In this document: positions 1-51,576 of the stretch, in pieces | How positions within the stretch are numbered: position 1 is the stretch's first letter | How the letters are laid out: each line of letters starts with the position of its first letter | Assembly: GCA_022567695.1 (NCBI GenBank) | Contig: JADFGN010000001.1 | Span: 1 to 51,576 of the forward strand | Reading direction: 5' to 3' | DNA: 51,576 nucleotides | Source of the DNA: Candidatus Poribacteria bacterium | GTDB taxonomy: Bacteria > Poribacteria > WGA-4E > PCPOR2b | Notes under the pieces: generated by a model | The model's input: only the letters and a program-made list of their open reading frames with translations | Told to the model about the DNA's origin: nothing | Databases searched by the model: none | Made by a program: the position numbers and the translations under genes

Positions 1-3
1 GCA

Positions 4-747
4 TTGGACTATTTCATCGACTTCGCCCGGCCTGTTGGCGACTTGAGTCTGAATCTGTACGACTATCACCTCCGCCCCGCTGGCGCTGGCGGTGCTGGTA
101 TCGGTGACACGGCGACTCTGACGGCTTTTGCTGATGCGGCAAGAACTGTACCTGTTGGAACAGATGTGTTCACGATTATTTCCGACCTTCCTGATGGCAA
201 TGTCGCAACGTTGTCCATTTCTAACCCTTCAGCACTTATCCTTGCAGCATCTCTGGTGTTTAGCACCGGTGATGCGGGAAACGGGATTGACAATATCCGA
301 TTTATAACTGACCTCGTTGACATCGACCTCAAGCCAGGGAACAATGAAAACGTGGTTGACCCCTTCAACCTCACCAGCAACAAGCCCGTAAACGTAGCTG
401 TGTTATCGACCACTTCCTTCGACGCCACAACCCTTGACCTGACCACCGTGAAGTTGGGTGACCCGCTGTTGACTCCGACTGTCGACGCTGTAAGTAGTAC
501 CCAACAGGACGTTAACGGAGATGGTCTCACGGACGTGGTTTTCAACTTCGGGGCCGCACGCGATTTTGGAAATGCGGGTGCCTTGGACGCGAACAGTGTG
601 GCGGTGCTTCTGACCGGCACTACACCGAGTGGAACCGTGGTTGGACATGATGATGTGAAAATTGTAGGAGGTGGAAATGCCCCTCCAGCGTTTCGCCCCC
701 GCTCAAAACTCACGACAACGTGGGGAAGAATTAAGACACAGCGGTAA
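4..747 (+). CDS. Secreted/surface protein, 5'-truncated by the window edge, ending in a KLTTTWGRIKTQR C-terminal tag
   Basis: The frame is open from the window edge to TAA at 745-747. The sequence is T/V/D/N-rich and beta-type, with a DVNGDGLTDVVF loop. The last 13 aa match the C-termini of the LamG proteins at 6116 and 7140. A hairpin+T6 terminator follows. Confidence 0.7.
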   Translation: MDYFIDFARPVGDLSLNLYDYHLRPAGAGGAGIGDTATLTAFADAARTVPVGTDVFTIISDLPDGNVATLSISNPSALILAASLVFSTGDAGNGIDNIRFITDLVDIDLKPGNNENVVDPFNLTSNKPVNVAVLSTTSFDATTLDLTTVKLGDPLLTPTVDAVSSTQQDVNGDGLTDVVFNFGAARDFGNAGALDANSVAVLLTGTTPSGTVVGHDDVKIVGGGNAPPAFRPRSKLTTTWGRIKTQR

Positions 748-790
748 CGAACAGGTAGTGTAAGGATAACCATAACAACCGATGAACTCT

Positions 791-822
791 GCACCGGTAA
801 TGATTTTAGCCGGTGCTTTTTT
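791..822 (+). terminator. Rho-independent terminator
   Basis: GCACCGG (791-797) pairs with CCGGTGC (810-816), followed by TTTTTT (817-822). It lies 44 nt after the stop at 747. Confidence 0.7.
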
Positions 823-1031
823 ATGCCTGATTTCGGAATTAGACCTTTTGGGGAAAACGTAAAATTCAGCGAGTGATACGAACACCTCAAATCGTTACGC
901 TCACTGGGTTTGCTTTAAGTGAGTTTGACATTTGCGGCAATCTGTCAACGTGAAACACTTTCAAACAATACCGTTTCAGATTTCAGAGGATATTCACGAT
1001 TATTACATCAATTTTCACATATCAGGCATAT

Positions 1032-2288
1032 TCAATAAGTTGCCTGAATCGCCAGTGACACAATATTATTCTTGTAATTCAGAAAATCAAAAATCTCAGA
1101 TTCTTCATTGGTATCGTTTTTGATAAATTGATAATCCGCGAAGAGTGTGAGATTATCACGGAATTGCCAGTTAAGCTGGAGATTCAGACCGATTTGATCG
1201 TCCCTTCGGTCGTCAGCGTTCTCAGCGACGAAACCGCTCTCGTCACGGACTTGGCGTCCATCAAACTTAATTCCCAAACGGGATAAGCGCACGCGCGCCC
1301 AACTCCTTGAGTTAATTTTATAAAACGCACCGATGGCGGCTTCAATGCTAGAGAAATCGTAAAACTCAACGTTAGATCTGTTCAGAAAGATATTCAATTC
1401 TTCTTGCAGTACCAACCGCCCCGTGGCGATTTCAAGTAACTTCACAGAGCCAAAGTGTCGAACATCCGTCCGGGATTCTCCGGGCTTAATCCCTGCGGCA
1501 CCAAGTACAAGACTGTTGAGATTATCTTTATACGCCTCTCGTTCAATTGAATATTCTAGCTTTCCCAAAAGCTGCTTGAAAAAACCGAGTTGAAGCCGTC
1601 CTACCCCTTGATGACTCGTAGCTCCAACAAGGAGGAAATCCTCACGTCGGGTTTGATCGTCATCAAACCGTTGCGCACGCAGATTATACTCCAACACCTT
1701 GCCAAACCGAAAACCGATCTGATGTTGTAGGCTGTCGAAAGCGGAGTCCTTTCGACTCAATCGTTGGAGCTGATAAGATGTGGTTAGGGGAGGTAGTTTC
1801 GACGTCGGTTGGAAGTTCAATTCGGTCAAAAAGGGAACGGCAAACCCATCAAATTCATTGAGCTTTCCGTCTTCACCAATATAGTTCTCAAACTGCGGAC
1901 TGGATTGCAGTTTGAGCCAGAAACGTCTGCCAAGCGGCAATGTGCCTTGAAAATTGATGCTCCCCCGATTGATGATTCCGAGAAGCTGAGGATCGTCCCG
2001 ACCCGCGAGGCTACTGGTGTTCGGGTCAATACTCAACCCAAATTCGACATGGTCATTAAAGATATTACTCACCTGATAGTCGATTGTAAAGTCTCGTTCA
2101 ACAGCTTTGGATTCTTCTAATCTCTTTTGAAGTAACTCCCGACCGAATTCGCTTCGAATCTGTGCCGAAGCGATTGATACGCTCATTAGTAAGAAAATCG
2201 TAGAATAGAACCGTAAGAAAGACTTGAAGTTTGGTCGGTAGGCTGGCGTGTACAATGCGTCACTCCTTGTTTGTGGCAACAGGCTCAA
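1032..2288 (-). CDS. Outer-membrane beta-barrel protein (family not recognised)
   Basis: 418-aa ORF with a signal-like segment ...FLLMSVSIASAQ and an alternating amphipathic strand pattern throughout. The C-terminus ...SLAIQATY ends in an aromatic residue, as in OM beta-barrels. The listed start is TTG, so the true start is uncertain. Confidence 0.6.
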   Translation of the reverse strand: MSLLPQTRSDALYTPAYRPNFKSFLRFYSTIFLLMSVSIASAQIRSEFGRELLQKRLEESKAVERDFTIDYQVSNIFNDHVEFGLSIDPNTSSLAGRDDPQLLGIINRGSINFQGTLPLGRRFWLKLQSSPQFENYIGEDGKLNEFDGFAVPFLTELNFQPTSKLPPLTTSYQLQRLSRKDSAFDSLQHQIGFRFGKVLEYNLRAQRFDDDQTRREDFLLVGATSHQGVGRLQLGFFKQLLGKLEYSIEREAYKDNLNSLVLGAAGIKPGESRTDVRHFGSVKLLEIATGRLVLQEELNIFLNRSNVEFYDFSSIEAAIGAFYKINSRSWARVRLSRLGIKFDGRQVRDESGFVAENADDRRDDQIGLNLQLNWQFRDNLTLFADYQFIKNDTNEESEIFDFLNYKNNIVSLAIQATY

Positions 2289-2517
2289 TAAATCACAATT
2301 GCTATATTTGTTGAAAAGATGATTCCCATTCTTTGATTATAAATCATAAGAATAGCCTATTTGCCTATCCGACGTTGTGAGGCACACCACAATTCGTCCA
2401 AACTGTTGGCAGGAATCTCTATCGCATAAGTAAAGATTCTTCGTTTCACTCAGAATGACAACATCCGGGGTATTTTATTTTTTCACACTCCCTTATCCTT
2501 CCGTGTTTCTCGGAGCC

Positions 2518-3687
2518 CTACCTGATTTTGTAAATGTGTACGTCGTATGCCCTAAAGTCGTCCTCAAACTGACCTTCTCTGACATCAAGGTCTCGGTTCT
2601 CCCCGACGACTTCCGCCACGGCAGAAGTGGGGAGATCTCGGATTTTGAAAGTTGCCCGTGTCGGTGCATTACGCATCCCCACGGCAAAGAGATAGGTTTG
2701 CCCTTCATACCGCTTCAGCATGGTAGCTACCGGAACATCTTCACGACTTGATTTCACCAATGCTCCATCCTTGACTGTTGGACTGTTCAACACGGGGGCA
2801 AGTGAGTGAATCTGCTTGTTGATGGCGGTCACGGCGGCGAGCATCTCTGCATCCTCAAGGAGCGCAGCTTCTTTGAATTTCGGCTTGAATTCATGGACGA
2901 ACCAGATGATGCCTTTCGATCCGTGAATCAGCGACATCCACACTTCAGCACGAACCTGGTGTGGGGTTGCTTTCGCTTGTTCATTGGAAATGTGAGTGCA
3001 TTCGAGGACATTCCAGACGATCTGATTTCCTTTTGTCCACTCGACAAGACGGGAAACCCCCTTGGCAACGTACCAGAGATAATTCTCGCCGTCCGGTTTT
3101 CTAATCCCCACAACAGGGTAAACATCGAATGAAACCACGTCGCAGCCTTTCACATAGGTGAGGTAATCATCCAGATGCGCGCCTTTCCCACGCCCCTTCC
3201 ATTCATCGTTGGCCACACCTTGCCCCAAATTCAGAAGGATCGGACGTGTTGAATCGGCGGCCTGAAGGCGTTTATAATCCGCAACAATCTGCTGTGGCGG
3301 GATAGGACCGCCATAGGTCTTCTGCCCTGTCTTGGGATGAATAATTGGTTGCGCGTTGTCCGGTTCGTCACCGTGCATCCAACCGACGATGATTGGCTCA
3401 TTGCTGTGAGCCAGCCCGACCTTGTTCTGAGAACAGATAACCGGCATTCCCGCTTCCTTCAGCGCAGCAAGTTGTGCCGTTGTGGGTCCCTTCCAAAGCC
3501 CGATGTAAAGGTTGATACCAGCCGCCTTGTATTTGCTCGCGTTTTTCGGATGCTGTAGCCACACCCCAATCGGGAAATAGTTCGGATGGGATGGCAGCCC
3601 GTTCTTCCATCGTTCATAGGCTGCCAGCGCGACACTTGTATTTAGCGCAAAAACCACAGTGATAATGAGAAAAATAACGAGCTTCAA
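2518..3687 (-). CDS. Secreted hypothetical protein, possible TIM-barrel glycosidase
   Basis: 389-aa ORF with signal peptide MKLVIFLIITVVFALNTSVALAA, 10 nt downstream of the DegT gene on the same strand. Acidic motifs (HGDEPDN, NVLECTH) fit a glycosidase, but I could not recognise the family. Confidence 0.5.
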   Translation of the reverse strand: MKLVIFLIITVVFALNTSVALAAYERWKNGLPSHPNYFPIGVWLQHPKNASKYKAAGINLYIGLWKGPTTAQLAALKEAGMPVICSQNKVGLAHSNEPIIVGWMHGDEPDNAQPIIHPKTGQKTYGGPIPPQQIVADYKRLQAADSTRPILLNLGQGVANDEWKGRGKGAHLDDYLTYVKGCDVVSFDVYPVVGIRKPDGENYLWYVAKGVSRLVEWTKGNQIVWNVLECTHISNEQAKATPHQVRAEVWMSLIHGSKGIIWFVHEFKPKFKEAALLEDAEMLAAVTAINKQIHSLAPVLNSPTVKDGALVKSSREDVPVATMLKRYEGQTYLFAVGMRNAPTRATFKIRDLPTSAVAEVVGENRDLDVREGQFEDDFRAYDVHIYKIR

Positions 3688-3697
3688 GATTTTCCTC

Positions 3698-4906
3698 CTA
3701 ACTGCTCGATTTCAACTCGCCTACATTCCGACGAACCTTCATCGCGGCGTTAATGATATCTTCCATATCCTCTCTGCTTCCCATCAAAACGCTCTGCCCA
3801 AGTGACAAGCCGGTTTGACATATCTTTTCGACTTCGGTACAGTGGATACCTGAATAATCAAGCGGGGTGCTGAAGAAATCTGATTGCGTCAGTGGATTTT
3901 GATACATCGGCGTTGTGTACCAATGCCCCATGGGGATGCCTTCCGCTCGCATCGCTTTGAGAAAGTCTGCGCGGGAAATACCGTCAAATTCCTCCGAATC
4001 AAAAATCGCTTTATAGCCGTGGCACCCGCAACGAGTCGCCCGCGGATCGAGGACAACCACTTTAATACCCGGAATTTCCCCCAACCCTTGATCTAAAAAT
4101 CGCATGTTCATATTACGATGATTTGTTTCCGCTTCGAGCCGTCCAAAGCGTGAGAGCAAAAGCCCGCCTTGCCATTCCGTCATCCGGAAATTGCCTCCGA
4201 GTGGTTCTATCTCCCCAAATTCGGCATCGGCCGGTGGACGGCCACAGTTATGAATTGCCCATGCACGCTCATACAACTTTCGATCGTTGGTGAGGACGAT
4301 ACCCCCTTCGCCGGCGCAGAGGTTCTTCGACGCCTGAAAACTGAAGCAACCGAAATGCCCCCAACTACCAACGCCCACGCCACGCCACTCGGCACCATGC
4401 GCTTGTGCGCAGTCTTCAACCACGAGTAGGTTATGCTTATTGGCAATCTCCATAATGGCGTCCATATCCGCCGGATAGCCCGCGATATGCACAGGCAGAA
4501 TGGCCTTTGTCTTTGTGGTGATTACCTCCTCAATCTTTGACGAATCGATGTTAAAACCGTCGGGCAGTGTGTCGACAAAAACTGGTGTCCCGTTTGCCAT
4601 CAGGATTGCTACGGTCGTCGCTTGAAACGTGTAAGGTGTTGTGATGACCTCATCTCCAAGTCCGATTCCTGCCGCCTTGAGCCCGATATACAAAGCTGCA
4701 GTTCCGCTGTTAACACAGATACCGTATTTTGCCCCTTGAAATTCAGCGAAACGTCTTGCAAACTCCGGCACTTTTGGACCATGCCCCCATCGGCCGCTAC
4801 GGTAGATCTCTTCAAAAACTTTGAGATCGCTATCATCAAATGTGGGCCACGAAGGGAAGGATTCAGTCCGGACAGGTGTTCCGCCGCTAACTGCTAAATT
4901 CGCCAT
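3698..4906 (-). CDS. DegT/DnrJ/EryC1/StrS-family PLP-dependent sugar aminotransferase
   Basis: 402 aa. It carries the family motif FSFQASKNLCAGEGG (PLP lysine) and the N-terminal pattern WP..D......E....SGRW. Confidence 0.85.
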   Translation of the reverse strand: MANLAVSGGTPVRTESFPSWPTFDDSDLKVFEEIYRSGRWGHGPKVPEFARRFAEFQGAKYGICVNSGTAALYIGLKAAGIGLGDEVITTPYTFQATTVAILMANGTPVFVDTLPDGFNIDSSKIEEVITTKTKAILPVHIAGYPADMDAIMEIANKHNLLVVEDCAQAHGAEWRGVGVGSWGHFGCFSFQASKNLCAGEGGIVLTNDRKLYERAWAIHNCGRPPADAEFGEIEPLGGNFRMTEWQGGLLLSRFGRLEAETNHRNMNMRFLDQGLGEIPGIKVVVLDPRATRCGCHGYKAIFDSEEFDGISRADFLKAMRAEGIPMGHWYTTPMYQNPLTQSDFFSTPLDYSGIHCTEVEKICQTGLSLGQSVLMGSREDMEDIINAAMKVRRNVGELKSSS

Positions 4907-5018
4907 TTTAAGTTCTCCTTTTTGAGTCTTTCAGCAAGAATGAAAGCTGTTATTACGGACATGCACAATTTATCGCAATTTTGTGAAATTGTCAAGGATA
5001 ATAAAGTGGGTTTTGTCA

Positions 5019-5047
5019 TGGACAGCATATCCATACGGTGATATAAT
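5019..5047 (+). promoter_or_regulatory. Sigma70-type promoter with extended -10 (TGGACA-17-TGaTATAAT)
   Basis: TGGACA at 5019-5024, a 17-nt spacer, and TATAAT at 5042-5047 preceded by TGa. It lies upstream of the PhyH gene. Confidence 0.5.
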
Positions 5048-5164
5048 TTCGTGAAATCTCATGGAGGTTTGAAAATGCCAAACACAACAGAAAAGGTCGA
5101 TCGGCTTGAAGCTGAATAAATGGTATGCAAGGAAACCAATTCCAATAATGGAGGAGCTTTCGAC

Positions 5165-6025
5165 ATGGAACAGCAAGGTCAGAAAAAAATCAATGCGGTT
5201 CAAACAGTTCAATACGATCCCAATCTCTATCACTACGATAAAGTTGCAGAAGGTATTTCGGGCGGCTTTGAAGCCGTGACGGATGAGCATGTGCAGCAGT
5301 TTCATGAACAAGGATATTTGGTCATAAACGATGGATTCAGTCAAGAGGAAATTCAACAGGCGTTGGCAGGTATGGCGTACCTCATGGACGGAAAACACCC
5401 GGATTTTCGTGGCGTTCAGTTCGAGCCGGGATTGGGTGTAAGGAAGTCAGAGCTTGTCGGTGAAGAAAGGCGTGGTGCCATTCGCAAGCTGATGAGTTAT
5501 GTAAAGTATGAATCACGTTTGAACGCGATGGCATCGCATCCGGGATTGATAGCTGTCCTGACCCGTCTCATTGGAGAAACTCCCGTTTTGTTCCAGGATA
5601 TGGCGTTGTGCAAACCGCCGCGCGTCGGCTCAGAAAAGCCGTGGCATCAGGACTGTGCCTACTTCAATATCCCGCTGGGGACGACGGTTGCGGCCGTTTG
5701 GATCGCATTGGATGAAGCAACGGCGGAAAATGGTTGCATGCACGTAATTCCCGGTTCTCACAAAACGCCTACGGTTCATTTCAAACGGCGTGATTGGCAG
5801 ATCTGTGACACCGATGTGGCTGCTGATAGAGATGTAATGGTTCCTCTTAAACCGGGTGGGTGTCTGTTCTGGCATGGTCTAACACATCATGGAACCCCGG
5901 CAAACCTATCGGATAAAGGCCGGCGTGCGCTACAGCTTCATTACAAACCCGAACATCATGAAGATATTACGACTCAAGAGCGGATGGAGATTTATGGAAG
6001 TGAGGGGAAAGATGTAGAATGTTGA
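5165..6025 (+). CDS. Phytanoyl-CoA dioxygenase (PhyH) family Fe(II)/2-oxoglutarate oxygenase
   Basis: Motif PWHQDCAYF plus a downstream His (WHGLTHHGT). I prefer the ATG at 5165 because a GGAGGAG SD lies 8 nt upstream. The ORF track's start at 5120 lacks an SD. Confidence 0.8.
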   Translation: MEQQGQKKINAVQTVQYDPNLYHYDKVAEGISGGFEAVTDEHVQQFHEQGYLVINDGFSQEEIQQALAGMAYLMDGKHPDFRGVQFEPGLGVRKSELVGEERRGAIRKLMSYVKYESRLNAMASHPGLIAVLTRLIGETPVLFQDMALCKPPRVGSEKPWHQDCAYFNIPLGTTVAAVWIALDEATAENGCMHVIPGSHKTPTVHFKRRDWQICDTDVAADRDVMVPLKPGGCLFWHGLTHHGTPANLSDKGRRALQLHYKPEHHEDITTQERMEIYGSEGKDVEC

Positions 6026-6063
6026 GTCAACAAATGTTACTGAAGGAGTTAGGCGTGAGAGTA

Positions 6064-6103
6064 GGAAAAGCGCACCCCGCCGCTAATATGCAGTAAGGTG
6101 CGC
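6064..6103 (-). terminator. Rho-independent terminator for the LamG gene at 6116
   Basis: On the minus strand, GCGCACC/GGTGCGC forms a 7-bp stem (6070-6076 with 6097-6103) followed by TTTT. Confidence 0.45.
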
Positions 6104-6115
6104 CCAAAAGAATTG

Positions 6116-6916
6116 TTATTGAGTTTTTTTGATGTTGCCCCATGTGGTTGTTAGTTTGTCAGCAGGTTCTACAGGAAGTGCCGATTCAAAACCTAGGAAA
6201 ATCGCCTGAACCTCCTCTTCAGTCAGCGCCACATTGAAAATCGCAACTTCGTCAATAAGGGCGTTTCCAAATCTCGGTGCGCAACATTGATCCTGTCCAA
6301 TCCAGAGGACATCAAGATCCTCCGCAATCGGTGTTTTAGTAAGATCAAGCTCGCTCTCTACTACCGCATCGATATAAATTTTCCACTCACCGGTTTTGCT
6401 ATCGAAAGTGCCGGTGTACATATGCCATTCGGTAATATCTTTGGGACCTACTGCTCCGTCGTTCCATCCTCCTGGCTGATTCCAACAGCCGCCATTGCAA
6501 AGAGGGAAAGCTACAACAGTAGTCCCCTGATCGGGATGAATAATATACGCGTCCCGTTTTGAAACAGCAAATCCGTGCGTACCCCATGCAGGAGTGGGGC
6601 TTTTCATCCATAATGAGACGGTTATCGCTTTTGTTGGATTTTTATGCGCTGGCACCTCAACAAAAGCCGCTTTGCCGTCGAACTCTAGTGCTTTACCAAA
6701 CACACCATCGACCCATTTCGGATTACCTTTAAGAGCTCCGTCAAGTTTATTGCCAGAAGAATCTTTGGCAACTTTTCCTGTCCCTTCATCAAACAGCCAT
6801 AACCCCGTAATCGTAGCGGGGTCAATTTCGGCGGCAATACTTTGGCCTGCGGGTATGAGCCCAATAACCATTAGACTGATACACACGAGGGTGATTCTTG
6901 ATACCATGACTTTCAT
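6116..6916 (-). CDS. Secreted LamG/concanavalin-A-like lectin domain protein with C-terminal KLTTTWGNIKKTQ tag
   Basis: 266 aa with a signal peptide. The LamG-type pattern is GLWLFDEG.G....D.SGN...G.L.G.P.WV.G.FG.ALEFDG....V.V. It is a paralog of 7140-7946. Confidence 0.8.
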   Translation of the reverse strand: MKVMVSRITLVCISLMVIGLIPAGQSIAAEIDPATITGLWLFDEGTGKVAKDSSGNKLDGALKGNPKWVDGVFGKALEFDGKAAFVEVPAHKNPTKAITVSLWMKSPTPAWGTHGFAVSKRDAYIIHPDQGTTVVAFPLCNGGCWNQPGGWNDGAVGPKDITEWHMYTGTFDSKTGEWKIYIDAVVESELDLTKTPIAEDLDVLWIGQDQCCAPRFGNALIDEVAIFNVALTEEEVQAIFLGFESALPVEPADKLTTTWGNIKKTQ

Positions 6917-6975
6917 CTTTTACTACCTCCTATTTTTCATTGTTCTAACTTCACTTTAAATTGCGAAGTGCCAGC

Positions 6976-7004
6976 ATTATAGCACAGTCGCAAAGAAAAT
7001 TCAA
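6976..7004 (-). promoter_or_regulatory. Sigma70-type promoter TTGAAT-17-TATAAT
   Basis: The minus strand reads TTGAATtttctttgcgactgtgcTATAAT. The -10 element is about 60 nt upstream of the ATG at 6916. Confidence 0.6.
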
Positions 7005-7056
7005 CGACGAAGAAAATTGACCATTTTTCCACAAACCGTGGGGCATCATTCATTCA

Positions 7057-7097
7057 CCCCAAAACCGCTCTTAGAAAAACTGAGAACGGTTTTGGGG
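7057..7097 (-). terminator. 11-bp hairpin downstream of the LamG gene at 7140 (no clear T-tract)
   Basis: CCCCAAAACCG (7057-7067) pairs with CGGTTTTGGGG (7087-7097). Confidence 0.3.
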
Positions 7098-7139
7098 TGT
7101 TCTGATTAATCATTTTAGTCTGGAAACTCACATTACTCG

Positions 7140-7946
7140 TTAATATTGGGTTTTAACATTAGCCCATGTGGTTGTTAGTTTGTCAGCGGGTTCTACAGCC
7201 GCAAGTACCGACACAGAAAGTCCATTGTTCATGAGGTCTTGAATGTCGGCTTCACTCAGTGCCACATTGAAAATCGCAACTTCGTCGATGGTGGCACTTC
7301 CATATCTCGGGTCGCAACATTGATCGCGTCCAATCCAGAGGACATCAGTATCCTCATCGACCGGAGTTTGATCAAGGTCAAGAGTGCTCACGACTTCCGC
7401 ATCGACATAAAGCTTCCACTCACCCGTTGAACTATCAAAAGTGCCCGTGTACATATGCCACTGCGTGATATCTTCGGGCCCCGTTGCCCCGTCGCTCCAT
7501 GCGCCAGGCAAGTTCCAACAGCCGCCGTTGCAAAGAGGGAAAGCAACATCGGTAGTACCCGAATTTGGATGAATAATATACGCGTTCCTTTTTGACACCA
7601 GAAATCCGTTCTGACTCCATGTATCAGTCGGGCTTTTTACCCATAGTGAGATTGTTATGGCTTCAGTCGGATTTGAATGCGCCGGGACCTCAACATAAGC
7701 CGCCACACCATCAAACTCCAGCGCTCCACCAAATCTACCAGCGACCCATGCCGGGCCATCTATGAGCGTTGCGTCAAGACCGGCGCCAGAAGAATCACTA
7801 GCAACACTTCCGCTACCGTCATCAAACAGCCATAATCCCGTAACCGTGTTGCGGTCAATTTCGGCAATACTTTGACCTGTGAATATTAGCCCAGTAAGAA
7901 TTACACTGATACATACCACCGCTATTCTCGCGACTCTAACTTGCAT
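7140..7946 (-). CDS. Secreted LamG/concanavalin-A-like lectin domain protein with C-terminal KLTTTWANVKTQY tag
   Basis: 268 aa with a signal peptide. It aligns along its full length with the 6116-6916 product and shares the CNGGCW and DQCC cysteine motifs. Confidence 0.8.
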   Translation of the reverse strand: MQVRVARIAVVCISVILTGLIFTGQSIAEIDRNTVTGLWLFDDGSGSVASDSSGAGLDATLIDGPAWVAGRFGGALEFDGVAAYVEVPAHSNPTEAITISLWVKSPTDTWSQNGFLVSKRNAYIIHPNSGTTDVAFPLCNGGCWNLPGAWSDGATGPEDITQWHMYTGTFDSSTGEWKLYVDAEVVSTLDLDQTPVDEDTDVLWIGRDQCCDPRYGSATIDEVAIFNVALSEADIQDLMNNGLSVSVLAAVEPADKLTTTWANVKTQY

Positions 7947-8116
7947 CTCTCATTACCTCCTTTTTCATTGCGTTAGTATTCTGCCGTTTACCCAAGGCAA
8001 AAAGAACGAGTTTTCGCATGTTGCGAAATTCATGGCGTCGGAAAACGCCGACATTTCCAAGCTATTTCAGAGTTGAATTTCAACCATAATCCCTAATTCT
8101 ACTTGGAGATAAAAAC

Positions 8117-8145
8117 ATCATAGCACATATCACAAATCGTGTCAA
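8117..8145 (-). promoter_or_regulatory. Sigma70-type promoter TTGACA-17-TATGAT
   Basis: The minus strand reads TTGACAcgatttgtgatatgtgcTATGAT. It lies about 170 nt upstream of the ATG at 7946. Confidence 0.6.
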
Positions 8146-8386
8146 CTATTATAATTCATTCAAGGCAAGTTAAATGCCATATAGATTCGGCTGTTTTTTA
8201 TCGTTAAAAGATGTTAAAATTCGTGTCATATCGGATGGCTGATAACGTAACCGAACATAAATAAATTTCAGCATTTGCTGATGTGAGCGATAAAGCGGTG
8301 AATAATGAGCATGTACCAATCGTTGCTCAGACGGTTCTCTTTTCTCTGGATACCTCTCGTAATTTGAGTTTGATGAATTTTGCCCA

Positions 8387-9391
8387 ATGCCTTCTTATTT
8401 TTCCACGTCTCTTCAAAAATCTCTCCGCCAAGATTATAGCCTGAATATCAGTGTCGCAACCCCGATTGGGACTGGGGCAATGAGTCACACGATGGAGCTT
8501 ATAACCAATCAAGGGCGGCTATTTCTGAAATGTTATAAGCCTGCCCCTCATCAAGATTCTGATTTGCAGCGTATTGCGTTCACACACGCGGTGCAGTGCT
8601 TCCTGCGCCGCGGCGATTTTCCAGTTCCTCGCTTGATTCCGAATAAAGCGGGGAAAACATACACAATCTCCGGCCATCAGATCTACGCCGTATCTGAGTT
8701 TGTCGAAGGTTATGACTATGGAGAGGTTAACGCAATGGAGGGGCTGCGGTATGCGGGCAGAACGCTAGGCATTTTTCATCAACAATTGTATCGTTTTCAA
8801 GAGTGCTACGGGTTGGATGCCCCAAAACCCACTCAACCCCAATGGGAGCCAATGGCAAGGGAAATCTTTGGAGAGCTGAGAGATCGATTCACCAGAGTTA
8901 AGTGCCTTGTCCGAGACGACGAAAACTCGCCGATTTCACAGTACCAGATCGATCAGTGGTTGCAAGAGTTGGAGGGGTTGGAGGAGCAGCTTTCGGTGGA
9001 TGTAACGCCACAATGGATTATACACGGTGATTACCGTGCGCAGAATCTCAGATTCGGTAGCAACAATTGCATCCGTGCCGTCCTAGATCTTGACACGGCA
9101 CGCCCCGCCGATCGCGCCTTTGATTTGGGATATGCCTTGATTTTTTTTCCCGCTGTCTATCAAGATACGCCCTTAACTCCCCGAGAGAAGTCCATCTTTC
9201 TGCGGGCATACGAAACAATCTGTCCCCTATCAGAAGCGGAACGACAGGGTCTCGTGCCCCACCTACGGCTTGCATTCTTGCGTGGAATGACCCTTTGGCT
9301 GCATCTATACCATTTCGGAGGGATGAGCAAACGGATACGTCCTTGGCTGCGAGGCTACTTAAAACATGCGAAAACAATTTCAGCCTTTTGA
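8387..9391 (+). CDS. Aminoglycoside-phosphotransferase (APH)/homoserine-kinase-II-like kinase-fold protein
   Basis: 334 aa with a Brenner-type motif IHGDYRAQNLRF and a downstream DLD. Confidence 0.7.
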   Translation: MPSYFSTSLQKSLRQDYSLNISVATPIGTGAMSHTMELITNQGRLFLKCYKPAPHQDSDLQRIAFTHAVQCFLRRGDFPVPRLIPNKAGKTYTISGHQIYAVSEFVEGYDYGEVNAMEGLRYAGRTLGIFHQQLYRFQECYGLDAPKPTQPQWEPMAREIFGELRDRFTRVKCLVRDDENSPISQYQIDQWLQELEGLEEQLSVDVTPQWIIHGDYRAQNLRFGSNNCIRAVLDLDTARPADRAFDLGYALIFFPAVYQDTPLTPREKSIFLRAYETICPLSEAERQGLVPHLRLAFLRGMTLWLHLYHFGGMSKRIRPWLRGYLKHAKTISAF

Positions 9392-9497
9392 GGAAAACAG
9401 AAACGTAAACGCGAAAATTCTATTTACATATCCCCGATTTCGGTCTATAATAACCCCGGTGTAGAGTCGAGATTAAATTTTGACTTACGATACTTCC

Positions 9498-9519
9498 ATA
9501 GGTCGATTTGGCAAAATCG
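9498..9519. repeat. REP-like palindrome, family C (ATAGGTCGATTT...)
   Basis: ATAGGTCGATTTggcaAAATCG. It shares the (G/A)TAGG(T/A)CGATTT head with the elements at 9930 and 24216. Confidence 0.4.
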
Positions 9520-9547
9520 GCATTGCATTTTACAGGAGAATACGACA

Positions 9548-9922
9548 ATGGGATACACGTTTCATCATATACATATTCGTTGTGAAGACCTTGAAGCTTC
9601 TATCGATTTTTACGAAAACGTGCTCGGCGGCAAAATCACCGAAAAGGTAGAAGTTCGTGGCATGCCAATTGTTCGGATGGATGTTGGCGGAGAAAATATC
9701 TTCCTCTCTCCAAAATTTGGCGATATAGATGTTGAATCCACTAGCGGAAATCCGCGTTGGGGCGTATACCAACTTGCTTTTTTGGTAGATGACATTGATG
9801 CCGCTGTCGAGGAGTTGCAAGCGAAGGGAGCCGAGCTTGAAGACCTTAAACCGTCTGGACTACCAATGGCTTTCTTTAAAGGGCCGGATAACGTTCAGAT
9901 TGAGGTCATCGAGGCATCTTAA
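9548..9922 (+). CDS. VOC/glyoxalase-bleomycin-resistance family protein
   Basis: 124 aa. The N-terminus HHIHIRCEDLEASIDFYENVLGG is typical of VOC proteins. An AGGAG SD lies upstream. Confidence 0.75.
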   Translation: MGYTFHHIHIRCEDLEASIDFYENVLGGKITEKVEVRGMPIVRMDVGGENIFLSPKFGDIDVESTSGNPRWGVYQLAFLVDDIDAAVEELQAKGAELEDLKPSGLPMAFFKGPDNVQIEVIEAS

Positions 9923-9929
9923 TTAGATT

Positions 9930-9982
9930 GTAGGTCGATTTTCTAAAAGTCGTAGGCCAGTCAAATTGGAATTTCGACCTAC
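9930..9982. repeat. REP-like palindrome, family C (GTAGGTCGA ... TCGACCTAC)
   Basis: 9-bp arms at 9930-9938 and 9974-9982. The loop contains a further GTCGTAGG. Confidence 0.45.
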
Positions 9983-10008
9983 TCCAGTTGATATCAAGGA
10001 AAGATTAC

Positions 10009-10608
10009 ATGGAACTAGATCTTTATGTCGCAGGTGTTCCACAGGCAAGTTTATCAAATTGGGTTGCGCAACTCTCGGTTAACGCTAAAGCAGAAGGAAT
10101 ACAGGTTATTCAATCTGGAGTCGATGATAAGCCGGATGAAGCCTTGCCAGTCGTCTATGATGAACTCTGTTCACCTCCTGAACAGCGAATCTTATTTTGT
10201 GGGGCAGATGAATCTGTCCTACATACCTTCGCCTATAAGAGTTATTGCTCACGTTTGGATCGCCATTGGAATGTTTGTCTTCACTCCGCAAAGAAAAAGG
10301 TGATATTCCTTCGTTTTGATGGCACCTTGCTCGCAAGAAAGGTCGCGCACCTCTTTTACCAAGAGGGCACCTCAGACAAAGTTTATCATCTCTATCTTGC
10401 TCAAGCACTGACAATTGACTTCTATTCGGTGATCAGTCGGTACGGGCGTCAAGGTCGAATTCTTCAACAGACAGAAAAGTCGTTTGACTATCGGTTTGAT
10501 GATGCGGAAAAGGAATGGAATCGGCTATATCACGAAAAGGTCGATAAAGGATACAAGGTTGGACGGCCAACTATCCCGGAACAGCTTGAATTGGAGTTGC
10601 CTTTTTAA
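10009..10608 (+). CDS. WGR-domain protein
   Basis: The C-terminal half matches the WGR pattern (KVYHLYL...VISRYGRQGR...AEKEWNRLYHEKVDKGYK). The ATG at 10009 has an AAGGAA SD. The ORF track's start at 9988 is TTG. Confidence 0.65.
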   Translation: MELDLYVAGVPQASLSNWVAQLSVNAKAEGIQVIQSGVDDKPDEALPVVYDELCSPPEQRILFCGADESVLHTFAYKSYCSRLDRHWNVCLHSAKKKVIFLRFDGTLLARKVAHLFYQEGTSDKVYHLYLAQALTIDFYSVISRYGRQGRILQQTEKSFDYRFDDAEKEWNRLYHEKVDKGYKVGRPTIPEQLELELPF

Positions 10609-10673
10609 GCCAGCGCGTAGAATGACTGAAAGTGAAAAGAGGAGCTATGCAAGTCTTTGTAGCGAGATAGGTT

Positions 10674-11354
10674 ATGAAGTTCAGTGAAATTTTTTACACA
10701 ATTCAAGGCGAAGGCAAACTGGTCGGAGTACCTTCCGTATTTTTCAGGACGAGCTACTGCAATCTCAGGTGTGTCTGGTGCGATACCCCCTACACTTCGT
10801 GGACGCCAGAAAACAAGGACATCACTGTCACTGAAGCCGTCGAAGCAATCAATAAATATAATTGCAAGCATGTTGTCCTCACAGGAGGCGAACCATTTAT
10901 TCAGACCCGTGAGTTGACAGAACTTTGCAGAGAACTCGATCGCCAAGGATATCATATCACCATCGAAACGAATGCAACGATCTTCGCCCCTGTTGCCGCT
11001 CACCTAATCTCGATGAGTCCCAAATTGCGAAATTCCAATCCATCCGTTGATGACCGCTTCTTTAAGCGACATGAACGAGGGCGTATTTGTGCCGACGTCA
11101 TCCGAAAGTTCCTAAATCAGTACGAATGTCAAGTCAAATTCGTCGTCGATCAACCAGGAGATCTCAAAGAGATCCAAGTGCTACAGGCTGAAATTCACAT
11201 CCCGGAAGAAGTGATCGTGTTAATGCCTCAAGGTATAACTCCCGACGAATTACGCCCGAAACAGGAATGGCTTGTGGAAATTTGCAAGGAGCACGGCTAT
11301 CGCTATTCGCCGAGGATTCATGTGGATATTTGGGGAAACACGCGGGGGGTTTAG
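10674..11354 (+). CDS. queE: 7-carboxy-7-deazaguanine synthase (radical SAM)
   Basis: 226 aa. The motif FFRTSYCNLRCVWCDTPYT contains the CX3CX2C cluster in QueE context, plus VLTGGEP. Confidence 0.85.
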   Translation: MKFSEIFYTIQGEGKLVGVPSVFFRTSYCNLRCVWCDTPYTSWTPENKDITVTEAVEAINKYNCKHVVLTGGEPFIQTRELTELCRELDRQGYHITIETNATIFAPVAAHLISMSPKLRNSNPSVDDRFFKRHERGRICADVIRKFLNQYECQVKFVVDQPGDLKEIQVLQAEIHIPEEVIVLMPQGITPDELRPKQEWLVEICKEHGYRYSPRIHVDIWGNTRGV

Positions 11355-11402
11355 GAAGGTCAGTGAGCAAATTACTCATCACATTTACGCGGAAGGAAAT
11401 CC

Positions 11403-12518
11403 ATGAAATACGACATCCTGCTTAAAGGCGGAACCGTCATCGATCCTGCGCAACAATTACATGATGCACGGGACGTCGCAATCGCCGATGGGAAGATTGC
11501 AGCAATCGAAAAGGACATCTCGGAAACTCGTGCAAAGCAAACGGTTTTCGTGAAAGACAAATATGTGACTCCCGGCTTGGTAGACATTCATGCGCACGTT
11601 TACGCTGGTGTGACGACATGGGGAATCAAAGCCGATCCGGTTTGTACGACAGCAGGGACCACAACAATTGTTGATGCAGGCAGTCCAAGCTGGGCAACGT
11701 TTCCCGGCTTTCAGGAATTTATCGCCCAGCCCGCCCGAACCCAGATATTGACTTATATCCACATTTCTGGAATCGGCTTGGTTTACGGACCGGTTGGCGA
11801 GATGCACGAACTTGAATACGCCCATCCGGGCAAAGTTGCCGAAACCTTGATGCAAAATCGTGAAGGCACAATCGGGGTAAAAGTGCGGCAGGGCAGAGCA
11901 CAGGTCGGCGATAATGGTGTCGAACCTCTGAAACTCGCCATCCAAGCAGCGGAGCTCGCTGGAACTCCTGTGATGTGCCACATCGGTGCCGGTGTACCGC
12001 TCCCGGACGTGTTAAAATTGATGCGCCCCGGAGATGTCATTACCCACTGTTTTCAGGGACGCGGGGATAGCATCATTGACGACAAAGGGCGTGTAATTCC
12101 CGAAGCATGGTCGGCGCGTGAAGATGGCGTCATCTTTGATGTGGGACATGGCGCGGGTAGTTTTCGATATGAGGTCGCACAACGCGCGATGGAGCAAGGG
12201 TTTGTTTCCGATGTCATTAGCACGGACCTGCACACGGGAAACATCAATGGTCCCGTTTATGACCTCCCGACGACGCTATCCAAATTCTTACATCTTGGAC
12301 TTTCACTTGGGGAAGTGATCGAGAAATCGACCATTGCCGCGGCAAAAGCAATTCAACGTGAGGATGAAATCGGGCATCTCAAAATCGGTACAGTTGCAGA
12401 TGTAGCAGTTTTCGATCTCATCGAAGGTGAGTTCGAGTTCTTCGACACGCACGGCACAAAATTCGTCGGCAACCAGAAGCTGAAAGCTGACCTAACCATC
12501 CGTCAGGGAAAACTCTAA
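11403..12518 (+). CDS. Amidohydrolase/deacetylase-family metallohydrolase
   Basis: 371 aa with the metal motif VDIHAHVY and the overall dihydroorotase-like pattern. Confidence 0.75.
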   Translation: MKYDILLKGGTVIDPAQQLHDARDVAIADGKIAAIEKDISETRAKQTVFVKDKYVTPGLVDIHAHVYAGVTTWGIKADPVCTTAGTTTIVDAGSPSWATFPGFQEFIAQPARTQILTYIHISGIGLVYGPVGEMHELEYAHPGKVAETLMQNREGTIGVKVRQGRAQVGDNGVEPLKLAIQAAELAGTPVMCHIGAGVPLPDVLKLMRPGDVITHCFQGRGDSIIDDKGRVIPEAWSAREDGVIFDVGHGAGSFRYEVAQRAMEQGFVSDVISTDLHTGNINGPVYDLPTTLSKFLHLGLSLGEVIEKSTIAAAKAIQREDEIGHLKIGTVADVAVFDLIEGEFEFFDTHGTKFVGNQKLKADLTIRQGKL

Positions 12519-12572
12519 TGCCGACCCGATAACTTGACAGGCACAGGAATAACTGAGGAGAAAATCGAAAGC

Positions 12573-12974
12573 ATGGCTCAGACCAATAAGCTAAAGGGCT
12601 GTTATCGGCGAATTGCGATTTTTTTGACGATAGTTGCAGTAATCATTTTGGTGGTTGGGCTTGTTGTTTATCAATTGGTGGATGGCATTGAGGGGTTAAG
12701 ATATTGGATGGCGGGATATGCACTCAATCGGGTCGAAGCGCAATTGTTACAGGATCGACCAGATGGTGTCTCAGAGACAGACATTGAATCTCAGTTTGAG
12801 ACAGTCCGTGAGGCAAACAAAGAGCATCGGACAGATCTCATCCAACTCTATCAGGTGCTTAGAGCGTATCAAACCCAATTCCAGAAAAAACAACCTTCAA
12901 CAGGAGAAGTCTTTGAATTCCTTACAAAACTTGAGTCTGCGATCTTATCCATCTTATCTAAGGAGGATGAATAA
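12573..12974 (+). CDS. Hypothetical single-pass membrane protein
   Basis: The ATG at 12573 has a GAGGAG SD 12 nt upstream. There is one TM segment (IAIFLTIVAVIILVVGLVVY). The ORF track's start at 12534 is TTG. Confidence 0.55.
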   Translation: MAQTNKLKGCYRRIAIFLTIVAVIILVVGLVVYQLVDGIEGLRYWMAGYALNRVEAQLLQDRPDGVSETDIESQFETVREANKEHRTDLIQLYQVLRAYQTQFQKKQPSTGEVFEFLTKLESAILSILSKEDE

Positions 12975-13014
12975 TTAATCCGCACAGAATTATGGCTGAA
13001 CCATTTGGTGCAAC

Positions 13015-13248
13015 TCATACAGAATCTTTGCTAGGCAAAGCACCCGACTGTGCGGGAGTCTCTCCAAGGGAAACGTACGGTTTATGTGGGTGAGACTCAT
13101 CGACTTGCTTCAGCAAAGTTATCAAGGACAAATATTTTGAACGAAATTGTTCCATTTGCTGAAATGGTACATGGTGAAAATACGCGCTGGTGTAAACCCC
13201 TGTCGTTGAATCCGCTTGTAGTATGGCATATGGACTCAGTTTGGACAT
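13015..13248 (-). CDS. Hypothetical small protein (77 aa)
   Basis: ATG at 13248 with a GGGAG SD 7 nt upstream. It fits the gap between convergent and divergent neighbours. I recognised no family. Confidence 0.4.
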   Translation of the reverse strand: MSKLSPYAILQADSTTGVYTSAYFHHVPFQQMEQFRSKYLSLITLLKQVDESHPHKPYVSLGETPAQSGALPSKDSV

Positions 13249-13314
13249 AATATAACTCCCGTAGAGAATCGTGAGGCTGTATGAAATTTAATAAATCTAG
13301 TACACGCAAGATGA

Positions 13315-14070
13315 GTGCCTGCCTCACAGCAAACCGACGTGATTGAAAAGATTTTGCATTCATTATCCCGCTTTTTTGGAGAGGGTCGAATAACTCCTCA
13401 AGATTTTCGGCGGGCTATAGATCTGTATACATCATTGCCTTTTCGTATTCAGATTCAGGTTTGGGCGCGTCTGATCTGTTTGCAACCCATCCTCAAAGCC
13501 ATAGAAGAATACATTCCCGTGACATCAGATAGATGGATAGATCTCGGTTGTGGACATGGGCTTGTTAGTCTGCTTGTAGCCTCCCGTCGCAAGGGTACAA
13601 TTTTGGGCGTCGAGGCTTCTCCGTCGCGATTTGCAATTGCCCAACGGGCGGCTCACGGACTACAGGATGTGACTTTTCAGCACGGAAATATTGCAGAGAT
13701 GTCCATACCGCCAAGTACAACAATTCTGTTGATTGATGTTTTATATCTTTTTCCCGATGACATCCAACAACGAATTCTAATCAATTGTGCTCGTGCCCTG
13801 ACCCATAATGGCATTCTTTTGATTAAAGACAACACAACGGTTCCGCGATGGAAATATGGGTACACAAATTGTGAGGAGAAACTCAAGCTACTTTTCAGGG
13901 CGTATGACACAGAGACTATCAAGAGTCCAAATTATCGTACACCGGATTCATGGCGTCATCTAATCACACAAGCAAATCTACAAATCCACGCTGAGTTATT
14001 TATCAAATCGCCTGCTCCGTATCCGGGAATTATCTATGTTTGCCAGAATTCATCCCATGTCACGCTGTGA
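13315..14070 (+). CDS. Class I SAM-dependent methyltransferase
   Basis: Motif I is IDLGCGHGLVSLLVA. The start is uncertain (GTG at 13315 or 13339). Confidence 0.7.
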   Translation: MPASQQTDVIEKILHSLSRFFGEGRITPQDFRRAIDLYTSLPFRIQIQVWARLICLQPILKAIEEYIPVTSDRWIDLGCGHGLVSLLVASRRKGTILGVEASPSRFAIAQRAAHGLQDVTFQHGNIAEMSIPPSTTILLIDVLYLFPDDIQQRILINCARALTHNGILLIKDNTTVPRWKYGYTNCEEKLKLLFRAYDTETIKSPNYRTPDSWRHLITQANLQIHAELFIKSPAPYPGIIYVCQNSSHVTL

Positions 14071-14110
14071 GAAAACCGACAGTATTGTTCAGTTTTTGTG
14101 GTGGAACTGT

Positions 14111-14143
14111 GCGGATATGTCTCACACTATGTGACATATCCGC
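14111..14143. terminator. 11-bp hairpin between convergent genes
   Basis: GCGGATATGTC (14111-14121) pairs with GACATATCCGC (14133-14143). Only an A-tract flanks it, so it is not a canonical intrinsic terminator. Confidence 0.35.
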
Positions 14144-14153
14144 CCAAAAAATA

Positions 14154-15278
14154 TCAGCCAATTTTTAAGCCTTCCCGAAACTCTGCTATTAATTCTCGGA
14201 GCCGAAGTGCATACGGGTGATCGCTCAAACGGGAATCCGCGAGAAGGTTAACCGCCCGACTTAATCTTGCTTTTGCATCTCCCCACGCCTTGAGAAACGC
14301 TTGGTTTTCAGCGGTATTTGGCCGCGCGATAGCACTCACGAGCTGATAAATAGCAATGAGGTAAAAAAGTAGGTGATGATAATCAACTCGTACAGTGATC
14401 TCCGACTTGGAGCAATTTTTCCGATAATTTGAAGCTTCGCTTGCGTAGATTCCGACGATTTCCGAGTCTAACAGGCTGACGAAATTTCCGCCCTTGCAAT
14501 TCGCGCCGATACTATTGAGCGACTGAACTAGGCGTCTTTCTCCCCAATCCCACCCCACACTTGCGAAATCAATAAAAGTCGGTTTTTCTTGATTGATCAT
14601 CACGTTGCGTGCGTTGTAATCCAAACTGCCCAGCGTCGGTGCTGTACCGTGCAAGCGATCAGACAAATCTAACCAGATGGTATCGATGGTTTCCTGCCGC
14701 TGGAGACCACTTAACCGTGCGAGGTAACTCATCGTCTGCCTGCCCTGATCTAACATTGTTTGCATGGTGCGGTGCAAAAAGTCGGAATAATCCAGCGGAT
14801 AAACATAAGGTGCAATGGCGTCAGTATGTTTAGCAAATGCGTTCTCAATTCGGCAGAATTCTCTGATTACGTTGATCGATACAGGCTTGAGAATTTCAGT
14901 CAACTGTGCCTGAATGAAACCGGGATGTTTGCACTGTTTGAGTTGCGCCAGCTCATCGAGGGTTGCTTCCCCACACCATTCCAACAACAGACAGAGCGCT
15001 GGGTCGGATTTCCACACAATCTTGGGAACGTGACAGCCGGCTTGATGTAACATCGCAAGGGCTGACGATTCGATCTGAAAGGGCGTAAAAGTTGATTCTC
15101 CTATCGGTTGGGCGTTCAGGTGCTGTTTGAGGAGATAAGTCTTGCCCGCTATTTCCAACCGCCAAACATTGTTTCTCTCAAGGACACCGTGTAGAATCGG
15201 GGTCATTTGCACGCAATCTGACACTGTTCCAAATTGCGAGGCGATCTGTTGGATAATATAGGGTAAATCGAAGGGCAT
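14154..15278 (-). CDS. Kinase-fold (APH-like) phosphotransferase, substrate unknown
   Basis: 374 aa with a catalytic-loop-like LDYNARNVMI and a downstream IDF. Confidence 0.55.
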   Translation of the reverse strand: MPFDLPYIIQQIASQFGTVSDCVQMTPILHGVLERNNVWRLEIAGKTYLLKQHLNAQPIGESTFTPFQIESSALAMLHQAGCHVPKIVWKSDPALCLLLEWCGEATLDELAQLKQCKHPGFIQAQLTEILKPVSINVIREFCRIENAFAKHTDAIAPYVYPLDYSDFLHRTMQTMLDQGRQTMSYLARLSGLQRQETIDTIWLDLSDRLHGTAPTLGSLDYNARNVMINQEKPTFIDFASVGWDWGERRLVQSLNSIGANCKGGNFVSLLDSEIVGIYASEASNYRKNCSKSEITVRVDYHHLLFYLIAIYQLVSAIARPNTAENQAFLKAWGDAKARLSRAVNLLADSRLSDHPYALRLRELIAEFREGLKIG

Positions 15279-15349
15279 AGTTAACGTACCAAATCAACGA
15301 CGAAGCGGAAGAGATGATAGATTGAGCGTTTCACAACTTCAGAAGGTTC

Positions 15350-16765
15350 TTATTCCCTCTCCGCAAACTCCGGTCGTCCCAACGCATCGGTTGTACCACT
15401 GCGCGTGTAAAGTGGTAATTCGCCGCCTGCATCTGCCAAGATGCGTTGTTGAGCAAGTGCAATTCGATCAGCGGCTCGGTCCGCGATGTCGTGTTGACAC
15501 GTCGGATCAGATTCGAGATCAAAAAGGCGAGGGTTCTGAAAATCAACGCTACTAAAGTACCAATTCTGCGCGTCTTTGTACCATGCGGAGTTTCCGTATC
15601 GGCAGGTCAGATACTCACGGGACTGGAATCCATCGGTGCCTTCCACCAGCCGGAGCAGGCTTTGACCTTGAATCTCACCAAGCGGTTCAACGCCACTCGC
15701 TTCAATGACAGTCGCTGGTACATCGAGCGTATAGACAAAGTTGTCGTGAATGCTTCCTGCGCCTTTCCCTTTCGGGTGACGCATGAGCAACGGGATATCC
15801 ATCGTGCCGGGATACATGTAGTTCGCAGGTTTTCCGGTGACGCGGTCAGGATTCTCGCCGAAGTTGGTGCCGTGATCGCTGAGGAATATTACGAGTGTGT
15901 TTTCCTTCAATCCCAATCGGTCGATTGTGTCGATAAGTTTACCAAACCACGCATCGACCATCGTCACCAAACCCGCATAATTTGCCCGAATGCTTGGCAA
16001 ACGCTCTTCGATGTCTGGATTCCCATCTATCGGTCCGTAGGGGATGGTAATGCACATCGGCTCGCGTTCTTCACGGCTGCCGTAGAGGTCGTAGTAGTGG
16101 ATAGGGGCTTCCCACGTTTCATGCGGCGTGAAACTATCAACGTAGAGATAAAAGGGTGTGTTATTATAATTCTGCTCGACGAATTGAATCGCAGCGCGAA
16201 ACGTTCGTGCTGTAGGCCACGTCTCCTCTGGCTGTTCCGGTTGTACATTGACCAGATGCGCCCGGATGCGCTCTGCACCTCCACGATAGCGAGAGAGCAA
16301 TGTGTCGTCCGCATGGGCCGTTGCGTGGTAGCGGTCTTCTGCCTGACCGCGGACATATTCCCATTGGCGGAAACCGCGCGTAAAATTCATCCCCGGCACG
16401 AAGTAGTGGGGCACATCAGCGAAGAAACCGGTGTGATAACCTTGGCGAACCAGCGTTTCAGCGATTGTCGGTTCGTCAGGTGACATCGGCTGCCACCCCG
16501 GAATGTAGACGTTGTCCCACGGCACAGGGGTATAACCTCGAAAGGGAAACGCTCGTCTGCCGCTGTGCAAGGTGCGGCGCGTTGGAATCGTGGGGAGGCA
16601 TTCGGGGTGGGCGTTTGTGAATTTCATGCCTTCTGCGGCGAAGTTATCGAGGTTGGGAGTTTGCATCCAGTCATTCCCGTATGTTCCGAGATAAGCCGTC
16701 CGAAGTGTATCCGAGACGACGACGACGATGTTCCACGGTTGATTTGCGTTTGATTGTTGTGTCAT
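15350..16765 (-). CDS. Sulfatase-family (alkaline phosphatase superfamily) hydrolase with Thr at the formylglycine position
   Basis: 471 aa. NIVVVVSDTLR, TPNLDNFAAEGMKFTNAH and LSDHGTNFG match sulfatases. The segment aligned to CSPSRAALLTGR reads TIPTRRTLHSGR. Confidence 0.8.
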   Translation of the reverse strand: MTQQSNANQPWNIVVVVSDTLRTAYLGTYGNDWMQTPNLDNFAAEGMKFTNAHPECLPTIPTRRTLHSGRRAFPFRGYTPVPWDNVYIPGWQPMSPDEPTIAETLVRQGYHTGFFADVPHYFVPGMNFTRGFRQWEYVRGQAEDRYHATAHADDTLLSRYRGGAERIRAHLVNVQPEQPEETWPTARTFRAAIQFVEQNYNNTPFYLYVDSFTPHETWEAPIHYYDLYGSREEREPMCITIPYGPIDGNPDIEERLPSIRANYAGLVTMVDAWFGKLIDTIDRLGLKENTLVIFLSDHGTNFGENPDRVTGKPANYMYPGTMDIPLLMRHPKGKGAGSIHDNFVYTLDVPATVIEASGVEPLGEIQGQSLLRLVEGTDGFQSREYLTCRYGNSAWYKDAQNWYFSSVDFQNPRLFDLESDPTCQHDIADRAADRIALAQQRILADAGGELPLYTRSGTTDALGRPEFAERE

Positions 16766-16798
16766 AAGGTTCCTTTTGGCACGACTTTTTTGAAGAGA

Positions 16799-17305
16799 TT
16801 ATAGTGAATCGATGTCATTACAAAGTTGGAGAATCTTTCCCCGTTCGGCTTCATCAACTAGCCAAACAATATTTGCTTCGGCGTCGCAGAGTAGTGTGAA
16901 AAAGTTCATGACATCTCTGCCCAGTACGGGAAGATCAAGCGATTCTTCCCGTGTGAAGATGCCGATTTCCAGATCGAACGTCCTTCGATTGCCATTGCTC
17001 TCGAACCTAAGTTGTGTGATAAAAGGGACGTGTTCAACCCTTTGCCCGCCGACACCAGATACATTATCTTCTGTCTTTGCCTCCTCAAGTTGAATACCAA
17101 ATCTTTCTATAAATTCAAAGGGTAAATAAGTTCCATCAGCCCCTAAATCAATCAGGAAATTGATCCAAATCCAGCTGTTATCCGCTACTCGAACAAGCGT
17201 TTCTACGAATAATGCAAGCGGACTATCCCAGTTGGTATGTGAGTAACGACCCTTAAAGATCAAATTCTTTTCCCCTCTCTGGATGGAACGCGGAAAACGA
17301 AACAT
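16799..17305 (-). CDS. Retropepsin-like (clan AA) aspartic-protease-like protein
   Basis: The motif FLIDLGADGTYLP resembles bacterial IDSGAD proteases but has Leu in place of Ser/Thr. An alternative TTG start at 17263 forms a TTGA overlap with the upstream stop and has a GGGGA SD. Confidence 0.5.
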   Translation of the reverse strand: MFRFPRSIQRGEKNLIFKGRYSHTNWDSPLALFVETLVRVADNSWIWINFLIDLGADGTYLPFEFIERFGIQLEEAKTEDNVSGVGGQRVEHVPFITQLRFESNGNRRTFDLEIGIFTREESLDLPVLGRDVMNFFTLLCDAEANIVWLVDEAERGKILQLCNDIDSL

Positions 17306-17526
17306 TGACGATTTGGATACTTTACCATTGCTTTTGCTTCGGCTTCTTTATAGGTATTTCCGAGGAAGGCTTCCTTATTTACAACTGCGATGTATTTCCC
17401 GCGATTTTCCTTAACAACCAGTCTCGGCGAATTGTCAGACCACCATATAAAATCTTCATGCCTCAAGCGAGCTTTGCGACTTTCTTCCTCAGACATCTTT
17501 TCTGTTTTAACACTGAAAACAGCCAT
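17260..17526 (-). CDS. Small DUF5678-like protein
   Basis: 88 aa with an AAGGAG SD 9 nt upstream. The core RGKYIAVVNKEAFLGNTYKEAEAKA resembles the DUF5678 pattern. Confidence 0.55.
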   Translation of the reverse strand: MAVFSVKTEKMSEEESRKARLRHEDFIWWSDNSPRLVVKENRGKYIAVVNKEAFLGNTYKEAEAKAMVKYPNRQCFVFRVPSREGKRI

Positions 17527-17590
17527 TTAACACATCTCCTTTCAGTTTCAAGTTTACCATGAGATCTAGGTAGCATCGAACTCTTTTGTC

Positions 17591-19228
17591 CTACCAACCC
17601 ACCGCATACCCATCCCGCCGCGGATCGGAACCGCCGATAAGCGCGTTCGAGTCGGGGTGGATGAGAATCATCTGGGCACTACCGGGACCGCCCCAATCAC
17701 CTAACACCTGAAGTTCATGCCCCTTCTGTGCGAGTCCCTCGCGCATCTCTTCAGGAAATCGACCTTCAAGTTGAAGCATGTCATCGCAGGTGTGCGGGAC
17801 CGTTGATTCCATCGGATTCTGCAAACTACGCCAGCGCGGTGCGCCGACAGCTTCCTGCGGGTTCATGCCAAAATCGATGACGTGGGTGATCAGTTGAAGA
17901 TTGGTCTGCACCTGCGTATCGGCTCCTGGCGTGCCGCAGACGAGGAAAGGCTTGTTATCTTTGGTGACTATAACGGGGTTCATGGTATGACGCACCCGCT
18001 TGCCGGGCATGAGGCAGTTGGGATGGTCGGCATCAAGGTGCCAGTAGGTCATGCGATTGTTGAGAAGAATGCCAGTGTTTCCAGCAATTAAGCTCGAGCC
18101 AAATCCAGACTGGATGCTCTGTAGCATGCAAACGGCATTTCCCCACCGATCGGCGGTGCAGAAACAGGTCGTGTCCTCAAACTGTTCAGGCAATCCTGCG
18201 GGTACATCCGTTGCGGCCCGATTGAGATTGATACGTTTAGCCTGTTCAGCAGCATACGCCTTGGATAACATACCTTTCATCGGAACATCTACCCAATCCG
18301 GGTCGGCCATGTATTTTTCCCGATCGGCGAAAGAGAGCTTTTTCGCTTCAACCATCAGGTGGACGCTCTCCGCCGTGTTGCAACCCATCGAATCCAAATC
18401 GAAAAGCTCAACGATGTTCAATTCTTGCAACAAGATATGCCCGCTCGAATTGGGAGGCATTTCATACACCTCGTATCCTCGGTAGTTCGTGTGGATAGGT
18501 TCTACCCATCGGGCGTGGTAATCGGCGAGGTCTTTCTCCGTCAACAGTCCGTTATATGCGTCGCTGAACTCCACGATTGCTTTGGCAATTTCGCCTTCGT
18601 AGAGCGTTCCTCGACCCTCCGCGGCGATCTTGCGCAGGGTTACGGCAAGGTCTTTATTGTAAAGAATTTCTCCGACTCTAATCGGTTCGCCATCATTTGT
18701 AAACACCGCTCGTGTGTATGGGTTTGCGGCGAAGCGCGGATTCTCGCCTTTGATTCCACCCGCAAGTTTGTAGCTCACCGGAAAACCGTTCTCGCACAGC
18801 GAGATTGCCGGGGCGAAAACCTTATCGAGTTTGAGCGCCCCGTAACGTTCATGAGCAATGAGCCAACCATCGACGATTCCGGGCACTGAAACGCTACGAA
18901 TGCCTTTCATGGGAATGCCGCCGTCTTTGAGGTACAATTCACGGGTTGCCGCATAAGGCGCGGGGCCCGTTGCATTTACACCTGCCAGAGTGCCTGTTTC
19001 CGCGCAATAAATCAGGATAAATCCATCTCCGCCGACGCCAGAACCTGTGGGTTCAACGACACCTAACGCTGCCGCCGTTGCGATTGCGGCGTCAATCGCG
19101 TTGCCACCTTCCATCATCACTTGAATCCCCGCTTGTGAGGCGAGCGAATGTCCTGATGTCACCATGCCGTTTCTGCCCATAACTGGTGGTCTAAATGCTG
19201 TGGATTTAATACCGTGGGGAGATTGCAT
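17591..19228 (-). CDS. ggt: Gamma-glutamyltransferase
   Basis: 545 aa. It has GGNAIDAAIATAAALGVVEP and an autoprocessing Thr region DTTCFCTADRWGNAV. A GGAGG SD lies upstream. Confidence 0.9.
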   Translation of the reverse strand: MQSPHGIKSTAFRPPVMGRNGMVTSGHSLASQAGIQVMMEGGNAIDAAIATAAALGVVEPTGSGVGGDGFILIYCAETGTLAGVNATGPAPYAATRELYLKDGGIPMKGIRSVSVPGIVDGWLIAHERYGALKLDKVFAPAISLCENGFPVSYKLAGGIKGENPRFAANPYTRAVFTNDGEPIRVGEILYNKDLAVTLRKIAAEGRGTLYEGEIAKAIVEFSDAYNGLLTEKDLADYHARWVEPIHTNYRGYEVYEMPPNSSGHILLQELNIVELFDLDSMGCNTAESVHLMVEAKKLSFADREKYMADPDWVDVPMKGMLSKAYAAEQAKRINLNRAATDVPAGLPEQFEDTTCFCTADRWGNAVCMLQSIQSGFGSSLIAGNTGILLNNRMTYWHLDADHPNCLMPGKRVRHTMNPVIVTKDNKPFLVCGTPGADTQVQTNLQLITHVIDFGMNPQEAVGAPRWRSLQNPMESTVPHTCDDMLQLEGRFPEEMREGLAQKGHELQVLGDWGGPGSAQMILIHPDSNALIGGSDPRRDGYAVGW

Positions 19229-19347
19229 AGCCTGTCCTCCGTGAAATGTGATGCGTATTGTGATGTAAGTTCTTCGGCGAGTAGCTTACCTTATAGCCAT
19301 CGCCATGTCAAAGGAAATCTGACAACTTTGATTTGTGGGAAATTAGA

Positions 19348-19376
19348 TTGACAGCGGGCGGCGACAATGCTATCTT
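19348..19376 (+). promoter_or_regulatory. Candidate promoter TTGACA-17-TATCTT
   Basis: TTGACAgcgggcggcgacaatgcTATCTT, 26 nt upstream of the ATG at 19402. Confidence 0.4.
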
Positions 19377-19401
19377 TATTGGCATAGGTAAGGAGTTTGC
19401 G

Positions 19402-19761
19402 ATGAGACTATGTTACAAAAATGCCTTTCTGCTCTGCGTCTTGCTTTTCGCAGGTTGTGGCACAACATACCAATCTGGAGAACGGATAACGGCAAGAAGC
19501 ACAAATCCCTACTTTGAGCTAGGGAACATCCATCTCAAGCAAAAGCAGTATCACAAAGCAATCGAACAGTATCAGCAGGCATTGCGAATCCATCCCGACT
19601 CTGCGATTATACACGTGGCACTCGGATGGGCATACTACAATGTGGGAATGTTTGACGCAGCAATCGCGGAAGGCGAGGAAGTCATGCGCTTGGAACCGAA
19701 CCATCCAGATGTACCGAAGTTGATGGAATTGCTCCGACAGTTGCGAAATCGCCGAAGGTAG
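19402..19761 (+). CDS. TPR-repeat lipoprotein
   Basis: ATG at 19402 with an AGGAG SD. The lipobox is LLFAGCG. TPR-like repeats are present (YHKAIEQYQQALRIHPDSA...). Confidence 0.7.
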   Translation: MRLCYKNAFLLCVLLFAGCGTTYQSGERITARSTNPYFELGNIHLKQKQYHKAIEQYQQALRIHPDSAIIHVALGWAYYNVGMFDAAIAEGEEVMRLEPNHPDVPKLMELLRQLRNRRR

Positions 19762-19785
19762 TATACTGTAAAGCAAGTTTTTATT

Positions 19786-19841
19786 GTAGTGACGACTTTA
19801 GTCGTTGATGATGCCGCAAAAGCGACTAAAGTCGCCACTAC
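19786..19841. repeat. REP-like palindrome, family A (GTAGTGACGACTTTAGTCG ... CGACTAAAGTCGCCACTAC)
   Basis: 19-nt arms with one mismatch, lying between convergent genes. A second copy is at 43725-43779. Confidence 0.65.
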
Positions 19842-19860
19842 GAATTTTCTACAGGTTTCA

Positions 19861-20751
19861 TTAGCTTGTTAAGGTTTTGACAAAGTAGCTCATAAACCTC
19901 TCGGCATCTACATCAACACAAACCGACGTATTCGGCTCACCACGGACCGGGACGGTTGCGCCACGCAAATGGTCAGCGCGGGTTTCAACTTCGATTCGCA
20001 TTTCGCGTTGTTGGCAGAAAGTGGAATCTATCATCATTGCAACTGCGAGTGGGTCGTGAAGTGTGGGGCGTGGCTCCGGATTATCGCCACCCCACAGGTG
20101 AATCAAATCAAAGCAGATCTGGTTAATTGGGCGATTCACGGCACCAATTGTTTTCACCTGATCGCAGGTCATGACGCATTTAGTTGTAACATCAAGCCCG
20201 ACCATTGTGATGGGTACACCTGTGCCAAAGACAACCCGTGTGGCTTCAGGGTCGCATAGCGCATTCCATTCTGGTTGTACCCGATCCGTTGTTCCACCCA
20301 TCATGCAGATTTTTGCCTTCTCCGCCAAGTGTGGCTCGGTGATAAATGCCACAGCAATGTTCGTCAATGGGCCAATAGGTACAAGCGTAATATCGCCATC
20401 GCCTGCCATAATTGTTTCAATAATGAAATCAACGGCGCGCTCGGGCTGTGGCTTAATCGACGGTTGCTGTTTCTTCAAAATATCCATCTGACGCGGATGA
20501 TGGTTGGCGGCAACTCTTTCCCAATCTGGAATCGATTGAAGGAGAGTTTTACCGATTCCTGCATAGACGGGAATATCTGGTCTGCCGAGCGTTTCCAACA
20601 CACAACAGGCAAGTTCTGCACGTTGCGCTGCGTTTTTGAAGACGGTTGTTACACCGAGCAATTCAATCTCGCCACTCATGATGGCAAATGTTAAGGCAAG
20701 TGCATCGTCAATATCGTCACCAATATCTGTATCCAGTATTATTTTCTGCAT
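19861..20751 (-). CDS. Nucleoside hydrolase (IUNH family)
   Basis: The N-terminal motif is IILDTDIGDDIDDALAL. The ATG at 20751 has a GGAG SD. The ORF track's start at 20778 lies further upstream. Confidence 0.85.
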   Translation of the reverse strand: MQKIILDTDIGDDIDDALALTFAIMSGEIELLGVTTVFKNAAQRAELACCVLETLGRPDIPVYAGIGKTLLQSIPDWERVAANHHPRQMDILKKQQPSIKPQPERAVDFIIETIMAGDGDITLVPIGPLTNIAVAFITEPHLAEKAKICMMGGTTDRVQPEWNALCDPEATRVVFGTGVPITMVGLDVTTKCVMTCDQVKTIGAVNRPINQICFDLIHLWGGDNPEPRPTLHDPLAVAMMIDSTFCQQREMRIEVETRADHLRGATVPVRGEPNTSVCVDVDAERFMSYFVKTLTS

Positions 20752-20852
20752 ATTTTCTCCAAAGAATAAAGGGTTCAATCAAGATTGTGAAAAGTTTACC
20801 AGAAGTCGATAAAACCATCCAGCCTTTTTTCCAAACTTGAAAGGGGTTTACG

Positions 20853-21341
20853 ATGCCTGTAATAATCCCAATAGTTGTTTTTAGCGTCATGTTTGCAATC
20901 ACAGGTATGATTGGCTCCTCCATCATGAAAACTTGGAGAGGGTACTGGCACAACCTAAAGCGTTCGAGGGAAACGACTTCTGCCCGCGTGGTAGATAAAC
21001 GTCATGCGGTGAAAATTTCAAGGTCTGTTCGTTCAGTGGTCGGAGGAAACCATCGCCACGTATACTACTACGTGACCTTTGAATTTCGGAATGGTCACCG
21101 CCGAGAGTTTATAGTCGATGCAGACAAATACAGCGTTCTGATGGCTGGTGATAAAGGGGATCTTGTTTACCAAGGGGCGTGGTTTTTAAGTTTTACACGA
21201 GGTCGTCAGACTATAGCAAGTGCGCCGCAGAAAGGAGCACTTGTGGGATTACTCTTGATTTCTACATTCATGTTGTTTTTCATCGTATTTGCGGTGTTCA
21301 TGTTTTCTAAATTTCTGGAGTTCAGAAGATTCGGATTTTAA
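20853..21341 (+). CDS. DUF2500-family membrane protein
   Basis: N- and C-terminal TM segments. The core YYVTFEFRNGHRREF...GDKGDLVYQGAWFLSF matches DUF2500. Confidence 0.65.
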   Translation: MPVIIPIVVFSVMFAITGMIGSSIMKTWRGYWHNLKRSRETTSARVVDKRHAVKISRSVRSVVGGNHRHVYYYVTFEFRNGHRREFIVDADKYSVLMAGDKGDLVYQGAWFLSFTRGRQTIASAPQKGALVGLLLISTFMLFFIVFAVFMFSKFLEFRRFGF

Positions 21342-21354
21342 GGAGGGCGTCTTA

Positions 21355-22161
21355 ATGAAGATTGGTGCTTCTACAATTTCCCATCGTGACTGTCCGCTCG
21401 ATCGGACGATGTTTCAGGAATTTCAACAAGCTGGTATTGAATCACTCGAATTGACCGACTATCATCCCGACTTTTCATACACAGATACAGCGGCGTTTGC
21501 AACGCTGAAAACAGCGATGAGCGATCTGTCGGTGCATCTCAATTCGCTTCACATTCACCTTGAGATATTCGATAGCGATTTTGATCTAGCGACCCTTAAT
21601 CGTGTACAGCGAGAAAAGACGCTGACAGCGTACCGTCAAGCTGTTGATGTGATGGGAGTCTTGGGCGGAGGAATTTTGGTCACGCATCACATCCAGATTC
21701 CTGAACCGGATACCTCACTTCATGCGGCGAAGCGCGAGGCTTTTCTGGATAACTTGCACACAGTTGCTCAGTATGCCGCGCCACAGGAAGTTTCGTTCGC
21801 GTTGGAAAACACATCGCGTGGTTATACCCGTGAACCAACTCGCCTTGTTGAACTTATGGACGAATTGGGCGATCCGAATGTTGGCATCTGCATTGATGTG
21901 GGGCATCGCAACATCGTCGGCGATCCGGTAGAAGCACTGCAGATCGCTGGTAAACATCTCATCACGTTGCATCTGCACGACAATCGTGGGGAGCAAGATG
22001 AACACCTCCTTCCCGGACTTGGAAACATCAATTGGAACGGTGTTGTGCAAGCATTGGATGAAATTGCGTATTCAGGCGTGTTTATGCACGAACTCAGCAG
22101 ATCTGCAGATTTAGCAAACATCCGTGCAAATGCCGAACAAATTCTAAACTATGAAGCCTAA
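21355..22161 (+). CDS. Sugar phosphate isomerase/epimerase (xylose-isomerase-like TIM barrel)
   Basis: ATG at 21355 with an AGGAGG SD. Motifs are ALENTS, ICIDVGH and LHLHDN. Confidence 0.75.
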   Translation: MKIGASTISHRDCPLDRTMFQEFQQAGIESLELTDYHPDFSYTDTAAFATLKTAMSDLSVHLNSLHIHLEIFDSDFDLATLNRVQREKTLTAYRQAVDVMGVLGGGILVTHHIQIPEPDTSLHAAKREAFLDNLHTVAQYAAPQEVSFALENTSRGYTREPTRLVELMDELGDPNVGICIDVGHRNIVGDPVEALQIAGKHLITLHLHDNRGEQDEHLLPGLGNINWNGVVQALDEIAYSGVFMHELSRSADLANIRANAEQILNYEA

Positions 22162-22207
22162 ATGAAGTCAAACAATGAATTGACTAATTCACACCCAAGA
22201 GGCAGAA

Positions 22208-23137
22208 ATGTCAACGCCAAAATACCTTTATCTGACAAACATCCCCAAGCTGCACGCTGAATTGATTCGTGCGGAATGTATTGCATTAACTGGCTCTGTG
22301 CCCAACGCTGAGGGCATCGCGATTTCCGAAAAATGTGTTGATGTCAAGCGTGGCGCCTATGTTAAAAGCTGCGTGGAGATTTTGTTCGAAGGAGGAAGCG
22401 TATCAGAGATCTGTTCCCAGATTAGATCTGCAGAATTGCATGCGGAGGATTTTCGAGTATCCATCGTTAAATTGCCGCGAAATCTGAAAGTGGATTCGAT
22501 GCAAACCGCGCGTATTGTCGGCGGAGTGATAGGCGGGAAGGTGAATCTGACGCAACCGCAAGTTGTATTCTTAACGGTCATAACAAACGACAAAATCTGG
22601 CTAGGCAGGCGTTTATCTGAATCAGATGGCAAGTGGGTCGAACATAGCAAACGTCCTCATACCACGTCAAGTTCCTTACCCACGCGACTTGCAAGAGTCA
22701 TGGTCAATTTGATCGCCTCCCCAGAAGATCGGCTCCTTGATCCGTGTTGCGGTACAGGAACAATTGTGTTGGAAGCGGCACAAATGGGCATGAAGGTTGC
22801 GGGTTATGACATCAACCCGCGTATGGTTGGAGCAACAGCGAAGAATCTGGACTACTATGGGCTGAGCGGCGAAATTCACCTCGGCGACGCCCGTCGAATT
22901 TGTAGCCAATCCGACGCCGTGGCGACAGATCTGCCTTATGGAATTAATATGGTACAAAATATATTGCGCGATCGAGAAATTTTACAAAACATTCGTACAC
23001 TTGCACCCAAAGCTGCTTTTGTGGATGTGAGAGATCTTAGCAAGGAACTTATTGATTTGGGGTATCGTGTCGAAAAAGTAATTCCTGTACCGAAGCATAG
23101 CATTCTTCGCCGAATCTTCCTTACAGCAACTCAGTAA
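22208..23137 (+). CDS. SAM-dependent N-methyltransferase, Trm11/UPF0020-like (RNA or DNA)
   Basis: Motif I is DPCCGTGTIVLEAA and motif IV is ATDLPYG. Confidence 0.65.
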   Translation: MSTPKYLYLTNIPKLHAELIRAECIALTGSVPNAEGIAISEKCVDVKRGAYVKSCVEILFEGGSVSEICSQIRSAELHAEDFRVSIVKLPRNLKVDSMQTARIVGGVIGGKVNLTQPQVVFLTVITNDKIWLGRRLSESDGKWVEHSKRPHTTSSSLPTRLARVMVNLIASPEDRLLDPCCGTGTIVLEAAQMGMKVAGYDINPRMVGATAKNLDYYGLSGEIHLGDARRICSQSDAVATDLPYGINMVQNILRDREILQNIRTLAPKAAFVDVRDLSKELIDLGYRVEKVIPVPKHSILRRIFLTATQ

Positions 23138-23236
23138 ATTGTGTGCTTCATTGTCGGTTCTTCATTGCGATTCCATCATGCGCACGTGCTATATCTCAGA
23201 GGCTTACGAGCCACGTCGGAAAAATTATGGAGCTTG

Positions 23237-23330
23237 TAAGTACCTGGACAGATATTTTTGCATATTTTTTAATCGATAGACCCGGGTGGAGCATAACCCT
23301 GCCCTACGAAAACTTATGTCCAGGTACTTA
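23237..23330 (+). repeat. Long-range 14-bp inverted repeat immediately upstream of the ATG at 23335
   Basis: TAAGTACCTGGACA (23237-23250) pairs with TGTCCAGGTACTTA (23317-23330), with 66 nt between. The right arm covers the only SD-like AGGT. Confidence 0.5.
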
Positions 23331-23334
23331 ACAG

Positions 23335-24219
23335 ATGAAAAAAAACGTTAGGTTTGCAGTTGTTGCGCAGCTCTTGTTATTATTCATTGCATGCGACCAG
23401 CCGAAGTTTCCGATTGATCGTTACTATGATTATGATTCCACTTTTCCATTGGAAGATTCGGTGCGAATTGAAACAGAGACAGATGAATATGTGATGTATT
23501 ATGTGACATACCGGAGTTTTCACGATGCAATGGTCACTGGCTTGTTAACCATTCCGAAGAACGCCTCTGCGCCAGTCCCTACAATTATTTTCCTGCATGG
23601 CATCCAAAATCACAAGCAAACCGATTATATGGAAGTCGGACACCAATATTTTATAGCAAGTGGATACGCGGTGATGCGAATTGATATTGCCAATCATGGC
23701 GACCGTAAAATTCACGATTATGACTTTGGTTTGACAGAAGGCTATCGTTACTGGACAAGGGATATAGCCGCTCAGACGGTCTTCGATTTACGCCGCGCCA
23801 CAGATTTTCTTCAAACACAGTCAGAAATCGATAGCGAGAGAATTGGATTTTTTGGCATAAGCCTCGGTGGGATTATCGGGACGGTTTTCTGTGGTGTAGA
23901 TAAACGTATTAAAGTCCCTGTGATTGCTTTGGCTGGAGGCGGCATGCATTTGGCATTTAAATTGAAGGCATTTGCGCCAGAAACCCGCATTTTTTTGAGC
24001 ATTATCGACCCCATCAACTTTGTCGAAAAGATAGCTCCTCGGCCTTTGTTGATGCTCAATGCTGAAAACGACGAAGTGGTGTCACCTTTGACGAGCCGAA
24101 ACTTATATCGAAAAGCCGGACACCCGAAAAAAATCGTCTGGTACCCAACAAAGCATGGCGATGTTCCTTTGAATCAAGCCTTTCCAGAAGCGATTAAATG
24201 GTTTAAAGAGCATTTGTAG
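23335..24219 (+). CDS. Alpha/beta hydrolase (dienelactone hydrolase/S9-like) lipoprotein
   Basis: The lipobox is LLLFIACD. The nucleophile elbow is GISLGG, and Asp/His are present downstream. Confidence 0.7.
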   Translation: MKKNVRFAVVAQLLLLFIACDQPKFPIDRYYDYDSTFPLEDSVRIETETDEYVMYYVTYRSFHDAMVTGLLTIPKNASAPVPTIIFLHGIQNHKQTDYMEVGHQYFIASGYAVMRIDIANHGDRKIHDYDFGLTEGYRYWTRDIAAQTVFDLRRATDFLQTQSEIDSERIGFFGISLGGIIGTVFCGVDKRIKVPVIALAGGGMHLAFKLKAFAPETRIFLSIIDPINFVEKIAPRPLLMLNAENDEVVSPLTSRNLYRKAGHPKKIVWYPTKHGDVPLNQAFPEAIKWFKEHL

Positions 24220-24248
24220 GACGATTTTTCACATCTGTGGAAGATCGA
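24216..24248. repeat. REP-like element, family C (GTAGGACGATTTTT...)
   Basis: GTAGGACGATTTTTC...GAAGATCG is an imperfect palindrome. Its head overlaps the TAG stop codon at 24217-24219. Confidence 0.35.
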
Positions 24249-24270
24249 TGATGAAGCTTATGACCTCAAA

Positions 24271-24291
24271 GGGGCCATAAAAAAAAGCCCC
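24271..24291. terminator. Weak bidirectional hairpin between convergent genes
   Basis: GGGGC/GCCCC with an A8/T8 loop. On the minus strand it is followed by TTT. Confidence 0.3.
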
Positions 24292-24340
24292 CAATTACTT
24301 GAGAGCCTTCTCCCCGGTTCTACTTGTTTATTTGTTTATT

Positions 24341-24550
24341 CTACCAACCTGAAACTTTTCTGACTTCTTCTGCCTGAAGCCCTTTTGGACCCTGCACGAT
24401 ATTGAATTCAACCTCTTCACCTTCGTTGAGAGTTTTGAATCCCTCTCCGGCAATGGCTGAGTAATGCACGAAGACATCTTCACCTTCATCAGGGCTGATG
24501 AATCCGTAGCCTTTTGACTCGTTGAACCATTTGACTTTCCCTGTTGCCAT
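24341..24550 (-). CDS. csp: Cold-shock protein (CspA family)
   Basis: 69 aa. The sequence [18 protein letters not shown]...DVFVHYSAI contains the RNP1 and RNP2 motifs. Confidence 0.95.
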
Positions 24551-24712
24551 CGGTTTGTACCTCCTTTCTTAAAGAATCTTACTGCAAATGAAAATTAAGT
24601 CTTAAAGCTGAGAGGTACAAAATACAGCATACTGCCCGGGGAAAATGCTTCCGTTTTGAACCTAACACTACTTTTTGAACTTCCTTTAATCCATTTTACA
24701 GTTACCGCCGTA

Positions 24713-24741
24713 ATTATACTTAACTCAGTCGCGAAAATCAA
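24713..24741 (-). promoter_or_regulatory. Sigma70-type promoter TTGATT-17-TATAAT for csp
   Basis: The minus strand reads TTGATTttcgcgactgagttaagTATAAT. This implies a 5'UTR of about 155 nt, typical of cold-shock genes. Confidence 0.6.
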
Positions 24742-24837
24742 GGCATATTCGAGAAAAATCGCACAAAAATCAGTTCCTCTGACTCGTTCCTCTGTGATTT
24801 GCCGCAGGTGAGTTGGCGAATTAAATAAGTTCGTGAC

Positions 24838-25509
24838 TTACCTTTCACGCAACGCAAATACCGCTCGATAGATCTCTCGACCTTCCTTGACATACTTCAT
24901 CTCAAAGTTCGTCGGAATGTGCTCCATTTCCATAGAATCCGGTGGCACGTAAAACAAAGGCGGGGGTTGAGTAAGTCTGTCGTGAATTTCGTGGAAATAC
25001 TCAGCGTAATCTGTGGCGATATGAATTTGACCACCGTTAGGTTGGAGTGTCCGAATCAAACCTTGAATCCAAAGATCATTGTTAAAGATTCGGCGTTTGC
25101 GCTGGCGTTTCTTTGGCCACGGATCTGGGAAGTAGACATGGTATGCTTTGACAGAGTTATCTGCGACATAGCAATTCACAAAGTAGGGCGCATCACTCCA
25201 AACGATGAGCACTTTCTTCGCGTTATGTTTCAGCAGACGTTCTCTTGTGTGCTGAACATATTTCGGCGCTCTCTCTATACCGACATAATTAATCTCAGGG
25301 CATCGTTTTGAAGCTTCGAGTAAGAAACGTCCCTTACCGCAACCAACTTCAATTTCGACCGGATTGTCGTTTCCAAAGACCATCCGCCAATCAATTGGTG
25401 GGTCAATATCGCTGAGTTTAATTTCGGTCTCATTCCAAAGCGTGATGAGGCGAGATTCAATTTGCGTGAATTCATAATATGTGTCGTTGTATTTTGGTTT
25501 TTCAGTCAT
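24838..25509 (-). CDS. trmB: tRNA (guanine-N7)-methyltransferase
   Basis: Motifs EIEVGCGKGRFLLE and FPDPWPKKRQRKRR. The ATG at 25509 has an AAAGGA SD. The ORF track's start at 25524 is GTG. Confidence 0.9.
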   Translation of the reverse strand: MTEKPKYNDTYYEFTQIESRLITLWNETEIKLSDIDPPIDWRMVFGNDNPVEIEVGCGKGRFLLEASKRCPEINYVGIERAPKYVQHTRERLLKHNAKKVLIVWSDAPYFVNCYVADNSVKAYHVYFPDPWPKKRQRKRRIFNNDLWIQGLIRTLQPNGGQIHIATDYAEYFHEIHDRLTQPPPLFYVPPDSMEMEHIPTNFEMKYVKEGREIYRAVFALRER

Positions 25510-26911
25510 GGTTTTTCCTTTCACGTTTCACGCCTCGTCTATCAAATCGCAAGTTTCTCACACGTCCTCCTGTCAACCGAAACCCCGTGATCTTTCCATT
25601 ATCGTCTCGCATGAAATGAACTTGCGGGAAAAACCACTCTGCTCCGACAAAGCCATCTCCGGTATAAGTCAGCGGGATGTCGTCGTTCCGCCGATGTTGC
25701 GCCACAAGCTGACCCTCTCGCACGATGATTGCATAAGTTGTATCGAGTTCTTCGCTATAGTAATCGCCGACGAATTCGGCTAACTGTTCAGCTGTAAGTG
25801 GCTCGATTGAATCTTCTGCCGTATCCGGCTCTACCGATTCTGCTTTCGATTCAGCTTCAGAAGTCAGTTGATCGGCGAGATAAATATCAGCGATCTGCCT
25901 CGCCAGATTTTGGGGTGGGAAGGAAGCCAAATTGCTCAAGATGACGACTCCAAATTTCTGATCAGGAAAACGGACAAGATGGCTGCGAAATCCTCTCCAT
26001 GACCCACTATGGTCAACTGTCCTTAGCCCTTTGTACTCTCCGATGCTCTGTCCGAAAGCGTAGGGAATTTGTTCTCCGTTATTGAGAATCCCCTGTTGGT
26101 GCATCTGCCCAATCGCAGTATGCCCACCCACTCGCTTGTCATCAAAGTTCACAATCCACTTCACCAGATCTTCTACGGTCGTGTAGAGAGAACTGGAACC
26201 GAGAGCGGTCAAGTTGTTCACGGCATTCTTGAAGCCGCCGCTTTCGACAGGTTCATAGGAGTAAGCTCTGTTTTTGACAATCATCTCGTGGTCGTCATGG
26301 AAATGGGTATTTGTCATGCCCAGCGGCTTGAAAATGTGAGCGTCTGTCCATTCACGAAATGAACTGCCCGTTATCGTTTCCACGATTTCGACGAGCAGAT
26401 TGTAGCCGGTGTTGGAATAGAGGTATTCTTCCCCGGGCTGGAAATTTAGCTCTTTCTGATGGCGTACCATTTTCAGGATATGCTTGAACGAAATCACGTC
26501 GTCCATCTGAATTCCCGCGATGACCATCGACTGCACCCAATCCCGTAACCCGCTAGTATGATGCACGAGATGCCGGATTGTAATCGTGTTGCCAAAACCG
26601 GGGAGATCGGGCAGGTATTTGCGGATGTCGTCGTCGAGCGAAAGTTCTCCTCCATGAAATAGCGTGGCAATGGCAAAGCCCGCAAATTGCTTGGATACCG
26701 AGGCGATGTCGAAAATCGTTGATGGCGTAATTGGAATGTCGTATTCCAGATTCGCCATACCGTATCCGCATTTGTAAGCGATGACGCCATCTTTGATAAT
26801 CGCTAACGCAGCACCGGGAGAATCAGGCTTGTTCCATTCAGCAAATAATCCATCTACTCGTGTTTCAAGAGCGTCGGACTTTGTCATGGCTGTCTTCTTT
26901 TCAAGCTTCAC
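25502..26911 (-). CDS. Serine hydrolase, beta-lactamase (class C/PBP-like) family
   Basis: 469 aa with the SxxK motif SVSKQF and a YSN motif. There is a C-terminal extension domain. Confidence 0.8.
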   Translation of the reverse strand: MKLEKKTAMTKSDALETRVDGLFAEWNKPDSPGAALAIIKDGVIAYKCGYGMANLEYDIPITPSTIFDIASVSKQFAGFAIATLFHGGELSLDDDIRKYLPDLPGFGNTITIRHLVHHTSGLRDWVQSMVIAGIQMDDVISFKHILKMVRHQKELNFQPGEEYLYSNTGYNLLVEIVETITGSSFREWTDAHIFKPLGMTNTHFHDDHEMIVKNRAYSYEPVESGGFKNAVNNLTALGSSSLYTTVEDLVKWIVNFDDKRVGGHTAIGQMHQQGILNNGEQIPYAFGQSIGEYKGLRTVDHSGSWRGFRSHLVRFPDQKFGVVILSNLASFPPQNLARQIADIYLADQLTSEAESKAESVEPDTAEDSIEPLTAEQLAEFVGDYYSEELDTTYAIIVREGQLVAQHRRNDDIPLTYTGDGFVGAEWFFPQVHFMRDDNGKITGFRLTGGRVRNLRFDRRGVKRERKNHD

Positions 26912-26920
26912 AATACGACT

Positions 26921-27685
26921 TTATATCTTCGATGAAAACTCATGAAGATGCCTCTTGATTAGATTATCTTGAGGTTTATAACCGAGAACTTCGACGGCGG
27001 GGCTAATGTCAAGGAAGCCCAGTTGATAGCCCGCGGTATTGCCTGAAGTGCCATAAGTAATGAGGTATTTCACAGGTCCTTCATAATCGACAGCCAATCC
27101 AAAAAGTTGAGCACAATCTCGTGGCGTCAGCAACGTGCTGCAATGGCGTAATCCGGACGGTTCATATTTGCCGCTAAAGCTGCCGATGCGAATGCTGGTA
27201 AATCGCATCTCGTGAGCGTCCACGAGGTAGCGTCCGGCAATTTCTGCCATGCCCTTCATCGCCCCGTACCAGCCATCGGGCCGAAACTGATCGCCTGTGG
27301 AAAACCGTGGAGGTGAACTCAACCGCTCATTCCACCCTGTCACGTGATTTGTGCTGGCGTACACAATTTTTTGCACGCCACCTTCACGGGCAGCTTCAAA
27401 CAGCAACATTGACGCACCGATATCCGTAACTTCACCCGATTCTTTGCCCATCTGCTGCTGTGAAACATAGGCAAGATGAACAAGCACATCCTGACCTTTA
27501 CATAGCTCGCGCATTCGTGCATAGTCACGAATATCTCCTCGCTCGACGCGCGATTTTGCTCCTTCGATTTCTTTGATGTCCATCAAGGTCAATGCGTATT
27601 TACCTTCCTTTTCCCATGCATTCCACAGTGTGGAGCCGACCTTTCCTGCTGCACCTGTGATGAGGATACGTCGTTTTTGAACCAT
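26921..27685 (-). CDS. NAD-dependent epimerase/dehydratase (extended SDR)
   Basis: Rossmann motif ITGAAGKVGS and catalytic YGAMK. Confidence 0.75.
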   Translation of the reverse strand: MVQKRRILITGAAGKVGSTLWNAWEKEGKYALTLMDIKEIEGAKSRVERGDIRDYARMRELCKGQDVLVHLAYVSQQQMGKESGEVTDIGASMLLFEAAREGGVQKIVYASTNHVTGWNERLSSPPRFSTGDQFRPDGWYGAMKGMAEIAGRYLVDAHEMRFTSIRIGSFSGKYEPSGLRHCSTLLTPRDCAQLFGLAVDYEGPVKYLITYGTSGNTAGYQLGFLDISPAVEVLGYKPQDNLIKRHLHEFSSKI

Positions 27686-27933
27686 GATCGATTTCCTTTT
27701 TTATCGGAGGCAGACGACAACAACTGCGCAACTGCCGATCTTACAAATTATATTGTATTTTCTGGTTTCATGAGGGAACTGAGGTGGATTCAAAAGAATC
27801 AGTCTCTCCTTCAAAACGTGATTGGGTAAAAGCATAGCACGGTTTAAAAACCAGTGCAAGGTAGAATTTGATATGGAATTAGGAGCTACGAACCTCAAGT
27901 TGAAAAAGTACCATCCTGCCTAAATCCAGATGC

Positions 27934-27978
27934 GAGACACAAGATACAAAATACAAAATGCAGGATTCAGATTGAATC
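27934..27978. repeat. Intergenic repeat (ACAAGATACA...CAGGATTCAG) related to 45272-45300
   Basis: GAGACACAAGATACAAAATACAAAATGCAGGATTCAGATTGAATC compared with GAGATACAAGATACAGGATTCAGGATTCA. Confidence 0.4.
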
Positions 27979-28004
27979 GGTGGGCTAACCACGCAATTTC
28001 GCAA

Positions 28005-28033
28005 TTGACAAAAAACACGGAAACGGTTATAAT
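28005..28033 (+). promoter_or_regulatory. Sigma70-type promoter TTGACA-17-TATAAT for the helicase gene
   Basis: TTGACAaaaaacacggaaacggtTATAAT. A GAGGAG SD and the ATG at 28055 follow. Confidence 0.65.
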
Positions 28034-28054
28034 CAACATATAGAGGAGATTTAA

Positions 28055-30445
28055 ATGATTTACAAAGGTTTTCAGCTTGATCGGTTTCAAGAAGAAGCGA
28101 TTCACGCAATCGATGAAAATTGTTCGGTGATTGTTACTGCGCCGACAGGGGCGGGCAAAACCCTTATCGCTGAGTATACGGTTGACAAGTGCATTCAGAC
28201 GCAACGTCGTGTCATCTATACCGCACCGATCAAGGCATTGAGTAATCAAAAATATCGAGATTTTTATCAACAATATGGAGAACTCGTCGGGATTGTCACG
28301 GGCGATGTGGTGATCAATCCTTTTGCCCAGATTTTGTTGATGACGACGGAGATCTTTCGGAATACAATTTTTGATGACATTGACCGTTTAGGGGATGTCG
28401 AATACGTGATTTTCGATGAGATCCACTATATCAATGACATCGAGCGAGGAACCGTTTGGGAGGAGAGTCTCATTTTTGCGCCGCAACATATCAAATTTGT
28501 CTGCTTGAGCGCGACTATCCCAAACATCAATCAATTTGCGGAGTGGATGCAGAGTGTTCGGGAAATCAAACTCAATATTGTTGAGGAACTTGAACGTCCT
28601 GTCCCATTGGAACATCATCTTTATTTGGACGGATACGGCGTTGGCACTATCGAACACCTTGAAAAGATACAAGAATTGATTGGAAACTTTGGTCGTTTCC
28701 ATGGCGATGAGTCTATTGATGAAATTATCGCTGATGAGATTCCAGGTTTGATTGGTACAGATCTGATTCGCCATATCCAGAGTCAGGGGCAATTGCCGTG
28801 CCTCTACTTCTGTTTCAGCCGCAAAGGGTGTCAGAAAAACGCGGAGTTTTATGCACATCACGATCGACAGAATCTTCTAACCCCAGAACAGCAGGAGAGA
28901 ATCCTTAATCTATTCGACTCGCTTTGCATGCGGTATGGCATTCACGAAGATCGCAATATTGCGGCTTTTCGCGACCTTGTCGCCAAGGGAATTGCATACC
29001 ATCACGCCGGGATGCTGCCGACCCTAAAGGAAGTGGTCGAGCGGTTGTTTACATCCGGGCTCATCCAATTGCTTTTTACGACGGAAACCTTCGCCGTTGG
29101 AATCAATATGCCAGCATGCACGGCTGTCTTTGAAAGCCTTGAAAAATATGATGGCATCGGTTTTCGGTATTTGAAGACACGCGAATATCATCAGATGGCA
29201 GGGCGTGCCGGGCGGCGGGGCATCGATCCGGTAGGCTATGTCTACGCCCGCGTCAATCCTAGATTTGGTGATGCTACCCAGATTCGACGGATTGTCTCTG
29301 GTCGGGTTGAATTGATTGAAAGCCAATTTAACCTGTCCTATTCAAGCATCTTGAACCTTTATCAGAAATATGGGGCTGATATTTATGACGTATGTACCCA
29401 GAGCTTGAGCAATTTCCAAAACTATGAGCGTATTGGCGAAATCGACACAGAGTTAAAACGTATCGGGAAAACGCTCGAAAACCTCCCATCTCCTACCTGT
29501 ATTCACGATGGGATTGATGCGTCTGAACAGGTCGGAGGTTACATTCGCATCCAGGATAAAATCGAAAACCAGGTAAAGCTCTTGAAATCCGAACGTCTAG
29601 CAATAAAACGAAAGGAGCGAGGGCGAAAACGAAAGCGAATGCGACTTCAAAAGCTTGGGCATATCGATCAGCAAATTCAGCAGATTCAATCCACGAAGAG
29701 TGGAAACCTATGCCACGAATGTGAGCGATTCAACCTCTGCAATCGACAGTACCGACAAATCGAGAAATCTACCCAAAAGATCGGCCATCTTCAGACACAA
29801 CGTGAAAATTTCGAGAACTACCAGAAAAGGCAGATTTCTTCCCGTCTCAAGGTTCTCGAAGAACTCGGATACATCGAAGGAGAAGATCTGTTACCGAGAG
29901 GGCAAATCGCCGCGCAGATATATGGTTATGAGATGCAGATCACCCAATTGCTTTTCAAAGGTTTTTTTGAAGGACTTGGTGAAAACGAGATTAATGTCCT
30001 TTTGTTGGCGATTATGTCTGAACCGAGGAAGGATTCGGGGCATTATAGAAAATTGCAGGACAACCGATTGAGATGGTTGTTTCGAGCAGTAGATAAAGAG
30101 ATTGAGTATGTTAGAGTGCTGGAAGCACATCATCAGGTCGCTGAAGCCACTCCTCTGCTCGAAACGAAGTTAAGCACCGCAATTTTAGCGTGGAGTCAGG
30201 GTTGCAAATTTGAGGAACTTCGTCAATATGCGGATATTGCAGATGGGGACTTTGTTCGGTCGTTTCGGTTGGTAATAGATATGCTTAGGCAGATTCGTCG
30301 GGCGATGCCTGAACATACCGCGCTCGTGGCAAAAATTGATCGGTGTGTTGGTAGAATCAATCGAGATGTCGTCGATGCAGAACGACAGTTGCGGGTTGGG
30401 CAAGAAGAGCTTTCCGCTGAACCCACTGAAACTGAGAGCAATTGA
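28055..30445 (+). CDS. Ski2-like DEAD/DEAH-box helicase (HelY-type, C-terminal DSHCT domain)
   Basis: 796 aa. Motif I is APTGAGKT, motif II is DEIH, and SAT is present. The C-terminal ILAWSQGCKFEEL...DGDFVRSFRLVIDMLRQI matches DSHCT. Confidence 0.85.
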   Translation: MIYKGFQLDRFQEEAIHAIDENCSVIVTAPTGAGKTLIAEYTVDKCIQTQRRVIYTAPIKALSNQKYRDFYQQYGELVGIVTGDVVINPFAQILLMTTEIFRNTIFDDIDRLGDVEYVIFDEIHYINDIERGTVWEESLIFAPQHIKFVCLSATIPNINQFAEWMQSVREIKLNIVEELERPVPLEHHLYLDGYGVGTIEHLEKIQELIGNFGRFHGDESIDEIIADEIPGLIGTDLIRHIQSQGQLPCLYFCFSRKGCQKNAEFYAHHDRQNLLTPEQQERILNLFDSLCMRYGIHEDRNIAAFRDLVAKGIAYHHAGMLPTLKEVVERLFTSGLIQLLFTTETFAVGINMPACTAVFESLEKYDGIGFRYLKTREYHQMAGRAGRRGIDPVGYVYARVNPRFGDATQIRRIVSGRVELIESQFNLSYSSILNLYQKYGADIYDVCTQSLSNFQNYERIGEIDTELKRIGKTLENLPSPTCIHDGIDASEQVGGYIRIQDKIENQVKLLKSERLAIKRKERGRKRKRMRLQKLGHIDQQIQQIQSTKSGNLCHECERFNLCNRQYRQIEKSTQKIGHLQTQRENFENYQKRQISSRLKVLEELGYIEGEDLLPRGQIAAQIYGYEMQITQLLFKGFFEGLGENEINVLLLAIMSEPRKDSGHYRKLQDNRLRWLFRAVDKEIEYVRVLEAHHQVAEATPLLETKLSTAILAWSQGCKFEELRQYADIADGDFVRSFRLVIDMLRQIRRAMPEHTALVAKIDRCVGRINRDVVDAERQLRVGQEELSAEPTETESN

Positions 30446-30493
30446 ATTCAGGAAAACCCTCGGTGCTTTTCAAAAATTGACGAATTTTTTCAC

Positions 30494-30522
30494 TTGTCGC
30501 TGGATTGTAGCTATGTTACAAT
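30494..30522 (+). promoter_or_regulatory. Candidate promoter TTGTCG-17-TACAAT
   Basis: TTGTCGctggattgtagctatgtTACAAT, upstream of the GNAT gene. Confidence 0.4.
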
Positions 30523-30615
30523 AGTTAAACTCTAGTTATGATATTGTGAAGTTAAGTGAATTTCAATCAATCACAATCGTTAATCAATCAATTCGCTAGT
30601 GATGGAGAGATAATC

Positions 30616-31161
30616 ATGGCAGACCAAGAATTTGAAATTACAACTAAATTAGGAATACGGGCGGCTCAAGCGAAAGACGCTGAAAATTTACAACTATATT
30701 GCTTCGCTGATAGCTCGTTGGAAGAAGTCACCAATCAGCTCAAAGACGATCTCAAAGATAAAAAAAATGTCTACCGAGTCGTTGCTGAAGCCAGTGGTCA
30801 TGCAATTGGGAATGTCCGAGTGAAACGGAGTCAGCTTGATGACGAGGTTGGGGAGATTAGCCAACTGGCAGTTTCACCTCCTTTCCGGGCGTTTGGTGTC
30901 GCAGATAAACTTATTGAGGCGACTGAACAGATTGCCCAAGAAAATGGCATAAACCTCCTTCAGATTGAAATATCCCAATCAGAGGCTCCGATTATCGAAG
31001 CATATAAGAAGTGGGGGTTTGCTGAGCGTCCGGTAGTGACTCTGGAGAAGCTGCTGAATACATCAAATCCGGAGGAGTCAGAAGAGACACCGTCTGAACC
31101 GCCTGCCGAGGAACAACCTGAAGCCTCCACGGATGAGCCGGCCCAGAAGGAGTTGCTGTGA
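30616..31161 (+). CDS. GNAT-family N-acetyltransferase with acidic Pro/Glu-rich tail
   Basis: ATG at 30616 with a GGAGAG SD. The GNAT core is GEISQLAVSPPFRAFGVADKLIE. The C-terminal low-complexity tail is EESEETPSEPPAEEQPE. Confidence 0.65.
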   Translation: MADQEFEITTKLGIRAAQAKDAENLQLYCFADSSLEEVTNQLKDDLKDKKNVYRVVAEASGHAIGNVRVKRSQLDDEVGEISQLAVSPPFRAFGVADKLIEATEQIAQENGINLLQIEISQSEAPIIEAYKKWGFAERPVVTLEKLLNTSNPEESEETPSEPPAEEQPEASTDEPAQKELL

Positions 31162-31171
31162 AACGTATTAG

Positions 31172-31205
31172 ACCTGACAGGTTTGACAAGCCTGTCAGGT
31201 GTTTA
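31172..31205 (+). terminator. Hairpin terminator after the GNAT gene
   Basis: ACCTGACAGG (31172-31181) pairs with CCTGTCAGGT (31191-31200), followed by GTTT. Confidence 0.5.
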
Positions 31206-31301
31206 CATAACGCAAAAGGAGTCTACGGACTACCAAAATTATGTGTGAAGTGTGAATAAAATTAACCTTCACGTTTCACCTGTTACAAACTGGGGTTTAA
31301 A

Positions 31302-32222
31302 ATGAAAAAATACATCAATTTATGTGTTGTTGCAATCTGTGCGGTTGCTTTTCTCAGTGGATGTGGCAGCCACAATGAACACCTTTCTAAAGGTAAAGAA
31401 CTCATTAAATCTGACAAGAGGCGTAAAGAGGAACGTGCTGTTAGAGAGTTTAAGCTGGCGATTCAACAAGAATCGGATAATGCCGAAGCCCTTTATATGC
31501 TGGGATATTATGACTCTCAGGATTTTTACGACGCCCAAGAATCTAGTGAAGACTGGCAAGCGGCTGACACTGAGAGCCGCGGCGAGCATATGTTCGAAGC
31601 TTATCAGCAGGAGGAACGCAAATATCGCGAAATCCTTGTGTTTGAAACCCTAAGAGATGACGATCTGGGAGTGCAAAGTGCCGCACTCGATGCGCTGAAA
31701 CGTATCTACGAACGGGGCGAGGGCGATAAGAAAAAACTGCTCAAGGCGTTGGAAAAGGCAATTAAGTCCAAGGACAATCGAGATCGGCACGACGCGCATT
31801 GGGTGCTGGCTGAAATTGGAAAATATGAAATTGGAAAAGACCGGCCGAGTCAAATCGTGCCAATTCTTGTGAAACTGCTAGACCACAAACGAAAAGAGAC
31901 ACGTCTCAATGTTGTTAAGGCACTCGGTGAAATCGGCAGTGAGAACAGCGTTGACGAATTGGTAAGGATTGTCAACTCAGGTTCTGAAAAACGTAAAAGA
32001 AACAGAGAACATCCCGAAGTGCGGCGGCTTGCGGTCGAAGCATTGGGAAAAATCGGTGGTCGTGCTGTCGAGGAATTGGTCAAGATTGCCCAAAATAAAG
32101 GTTCATCGCTGCGTGTTGATGCGATTCAGGCATTAGCCAAACTCGGGGATGAGCGAGCCGTGAAGCCGTTATTAGATGTTTTGAGCGCGCAGGGAAGCCG
32201 AGAAGTTCCGGTCAAATTCTAG
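31302..32222 (+). CDS. HEAT-repeat (PBS-lyase-type) lipoprotein
   Basis: The lipobox is FLSGCG. Repeated units of the form VVKALGEIGSENSVDELV, AVEALGKIGGRAVEELV and AIQALAKLGDERAVKPLL are present. Confidence 0.7.
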   Translation: MKKYINLCVVAICAVAFLSGCGSHNEHLSKGKELIKSDKRRKEERAVREFKLAIQQESDNAEALYMLGYYDSQDFYDAQESSEDWQAADTESRGEHMFEAYQQEERKYREILVFETLRDDDLGVQSAALDALKRIYERGEGDKKKLLKALEKAIKSKDNRDRHDAHWVLAEIGKYEIGKDRPSQIVPILVKLLDHKRKETRLNVVKALGEIGSENSVDELVRIVNSGSEKRKRNREHPEVRRLAVEALGKIGGRAVEELVKIAQNKGSSLRVDAIQALAKLGDERAVKPLLDVLSAQGSREVPVKF

Positions 32223-32299
32223 TTGAAATGTTGCATGAATCAGTGTCATCCTGACGCAAAACTAAAGACTTACGAAATACAAAATAAAGAGGAGTATTC

Positions 32300-33679
32300 A
32301 TGTTTGGGAAAATAAAGTGTTTGTTTTTCGTCTTGATTGTGATGGTCGTTGTTGGATGTGCAGACAATCAATTTTACGATGAGCAGCTTCAAATGAAAAT
32401 CCAACAATTAGACAGTGACTTAGCGAATCGATGGTCCACGACGGGGGTGGTCGTCATATCACCGGGCAAAGCGAACCTTGAGCAAGGTGAATTGATCTCT
32501 TATGTGATTAGCGAATATCCCATCAACAGTCGCAGGGATTATAAACGTGCAATCAAGCGCGCAATGAAGAAAGATAATAACTTTGTCTTTCTTATGGGAG
32601 ATGGAGCCAAGATTCGTATCGCCGTCCGAAGGAGCGGTGATAAAGTTGGTATTGATGTCGATGGAAATCGGGTCAGCAAGGTGGATGCGGGAAGTCCTGC
32701 GGCGAACGCCAACATTCAGGTGGGGGACACCATCAAAAGTGTGATTGATGAGCGAAAGATTGCGACGATTAAGGATTACAAGAAAGCCGTTAAAGAGTCT
32801 CCAATTGCATTCCGCACGACTGAATTGGTTGGGGTCAAGCTTGCCGCTGTAGATGCCCTCGGTAACTTGGGGGACGCACGGGCTGTGGATGCTTTGGTAA
32901 ATATCCTCGAAAAGAGTTCAGAAACTTCTCTGCGCAAGACAGCAGCTAAAGGGCTAGAACGCCTTGTGGCTTTGAGCCAATTGAACGGACTGTTTCAGAA
33001 ATTTCAACAAGCAGATGCCAATGAGCTTCCTGCGAATGAATTAGATTCGCGTCAACGGGAATCTGCCGAAATCCTCGGCTTGCTTACAGTCGATCTTGAG
33101 AAAAATCAGGCGACCTTAAATGAACCATTTGGTACACAATTTCGGCAAAGGTCTAAAGCGTTGCATCAAAGGGTCAACCAAGAGACTCTCGGTGAATTGG
33201 CAACAAAATATATCAAGCGTCAGATCGAACCCAACCCAGAGATTCGACGGGCGTGCATATCTATTTTGGGAACTTTGAAACCAGAATCTGCAATTGCAGA
33301 CCTAATCGCTGTGATGGAAGATAGCGTAGAAGTCCGCGGCATTCGTTTTCAAGCGGGGCTAACACTCAGTCAGATTGGCCAGTCCGCAGTCCAGCCTCTC
33401 ATTGACGCCTTCAATCGTGGCGATGTCGGTGTCAAAGATATTGCGGCATCTGCACTTGGTAACATCGGTGGGAGCAAAGTGAGAGATGTTTTAATCCATA
33501 TACTTCCAACCATAGAGGACCCAACAATTAAGCTCACGGTTGTTGACGCCATTGCGAAAATTGGCGATAAGCAGTCGATCAATGCACTTCAAGAAGAAAA
33601 AATGCGACTCCAAAAGGGCAGTGGTCTGGGAACATTCCTCAATGAACTGCTTGCACAGCTTGAAGCACAATCGATGTAG
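32300..33679 (+). CDS. PDZ-domain plus HEAT-repeat lipoprotein
   Basis: The lipobox is VVVGCAD. A PDZ-like segment VSKVDAGSPAANANIQVGDTIKSV is followed by HEAT units (AVDALGNLGDARAVDALV and others). Confidence 0.65.
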   Translation: MFGKIKCLFFVLIVMVVVGCADNQFYDEQLQMKIQQLDSDLANRWSTTGVVVISPGKANLEQGELISYVISEYPINSRRDYKRAIKRAMKKDNNFVFLMGDGAKIRIAVRRSGDKVGIDVDGNRVSKVDAGSPAANANIQVGDTIKSVIDERKIATIKDYKKAVKESPIAFRTTELVGVKLAAVDALGNLGDARAVDALVNILEKSSETSLRKTAAKGLERLVALSQLNGLFQKFQQADANELPANELDSRQRESAEILGLLTVDLEKNQATLNEPFGTQFRQRSKALHQRVNQETLGELATKYIKRQIEPNPEIRRACISILGTLKPESAIADLIAVMEDSVEVRGIRFQAGLTLSQIGQSAVQPLIDAFNRGDVGVKDIAASALGNIGGSKVRDVLIHILPTIEDPTIKLTVVDAIAKIGDKQSINALQEEKMRLQKGSGLGTFLNELLAQLEAQSM

Positions 33680-33820
33680 TGTTTGTGGATACGGGGGGCT
33701 GGTTAGGCAAAATCAACGGTAGGCGTCACGGCGATGTTTCACACGGTAGACCGTAACAGCTAGTTAGGATCTTAAGGTTGCTCCAAGAACTGAACAAATC
33801 GCTGAACAGCAAGGCAAGTC

Positions 33821-34063
33821 CTACGCTTGTGAGGCAGACAACAACGCCTTTTCGACAGCAATAGGCAGTTGAATCAGGTGAAAGCGGCTCGCTGTATAGG
33901 CGTAGTCTTCTCCGCTTTCATCTATAATGCGAATGTAGCCATGAGCCGCAGCTTCAGCATCAGGAATCACACGATACAGTTTTCCCACCTCAAGAGAAGC
34001 AGGGTATCCCTCATTATCGAGACACAAGCCAAATTGCGGAAGATGATTTTCTTTTTTGTCCAT
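33821..34063 (-). CDS. Hypothetical small protein (80 aa)
   Basis: The ATG at 34063 has no SD but lies 2 nt after the TAA of a short upstream ORF, suggesting coupling. I could not name a family. Confidence 0.5.
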   Translation of the reverse strand: MDKKENHLPQFGLCLDNEGYPASLEVGKLYRVIPDAEAAAHGYIRIIDESGEDYAYTASRFHLIQLPIAVEKALLSASQA

Positions 34064-34065
34064 TG

Positions 34066-34200
34066 TTAATCAAGAAACGGGAGCTTAAGTTTGAATTCTC
34101 TCTTACCGATGCCGTGTGCTTCATACCAGTGAATTTCGGCAAGACGCACTGAGCCATCAATCAGGCGGACGTATGCCACTACCGCGGGCAATGGTTTCAA
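34066..34200 (-). CDS. Short ORF (44 codons from TTG) ending ...AEIHWYEAHGIGKREFKLKLPFLD; possibly a frameshifted remnant
   Basis: The ATG at 34210 opens a different frame that stops after 17 codons. The conserved-looking C-terminal part is in the next frame and is reachable only from TTG at 34200 or GTG. Confidence 0.3.
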   Translation of the reverse strand: MKPLPAVVAYVRLIDGSVRLAEIHWYEAHGIGKREFKLKLPFLD

Positions 34201-34261
34201 TTTGAGTCATCTCTCAAACAATTTCAAAGTCCATTCTGACACACGTTCAGGCAGTCCAAAA

Positions 34262-34510
34262 TAGTCCAAATGGGTTTCGCCGCCTAAAGACCCAAGTTCA
34301 GTTGTCCCCTGTACGGATGAGCACGGCGGGGGTTTGCCGAAAACCGTCCGTTCTTCCCATCCTTACGTCTTGCCGCTTCCCGAACCTGCGTCAGCGGGTT
34401 GGGTCGGAGGACGCGCAGTGCCCTCCGCCGGGAAGTGGCTGTTATGCATTGTGCCGTTTTTGTGATCGGGCAAAGAAGAAAGGGGCGGACATCACCTTCT
34501 CTGTTTTTCA
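34262..34510. ncRNA. Candidate structured non-coding RNA, class not identified
   Basis: A GC-rich stretch with only Arg-rich junk ORFs on both strands. It contains many local hairpins (for example CGGAGG...CCTCCG and CCCCTG...CGGGGG). On the plus strand a weak stem is followed by GTTTTT at 34474-34508. Confidence 0.3.
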
Positions 34511-34542
34511 ACCCTTCATCGAGAAGATTTGGCGACAGACAT

Positions 34543-35379
34543 TTACAGCGGTGCAGGTTTCGTTCCATCAATGTCAGTGAAATCATACTCTTGGGATAGC
34601 TCTTCTATGGGGATGAAGTCCCGCGACTTTCTGAGGATATCAGAATCGGAGGCTAGGGCAACCACCGCTCTTCCTGCAAAGAAAATCGACGCCGTTTTTG
34701 CAAGATCCTGTTCAGACGGAGGAGTATCTCTCATCATTCTTTCCGTCCTCATCCAGGGTAACCCCAAGCCGACAACGGCGATATTTTGCTCTTTCAGTTC
34801 TTCTGCCATCCCGAGGGTAGCTCTGTTCGATGCAACTTTTTGAACATCATAGAAAAGTGGCAACCCTTTAGGAGACTCCCAGTCATCCCATCCGGCTCGA
34901 AATCCAGTGTTGACCACCAAGCCTCGTTCCGATCGCATGAGCAGGCGGACAGCGAAGTATGTTGTAGCTACAGTGGCCCATATGCCGGTCGATACCATTT
35001 TGGACCATCGGGAAAGAGGCTGTTCCCAGAATCGTTGACCAAAGCTTTCGTGGGTGTATTGTTCGTAACCTCCCCACACATTATTGACCAGCAGATCCAA
35101 CCTTCCCTGCTCCTGTTTCACTCGCTCAAATAGGGTTTTGATTTCTGCTTCCACCGTGTGATCACAGTGCACAGGAATACCTTCGCCACCTCGTAAGGTG
35201 ACCTCTTTGGCTGTTTGATCGACGGTGCCGGGAAGATCGTCAGTCGTGGGTCCTCCTTGAACGCTACGTCCTGTCACGTACACAGTTGCACCTTCTTCAC
35301 CAAGTACAAGAGCGATTCCTCGACCTGCGCCTCTACTGGCTCCAGTCACAACGGCTATCTTGCCTTTCAAGTGTTGCAT
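34543..35379 (-). CDS. SDR-family oxidoreductase
   Basis: ATG at 35379 with a GGAGG SD 7 nt upstream. The cofactor motif is VTGASRGAGRGIA. Confidence 0.75.
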   Translation of the reverse strand: MQHLKGKIAVVTGASRGAGRGIALVLGEEGATVYVTGRSVQGGPTTDDLPGTVDQTAKEVTLRGGEGIPVHCDHTVEAEIKTLFERVKQEQGRLDLLVNNVWGGYEQYTHESFGQRFWEQPLSRWSKMVSTGIWATVATTYFAVRLLMRSERGLVVNTGFRAGWDDWESPKGLPLFYDVQKVASNRATLGMAEELKEQNIAVVGLGLPWMRTERMMRDTPPSEQDLAKTASIFFAGRAVVALASDSDILRKSRDFIPIEELSQEYDFTDIDGTKPAPL

Positions 35380-35486
35380 GTAGAACCTCCATGAAGGTGG
35401 GTTTTCAGTGAATGCCATGCGTCATCGTGTCTGCCTAACTCTTATTAGACGGAATACTTAGACGGAAACATTCCGCCTAATTCCAT

Positions 35487-35515
35487 TTGCCAAACCATTC
35501 AAAATTTGGTAAAAT
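35487..35515 (+). promoter_or_regulatory. Candidate promoter TTGCCA-17-TAAAAT
   Basis: TTGCCAaaccattcaaaatttggTAAAAT, about 190 nt upstream of the ATG at 35703. Confidence 0.4.
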
Positions 35516-35702
35516 AACGGATATGAGCCAGAAGCACCCGACAGGTTTAAAATCACCCGCTTGTCATGTTGCCAAACGTACTGTCCTTCCCAGGCTCACA
35601 ACCGCGAGATAGACATATTGTACGCAAGCTCTTAAATGGAGTGAACCCAATAATAGAAAACGAACCTTTTTTGATAATTTACACAAAGCCGATTTTAAGC
35701 GC

Positions 35703-36539
35703 ATGAAAATCGGAATTACTTCAGATCTTCACACCGATGTCACTCCGCTGAATACGCGGATACTCCCCTATATTGTCGAAGCGGCAGAGAAAGCCGATTT
35801 AGATCTTTTTATCCTCGCCGGGGATCTTTCGCCCGATCTCCTTGAACTCGCCAAAATCCTTACAGCGTTCACCGAATCGAGTCTTCAGTGTCCCAAACTA
35901 TTTGTCCCCGGTAATCACGACATTTGGGTCATTAAACATCCCCATGTGACAAGCGAACAGAAATACCGCGCAATCGCCGAGATCTGCCGTGAATGCGATT
36001 TCCATCCACTTGACGCTGAGCCTTTCGTTCAGGAGACCGTTGGCTTCTGTGGAACAATCGGTTGGTATGACTACTCATTTCGCCGCAAAAAGTATAACAT
36101 CTCGACGGAGAGATACGCCTCAAAACAGTTGCTCGGATCGATATGGAATGACGTACGTTATGCCAAATGGGAAGGGACAGACTCGGAAGTTGCCCAGCAG
36201 TTTGAGGTGAAGTTACAGGGACAGATCGACTCGATCAAAGACATCGTTTCTCAGATCATCGTCACAGTTCATCACGTGCCCTTCCAAGAGTGCGTCGTGT
36301 ATCGTGGCGAATTATCTTGGGACTTTTTTAGCGCATTTATGGGGAGCCGAAGGCTTGGAGAAATTTGCCTCGAAGAACCACTTGTCACGCATGTCCTCTT
36401 TGGTCATACACATTTTCCGATGCAACAGCAGATTGCAGATGTGAGAGCAATATGTTCCCCTATCGGTTATCTATATGAGTCGCCTACACAGGGCTTACTT
36501 TCCTATGCCAAAGAACGATTGACCTGTTTCGAAATCTGA
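35703..36539 (+). CDS. Calcineurin-like metallophosphoesterase
   Basis: Motifs are SDLH, AGDLSPD, PGNHD and FGHTH. Confidence 0.75.
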   Translation: MKIGITSDLHTDVTPLNTRILPYIVEAAEKADLDLFILAGDLSPDLLELAKILTAFTESSLQCPKLFVPGNHDIWVIKHPHVTSEQKYRAIAEICRECDFHPLDAEPFVQETVGFCGTIGWYDYSFRRKKYNISTERYASKQLLGSIWNDVRYAKWEGTDSEVAQQFEVKLQGQIDSIKDIVSQIIVTVHHVPFQECVVYRGELSWDFFSAFMGSRRLGEICLEEPLVTHVLFGHTHFPMQQQIADVRAICSPIGYLYESPTQGLLSYAKERLTCFEI

Positions 36540-36638
36540 CTCTTTTTATTGAAGATATGCTGAAAGATGCCGGAGGCAAAATGAACTCCTGATTACGCAT
36601 CGCAGCTAAATTGATCATCGACTAAAAAAGGAGATTGC

Positions 36639-37007
36639 ATGGACTCAGTAACACTTACTAATGTTAGCGAAGGCGAAGCCCTCGAATTCCCTTGGGGTGC
36701 GATAAAATGGCTGTGTAATGACCACATCCATCCAGAGGCCGAAATGACTTTCGGAATCGTTTACATCAACGCAGGTGAAGGCAATCCGCTTCACTACCAC
36801 CCGAATTGTGAAGAGCTGATTTATGTTTTGTCAGGACAGTGTGACCACCGACTTGGCGACGAAACCTTGCCCCTCAAAGAGGGCATGATGTTGCGCATTC
36901 CGCAAGGTATCAAACATAATGCTGTGAATACCGGTTGGCAACCCGTGACGATGGTTATCTGTTATTCCGCTGCTGACCGGCAGACCATTTTTTGCGAGGA
37001 TGAATAA
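36639..37007 (+). CDS. Cupin-domain protein
   Basis: The cupin motifs are GNPLHYHPNCEELIYVLSG and a downstream H (GIKHNAVN). An AGGAG SD lies upstream. Confidence 0.7.
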   Translation: MDSVTLTNVSEGEALEFPWGAIKWLCNDHIHPEAEMTFGIVYINAGEGNPLHYHPNCEELIYVLSGQCDHRLGDETLPLKEGMMLRIPQGIKHNAVNTGWQPVTMVICYSAADRQTIFCEDE

Positions 37008-37033
37008 CCTCACCGCCTTCCCACCCTTCACCT

Positions 37034-37058
37034 CGTTCCTACGCTCTGCGTAGGAACG
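37034..37058. repeat. Perfect 11-bp palindrome with 3-nt loop (CGTTCCTACGC tct GCGTAGGAACG)
   Basis: It lies between the cupin gene and trpF. It contains a GTAGG core like the other REP-like units and has no T-tract. Confidence 0.45.
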
Positions 37059-37093
37059 CATCCCGACATTCTGCGTTGCTAAAAGGAAGACGC

Positions 37094-37783
37094 ATGCCAA
37101 ATCCCTGTAAAGTTAAAATTTGCGGAACAACCAGCGTTACCGACGCCCAGATGGCGGCAGAGGCGGGAGCGGATTTCTCCGGAATCGTTGTCGAAGTGCC
37201 TTTCTCGGAGCGATCTGTTACGGTCGATCAAGCCACTGAAATCGCTCAACAAACGCCAATTCCGACCATTGTGTTGGTGTTCGATCGCTCGACCAATTGG
37301 GTACAATGGGCAACCGAGCAAATTAAGCCCTTTGCCATCCAGTTGCTTGGTCATGAAACGCCAGTCGAAGTTGCACAGCTCAAACAATTGGTATCATGCG
37401 AAATCTGGAGATCACTGTTTCTGCCGGTAGGTAGCAACCTCAAAGTTGATGTTAATCCCATTCTGGATGAAATGAAAGCACACATTGATGCAGGTGCCGA
37501 TGCCCTCCTATTCGACACTGCCGACTTCAGTTCAGGAAAAGTTCGATTTGGCGGAACCGGGAGAACTAGCGATTGGCACGCTGCCGCTCAATTAATCGAC
37601 GCCTGCGAAATTCCAGCGTTTCTGTCTGGAGGAATTCGCCCCGAGAATGTCAAGGCAGCGATTGAAGCTGTCGGACCGTATGGCATCGATCTCTGTTCAG
37701 GGGTCGAATCGACAAAAGGGGTACGCGATTTCAGAAAACTGAATCGGCTGATGCAGCAAGTAAAAGCGGTTTCGAGTTTATAA
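37094..37783 (+). CDS. trpF: Phosphoribosylanthranilate isomerase
   Basis: KICG, FSGIVV, QLLGHE, GGTG, FLSGGI and GIDLCSGVE follow the TrpF pattern. The ATG at 37094 has an AAGGAAG SD. Confidence 0.8.
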   Translation: MPNPCKVKICGTTSVTDAQMAAEAGADFSGIVVEVPFSERSVTVDQATEIAQQTPIPTIVLVFDRSTNWVQWATEQIKPFAIQLLGHETPVEVAQLKQLVSCEIWRSLFLPVGSNLKVDVNPILDEMKAHIDAGADALLFDTADFSSGKVRFGGTGRTSDWHAAAQLIDACEIPAFLSGGIRPENVKAAIEAVGPYGIDLCSGVESTKGVRDFRKLNRLMQQVKAVSSL

Positions 37784-37795
37784 AGGGTAGCAACT

Positions 37796-39268
37796 TCACT
37801 CCTGCTCCTTTATGTCCTCGTCCAATCCTTTCCGAATCCTTGTACTGTCTCGCAAATACACACTGATCGTTCGATCCATTGCTCTGGCAAAAACGGGAAA
37901 AGTTCGGATAAGTCGTCCCTTCCGCCGCACCCAATCACGGAAACCTTCTGCCGAATCGAAAACGCTGAAGTTCGCCGCGTCAATTACAAACCATACCCGT
38001 GCATCACCTGTTTCCCATTCCTTGTCAAAACCTTCCGTATCATCTATTATCGCTTTAGCCGCAATCGGTTCAATTTCTGGGAGATAATATCGGCACATGC
38101 GTGGTGCAGAAACAACTGCGCGATCGCCAGCCCGCATCTGTGACCGAATCGTTTCAAACGCTTCCCGCCATTTGGGGCGCCCACCGTTTTCCACACGAAA
38201 ATAGAGATAATTCTGAGACATCATTGTCGCAACGATTACGCATGGCAGCACATAACGGAATAGGCGCGGAATCTGCGTCGATCGCGAGATCTGTTCACAG
38301 CCCACAGCGGCAAGCAAAAAATAGGCAGGAGTTGTAAAAAATAGGTAATAGCCTGCAACATTGAGCAGGCGTGAAGCGATAAGGAACAGAGTAAGTGGTA
38401 TGCCAGCGTAACAGATCAGAAACCATTTCGCACGGTCTATTGGCTTTGTAAATGATGAAAAAAACGACGCTACCGCGAGTGGGACGCTCAATCCATATAC
38501 GAGGGTAAAGAGGATATAGACTGGGCTTCGCTGCCATTCGTTCAATCCCCAGCCTGAGAATAAATTGCGATGAACTTTCGGTAGGACGAGCAGAAGAATA
38601 GGCAATGCAAACGGGGTAAAGAAAACCAGCAGGTTACGCGGACGTATCCCAAGAGGGGGTTTCTGGGAACGATTGTCGAGTCGAAGTGGAATCCAGAAAC
38701 TTATCACATATCCAGCCAAAGCGGGGATGAGCATTACAGAGAGGAGATGGGATAAGACAAGGCAGAGCACAGAAACAAGCGAGCATCCTATAAGTAAGAG
38801 GCTATCTCGTTCTAGAGCAAGATAAAAGCTCCACGCCGTTAATGCAGCGAATAGAAAAGTAAGAGCATAAGACGCACGCGCATTCTGCGACCAAAAAATA
38901 TGCCAGTTTGAAAATGCCAGAAAGGCCGCAGCAAACAGCCCCACCCTTGCGTTAAAAAACGATCTCCCCATTAGAAAGAGCAACGGTAGGGAAATAATAC
39001 CAACCAAACAGGAAATGAAACGAGCACCCCATTCGTGTGTGCCCGCAATTGACATCGAGAATTTAACGGCGAGGTAAGGGAGTGGGTTGATACGAAAATC
39101 GCTTAATGCAAACTGTTGTGCATCAAGCACAGTAAACACTTCATCAATCCAAAAACTCCATGTGCCCAGATGCCAGAAGCGAAGCAGACTGCCGGCCAAG
39201 ATGATTGGAGTTAGCATCCAGATTGGATGGTCTGGGAGCTGAAATGAACGTGCTGATTTTTTTAGCAA
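37796..39268 (-). CDS. ArnT/PMT-type (GT39/GT83-like) integral-membrane glycosyltransferase
   Basis: 490 aa with about 11 TM segments followed by a soluble C-terminal domain. The N-terminal pattern is typical of dolichyl/undecaprenyl-phosphate-sugar transferases. Confidence 0.7.
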   Translation of the reverse strand: MLKKSARSFQLPDHPIWMLTPIILAGSLLRFWHLGTWSFWIDEVFTVLDAQQFALSDFRINPLPYLAVKFSMSIAGTHEWGARFISCLVGIISLPLLFLMGRSFFNARVGLFAAAFLAFSNWHIFWSQNARASYALTFLFAALTAWSFYLALERDSLLLIGCSLVSVLCLVLSHLLSVMLIPALAGYVISFWIPLRLDNRSQKPPLGIRPRNLLVFFTPFALPILLLVLPKVHRNLFSGWGLNEWQRSPVYILFTLVYGLSVPLAVASFFSSFTKPIDRAKWFLICYAGIPLTLFLIASRLLNVAGYYLFFTTPAYFLLAAVGCEQISRSTQIPRLFRYVLPCVIVATMMSQNYLYFRVENGGRPKWREAFETIRSQMRAGDRAVVSAPRMCRYYLPEIEPIAAKAIIDDTEGFDKEWETGDARVWFVIDAANFSVFDSAEGFRDWVRRKGRLIRTFPVFARAMDRTISVYLRDSTRIRKGLDEDIKEQE

Positions 39269-39575
39269 TTTCTTGATGAAAAATTCAGCAGAGCCACCGT
39301 ATAAATGGCGGGAAGGTTTAGAGGTTCACAATGGGTTGAATCGGCGGAAACCTTTGTGGATAGCGCAATCAATGAGACCGAAGACAATCATATAACCAGG
39401 AACTTAGTCATGGCATATATATTGCTTTTTTGCTTTTTAGTGAAATTCTTGGGCTGGTAATCTACATCCATTATATCATGGAATAGAAAGAATCACAATC
39501 AAGATTTCACTGAAACACGTTACAAGGACATTCCATTTTTGGAAACTCAATACATGCTTGAGATGGAGGATTGCG

Positions 39576-41021
39576 ATGCAACAATATGATACATCAAGAT
39601 GTGAGAAACACATAGGGCAACACAGAAAATCTTCAAGAAACAGGTCCAAAGGTATTTTGGGAACACTGTTGATATTGATTATCTTAGTTCTGCCAACACT
39701 TGCTTCGGCGCAGGATGCGTCTCCTTGGACAACTGATGTTGCAGTTGATACACTGTGGGTACTTGTTGCCGGGATGTTGGTTTTCTTCATGAACACCGGC
39801 TTCGGATGTGTCGAATCTGGTTTCTGCCGGTCCAAGAACACCGTGAACATTCTGGGAAAGAATTTCGTCGTGTTTGGAATTGCTTCGGTGGCATTCTGGA
39901 TTGTCGGGTGGGCACTCATGTTTGGAGATGGAAACGGTTTCATCGGCACCAAAGGTTTTCTGCTTGGCGGTGCTGATAATAGTCCGGTGACGGGAGATGC
40001 GTATCAAGGCATTTTTGGCGCAATTAACTGGACAGGTGTTCCACTGATGGCAAAGTTCTTCTTCCAACTGGTATTCGCCGGAACAGCAGCGACGATTGTT
40101 TCCGGGTGTGTCGCAGAACGCATTCACTATAAGTCTTTCATGATCTTCAGCTTTGTCCTCGTCGCGGTTAGCTATCCAATTACCGGGCACTGGATTTGGG
40201 GCGGTGGCTGGTTAGATAGTCTGGGAATGAGGGATTTTGCCGGATCAACAGTTGTGCATTCGGTCGGTGGTTGGGCAGGGCTTGCAGGTATTTTGCTACT
40301 TGGTCCAAGAATCGGCAAATACCGCAAAGATGGTTCTGTTCAACCTATTCCCGGTCATAGCATGGCACTTGCTTTTCTCGGCGGGATGATTCTCTGGTTA
40401 GGCTGGTTTGGGTTTAATCCAGGCAGCACAATGGGAATTTCGGGGACGGGTGCTAAAGCCGTGTCTCACGTAGTCGTCACGACCAATATCGCTTGTGCAT
40501 TCGGGCTACTTGTCGCAACGATTGTATCGTGGATTGTTGTTGGAAAACCTGATTTTAGTATGACTGTGAACGGTGCGCTCGCGGGCCTTGTCGCCATCAC
40601 AGCTCCCTGTGCATTCGTCAGTCCAGTTGCGGCTGCTATTATCGGTGCTATCGCTGGTGTTTTGGTTGTCTTCGGCGTACTCTTCTTCGATAAATTGAGG
40701 ATTGACGATCCTGTCGGTGCCCTATCCGTTCACTTGATTAACGGTATTTGGGGAACGTTGAGCATAGGGCTTTTTGCCAAGCAAAGCATGCCGGGAGAAA
40801 TTTATGCAGACGGACTTTTTTACGGCGGCGGACCGAGTTTACTCGGAAAGCAGTTCCTCGGTGTAATCGCCGTTGGTGCATTTACATTCGTCTTGTCGAT
40901 TGTTGTGTGGAGAATTATTAAAGCGATCTTCGGACTGCGAGTTGACGAGGAAGATGAAGTGACTGGCCTGGACATCAGCGAGATGGGTATGGAAGCCTAT
41001 CCTCGTGAAGGTCAAATCTAA
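39576..41021 (+). CDS. amtB: Ammonium transporter
   Basis: ATG at 39576 with a GGAGGA SD. It has a signal peptide, and the Amt motifs FFMNTGFGCVESG and VHSVGGWAGLAG. Confidence 0.9.
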   Translation: MQQYDTSRCEKHIGQHRKSSRNRSKGILGTLLILIILVLPTLASAQDASPWTTDVAVDTLWVLVAGMLVFFMNTGFGCVESGFCRSKNTVNILGKNFVVFGIASVAFWIVGWALMFGDGNGFIGTKGFLLGGADNSPVTGDAYQGIFGAINWTGVPLMAKFFFQLVFAGTAATIVSGCVAERIHYKSFMIFSFVLVAVSYPITGHWIWGGGWLDSLGMRDFAGSTVVHSVGGWAGLAGILLLGPRIGKYRKDGSVQPIPGHSMALAFLGGMILWLGWFGFNPGSTMGISGTGAKAVSHVVVTTNIACAFGLLVATIVSWIVVGKPDFSMTVNGALAGLVAITAPCAFVSPVAAAIIGAIAGVLVVFGVLFFDKLRIDDPVGALSVHLINGIWGTLSIGLFAKQSMPGEIYADGLFYGGGPSLLGKQFLGVIAVGAFTFVLSIVVWRIIKAIFGLRVDEEDEVTGLDISEMGMEAYPREGQI

Positions 41022-41166
41022 TACCGGGTCAATTCTCGAATGGCTCTTTAATTGGAAATTGAGGCGTTCGCTGGATTTGCTCTGTTAGCGTACTGGTGAA
41101 CGCTCGGCCCCCGGGATTGCAAAATATTTAAAGTTTACTCTAAGCCTACCGAAAGTCTAAAGATAA

Positions 41167-41568
<402 letters not shown>

Positions 41569-41600
41569 TTCTACGTGTTTGTCGATATGTATTGAATGAA

Positions 41601-41644
41601 ACGTGAGACGTGAAGAGGATGTGCAAGATTTTCACGTCTCACGT
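41601..41644 (+). terminator. 14-bp hairpin after glnK, overlapping the 3' end of the convergent gene
   Basis: ACGTGAGACGTGAA (41601-41614) pairs with TTCACGTCTCACGT (41631-41644), followed by CGTGTTTT. Confidence 0.5.
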
Positions 41645-42604
41645 CGTGTTTTGAACTGGCTCAACTTGACCGGTTGCCATAGATCGATTTGCTGCAATTG
41701 TCACAGCAAGTGTCTTGACTGCATCCGCGTATGATGATCGAACAAGCGCTTGATTATTCGATTCAACGGCTTGTATAAAATGCTCAATCTGACGGTAGTA
41801 CCCCGCCTCAACACCATCATATTCGATATTTTTCCCATCCACTTGTCCACGCAATTTTAGATCGAGCGAGAGCTTCAGATAAAGATCGTTGCCAACCAAT
41901 TCTGCCGCGAAATTATCCTGTGCCTGTGCGACACAGGTACTCGTGACATTACCGACGGCACCACTCTCAAATTGAAGATTGCACACCGTACATTCCTCAA
42001 AGTCAGCAATTGACCCGGACACATCTTTAACTCCATATGCGCTCACGTATGCCACGTCACCGAGAAAACAGCGTAGCAGATCGAATACGTGCGTGCTTTG
42101 CTCTAGCATTTGTCCACCGCTCACAGTGAATTTACCCCACCACGGATGACTTGCGCCCATACGACAGAGGAATCTTCCGAAGCCCATTGCGAGGTGGCGA
42201 TCTCCGATCACCTCCCGTGTTTTTTGCGTGAGGTCACTGTACCGCGCCATGTAGCCGACTTGGTTAATGACCCCGACGGCTGAGATTGCATCATGCGTAC
42301 GTCGAGCGACCTCCAGATCAGTTGCAACAGGTTTTGCAACGAACACCGCCGCGCCTGATCTGGCTGCGTCGGAAACCTGTGTGGTATGCGCACCAGGAGG
42401 AATGCAGATGAATACCGCATCAGGTTTTTCCTTCTGCAACATCTCCTTGTGGTCCGCGTAAGGGTGGGCATTTTCTTCCACCGCAATTTGGCTTGCGCGT
42501 GAGCCGTTGATATCACACACCGCTGCAATCAGGCGTTCGAGTTGCTTCAAGCTCCGTCGATAGTTATTGGCGATTCCGCCGACACCGATAAAAGCAATTT
42601 TCAT
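41639..42604 (-). CDS. Gfo/Idh/MocA-family oxidoreductase
   Basis: The N-terminal Rossmann motif is MKIAFIGVGGIANNY. The length of 321 aa is typical. Confidence 0.8.
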   Translation of the reverse strand: MKIAFIGVGGIANNYRRSLKQLERLIAAVCDINGSRASQIAVEENAHPYADHKEMLQKEKPDAVFICIPPGAHTTQVSDAARSGAAVFVAKPVATDLEVARRTHDAISAVGVINQVGYMARYSDLTQKTREVIGDRHLAMGFGRFLCRMGASHPWWGKFTVSGGQMLEQSTHVFDLLRCFLGDVAYVSAYGVKDVSGSIADFEECTVCNLQFESGAVGNVTSTCVAQAQDNFAAELVGNDLYLKLSLDLKLRGQVDGKNIEYDGVEAGYYRQIEHFIQAVESNNQALVRSSYADAVKTLAVTIAANRSMATGQVEPVQNTT

Positions 42605-42834
42605 GGACGTTGTTTTCTCCTACAAAGCATTAAATGGTCATCTCGCAACTGCCTTCGCTAAAAGATAAGTCATTATCGAACATTTTGAAGACCGTCGAAA
42701 AATAGACAAAAGTATACACTTTTGAAATAAATAGACACTCCCAAGCACTTGACAATTCCACAGGAGGAGTTAGAAAGGTTGTTTGGAATGGTGTTGTAAG
42801 TGTAGCAGAATTCATCTTACAAATCAACTCGAAA

Positions 42835-42862
42835 GTAGGGGCGAGGCATGCCTCGCCCCTAC
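42835..42862. repeat. REP-like palindrome, family B (GTAGGGGCGAGGCATGCCTCGCCCCTAC)
   Basis: A perfect 28-nt palindrome. Its right half is partly duplicated at 42862-42883. A second copy is at 45402-45429. Confidence 0.65.
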
Positions 42863-43170
42863 TCGAAAGGCATGCCTCGCCCGAAATGTAGGAGTTATTT
42901 CGTAGCCATTCCTTAACTCCCCAAGATGCACGCTAAATGAACAGCTGCTTGCTGATCTCCCTCCGGCCAACTGTGCTGTGCTAATGCGTCAGTATGTGTG
43001 TGACCATCCCGCACACTTCCTTTATATCTTTTCAACCGTCCCAAGAAGATCTGTTTCCGGATTAAATTCCATGCAGGTTTGATTAAGTGGTATTCGGGCT
43101 TCCCAAGAATGAATATCGGTATTTAAACATCTGGTGTGAGTTTTCTCAGATCCATTGATGATAAGGGTTT

Positions 43171-43210
43171 GTAGTTGCCCAATTTCTGTTTTTGAAAACT
43201 TAATTGGGTA
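43171..43210 (+). repeat. REP-like unit with GTAGTTGCCC head
   Basis: GTAGTTGCCCAATT...AATTGGGTAA. The same head occurs at 43946-43955 and, on the minus strand, at 43306-43315. Confidence 0.45.
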
Positions 43211-43275
43211 ATCGGACTTCTCAAACCCTTGTGCCACCGACGGGCAGGGCCTTTATCACCAAAGCCCAATGAATT

Positions 43276-43315
43276 GCGTGAGGTCTGTCCTCCCACCCGA
43301 AGGGCGGGCAACTAC
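43276..43315 (-). repeat. REP-like unit (minus strand GTAGTTGCCCGCCCTTCGGGTGGG...ACAGACCTCACGC)
   Basis: The hairpin CCCGCCC-ttc-GGGTGGG has a G-U pair only on the minus strand. It shares GCGYGAGGTCTGT and CCCACCCGAAGGG with 51331-51423. Confidence 0.45.
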
Positions 43316-43690
43316 GGTCGTAATTCACACCAAGCGTTCAAGATTGCGGAATTCTGAGGTCATCATAGATAGCCGACATATTTAGATACGCTTCGCTGCA
43401 AAGGCTTGCAAGCATTCTTTACGACATCAGCCTATCGAATATTCCCCTTGAAGGGATTGGGTTTTGATAACTACACCATTCTAGTCTAAGGGCGGAAGCA
43501 TTGTCCGCCCCTAGTTTGCGCTACCGTCCGATATGCCCGAAAGATGGCGATCAAGCACAGGCTAGTGGAATGACAACCACCCTAGCAGTCATTTTCATCT
43601 ATTGCAATCTCAAGGTTTTCAAGGCACCCCAAGTGGCTGTGGCTTTATCTCTAGGGCTGACGGCGAAAGTGTCCATTCCGAAGTTTTTAA

Positions 43691-43802
43691 GTAACCGTTC
43701 AGCCACCATAGACATTCTTGGCTCGTAGTAACGACTTGAGTCGTTCATAGCTGGCCGGAACGACTCAAGTCGTCACTACAGTGCTACCCCCTGAACGGTT
43801 AC
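43691..43802. mobile_element. MITE-like 112-bp element: 12-bp perfect TIRs, 8-bp TSD, family-A REP core
   Basis: The TIRs are GTAACCGTTCAG (43691-43702) and CTGAACGGTTAC (43791-43802). They are flanked by direct GTTTTTAA repeats (43683-43690 and 43803-43810). The interior carries the GTAGTAACGACTTGAGTCGTT...AACGACTCAAGTCGTCACTAC palindrome (43725-43779). Confidence 0.45.
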
Positions 43803-43876
43803 GTTTTTAACTACTGTTAGGCGACATCTTAGCATAATCCCCTCAGACTATCAAACTATTTCTACTCCACTTGCGC

Positions 43877-43905
43877 GTGACAAATCAACACAACTATGGT
43901 ATACT
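43877..43905 (+). promoter_or_regulatory. Candidate promoter GTGACA-17-TGgTATACT for the GT2 gene
   Basis: GTGACAaatcaacacaactatggTATACT, about 180 nt upstream of the ATG at 44086. Confidence 0.4.
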
Positions 43906-44085
43906 CTACCTCAACAATGTTAAACGTTTGGCGTGGATTATCTCTGTAGTTGCCCGGTTATGAGGATAAAAAAATAATTGGGTAATTATAATGGCGTGGC
44001 CCGCTACAGCGGATTGGCTACCTTCCGTCTCATTTTCTTTTCCTTCCCGCCTGCATCCTTTTCCTAACTGGCAAGTGAGGTTACA

Positions 44086-45225
44086 ATGACTCCCGGATTG
44101 GTTTCAGTGATTATCCCAACTTATGATCGTCCCGAGTATTTGCCCCAGGCAGTGGAAAGTGTCCTCACTCAAACCTATTCCTCCGTCGAAATCGTCATCA
44201 TCGACGACGGCTCTGAGGATGGTGGTGCAACGACAAGAGAAGTCCTAAAGCCGTACCTCTCTCTAGATTCGCCCAAAGTCACCTATCTTTATCAAAAGAA
44301 CAGCGGCGTTGGCCCCGCTGTGAATCGAGGGTTGTCACTCGCACAGGGAGAATATATCCAACGTCTCGATGACGATGATCGGCTTTTGCCTGAAAAGATT
44401 GCACGGTCCATCGAAGTTTTTCAAGAACAGCCGAAACTTGGGTTGGTCGCCACCGGTTATCATCACATTGATTCTGAAGGAAAACGCATTCACACAGGTA
44501 GTCCCTGCCCGTGTCCCGGCCCCGCCCGTTTGCTAAATATGCTGATGAGTTGTGTTACTACTTGCGCAGGAGTATTGGTGCGTTCTCTCGTCCACCAGAA
44601 GGTTGGTGTGTACCGAGATATCAGGGCACAGGATTATGAAATGTGGATTCGAATTTCACAAGAATATGACATCGAAACAATTGATGAACCTTTGGTGGAA
44701 TATCGACTACACCAAGGAAATATAAGCCGCAACAACCAACGGAATATGGAACGGGACAGAATTCGCTTTATTTCTGAGTATTTACAATCGACTCCGCTTG
44801 ATGTTCTCATCCCACGTCTTCAGTCTGAACCACACGGCCATGCGATACGAGCAGGTGTATGGTTACTGAAAAATGGAGGATATATCAAGACGACAGGTGC
44901 AGCAAAGGCAGAACTGGAAAAAGCACTCCAATTGCTGCCGAAAGACCCACTGCTTTCGCTCTGGAAAGGCGTATTGGCGGTCTGCGGAGACGAGAGCCTT
45001 CGACCACTTCCATGGGAGGAAGATTTGCCTGCGGTGTACCAAGCGAAAGCTGAGGCTTTGTCTCGTTGTCTCCGTGAACACAAACGGCTTGCCGCTAAGA
45101 AACTGCATCCGTCGATGCCGGAGATGGTTGCCTTTCGGAAACAATTTGGAAGCCTTCATTCGGCATTGATTCAGGAGACGTTCAAAAAAGCAATTGGGAA
45201 AGGACATGGTTCAAAAACGGGTTGA
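44086..45225 (+). CDS. Family 2 glycosyltransferase
   Basis: The N-terminus VSVIIPTYDRPEYLPQAVESVLTQTY..EIVIIDDGSED is a GT-A fold with a DxD context. There is a C-terminal extension of about 150 aa. Confidence 0.8.
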   Translation: MTPGLVSVIIPTYDRPEYLPQAVESVLTQTYSSVEIVIIDDGSEDGGATTREVLKPYLSLDSPKVTYLYQKNSGVGPAVNRGLSLAQGEYIQRLDDDDRLLPEKIARSIEVFQEQPKLGLVATGYHHIDSEGKRIHTGSPCPCPGPARLLNMLMSCVTTCAGVLVRSLVHQKVGVYRDIRAQDYEMWIRISQEYDIETIDEPLVEYRLHQGNISRNNQRNMERDRIRFISEYLQSTPLDVLIPRLQSEPHGHAIRAGVWLLKNGGYIKTTGAAKAELEKALQLLPKDPLLSLWKGVLAVCGDESLRPLPWEEDLPAVYQAKAEALSRCLREHKRLAAKKLHPSMPEMVAFRKQFGSLHSALIQETFKKAIGKGHGSKTG

Positions 45226-45273
45226 TACTTTGGTTTGAAAATGCGGATAATTTGCTATCTGAAGGGCAAAAGA

Positions 45274-45347
45274 GATACAAGATACAGGATTCAGGATTCA
45301 CCGCGCTATGCAGGATCTCGCTTCGCTAGAGACTTGTATCTTGTATC
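45274..45347. repeat. 13-bp inverted repeat hairpin (GATACAAGATACA ... TGTATCTTGTATC)
   Basis: The arms are at 45274-45286 and 45335-45347. The left arm belongs to the repeat also seen at 27934-27978. A CCCCGAtagaTCGGGG hairpin follows. Confidence 0.45.
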
Positions 45348-45401
45348 CCCGATAGATCGGGGCAGGCTCTGCATCGATTGCATCTTCAGAGTTGTTAATA
45401 A

Positions 45402-45429
45402 GTAGGGGCGAGGTATGCCTCGCCCCTAC
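45402..45429. repeat. REP-like palindrome, family B (GTAGGGGCGAGGTATGCCTCGCCCCTAC)
   Basis: It differs from the 42835 copy by one base in the centre. It lies between the convergent GT2 and radical-SAM genes. Confidence 0.65.
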
Positions 45430-45496
45430 TCAGCCGTAAAATGAACCATCCCCAGATACAGATTCTTTTGGTCTGCTTAACTTGACAATTGAGCCC

Positions 45497-46813
45497 TTAT
45501 CGAAAATTGGGAGACTGCTTCAGCATTCCTCTAAATTTTCGGCGTCGTTCTTGAACTGCGTTCTTAGAATACAGGTTTTTCGATAGCCACAGAAAACCCT
45601 CCTGAAGCTCGTCAACGGTCATATTTTTAGGCAGGAAGTTAATATCAAAGAGTGTACAGAGTTCCCATGCTCTGTCTCGAATAATTCGCCCCTCTTTCTT
45701 TAACCGATGGTACAGCGGCGTACCGGGAAAAGGGGTCATAAAAGTGATCTGCACCTCATACAGCCCTGAATCTCTGACAAAATTGTATACCTCTTCGAAA
45801 ACAGCCGGGGTATCGCCATCTAATCCAAGAATAAAACAACCATTGACCGTAATTCCGTGAGATTGAATTTTCTCAATCGCCGCTCTGTATTTTCCTTGCT
45901 TCCTCATTTTCCAGTTGGCGTTCAATTCAATTCCGTCTAAACTGTCTCTCCGTGGACTTTCCAAGCCGATTAATACTTGCTTACAGCCGGAATCACGCAT
46001 CAAACCCAAGAGTTCGTCGTCTTGAGCGACAGAAAGATCTGTCTCGGTAAACCAGCGGAGGTTTTCTTTTGCCAACGCTCTTAGAAGTTTTTTATAATGT
46101 TTGCGATGGACAAAGCTATTGTCATCCGCAAATTCGATAAATGGTCTGTTCCAAATGCCTTTGATGGCATGGATCTCTTCGATGACCTTTGGCACAGGTT
46201 TGAGTTTATACTTCGAGGTCAAAAGAATAGAGCTTGCGCAGAACTCACATCGGTGTGGACAACCCCTGCTAGTCTGGATAGTGATGCGGTTGTATTTGTC
46301 TGGCTGAAGTAAATCATAGCGGGGAATCGGCGCATCCGCCAAGTCAAAACCTCCCGGTTCAGATTGAAAATAGTAGGGTTTGAGTTGATCTTTCTCGAAG
46401 TCAGACAGAAGTTGAGGCCAGAGCGGTTCTGCTTCTCCGATAACAACGCTGGTGCTGTGCCTCTTGGCTTCTTCGGGAATCGAAGACACATGCAAGCCAC
46501 CCATGACTACGGGAATATTTCTCTGTCGATACCGGTCGGCGAGTTCATACGCCTCGTGAATCTGTGCAGAAAATGAACTAATCGCCACCAAATCGTAGTC
46601 CAGAAAATCTGTTTCATCCTTCAAGTCGGCAATTTCTTTATACTCCACTTCAAATTTCTTTGGCGTCAACGCAGCTAAAGTTAGAAGCGACAGACTAGGC
46701 AGAGAAGCAATAACTTTGCCGCGTTCTACAAAGCCGGGGAGTGTCAAACCGAGTTGGGTGAGTTCTTCATTGTGTGCGCGTATGCCACTCATCGCAATCA
46801 AACCGATTTTCAT
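45497..46813 (-). CDS. B12-binding-domain radical SAM protein
   Basis: The N-terminal B12-binding-like domain begins MKIGLIAMSG... The cluster motif is QTSRGCPHRCEFCAS. The ATG at 46813 forms an ATGA overlap with the upstream stop, so the longer ORF-track start at 46954 is rejected. Confidence 0.8.
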   Translation of the reverse strand: MKIGLIAMSGIRAHNEELTQLGLTLPGFVERGKVIASLPSLSLLTLAALTPKKFEVEYKEIADLKDETDFLDYDLVAISSFSAQIHEAYELADRYRQRNIPVVMGGLHVSSIPEEAKRHSTSVVIGEAEPLWPQLLSDFEKDQLKPYYFQSEPGGFDLADAPIPRYDLLQPDKYNRITIQTSRGCPHRCEFCASSILLTSKYKLKPVPKVIEEIHAIKGIWNRPFIEFADDNSFVHRKHYKKLLRALAKENLRWFTETDLSVAQDDELLGLMRDSGCKQVLIGLESPRRDSLDGIELNANWKMRKQGKYRAAIEKIQSHGITVNGCFILGLDGDTPAVFEEVYNFVRDSGLYEVQITFMTPFPGTPLYHRLKKEGRIIRDRAWELCTLFDINFLPKNMTVDELQEGFLWLSKNLYSKNAVQERRRKFRGMLKQSPNFR

Positions 46814-47202
46814 GATGCAACCTCCCATAATGTCAGAAAGCCAGCTAGGATTAAGCTGATGACTGGAATTGCGAAAATAGTTCTCAATTTGGAATAATGC
46901 GCCATTATGATACAGCAGATGGGCATTGATATCGCTCCAACCACGAATCCCCATGAAGCGATGTCAATCAAGCGACTAGGCGCGTTAAATCCTTGAACCG
47001 TAAAATAAAACATGAGATTCATGATGGCTAACCCGAAAAACGAGATATGAGCCAACCGATAGAGTCTCCGTTTAAAACTCGTGTAACCTCCTAGCCATGA
47101 TTCTCCATGAAAGCCTAAGCCGAGAAGAAAGCCGGAAACAAAGCCTAGAACAATCCAGAGCCAGGCCAAAATCAAGTTGATTTGCACGACGCTAAAATCC
47201 AT
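46810..47202 (-). CDS. Small integral membrane protein (4 predicted TM), unknown family
   Basis: 130 aa, strongly hydrophobic. Its stop codon overlaps the radical-SAM start (ATGA). Confidence 0.6.
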   Translation of the reverse strand: MDFSVVQINLILAWLWIVLGFVSGFLLGLGFHGESWLGGYTSFKRRLYRLAHISFFGLAIMNLMFYFTVQGFNAPSRLIDIASWGFVVGAISMPICCIIMAHYSKLRTIFAIPVISLILAGFLTLWEVAS

Positions 47203-47334
47203 GAGGACTTCATCTCCTCCGCATTATTTTTTAAATCATCATTCTCAATATAGGCAAGTGTCGTGCCAGCCACAAATGAATCGCAAAATGCGGCAAGCGC
47301 ATAGCTTTCTTCCACAATCAGCACTCGGTCGCCG

Positions 47335-47364
47335 CAAAAAAGTTGCACCTTTAAACGAGCAACT
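47335..47364 (-). terminator. Weak intrinsic terminator after the argD-GNAT pair
   Basis: On the minus strand, AGTTGC...GCAACT (6 bp) is followed by TTTTTT. Confidence 0.35.
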
Positions 47365-47414
47365 GCTGCAAAAAAGTCGCTATTTTTTATGAAAATTATT
47401 GAGTTTGAAACACA

Positions 47415-48245
47415 TCATCCGTCACCGGAATTATTTGGTTTGGTGCAAGTTTTAAAATAATAGTGATCAATCCGCCCGTACTTCCTATAACCAATGCGTT
47501 GGGCAAGCCGTATTGATGGGACGTTCATCTTGCGTGCGGCATACACAGGGAGCTTGCCTCTGTCCAAAATCCAACGTGTTGCAGCAGAAACGACGGAGGC
47601 AGCAAGTCCTTCACCTCGATGCGCTTCTCGCGTCTGCAGTGCGCAAATTTCCATCGTCCGCTTGGTGCGCGGCTCAACAAATGCTCCCGAGATGAGTTCT
47701 TCCCCCTGAAAGACACCAAACACGGCAGTATCTGGCCGGGCAAATATCTGTTGGAGATGGTTTGTCGTTCTGCCTGAATGCGTGAAAAGATCGGTTGCTT
47801 GAGGGATATGATGCGCTGCTAATTCGATGACGTTGTGTTCCCGCCGGTCAACGAAATCACACGGTATCAACATAAAATAAGACAGGCCTCCCTTCCATTC
47901 AAGCGATAATCGTCCCATGAGATGTGCCGCAATCCATGGACGGTGAAGTTTGAACAGGAACTCCCGTTTGGGAGGAAGCCGATCAATGAGTCCATCGACG
48001 CCCGCCGTTGAAAGCGACTGTATCCAAATTCTTTGCCAGCACGTCGGATACTGCGCGGCATCCCATGTCCCCGGCTGGGGAGGTTGTATAAATAAAACAC
48101 CGCTCGATTGAGGCATAGAATCAAGCCAGATTTCCAAATTAGCAGGTGGAGCGTTAAGCAAGCGAATCATCGGTGCGTTGACCAATTCATCTTCATATAA
48201 TAGTGACTGAACTCCTTCGAAGTCAGTTGTTTGGGTTATCATCAA
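47415..48245 (-). CDS. GNAT-family (FR47-like) acetyltransferase with N-terminal domain of unknown function
   Basis: 276 aa. The C-terminal GNAT core is ICALQTREAHRGEGLAASVVSAATRWILDRGKLPVY...NVPSIRLAQRIGY. It overlaps the argD stop by 4 nt. Confidence 0.65.
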   Translation of the reverse strand: MMITQTTDFEGVQSLLYEDELVNAPMIRLLNAPPANLEIWLDSMPQSSGVLFIQPPQPGTWDAAQYPTCWQRIWIQSLSTAGVDGLIDRLPPKREFLFKLHRPWIAAHLMGRLSLEWKGGLSYFMLIPCDFVDRREHNVIELAAHHIPQATDLFTHSGRTTNHLQQIFARPDTAVFGVFQGEELISGAFVEPRTKRTMEICALQTREAHRGEGLAASVVSAATRWILDRGKLPVYAARKMNVPSIRLAQRIGYRKYGRIDHYYFKTCTKPNNSGDG

Positions 48246-49435
48246 GCGACCTCCTTAAGGATTTCGCCAAACGCATCAAGTCCATGCCAGAGCAGCTCTT
48301 CAGGGATGTTGAGGGGAGGGAACAGACGAATCACATTTCCTGCGGCACGATTATATAACACACCGCGTTCGATTCCCAGAGAGACAACCATTTTTGCCGC
48401 TTCATCTGATATAAGCTCGACACCAATCAGCAATCCTTTGCCGCGTACCTCTCGAATAAGTGTGGGGAAGGCAGCTTCAATCTTGCGCAACCGAGTCATT
48501 GCAGCCTTTCCGGTATCCCATGCTCTTTCCGCCAAGTTCTCAGCAAGAAGCGTTTCGATGACCGCGTCCCCCACCGCACATGCAAGTGGATTCCCCGAAT
48601 AAGTTCCACCGTGGTCACCAAGCTCACAAGTGCGCATCACTCGTTCAGACGCCAAAAACGCGGCGAGTGGGAAACCGCCTCCAATGCCTTTACCGAGGCA
48701 GAGAATATCGGGAACGATATGCGCGTGCATACAGCCGAGGAAAGCCCCCGTTCGCCCGATTCCCGTTTGGATTTCATCCAAGATTAGCAAAATCCCCCGC
48801 GAATCACAAAGCTCACGAACTCCACGCAGATATGCGGTTTCAGCGACGTGTACTCCCCCTTCACCCTGAATCGGCTCCAAAATCACCGCAGCCGTGTGTT
48901 CGGTGATTGCCTCTGAGATTGCCGCCAGATCATTGTACGGGACAAATTGAAAACCGGGCAGTAGTGGCTGATGGGACGCTTGATGCTTGGGCTGTCCCGT
49001 TGCAGAAAGGGCTCCAAGCGTGCGTCCGTGAAAACTATTCAGCGTCGAAATAATTTCCGTTTTGCCCGTTGCTCGACGCGCCAACTTAAGCGCGCCTTCT
49101 ACAGCTTCTGTGCCACTGTTGACAAAGAAGACCCGATCAATGCCATCAGGACAGGCTTGAACAAGCCGCTGGGCAAATCGGCTTTGCGGGACGGTATAAA
49201 ATAAATTTGAAACCTGCATAAGTTGCTTCGACTGACGGGCAATCGCCTCGATGATTTTTGGATGACTATGTCCCAAGCAACATACACCCCATCCTGCGGT
49301 CAAATCAAGGTATTCGCGTCCTTCAACGTCCCAAACCTTTGCGCCACGTCCTTCTACGAGAACAACTGGATGGCGAGGAAACACTTGCGCATAATATTGA
49401 CGTTCCAGTGAAATGAACTTCTCTGTCTGACTCAT
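48242..49435 (-). CDS. argD: Acetylornithine aminotransferase-type class III PLP aminotransferase
   Basis: 397 aa. Motifs are SNLFYT.PQ, FFVNSGTEAVEGALKLAR, SFHGRTLGALSATGQPK, EPIQGEGGV and LLILDEIQTGIGRTG. An AAGGAG SD lies upstream. Confidence 0.85.
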   Translation of the reverse strand: MSQTEKFISLERQYYAQVFPRHPVVLVEGRGAKVWDVEGREYLDLTAGWGVCCLGHSHPKIIEAIARQSKQLMQVSNLFYTVPQSRFAQRLVQACPDGIDRVFFVNSGTEAVEGALKLARRATGKTEIISTLNSFHGRTLGALSATGQPKHQASHQPLLPGFQFVPYNDLAAISEAITEHTAAVILEPIQGEGGVHVAETAYLRGVRELCDSRGILLILDEIQTGIGRTGAFLGCMHAHIVPDILCLGKGIGGGFPLAAFLASERVMRTCELGDHGGTYSGNPLACAVGDAVIETLLAENLAERAWDTGKAAMTRLRKIEAAFPTLIREVRGKGLLIGVELISDEAAKMVVSLGIERGVLYNRAAGNVIRLFPPLNIPEELLWHGLDAFGEILKEVA

Positions 49436-49456
49436 GTCTTGCTCCTTTCTACAAAC

Positions 49457-49501
49457 AAAAAAAGCCCACTATCAACATCGAATTTGCTGTTGATAGTGGG
49501 C
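49457..49501 (-). terminator. Attenuator terminator 21 nt upstream of the argD ATG
   Basis: On the minus strand, GCCCACTATCAACA (49501-49488) pairs with TGTTGATAGTGGGC (49477-49464) in a 14-bp perfect stem, followed by T7 (49463-49457). The upstream GATAGTGGG (49560-49552) can pair instead with the 5' arm. Confidence 0.7.
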
Positions 49502-49555
49502 TTGTAGATAATTGATCTATTTTACGATGAATGCAACAAAGTTAAAGACCTCCCA

Positions 49556-49690
49556 CTATCCGCTTCTTGAACGCCTGACGCGGATGAAGGAAATTTGGGA
49601 GATACGACTCACGGAGGTATGCGTATGCAAACTTATCATGCGAAAGTCATGAGCAGATAAATTGAATGAGATTTGTTTGAAACTCTGCAT
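49556..49690 (-). CDS. Candidate leader peptide (44 codons, C-terminal ...IRVRRSRSG)
   Basis: A GGAGGA SD lies 7 nt before the ATG at 49690. Four Arg codons (CGC, AGG, CGT, AGA) occur in the last eight sense codons. The TAG stop lies inside the antiterminator arm. Confidence 0.45.
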   Translation of the reverse strand: MQSFKQISFNLSAHDFRMISLHTHTSVSRISQISFIRVRRSRSG

Positions 49691-49716
49691 AAAATTCTCC
49701 TCCGAAAGTGGCTCTT

Positions 49717-49745
49717 ATTATATCGAGTGATTCACTGGATGTCAA
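49717..49745 (-). promoter_or_regulatory. Consensus sigma70 promoter TTGACA-17-TATAAT for the argD leader
   Basis: The minus strand reads TTGACAtccagtgaatcactcgaTATAAT. The -10 element is 27 nt upstream of the leader ATG. Confidence 0.65.
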
Positions 49746-49940
49746 TCTTTTTTGCAGTCGAATTTATGAAAGATATTGTGATGAGTTATTGAATATGATA
49801 TATTAGTCGACGTATTTCTCGTGACGTGATTATGGATAATAAGTGTTCTAAAAGCATTCAAAACGTTGAGAATTTATTAGGCTATCACCTATGAAAAAGG
49901 GCTTCGGTTTAATCCCCCGACTAACAGGAGATAAAGATTA

Positions 49941-50540
49941 ATGGCATACAGTGATTTTTCATTGGAGGACATCAAAACGAAGTTTCAGATCGCAATTTCC
50001 GAGGATGTGAATCTTTTCGGCGACACCAAGCCTTTTGATATCTCGGAGGGGCTTTTAAATACTCTTGAAGATAATATCCCTCTAGCACTTGCCATTGATA
50101 CTGAAAAAGCACGCTCCGAATTTATCATTGCCCCGATATTGGCTGAATACCGGAAGACCTTCAAGGATAAAATCAGCTTATTTTCCGGCACAGACTTTAA
50201 TGTCGCCCCACAACAGGGACTCAATGGTCAATGCGATTTTATTATCAGCCGCTCGACGGAGCAATTTTACGTGAGTACTCCCGTAATTTTCCTCGTTGAA
50301 GCTAAAAATGATCGAATCAAAACGGGCATTCCCCAATGTTTTGCCGAAATGATTGCTGCCCAGATTTTTAACGAGCAAAGAGAAAATGAAATTGATACGA
50401 TTTTCGGTGTCGTATCAACGGGAAGCTTATGGAGATTTCTAAAGCTCGTTGACAATCAAGCATATATCGATTTAGAAGAATATTACGCGAGGGAGATAAG
50501 AAAAATCTTTGGCATATTCGCGTATATGATTGAGGAATAA
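49941..50540 (+). CDS. PD-(D/E)xK nuclease-fold protein (HSDR_N-like), function unknown
   Basis: 199 aa with an AGGAG SD. The motif GQCDFII...VIFLVEAKND fits D...ExK. It looks AT-richer than its neighbours. Confidence 0.55.
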   Translation: MAYSDFSLEDIKTKFQIAISEDVNLFGDTKPFDISEGLLNTLEDNIPLALAIDTEKARSEFIIAPILAEYRKTFKDKISLFSGTDFNVAPQQGLNGQCDFIISRSTEQFYVSTPVIFLVEAKNDRIKTGIPQCFAEMIAAQIFNEQRENEIDTIFGVVSTGSLWRFLKLVDNQAYIDLEEYYAREIRKIFGIFAYMIEE

Positions 50541-50625
50541 TCCTTGCCACAGTCAAGCATTGGGAAATCAATGGGAGATGATATAAGAGATCAGTAAGGC
50601 AGCAAGTGGCGTTAAGGTGTTAAAA

Positions 50626-51285
50626 ATGCACAAGAAATTGATGACATTGTATGATCGACTCTACGCCGCGTATGGGCCACAAAATTGGTGGCCCGCGGAC
50701 ACACCATTCGAAGTGATCATCGGTGCCATTTTAGTACAAGCCACCGCTTGGGGCAACGTTGTGAAAGCAATCAACAATCTGAAAGCCGCCAATCTCCTCA
50801 CACCAAAGCGGTTAGGCAAAGTGCCGCAAGCACAGCTAGAGACGCTTATCCGGCCATCGGGGTACTATCGTGTCAAGGCAAAGAAGGTCCAGGCATTTCT
50901 CGAGCATCTACGCAAGTCTCACAACAATCGGTTGGATTCGCTGTTTGAGAACGATCTCCCCAATTTACGAAAAGAGTTACTCTCGATTTATGGCGTCGGA
51001 GAGGAAACGGCGGATTCGATTCTGCTTTATGCGGCGAAAAAACCGATTTTTGTGGTTGATGCATATACCCACCGTTTGCTCACGCGGCTAGGGTGGATGG
51101 CAGGTAAATACCACTACGCCAGATTACAATCCATCTTCATGTCATCTCTGCCCCACGACCTGCATTTTTTCAATGAATACCACGCTCTCATTGTGCGGCA
51201 TGGATCTAAGACCTGCCGCAAGACGCCACGTTGCCAGACGTGTGTACTCCTCAAGCAATGTCCTTATCCCGTGCATCATGTGTAG
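50626..51285 (+). CDS. Endonuclease III-related HhH-GPD DNA glycosylase-like protein with 4Fe-4S motif
   Basis: The HhH motif is LLSIYGVGEETADSILLYA, followed by VDAYTHR. The C-terminal cluster motif is CRKTPRCQTCVLLKQC. The ATG at 50626 has an AAGG SD. Confidence 0.75.
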   Translation: MHKKLMTLYDRLYAAYGPQNWWPADTPFEVIIGAILVQATAWGNVVKAINNLKAANLLTPKRLGKVPQAQLETLIRPSGYYRVKAKKVQAFLEHLRKSHNNRLDSLFENDLPNLRKELLSIYGVGEETADSILLYAAKKPIFVVDAYTHRLLTRLGWMAGKYHYARLQSIFMSSLPHDLHFFNEYHALIVRHGSKTCRKTPRCQTCVLLKQCPYPVHHV

Positions 51286-51330
51286 CAGTCCTCTGGAAAA
51301 TAAATGTTGAGGGGCTGAATTCGCAAGAAT

Positions 51331-51423
51331 GCGCGAGGTCTGTTGGCTTCCTCCCCGCTTGCGGGGCCGGGGGTTCTTGCCCACCCGAAGGGTTTAGAAC
51401 CGAATTTTTGCAAATTCGGCTAC
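51331..51423 (-). repeat. Composite REP-like element (minus strand GTAGCCGAATTTgcaaAAATTCGG ... CCCTTCGGGTGGGC ... ACAGACCTCGCGC)
   Basis: It contains several hairpins: CCGAATTT/AAATTCGG, GGTTCT/AGAACC and CCCCGC/GCGGGG. It shares GCGYGAGGTCTGT and CCCACCCGAAGGG with 43276-43315. Confidence 0.45.
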
Positions 51424-51576
51424 ACTGTATTACTTTTTTTAAAAAAATTATGTGTTGACTTTGATGATATTTATCGTGGTAATATTAACTAATTTTCACT
51501 ATTAAACTATATATTTCAAACCACAGGACCCGCATTATAACTGAATTCTTGCGGAAACTTATTCCCGAAAATTAGT

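Follow-up and report, generated by a model that had tools for sequence, protein, structure and literature searches.

The window, by which we mean the whole 51,576-nucleotide stretch of DNA analyzed here, carries two small neighboring genes on the minus strand, LamG1 and LamG2 (Table 1), where the initial annotation had placed two open reading frames. Their products align over the full length with 179 of 266 residues identical (67%, E = 9e-136 by BLASTP), a little above the roughly 60% that had been judged by eye. Both had been described as signal-peptide proteins with a LamG domain. Each indeed has a signal-peptide-like N terminus and a Laminin_G_3 domain (PF13385) by Pfam, with E-values of 1e-19 for LamG1 and 7e-24 for LamG2 and scores of 71.5 and 85.1 bits against a family cut-off of 27.6. 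The CNGGCW and DQCC cysteine motifs recognized earlier occur in both proteins, and in 54 homologues the Cys, Asn, and Trp columns either do not vary or reach at least 90% conservation. An AlphaFold2 model of LamG2 (pLDDT 88) is a beta-sandwich with a confident LamG core (pLDDT >90), and its structural matches by Foldseek are generic ConA-like jelly rolls at 12 to 19% identity. The genes are tandem paralogues, each apparently with its own transcription, and the products would be small exported LamG (ConA-like) modules, probably glycan binding.

Each gene is preceded by a strong, sigma-70-like promoter site, in a region where four promoter-like sites were observed and 4.4 were expected from shuffles. 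The initial annotation had read these sites as a promoter duplicated along with its gene. The sites exist, but their co-duplication is not supported, because the only part of the two upstream regions that aligns is the ribosome-binding site and the promoter flanks are non-homologous. The hairpins that follow both stop codons are likely terminators. Rfam and tRNA scans of the whole window gave no matches. A sequence-run search matched the window to marine-sediment metagenomes and found no RNA run containing its sequence; the host is a member of the Poribacteria, most likely free-living in marine sediment.

Table 1. Features of the window discussed in the text
Feature	Position	Strand	Remarks
3' part of a gene unrelated to LamG1 and LamG2	1..747	+	Runs off the window start; product ends in FRPRSKLTTTWGRIKTQR; tag at 691-744
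Hairpin with UUUU, 3' of LamG1 stop codon	6068..6105	-	Minimum free energy -23.8 kcal/mol, z = -2.6
LamG1 gene	6116..6916	-	266 aa; signal peptide, Laminin_G_3 domain, linker helix, C-terminal tag
LamG1 tag VEPADKLTTTWGNIKKTQ	6119..6172	-	Fits the phylum-wide logo
LamG1 promoter-like site	6976..7004	-	TTGAAT-17-TATAAT with TG (extended -10); 60 nt before ATG
Hairpin, 3' of LamG2 stop codon	7055..7099	-	Strong; minimum free energy -35.1 kcal/mol, z = -6.8
LamG2 gene	7140..7946	-	268 aa; tandem paralogue of LamG1
LamG2 tag VEPADKLTTTWANVKTQY	7143..7196	-	Residues 252-268, pLDDT <50
LamG2 promoter-like site	8117..8145	-	TTGACA-17-TATGAT with TG (extended -10); 171 nt before ATG
Exported HEAT/PDZ lipoprotein	32300-33679
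Orphan ORF	43599..43748	-	49 aa; ends in FAVSPRDKATATWGALKTLRLQ; tag HMM 15 bits

LamG1 and LamG2 share an ending, VEPADKLTTTW[GA]N[IV]K plus three further residues, which we call the tag. Within the window it ends three proteins from two unrelated families and one probable remnant ORF. The third protein, encoded at the window start, has no Pfam or NCBIfam family and is not a LamG protein, because it was a singleton when tagged proteins were clustered. A degenerate tag pattern matched three times in the window, against 0.00 expected from 100 shuffles, and a looser six-frame scan gave four matches, each 3 to 5 residues ahead of a stop codon.

The tag is about 18 residues long and has the consensus [LTF]-[APS]-V-[EDS]-P-x-[GD]-K-L-[AT]-T-T-W-[GA]-x-[IV]-K, with 1 to 7 mostly basic residues after it. 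Among the matches listed, Val at -5 is 96% conserved and Pro at -3 is 76% conserved, and both lie outside the search pattern. The full range of synonymous codons occurs where the tag has Thr, Val, Pro, or Leu. Because variation at synonymous sites is free, the conservation is that of a peptide and not of DNA, and a conserved DNA element or mobile cassette was ruled out as the explanation. The tag is under selection at the protein level.

Restriction of the tag to C termini, which the initial annotation took as decisive for its idea, was found by three approaches. About 130 of 133 pattern matches sit 1 to 7 residues ahead of the stop codon (among the matches listed). A tag HMM run against 6,999 ORFs identified about 168 tagged ORFs, all with the tag at most 12 residues from the end, and gave no internal match above 8 bits. 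The tag also lies within 7 residues of the C terminus in 155 of 163 proteins retrieved from a database. In the 130 tags listed, Arg makes up 25% and Lys 8% of the residues that follow the motif. R or K is the final residue in 45% of these tags; R, Q, or K ends 76 of them, and Y or F ends 19. The earlier statement that neither a hydrophobic helix nor a basic tail follows the tag thus holds for the helix, but a short Arg/Lys-rich end is present.

To describe the carriers, we compared 126 of them by BLAST after removal of the tag; among the matches listed, they fell into 30 clusters, with about two thirds (82) in one LamG supercluster. Their Pfam domains number at least nine (Laminin_G_3, Kelch, PD40, CBM_4_9, CBM9, F5/8-C, PA14, HmuY, and DUF4960), the Kelch and PD40 carriers being propellers, and many carriers have no Pfam domain at all. 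A tag found only in the LamG family would have meant simple paralogy, and this is not what the clusters and domains indicate. The carriers are small (median 268 aa), and just 3 of 145 have a further transmembrane-like segment. Enrichment among signal-peptide proteins, proposed earlier as a check, was pronounced: a signal-peptide-like N terminus is present in 137 of 145 carriers (94%) and in 121 of 452 neighboring genes (27%; p = 3e-51).

A degenerate DNA pattern scan over the genomes of 185,579 species found the tag on at least 117 stretches, and 103 of those listed are labelled Poribacteria, including deep-sea, Arabian Sea, and other non-sponge MAGs. Four contigs (L037, L061, L074, and L096) carry tags but are binned to other phyla, which points either to mis-binned contigs or to a tag that also occurs to some extent outside the phylum. 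Among 1.84 billion cluster representatives, a profile search (E <= 0.001) returned 856 clusters at 50% identity; nearly all cluster members are without names, and Poribacteria is the sole organism named. Searching with the 45-column tag alignment returned 22 short fragments, a search in which the choice of candidates apparently favors proteins of similar length. Seven loci (50 kb) around homologues of a housekeeping helicase had no tagged genes and are too few for a per-genome figure. Tagged genes are patchily distributed. The tag is modular, lineage-restricted, and linked to export.

We then looked at the genes beside tagged genes. Immediately downstream of a tagged LamG gene lies a conserved gene for an exported TPR protein (about 448 aa), an arrangement repeated in contigs L064, L083, and L084. 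Anchored on the TPR gene, the comparison of four genomes showed one or two tagged LamG genes always directly preceding it, at a distance of 14 to 96 nt. TPR adjacency was seen in 6 of 10 cases, against a background of 0.20, and these cases reduce to about three syntenic groups. The TPR protein is a candidate receptor of the tag. The whole region around the LamG-TPR pair is syntenic, so the adjacency may mean conserved gene order, or a partnership peculiar to that one LamG protein, rather than the tag system at large. No dedicated partner stands out otherwise, because the genes flanking tagged genes belong mostly to common Poribacteria families.

In the AlphaFold2 model of LamG2, the tag is unstructured and, because of the low pLDDT of these residues, is read as a free tail outside the LamG fold. 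As a beta-strand the tag has a hydrophobic moment of 0.39 (0.23 to 0.29 for shuffles), and as a helix one of 0.32 (0.30 for shuffles). Its mean hydrophobicity is about 0, and its net charge is +2.8.

The tag matches no Pfam or NCBIfam model, even at E <= 10, and thus no sorting domain described there; our literature searches yielded no account of it. The C-terminal domains (CTDs) of the type IX secretion system (T9SS; type A TIGR04183, type B TIGR04131) are likewise C-terminal and without a transmembrane segment, are found across many unrelated families of Sec-exported proteins in a limited set of diderm phyla, and act after export to the periplasm, as we propose for the tag. A T9SS CTD, however, is a folded beta-sandwich of 70 to 100 aa, whereas the tag is about 18 unstructured residues without a TIGR04183, TIGR04131, or Pfam match; the initial annotation was right to call it far shorter. 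Poribacteria bear long T9SS-type CTDs separately, on other, larger proteins (NYPNPFNPETWIPYQL...ATRKMLIRK), and such CTDs were reported from Poribacteria single-cell genomes, with no Por secretion genes (Kamke et al. 2014; PMC3909097). A further idea, in which the tag would form the N-terminal lead-in of a long T9SS-like CTD, was rejected, as no tag HMM match precedes a CTD. One weak look-alike of such a lead-in occurs in contig L079.

PEP-CTERM/exosortase, GlyGly-CTERM, MYXO-CTERM, and LPXTG signals are also lineage-restricted and placed at the extreme C terminus of signal-peptide proteins, and LamG-type proteins are frequent PEP-CTERM cargo. PEP-CTERM-type signals share with the tag a short Pro motif (V-P-E-P, compared with V-E-P) and a basic end. 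Between the two they have a hydrophobic transmembrane helix, in contrast to the tag, in which two of the 13 residues between V-E-P and the basic end are Lys and the mean hydrophobicity of this stretch is about 0. The tag accordingly has V-[ED]-P and a basic end, but neither a hydrophobic segment nor a TIGR02595-type match. No LPXTG, GlyGly-CTERM, MYXO-CTERM, or sortase-type motif or helix is visible in the logo, and no NCBIfam model of these matches, in agreement with the initial annotation, which had set the tag apart from all four kinds of signal.

Other systems read a C-terminal appendage with one receptor or load it onto one scaffold. In PTS1-PEX5 and in the BamD-read beta-signal of outer membrane proteins (OMPs), a short linear C-terminal peptide on many unrelated proteins is recognized by one receptor, which is a TPR protein in both; tagged genes adjoin the conserved exported TPR gene, a putative link. 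PTS1 differs in being a tripeptide at the very end of the protein and in acting in the eukaryotic cytosol. The OMP beta-signal has an aromatic end and belongs to beta-barrel proteins, whereas tags more often end in R, Q, or K than in Y or F (76 and 19 of 130) and the carriers are soluble lectin and propeller domains. Dockerin-cohesin pairs and the cargo peptides of encapsulins and microcompartments similarly bring diverse proteins to a common scaffold through a modular C-terminal appendage, and cargo-loading peptides are short and disordered, as the tag is. Poribacteria also encode cohesin and dockerin proteins. A dockerin is nevertheless a Ca-binding domain of about 70 aa with a duplicated F-hand (PF00404), for which the tagged proteins have no Pfam match, the tag being 18 aa long. 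Encapsulin and microcompartment peptides are found on cytoplasmic proteins that lack a signal peptide, unlike the tag, 94% of whose carriers look exported.

On balance, we lean toward reading the tag as a signal that a receptor recognizes and that serves, after Sec export, to sort proteins or dock them in the cell envelope. The protein would leave by the Sec pathway and lose its signal peptide, and its folded domain would keep the tag as a flexible tail. A dedicated envelope receptor would recognize the sequence of this tail, probably in an extended or beta-strand form, and so guide or dock many different small binding modules, namely lectin-like domains, CBMs, and propellers, to a single shared destination, for example the outer membrane, the cell surface, or a shared scaffold. 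The tag might then be cleaved, for instance near V-E-P, or simply be held. The initial annotation had suggested a lineage-specific C-terminal signal for sorting, anchoring, or strand complementation; its existence, modularity, position, export link, and lineage are borne out, and from these we infer function, destination, and receptor. A broader proposal, which we put forward only tentatively, is an undescribed, Poribacteria-wide post-Sec sorting or display pathway, in which hundreds of small glycan-binding modules would bear a peptide of about 18 residues without a transmembrane segment and be recognized by a dedicated receptor, with the TPR protein as candidate.

Among the alternatives, direct anchoring is unlikely. 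As PBP5 and MinD do with their C-terminal amphipathic anchors, a cationic Trp tail would bind the membrane (lipid or LPS) or an anionic surface polymer with no protein receptor. The net charge, the invariant Trp with its flanking Lys and Arg, and a short tag that is unstructured in the monomer model would suit such an anchor, but the near-shuffle helical moment and the mean hydrophobicity do not. In addition, 16 positions are sequence-specific (among them V, P, K, T, T, W, G, and K), whereas lipid-binding tails are usually conserved in composition only. A degron or processing signal, with which a periplasmic tail-specific or PDZ protease would control turnover or maturation, is quite improbable. 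The extreme C-terminal location is typical of Prc/Tsp- and PDZ-type recognition, and the window encodes an exported HEAT/PDZ lipoprotein. Yet the distance from motif to carboxylate varies from 1 to 7 residues, the ends are polar or basic where PDZ or Tsp prefer hydrophobic ones, and strong purifying selection on a constitutive degron across hundreds of unrelated binding modules would be hard to explain.

We give slightly less credence still to the tag as a structural element of its carriers, donated as a strand within a homo-oligomer or completing the carrier's own fold. Its strand-like residue pattern and the beta-sandwich or propeller folds of most carriers agree with this, but AlphaFold2 leaves the tag unpacked on the LamG core, and a fold-specific element would not transfer as an identical peptide to Kelch, HmuY, DUF4960, and CBM proteins. 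Simple paralogy, chance, or a DNA-level element at gene 3' ends is already refuted and has next to no weight: the size of the LamG supercluster speaks for paralogy, but among the matches listed 29 other clusters with different Pfam domains carry the tag, the three window matches exceed the chance expectation, and the free variation of synonymous sites contradicts a DNA element.

C-terminal signals have repeatedly exposed new envelope machineries, namely sortases, exosortases, rhombosortase, and T9SS. None of these matches the tag's architecture, which is short, linear, without a membrane anchor, and on diderm Sec substrates. If sorting by a receptor is true, bacterial C-terminal sorting signals would come in three architectures: the tripartite sortase/exosortase type, the folded T9SS CTD, and, as the third, the tag. 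The proteins that carry it form a coherent group of small lectin-like, CBM, and propeller modules in Poribacteria, which are known as glycan degraders and sponge symbionts and have no cultured members. The tag is a sequence handle with which probable surface or secreted glycan-binding proteins can be listed from any Poribacteria MAG, and a route towards its receptor or enzyme. It could become an annotation HMM, currently missing from Pfam and NCBIfam.

The tag copy farthest from the LamG genes, in the 49-aa orphan ORF, resembles tagged proteins only over its last 20 to 50 residues. Judged from sequence, this ORF is probably the leftover 3' end of a tagged gene. It is flanked by 42-nt imperfect inverted repeats.

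LamG1 and LamG2 lie at the coordinates given in the initial annotation, but on the minus strand, and align along their full length as it had claimed, with 67% identity end to end (E = 9e-136; 75% identity in DNA). Each has a signal peptide and a single Laminin_G_3 domain according to Pfam, and NCBIfam gave no match for either at E <= 1. The CNGGCW and DQCC motifs are found in both proteins and are kept across 54 homologues, and both proteins finish with VEPADKLTTTW[GA]N[IV]K plus three residues. The two are closer to one another than to any homologue in the fetched genomic loci (nearest, <=60% identity). Both genes look monocistronic, based on a strong sigma-70-like site with an extended -10 upstream of each and a stable hairpin 3' of each (-35.1 kcal/mol, z = -6.8, for LamG2; -23.8 kcal/mol, then UUUU, for LamG1). 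The proposal that the promoter was duplicated along with the gene did not hold up: beyond the vicinity of the ribosome-binding site the upstream regions do not align, and the promoter-to-ATG distance is 60 nt for LamG1 and 171 nt for LamG2. The TGTGCTAT(A/G)AT context, read as a sign of promoter copying, is the extended -10 consensus and nothing more.

Coordinates of tagged genes, other genes of note, and repeat features in the window and in fetched loci (L-handles)
Feature	Position	Strand	Remarks
Tagged protein unrelated to LamG	1-747		runs off window start; ends ...RPRSKLTTTWGRIKTQR
418-aa protein, signal peptide	1032-2288	-	C terminus of outer-membrane beta-barrel type (...VSLAIQATY)
LamG1 gene	6116-6916	-	266-aa ORF
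LamG2 gene	7140-7946	-	268-aa ORF
Small TPR protein	19333-19761	+	predicted lipoprotein
HEAT repeats and PDZ domain	32300-33679	+	predicted lipoprotein
Inverted repeat arms	43305-43346 and 43915-43956		42 nt, 79% complementary
Remnant ORF with tag end	43599-43748		49 aa; six-frame scan
Near-perfect hairpin	43725-43779		22-nt; overlaps start of the remnant (orphan tag) ORF
Exported TPR gene	L083:4669-6018; L125-L128 at 6001-73xx		highly conserved, ~448 aa
Proteins with long T9SS-type-A-like CTDs (FlgD_ig)	L003:3278-4870, L003:5593-7425, L079:7540-7998		

The tag, the ~18-residue C-terminal peptide shared by LamG1 and LamG2, extends well beyond the LamG family. A six-frame scan of the window recovered four tag-like endings, each 3 to 5 residues ahead of a stop codon, and the strict DNA pattern matched three times versus 0.00 expected. 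Two of the endings are those of LamG1 and LamG2 and a third is that of the 49-aa remnant ORF; the fourth belongs to the unrelated protein at the window start, for which neither Pfam nor NCBIfam gave a family. BLAST clustering of 126 carriers minus their last 22 residues yielded 30 clusters. The LamG supercluster holds 82 of the 126, and representatives of other clusters match PD40, Kelch propellers, F5/8 type C, PA14, DUF4960, CBM_4_9, CBM9, HmuY, or divergent LamG, or have no Pfam domain.

The tag is also restricted to C termini. Of 133 strict matches in the fetched loci, 130 fall 1 to 7 residues ahead of a stop codon. A tag HMM searched against 6,999 ORFs (each >=40 aa, from 117 loci and the window) found 131 strict and ~37 relaxed tags, each <=12 residues from the end, and no internal match above 8 bits. 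A tag profile derived from protein tails of the window and short fragments in databases matched 856 clusters at E <= 0.001 among 1.84 billion cluster representatives; the tag lay <=7 residues from the C terminus in 155 of 163 proteins retrieved by this search and a homologue search, the remaining eight being 12- to 20-residue read-throughs. Carriers are small (median, 268 aa; 5 to 95% range, 225 to 321 aa). They are enriched for signal-peptide-like N termini (137/145, versus 121/452 for other ORFs taken from these loci as controls; p = 3e-51 by Fisher test), and only 3 of the 145 have a later TM-like segment.

Many short ORFs (20 to 100 aa) are little more than a tag (proteins P0121-P0142 and P0181; loci L012, L029, L046, and L096), and P0181 has two tag-like segments in tandem. 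These ORFs resemble C-terminal pieces of tagged genes or what is left of them as pseudogenes, which suggests frequent decay and turnover. The remnant ORF in the window resembles other sequences only at its tag end. It sits within a ~650-bp segment (43305-43956) between imperfect inverted repeats of which no further copy was found in the window or fetched loci, and no long ORF, Rfam match, or tRNA is present in the 1.5 kb around it (42605-44085). The segment could be a small mobile-element scar that disrupted a tagged gene.

From 130 non-redundant tags we obtained the logo [LTF]-[APS]-V-[EDS]-P-x-[GD]-K-L-[AT]-T-T-W-[GA]-x-[IV]-K, followed by 1 to 7 residues (mode, 3) that are 25% Arg and 8% Lys; 45% of tags terminate in R or K. 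The search pattern did not include Val at -5 or Pro at -3, and their conservation (96% and 76%, respectively) thus corroborates the tag independently. Where Thr, Val, Pro, or Leu is conserved, every synonymous codon occurs; selection therefore acts on the peptide rather than on a DNA element. The tag lacks a hydrophobic segment (mean hydrophobicity, ~0) and helical amphipathicity (0.32 versus 0.30 in shuffles), has an alternating strand-like pattern (0.39 versus 0.23 to 0.29 in shuffles), and carries a net charge of +2.8 from its first Lys to the end. In an AlphaFold2 model of LamG2 (54-sequence alignment), pLDDT exceeds 90 in the LamG core and falls below 50 at residues 252 to 268; the tag is thus predicted to hang free as a tail instead of forming a strand in the LamG fold. 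The core itself has generic ConA-like jelly rolls as structural neighbors (12 to 19% identity).

The analysis shows the tag to be a short unstructured peptide, conserved in a sequence-specific manner, with which many exported but mutually unrelated proteins of a single phylum end. We infer that a protein receptor in the envelope would read it as an address or docking signal. Direct lipid binding is less favored, because the strand-like pattern and the conservation of particular residues at 16 positions point to protein-peptide recognition. PDZ- or Tsp-type recognition is argued against by the variable distance to the carboxylate (1 to 7 residues) and by the polar or basic endings, and a structural role of the tag within its own protein by its presence on unrelated folds and by the AlphaFold2 result. 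The carriers are nearly all non-catalytic binding-type modules, as would fit a system by which an organism that degrades glycans displays glycan-binding proteins on its cell surface. Promoter duplication aside, the central interpretation of the initial annotation, a possible lineage-specific sorting, anchoring, or strand-complementation signal, holds as far as sequence analysis reaches, and the shared C-terminal tag is real.

No described sorting domain matched the tag: Pfam and NCBIfam (June 2026) gave no model at E <= 10, isolated tails included, and literature searches gave no description of the motif. As a C-terminal signal, the tag appears to be of a type not yet described. TIGR04183-like CTDs have been noted on poribacterial proteins, with Por secretion genes absent (Kamke et al. 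2014, PMC3909097). We confirmed long T9SS-type-A-like CTDs in the fetched loci (NYPNPFNPETWIPYQL...ATRKMLIRK). Unlike the tag, these are long; they belong to different proteins of larger size, and the tag never precedes them. Because CTD proteins are found near tagged genes, the phylum has two distinct C-terminal signals side by side. One CTD protein also has cohesin and dockerin modules.

A look for partners had a mixed outcome: most neighbors of tagged genes belong to families common in Poribacteria, the exception being the exported TPR protein. A same-strand TPR gene adjoins the tagged gene in 7/10 cases. The ~448-aa TPR gene is directly downstream of one or two tagged LamG genes in every Poribacteria genome examined, at 14 to 96 nt in 4/4 further closed genomes. 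Among the best 120 of 359 database clusters, the family is 67 to 100% identical and Poribacteria is the only organism named. TPR domains are classic C-terminal-peptide receptors (PEX5-PTS1, BamD), and this protein is a candidate tag receptor; since the whole region is syntenic, the LamG-TPR pairing is a lead, not proof. The protein has an unusual 'W-C' after the signal-peptide hydrophobic region. At locus L125, an IS605 OrfB / Cas12f-like TnpB gene (L125:2642-3853) has inserted immediately 5' of the two tagged LamG genes; the orthologous loci L126-L128 lack it. Both predicted lipoproteins in the window have peptide-binding domain types, and the TPR lipoprotein has sub-threshold similarity to BamD (44 bits versus a cut-off of 81). 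The 418-aa protein, encoded convergently with the tagged gene at the window start, has no sequence match in Pfam or PDB and is weakly similar, far below cut-offs, to PEP-CTERM-associated outer membrane proteins (EpsL, TIGR03016).

Named LamG2 homologues are Candidatus Poribacteria throughout, and the strict motif is retained at the C terminus in 103 of the best 120. Scanning one genome per species (185,579 species) with the degenerate DNA pattern K-x-[STAP]-T-T-W-[GA]-x-[IVM]-K gave at least 117 stretches, and among the matches listed 103 of 117 are labelled Poribacteria. Also among these are eight stretches labelled only 'uncultured bacterium', one of them clearly Poribacteria (87 to 96% identity to a Poribacteria locus), and four short contigs from other-phylum bins (L037, L061, L074, and L096) that may be mis-binned. 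Two listed Pseudomonas matches, out of frame and 19 residues from the stop codon, were rejected as chance. Sources of the Poribacteria matches include deep-ocean, Arabian Sea, and further non-sponge MAGs, and the window DNA is present in metagenomes from marine sediment and the subsurface. The tag thus extends across the phylum rather than being an adaptation to sponge symbiosis, and the window, given its metagenome matches, comes from a free-living lineage, not a sponge symbiont. Gene content in the window is typical of Poribacteria, with a PhyH dioxygenase, sulfatase, Gfo/Idh/MocA oxidoreductase, xylose-isomerase-like TIM barrel, gamma-glutamyltranspeptidase, PMT_2 glycosyltransferase, and B12-binding radical SAM enzyme.

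Follow-up and report, generated by a model that had tools for sequence, protein, structure and literature searches.

The argD locus

The window (the whole stretch of DNA that was analysed, 51,576 nucleotides) carries on its minus strand a gene for an acetylornithine/succinylornithine-family transaminase, argD, which is preceded by a promoter and a short open reading frame (ORF). In the order of transcription, the genes and their expression signals are the following.

49748..49753, minus strand: A-tract resembling an UP element, immediately 5' of the -35 hexamer
49717..49745, minus strand: promoter TTGACA-17-TATAAT (TTGACA 49745-49740, 17-nt spacer, TATAAT 49722-49717), matching the consensus at 12/12 positions
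49698..49703, minus strand: Shine-Dalgarno (SD) sequence GGAGGA of the leader ORF, 7 nt 5' of its ATG
49556..49690, minus strand: leader ORF of 44 codons plus TAG, with its ATG at 49690, encoding MQSFKQISFNLSAHDFRMISLHTHTSVSRISQISFIRVRRSRSG
49442..49447, minus strand: argD SD sequence AAGGAG
48242..49435, minus strand: argD, acetylornithine/succinylornithine-family transaminase and putative regulated gene, with its ATG at 49435
47415..48245, minus strand: GNAT acetyltransferase ORF, overlapping the argD stop codon

A first-pass annotation, made from the letters of the window, had proposed a leader-peptide attenuator at this place. Its promoter, GGAGGA sequence, 44-codon ORF, TAG codon inside a copy of a terminator arm, and SD sequence and ATG of argD are all found at the positions it gave. 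Its identification of argD also stands: the protein scores 445.5 bits against TIGR00707 (the NCBIfam argD subfamily), above the cut-off of 410, and Pfam Aminotran_3 matches as well. The exact sequence of the window's ArgD is not on record.

Among the 4.6 kb scanned, the argD leader promoter is the only one with a 12/12 match. The A-tract upstream of it may function as an UP element, as its sequence and position suggest. The GNAT ORF is probably co-transcribed with argD in the window's lineage only; in lineage B (defined below) the gene is absent 3' of argD.

According to textbooks, arginine biosynthesis is under repressor control (ArgR/AhrC), and T-boxes are used in some Firmicutes. A search of positions 49700-49900 with the E. 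coli-type ARG-box consensus (TGAATwwwwATTCA-like, up to 3 mismatches) found no box, and over the whole window matches to this E. coli-type consensus are fewer than expected by chance.

Occurrence in related genomes

The same layout of promoter, ORF and switch precedes argD in two further diverged metagenomic lineages, which brings the known lineages to just three. We refer to the window, L003, L004 and L013 as lineage A. Lineage B comprises L005-L008, L030 and L031, with an ArgD 76% identical to that of the window, and lineage C is L009, with an ArgD 70% identical. Both promoter hexamers are unchanged in the alignment of the three lineages, as are a block of the form TCCGC-NTN-AGGCG-N8-GCGGATAGTGGG and both terminator arms. 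The run of A residues upstream of the -35 hexamer is retained in 3/3 lineages with varying flanks. The N-terminal part of the ORF and the spacer between regions 2 and 3 (see below) diverge. The first-pass annotation had expected its proposal to fail if relatives lacked the ORF, the Arg-codon cluster or the alternative pairing; all three are retained at 76% and at 70% ArgD identity.

Relatives with an ArgD 55-58% identical (L024-L029) have no leader; their upstream gaps are 62-154 nt and their neighbouring genes are different. When GTDB representative genomes were searched with ArgD, only distant relatives of 41-43% identity were found, and their upstream regions were not useful. A metagenome scan for GCGGATAGTGGG-N35-65-CCCACTATC gave 14 matches, which is about what a rough estimate predicts by chance. 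The single true copy among them was that of L013, near-identical to the window; the remaining matches were unrelated, several of them being heptamer-repeat palindromes. A profile of the leader peptide detected nothing beyond lineage-B variants in 5.8 billion proteins, and in 1.84 billion representatives only P0241 of lineage B plus two spurious long proteins.

An nhmmer search with the leader alignment, covering the window and the 20-kb locus of lineage B, detected the leader once in each locus and at no further place. There is also no Trp leader 5' of the window's trpF, because a cupin gene adjoins it directly upstream. At the gathering score no Rfam family, the Trp, His, Leu, Thr and Phe leaders, the PyrG leader and the T-box included, matched the window, L005, L009 or L031, and permissive thresholds gave the same answer. 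The best sub-threshold scores (28.6 for PyrG_leader against a gathering score of 65, and 16.8 for Trp_leader against 41) cover the terminator hairpin only.

The leader ORF and its arginine codons

Counted from the ATG, the leader ORFs of lineages A, B and C have 44, 48 and 30 codons and all end at the conserved TAG, before which the frame is open for 52, 55 and 44 codons, respectively. In lineage B the ORF has the SD sequence GGAGGG, spaced as in the window, and for the 30-codon ORF of lineage C no SD is recognisable. Shuffled sequences contain an ATG ORF of at least the observed length in 2.3%, 1.4% and 19% of cases for A, B and C; with an SD sequence as well, the frequency is 0.02% for A and B.

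Within lineages, amino-acid changes are nearly all N-terminal and mostly non-synonymous, so the leader peptide as such is not conserved. Its N-terminal three quarters cannot be aligned between lineages. This pattern bears on a further reading of the locus, namely that the ORF is a small protein gene followed by its own terminator, argD being expressed through unregulated leakage or from an unrecognised promoter. Gene callers do annotate the 48-codon ORF of lineage B as a gene. We find such a reading extremely improbable, since it is at odds with the pattern of change and leaves the duplicated terminator arm over the stop codon unexplained. Moreover, the argD ATG follows the T-tract after only 21 nt and, as the first-pass annotation argued, this distance leaves no room for a promoter. 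Nor does the terminator belong to a neighbouring gene, because the genes upstream of the leader are divergently oriented and differ between lineages.

The ORF ends in R-V-R-R-S-R-S-G-TAG, and part of this end forms a further feature.

49571..49582, minus strand: candidate regulatory codons CGC-GTC-AGG-CGT (R-V-R-R), codons -8 to -5 from the stop

The final eight sense codons of the window's ORF are CGC GTC AGG CGT TCA AGA AGC GGA. Four Arg codons among the last eight, as noted at first, are indeed present; relatives keep CGC, AGG and CGT, at -8, -6 and -5 from the stop, and not the AGA. The sequence R-[VL]-R-R occurs in all lineages with a single synonymous change, from CGT to CGC. No Arg codon is rarer than AGG, which accounts for 7% of Arg codons in the window's genes and 9% in lineage B and is kept in all three lineages. 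The putative regulatory codons thus number three only, and Val or Leu interrupts them. Within the conserved block hardly any synonymous position varies, which makes constraint on the codons inseparable from constraint on the RNA.

Could these residues respond to something more general than arginine? R-L-R and R-V-R fit the Arg-Leu-Arg type of motif found in antibiotic-responsive leaders, and R-x-R ('+x+') might stall ribosomes under antibiotics or a global slowdown, making the leader an erm/hflX-like sensor of translation stress that is not arginine-specific. However, the sole conserved downstream gene encodes a transaminase of the arginine pathway rather than a protein of resistance or ribosome rescue, and the GNAT gene after argD is not conserved. 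A stress sensor seems to us very unlikely.

Mutually exclusive RNA structures

The leader RNA can be divided into four regions, in the sense used for classical attenuators, with an additional hairpin upstream.

49607..49710, minus strand: predicted long-range hairpin in which the leader SD region (49710-49699) pairs with CCUCCGUGAGU (49617-49607), seen in MFE and centroid folds
49580..49601, minus strand: region 1, whose core AUCCGC (49585-49580) can pair with GCGGAU in a putative 1:2 stem
49550..49563, minus strand: region 2, GCGGAUAGUGGG(AG), which holds the UAG stop and forms the antiterminator 5' arm; invariant in all lineages
49488..49503, minus strand: region 3, AAGCCCACUAUCAACA, the arm common to antiterminator and terminator
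49457..49477, minus strand: region 4, UGUUGAUAGUGGGCUU, with the U7 tract; together with region 3 it forms the intrinsic terminator

The TAG stop codon (49558-49556) falls within the 9-mer GATAGTGGG (49560-49552). The same nine letters recur at 49473-49465 in the terminator 3' arm, and CCCACTATC (49500-49492) is complementary to them; the pairings 2:3 and 3:4 are mutually exclusive. The antiterminator, GAUAGUGGG:CCCACUAUC, has 9/9 pairs in 8/8 sequences and a predicted energy of -17 to -24 kcal/mol. In the window the terminator, AAGCCCACTATCAACA / TGTTGATAGTGGGCTT followed by T7 (49503-49457), has a stem of 15-16 bp, instead of the 14 bp first given, and an energy of -26 kcal/mol. Across lineages the values are -24 to -26 kcal/mol with 96% of cells paired. 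The leader as a whole folds with z = -5.5 relative to dinucleotide shuffles.

Alignment of the upstream regions had been recommended as a means of finding both a conserved ORF with its Arg codons and covariation in the helices. The ORF and the codons are kept; covariation is almost nil, for the helices are invariant. Over all helices and three lineages it consists of a single compensatory pair plus a few G.U changes. The compensatory change, AU to GC, is in the terminator (region 4), which has zero substitutions within lineages, and the antiterminator helix is invariant and without support from covariation.

Upstream of the switch, the core stem AUCCGC/GCGGAU is paired in 100% of the 8 sequences, an A-to-G change yielding G.U, and it takes in the first Arg codon. 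This conserved 1:2 stem did not feature in the first-pass annotation. A lineage-specific extension of region 1, CUCCCA...UUCCUUC, is predicted to pair with the remainder of region 2. This pairing does not surpass that of shuffled sequence (p = 0.09, 0.09 and 0.57), and we have dropped it as a sign of compensatory evolution. A pairing of the leader SD comparable to the long-range hairpin of the window is predicted in lineage B too; speculatively, such a hairpin could limit re-initiation.

The position of the ribosome

To describe the leader with a ribosome on it, we used a footprint model in which only RNA 3' of the ribosome may pair. An earlier model that permitted pairing across the ribosome produced artefacts in lineage B and was replaced. 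With the footprint boundary assumed to lie +12 nt from the A site, an assumption on which the geometry depends, the antiterminator has a probability of 0.97 or more as long as the A site has not passed codon -5. At codon -4 the value is 0.55-0.64, and from -3 as far as the stop it does not exceed 0.14. The outcome is identical for lineages A, B and C. In this model the conserved Arg codons are the last stall positions that still permit the antiterminator. The geometry put forward at first pass, in which a ribosome stalled at the Arg codons frees the antiterminator arm and one at the stop codon covers it, is reproduced by the model.

When no ribosome is present, region 2 is sequestered and the antiterminator has probability 0 in lineages A and B; in the lineage C leader the equilibrium favours 2:3. 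In the full-length leader the terminator is always favoured thermodynamically. Therefore an attenuation model needs kinetic control together with coupling of transcription and translation, and to our knowledge neither has been described for this phylum.

A proposed mechanism and its alternatives

We suggest that the argD leader works as a transcription attenuator of the classical trp/his kind, in which a ribosome translating the leader peptide sets the outcome and arginine is the signal. Judging from the sequences and the folding model together, we regard this as the likely explanation. By sequence comparison it appears to be restricted to one clade, and it would represent a known kind of mechanism with a new specificity, for arginine.

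If correct, the strong and probably constitutive promoter would start a leader transcript of about 250 nt, and a ribosome would translate the 44-codon ORF, which is constrained at its 3' end only. When charged tRNA-Arg is scarce, the ribosome would stall with CGC, AGG or CGU (-8, -6 or -5) in its A site. The stalled ribosome would melt AUCCGC/GCGGAU and leave GAUAGUGGG exposed. This arm could then win the kinetic competition by pairing with CCCACUAUC while the latter emerges from RNA polymerase; the terminator would not form, and transcription would continue into argD and on into the GNAT gene. With ample tRNA-Arg, the ribosome would reach the UAG inside GAUAGUGGG and mask that arm, so that the 15-bp terminator with its U7 tract would form and transcription would stop near 49457. 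With no translation at all, stem 1:2 would sequester region 2, and the result would again be the terminator.

Alternatively, the nascent chain could be the sensor. The C-terminal sequence [ST][FV][IV]R[VL]RR-x3-G-stop might, together with the ribosome tunnel, bind free arginine or ornithine and block release at UAG. The arrested ribosome would stay on region 2, the antiterminator arm, and the terminator would form when the metabolite is abundant, in a manner likened to SpeFL, TnaC and the arginine attenuator peptide of fungi. Regulation would have the same sign as in attenuation by tRNA-Arg. SpeFL senses ornithine through the motif HIRRXXH, which includes IRR, and requires both Arg12 and Arg13 (10.1101/604074). 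The non-Arg residues -11 to -9 of the argD leader are semi-conserved and its Gly-UAG end is invariant, but these positions overlap nucleotides of the AUCCGC/GCGGAU stem and of region 2, so that they are explained by constraint on the RNA. HIRRXXH is absent, and so is a conserved hydrophobic effector domain reaching to the stop codon; conservation is also lacking in the N-terminal part. The Arg block is 5-8 residues away from the C terminus instead of about 20. Residues -4 to -2, near the peptidyl-transferase centre, vary (SRS, TLC, MLC, RPS), and L003 has an F-to-S change at -10. Arrest is also unnecessary, because in the footprint model a terminating ribosome already masks region 2. On balance we think a metabolite-sensing peptide quite unlikely. 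If true, it would be a metabolite-dependent arrest peptide coupled to an intrinsic terminator, something undescribed for bacterial arginine biosynthesis.

It might also be argued that the ORF is incidental and that an RNA-binding protein or a small ligand acts directly on the conserved block of 35 nt and on the alternative helices, operating them as a switch. The block is nearly invariant at every nucleotide, synonymous positions included, and is able to form a small conserved hairpin; the missing SD of lineage C fits as well. Yet the frame is open in 3/3 lineages despite high divergence, with strong SD sequences in A and B. No conserved structured domain that could act as an aptamer is present 5' of the block, no Rfam family, T-box or PyrR-type element matches at the gathering score, and the Arg codons stand exactly at the edge of the positions that permit the antiterminator. 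We consider a switch of RNA alone unlikely, and return to ribosome-mediated attenuation in comparing the leader with known systems.

Relation to known leaders

Leader-peptide attenuation is classically known for Trp, His, Leu, Thr, Ile/Val and Phe. The argD leader has in common with the trp, his, leu, thr, ilv and pheA leaders a promoter, an SD sequence and a short ORF with codons for the end product. The general principle of classical attenuation is set out in PMC1183508. As in the enterobacterial leaders, the stop codon lies at the edge of region 2, the stems 2:3 and 3:4 exclude each other, as the putative stem 1:2 would exclude 2:3, and an intrinsic terminator stands directly 5' of the first structural gene. 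The differences are the amino acid, arginine, the length of the ORF (44-48 codons versus 14-32) and the number of regulatory codons, which is three (R-x-R-R). In addition, one mid-pathway gene takes the place of an operon, and the host is uncultured and probably poribacterial. Similarity to the enterobacterial leaders is absent both in sequence and by covariance model.

Control of an arginine-pathway gene by an arginine-specific uORF is familiar from fungi, where the arginine attenuator peptide (the uORF of arg-2 / CPA1) senses free arginine as a nascent chain, stalls at termination and blocks scanning. That system is eukaryotic, involves no transcription terminator, and its mechanism is independent of Arg codons.

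A bacterial uORF in arginine/ornithine metabolism is speFL/orf34 of Salmonella and E. coli, where rare Arg codons in a row delay the ribosome and alter the folding of the downstream mRNA, with a UAG at a hairpin (PMC6386406; 10.1101/604074). It works by ornithine-dependent arrest of the nascent peptide, Rho-dependent termination and RNase G sensitivity, and induces a catabolic/polyamine gene. The argD leader, unlike it, has an intrinsic terminator and an explicit antiterminator before a biosynthetic gene.

The classical mechanism, with a uORF of cognate codons followed by a terminator, is found in other phyla too. Rhodobacterales, for example, have a Cys-Cys uORF (uORFC-8-2) upstream of cysS, and Streptomyces has leaders for Ala, Met and Thr (PMC8632094; PMC8079986); none of these has Arg codons or an arg gene as target. 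E. coli argL, like the argD leader, is a small ORF that precedes a gene of arginine biosynthesis, argF, whose expression is affected by argL translation. argL overlaps the start of the argF coding sequence and acts on translation, and neither a terminator/antiterminator switch nor an Arg-codon cluster is reported for it (10.1101/511675). The literature that was searched yielded no account of arg genes controlled by an Arg-codon leader, in line with the first-pass annotation, which knew of none for argD.

What the argD leader would mean

Poribacteria are a candidate phylum for which we know of no cultured members and no described gene regulation. Since the mechanism itself is already known, the advance would be incremental. 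If the proposal is true, arginine would join the classical list of amino acids through a conserved attenuator with Arg codons, and the classical mechanism would be at work in a candidate phylum that is probably Poribacteria. At about 300 nt the element is compact. With three regulatory codons, one of them the rarest, it would offer a natural case for the minimum number of codons in attenuation.

The leader upstream of argD

Comparison and modelling favour reading the region that precedes argD on the minus strand as a leader-peptide attenuator with arginine codons. Its elements are the following.

Elements of the argD leader in the window
49753-49748, minus: A-tract, seen in the sequence
49745-49740 and 49722-49717, minus: promoter TTGACA, 17-nt spacer, TATAAT (12/12 match)
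49703-49698, minus: leader Shine-Dalgarno site (SD) GGAGGA, 7 nt 5' of the ATG at 49690
49690-49556, minus: leader ORF of 44 codons (ORF call)
49560-49552, minus: 9-mer GATAGTGGG containing the leader TAG, with a second copy within the terminator 3' arm
49503-49457, minus: terminator AAGCCCACUAUCAACA / UGUUGAUAGUGGGCUU + U7, folding at -26 kcal/mol
argD ATG at 49435, minus: preceded by the argD SD AAGGAG, 21 nt past the terminator

The promoter is the sole 12/12 match within the 4.6 kb scanned, and CCCACTATC (49500-49492) is the complement of GATAGTGGG. Folding of the 277-nt leader gives -83.8 kcal/mol, with z = -5.5 relative to shuffled sequences. Promoter, SD, 44-codon ORF and a TAG within the duplicated arm had all been proposed in the first-pass annotation and were recovered in place. 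So were the terminator and its T7 tract, with a stem that measures 15-16 bp instead of the 14 bp claimed. No ARG box of the E. coli-type consensus was found near the promoter, which, together with the consensus promoter and its A-tract, suggests that regulation acts mainly once transcription has begun.

Relatives and distribution

No ArgD above 43% identity was found among GTDB representative genomes. Four ArgD clusters in a large protein collection are closer, at 99%, 99%, 76% and 70% identity. The contigs of these clusters, together with one contig from JGI and two loci found via the leader peptide, fall into three lineages: A (the window, L003, L004 and L013), B (L005-L008, L031 and L030, the last from a 5.2-Mb contig) and C (L009 alone). 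The order promoter, ORF, duplicated arm, terminator, argD is common to all three. When the regions upstream of related argD genes are aligned, as the first-pass annotation had suggested, the ORF, the Arg cluster and the alternative pairing are seen to be kept in each lineage. Comparison and modelling indicate that the leader region is a real, conserved regulatory element.

The leader is absent before ArgD relatives of 55-58% identity, where the upstream gaps are only 62-154 nt, and searches with a leader-peptide profile gave no additional lineages. Judged from such searches, the element is limited to a small clade that is probably poribacterial. The named relatives of a long helicase in the window are all 'Candidatus Poribacteria' (61-66% identity), so that the source is probably a poribacterium or something closely related. 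The gene content is also consistent with this assignment: sulfatase and GFO/IDH/MocA genes, two adjacent Laminin_G_3 (concanavalin-like) paralogues (6116-7946, minus) and two adjacent HEAT/PBS-lyase repeat proteins (31302-33679, plus).

Some of these loci have peculiarities. L013, the JGI contig, shares 98% identity with the window in the leader; its argD, matched codon by codon from about position 2013 on, differs at 27% of positions over 699 nt, a pattern that points to a frameshifting indel (assembly error or pseudogene). In L004 (1-60), similarity to the window (49800-49860) is lost at about 95 nt 5' of the -35 hexamer and beyond, so a rearrangement breakpoint lies close to the 5' side of the conserved promoter-leader unit. 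A pattern scan of metagenomes also matched L015 1-170, L018 1150-1290 and L023 (minus, around 2225-2281). These are long palindromes of inverted heptamer arrays, (GTGGGTA/GTGGGCA)n followed by (TACCCAC)n, and we rejected them as chance matches unrelated to the argD leader.

Conservation of the ORF and its codons

Invariant across the lineage alignments are both promoter hexamers, TCCGC-NTN-AGGCG-N8-GCGGATAGTGGG, GCCCACTATCA and TAGTGGGCTTTTTTT. Between lineages, the first three quarters of the ORF can hardly be aligned, nor can the spacer of 46-53 nt joining regions 2 and 3 of the leader RNA. The frame up to the conserved TAG is open for 52, 55 and 44 codons in lineages A, B and C, with ATG ORFs of 44, 48 and 30 codons. 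Dinucleotide shuffles of the non-conserved part gave an ATG ORF at least as long in 2.3%, 1.4% and 19% of cases, and one that also had an SD in 0.02% in A and B.

One could suppose that the switch consists of RNA only, run by a protein or ligand, and that the ORF is incidental. Synonymous positions are invariant and lineage C has no SD before its leader ORF, as would suit such a device. However, the reading frame is persistently open, the SDs of lineages A and B are strong, there is no conserved aptamer-like domain, and the leader matches none of the curated families of Rfam; we regard this explanation as unlikely.

Within lineages, almost every ORF change alters the amino acid and falls on the N-terminal side of codon -11 (counted back from the stop). 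Exceptions are found in L003 (F-to-S at -10) and in L031 (T-to-M at -4; TTA-to-CTA at -3, which is synonymous). By this pattern, purifying selection does not act on the leader peptide as such. An ordinary small-protein gene carrying its own terminator is hardly credible, given that the peptide is not conserved and the arm is duplicated.

The window ORF ends in CGC GTC AGG CGT TCA AGA AGC GGA, then TAG. The four Arg codons noticed on first pass among these last eight are present; AGA at -3 is not conserved in relatives. The C-termini read SFIRVRRSRSG (A), SFVRVRRTLCG (B) and TVIRLRRRPSG (C), and the Arg codons kept in all lineages are CGC at -8, AGG at -6 and CGU or CGC at -5. Of the Arg codons, AGG is used least, at 7% in window genes and 9% in lineage B.

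Might the peptide instead be a metabolite-sensing arrest peptide of the SpeFL, TnaC or AAP type? SpeFL binds ornithine through an IRR-containing motif (10.1101/604074), and semi-conserved non-Arg residues with an invariant Gly-UAG would fit. Those residues, however, coincide with nucleotides that the RNA stems need, residues -4 to -2 are variable, HIRRXXH is missing, and the switch works without arrest. We consider such a peptide quite improbable.

Alternative structures and ribosome position

Three alternative structures are predicted in each lineage: terminator 3:4 (-24 to -26 kcal/mol), antiterminator 2:3 (-17 to -24) and a hairpin 1:2 (about -24) in which region 2 pairs with upstream ORF sequence. 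Over eight distinct sequences, the antiterminator has 9/9 pairs, 100% paired with none varying; the terminator has 15 pairs, 96% paired, with one compensatory AU-to-GC and two G.U changes; the core 1:2 stem AUCCGC/GCGGAU is 100% paired, an A-to-G change yielding G.U. Covariation is almost absent. Judged from the alignments, structural support comes from conservation of both arms amid a diverged background and not from compensatory change. A longer 1:2 pairing has a lineage-specific 5' partner and is no stabler than when the upstream sequence is shuffled (p = 0.09, 0.09 and 0.57 in A, B and C); hence we discount it as evidence.

A long-range hairpin is also predicted (window 49607-49710, minus; L005 886-985), joining the leader SD region to a pyrimidine stretch about 85 nt downstream in the ORF: CUUUCGGAGG with CCUCCGUGAG in lineage A, UGGAGGGAA with UUUUCUCUG in lineage B. 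Lineage A polymorphisms fit it (C-to-U giving G.U, one change in a bulge). If formed, it might limit leader translation to the first ribosome.

In our footprint model the ribosome is assumed to cover mRNA to 12 nt 3' of the first A-site nucleotide, and only RNA 3' of it is folded, before region 4 is made. In all three lineages, the antiterminator probability is at least 0.97 for A-site positions up to codon -5, 0.55-0.64 at codon -4, and at most 0.14 from codon -3 to the stop. The stop codon itself is part of the arm that has to be covered by a ribosome on terminating. The conserved Arg codons are therefore the last stall positions still permitting antitermination. The earlier proposal that a stall at Arg codons frees the antiterminator arm, and that a ribosome at the stop covers it, thus holds in the model for A, B and C. 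In ribosome-free folds the antiterminator probability is 0 in A and B, where region 2 is sequestered, and 0.73 in C. Since the full-length leader always favours the terminator at equilibrium, the decision must be kinetic, as in the trp attenuator.

Observed here are the elements and how they are conserved, pairings that exclude one another, and the geometry; a terminator/antiterminator switch before argD is very probable. The mechanism we propose is ribosome-mediated attenuation of the classical type with arginine as the signal. When charged tRNA-Arg is low, the ribosome would stall at CGC, AGG or CGU; stem 1:2 would be melted, region 2 left free, 2:3 formed, and transcription would read through into argD. 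With ample tRNA-Arg the ribosome would reach UAG and cover region 2, 3:4 would form, and transcription would end near 49457. We infer translation of the ORF, stalling, transcription-translation coupling and the arginine response; from comparison and modelling, this full mechanism of ribosome and Arg-tRNA appears reasonably likely.

argD and its neighbours

The 397-aa argD product, a class-III aminotransferase, reaches 445.5 bits with NCBIfam TIGR00707, whose cut-off for the argD subfamily is 410. The leader could conceivably be a general translation-stress sensor acting via its R-x-R motif (cf. PMC8632094), but the identity of the controlled gene makes this very unlikely. There are no other arg genes in the window. 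A GNAT acetyltransferase ORF (47415-48245, minus; Pfam FR47, GNAT_acetyltran, Acetyltransf_1) is probably under the same attenuator, because it overlaps the argD stop by 4 nt. An arginine-pathway role is conceivable for it, e.g. as N-acetylglutamate synthase, as a candidate function only. In lineage B, argD is without a GNAT partner and the next gene is a convergent Der-type GTPase.

GNAT is followed downstream (45497-47202, minus) by a gene for a B12-binding radical SAM enzyme that carries DUF4070 and by a hydrophobic 130-aa ORF without a family match; the latter likewise follows the argD-GNAT pair in L004. Beside the leader, the product of a divergent gene (49941-50540, plus) is a 199-aa protein that matches neither Pfam nor NCBIfam. 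Lineage B has a short-chain dehydrogenase in its place, and lineage C an unannotated, truncated 239-residue ORF. As these upstream genes are divergently transcribed in all lineages, the terminator serves no other gene.

Elsewhere in the window, a lone trpF (PRAI domain; 37076-37783, plus) directly follows a cupin-like 122-aa ORF. Neither leader ORF nor terminator was found before it, so attenuation is not general among the amino-acid genes of the window.

Relation to known systems

Five of the seven defining features of a classical leader-peptide attenuator were seen in the argD leader; of the other two, stem 1:2 is fully paired in its core but no better than shuffled sequence in its extension, and the physiological response is a prediction. 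By its proposed mode of action the leader is a member of that class. The speFL/orf34 leader also has Arg codons, but works by ornithine arrest, Rho and RNase G (PMC6386406; 10.1101/604074), and E. coli argL differs in overlapping argF and acting on translation (10.1101/511675). Other amino acids serve in newer attenuators, namely Cys in the one before cysS and Ala, Met or Thr in those of Streptomyces (PMC8632094; PMC8079986). On Arg-codon leaders of arg genes we found nothing relevant in the literature searched, which took in few subscription-journal papers, and an earlier description is possible. Leader-peptide attenuation is a known mechanism; what is new, within that literature, is the probable use of arginine codons before argD.
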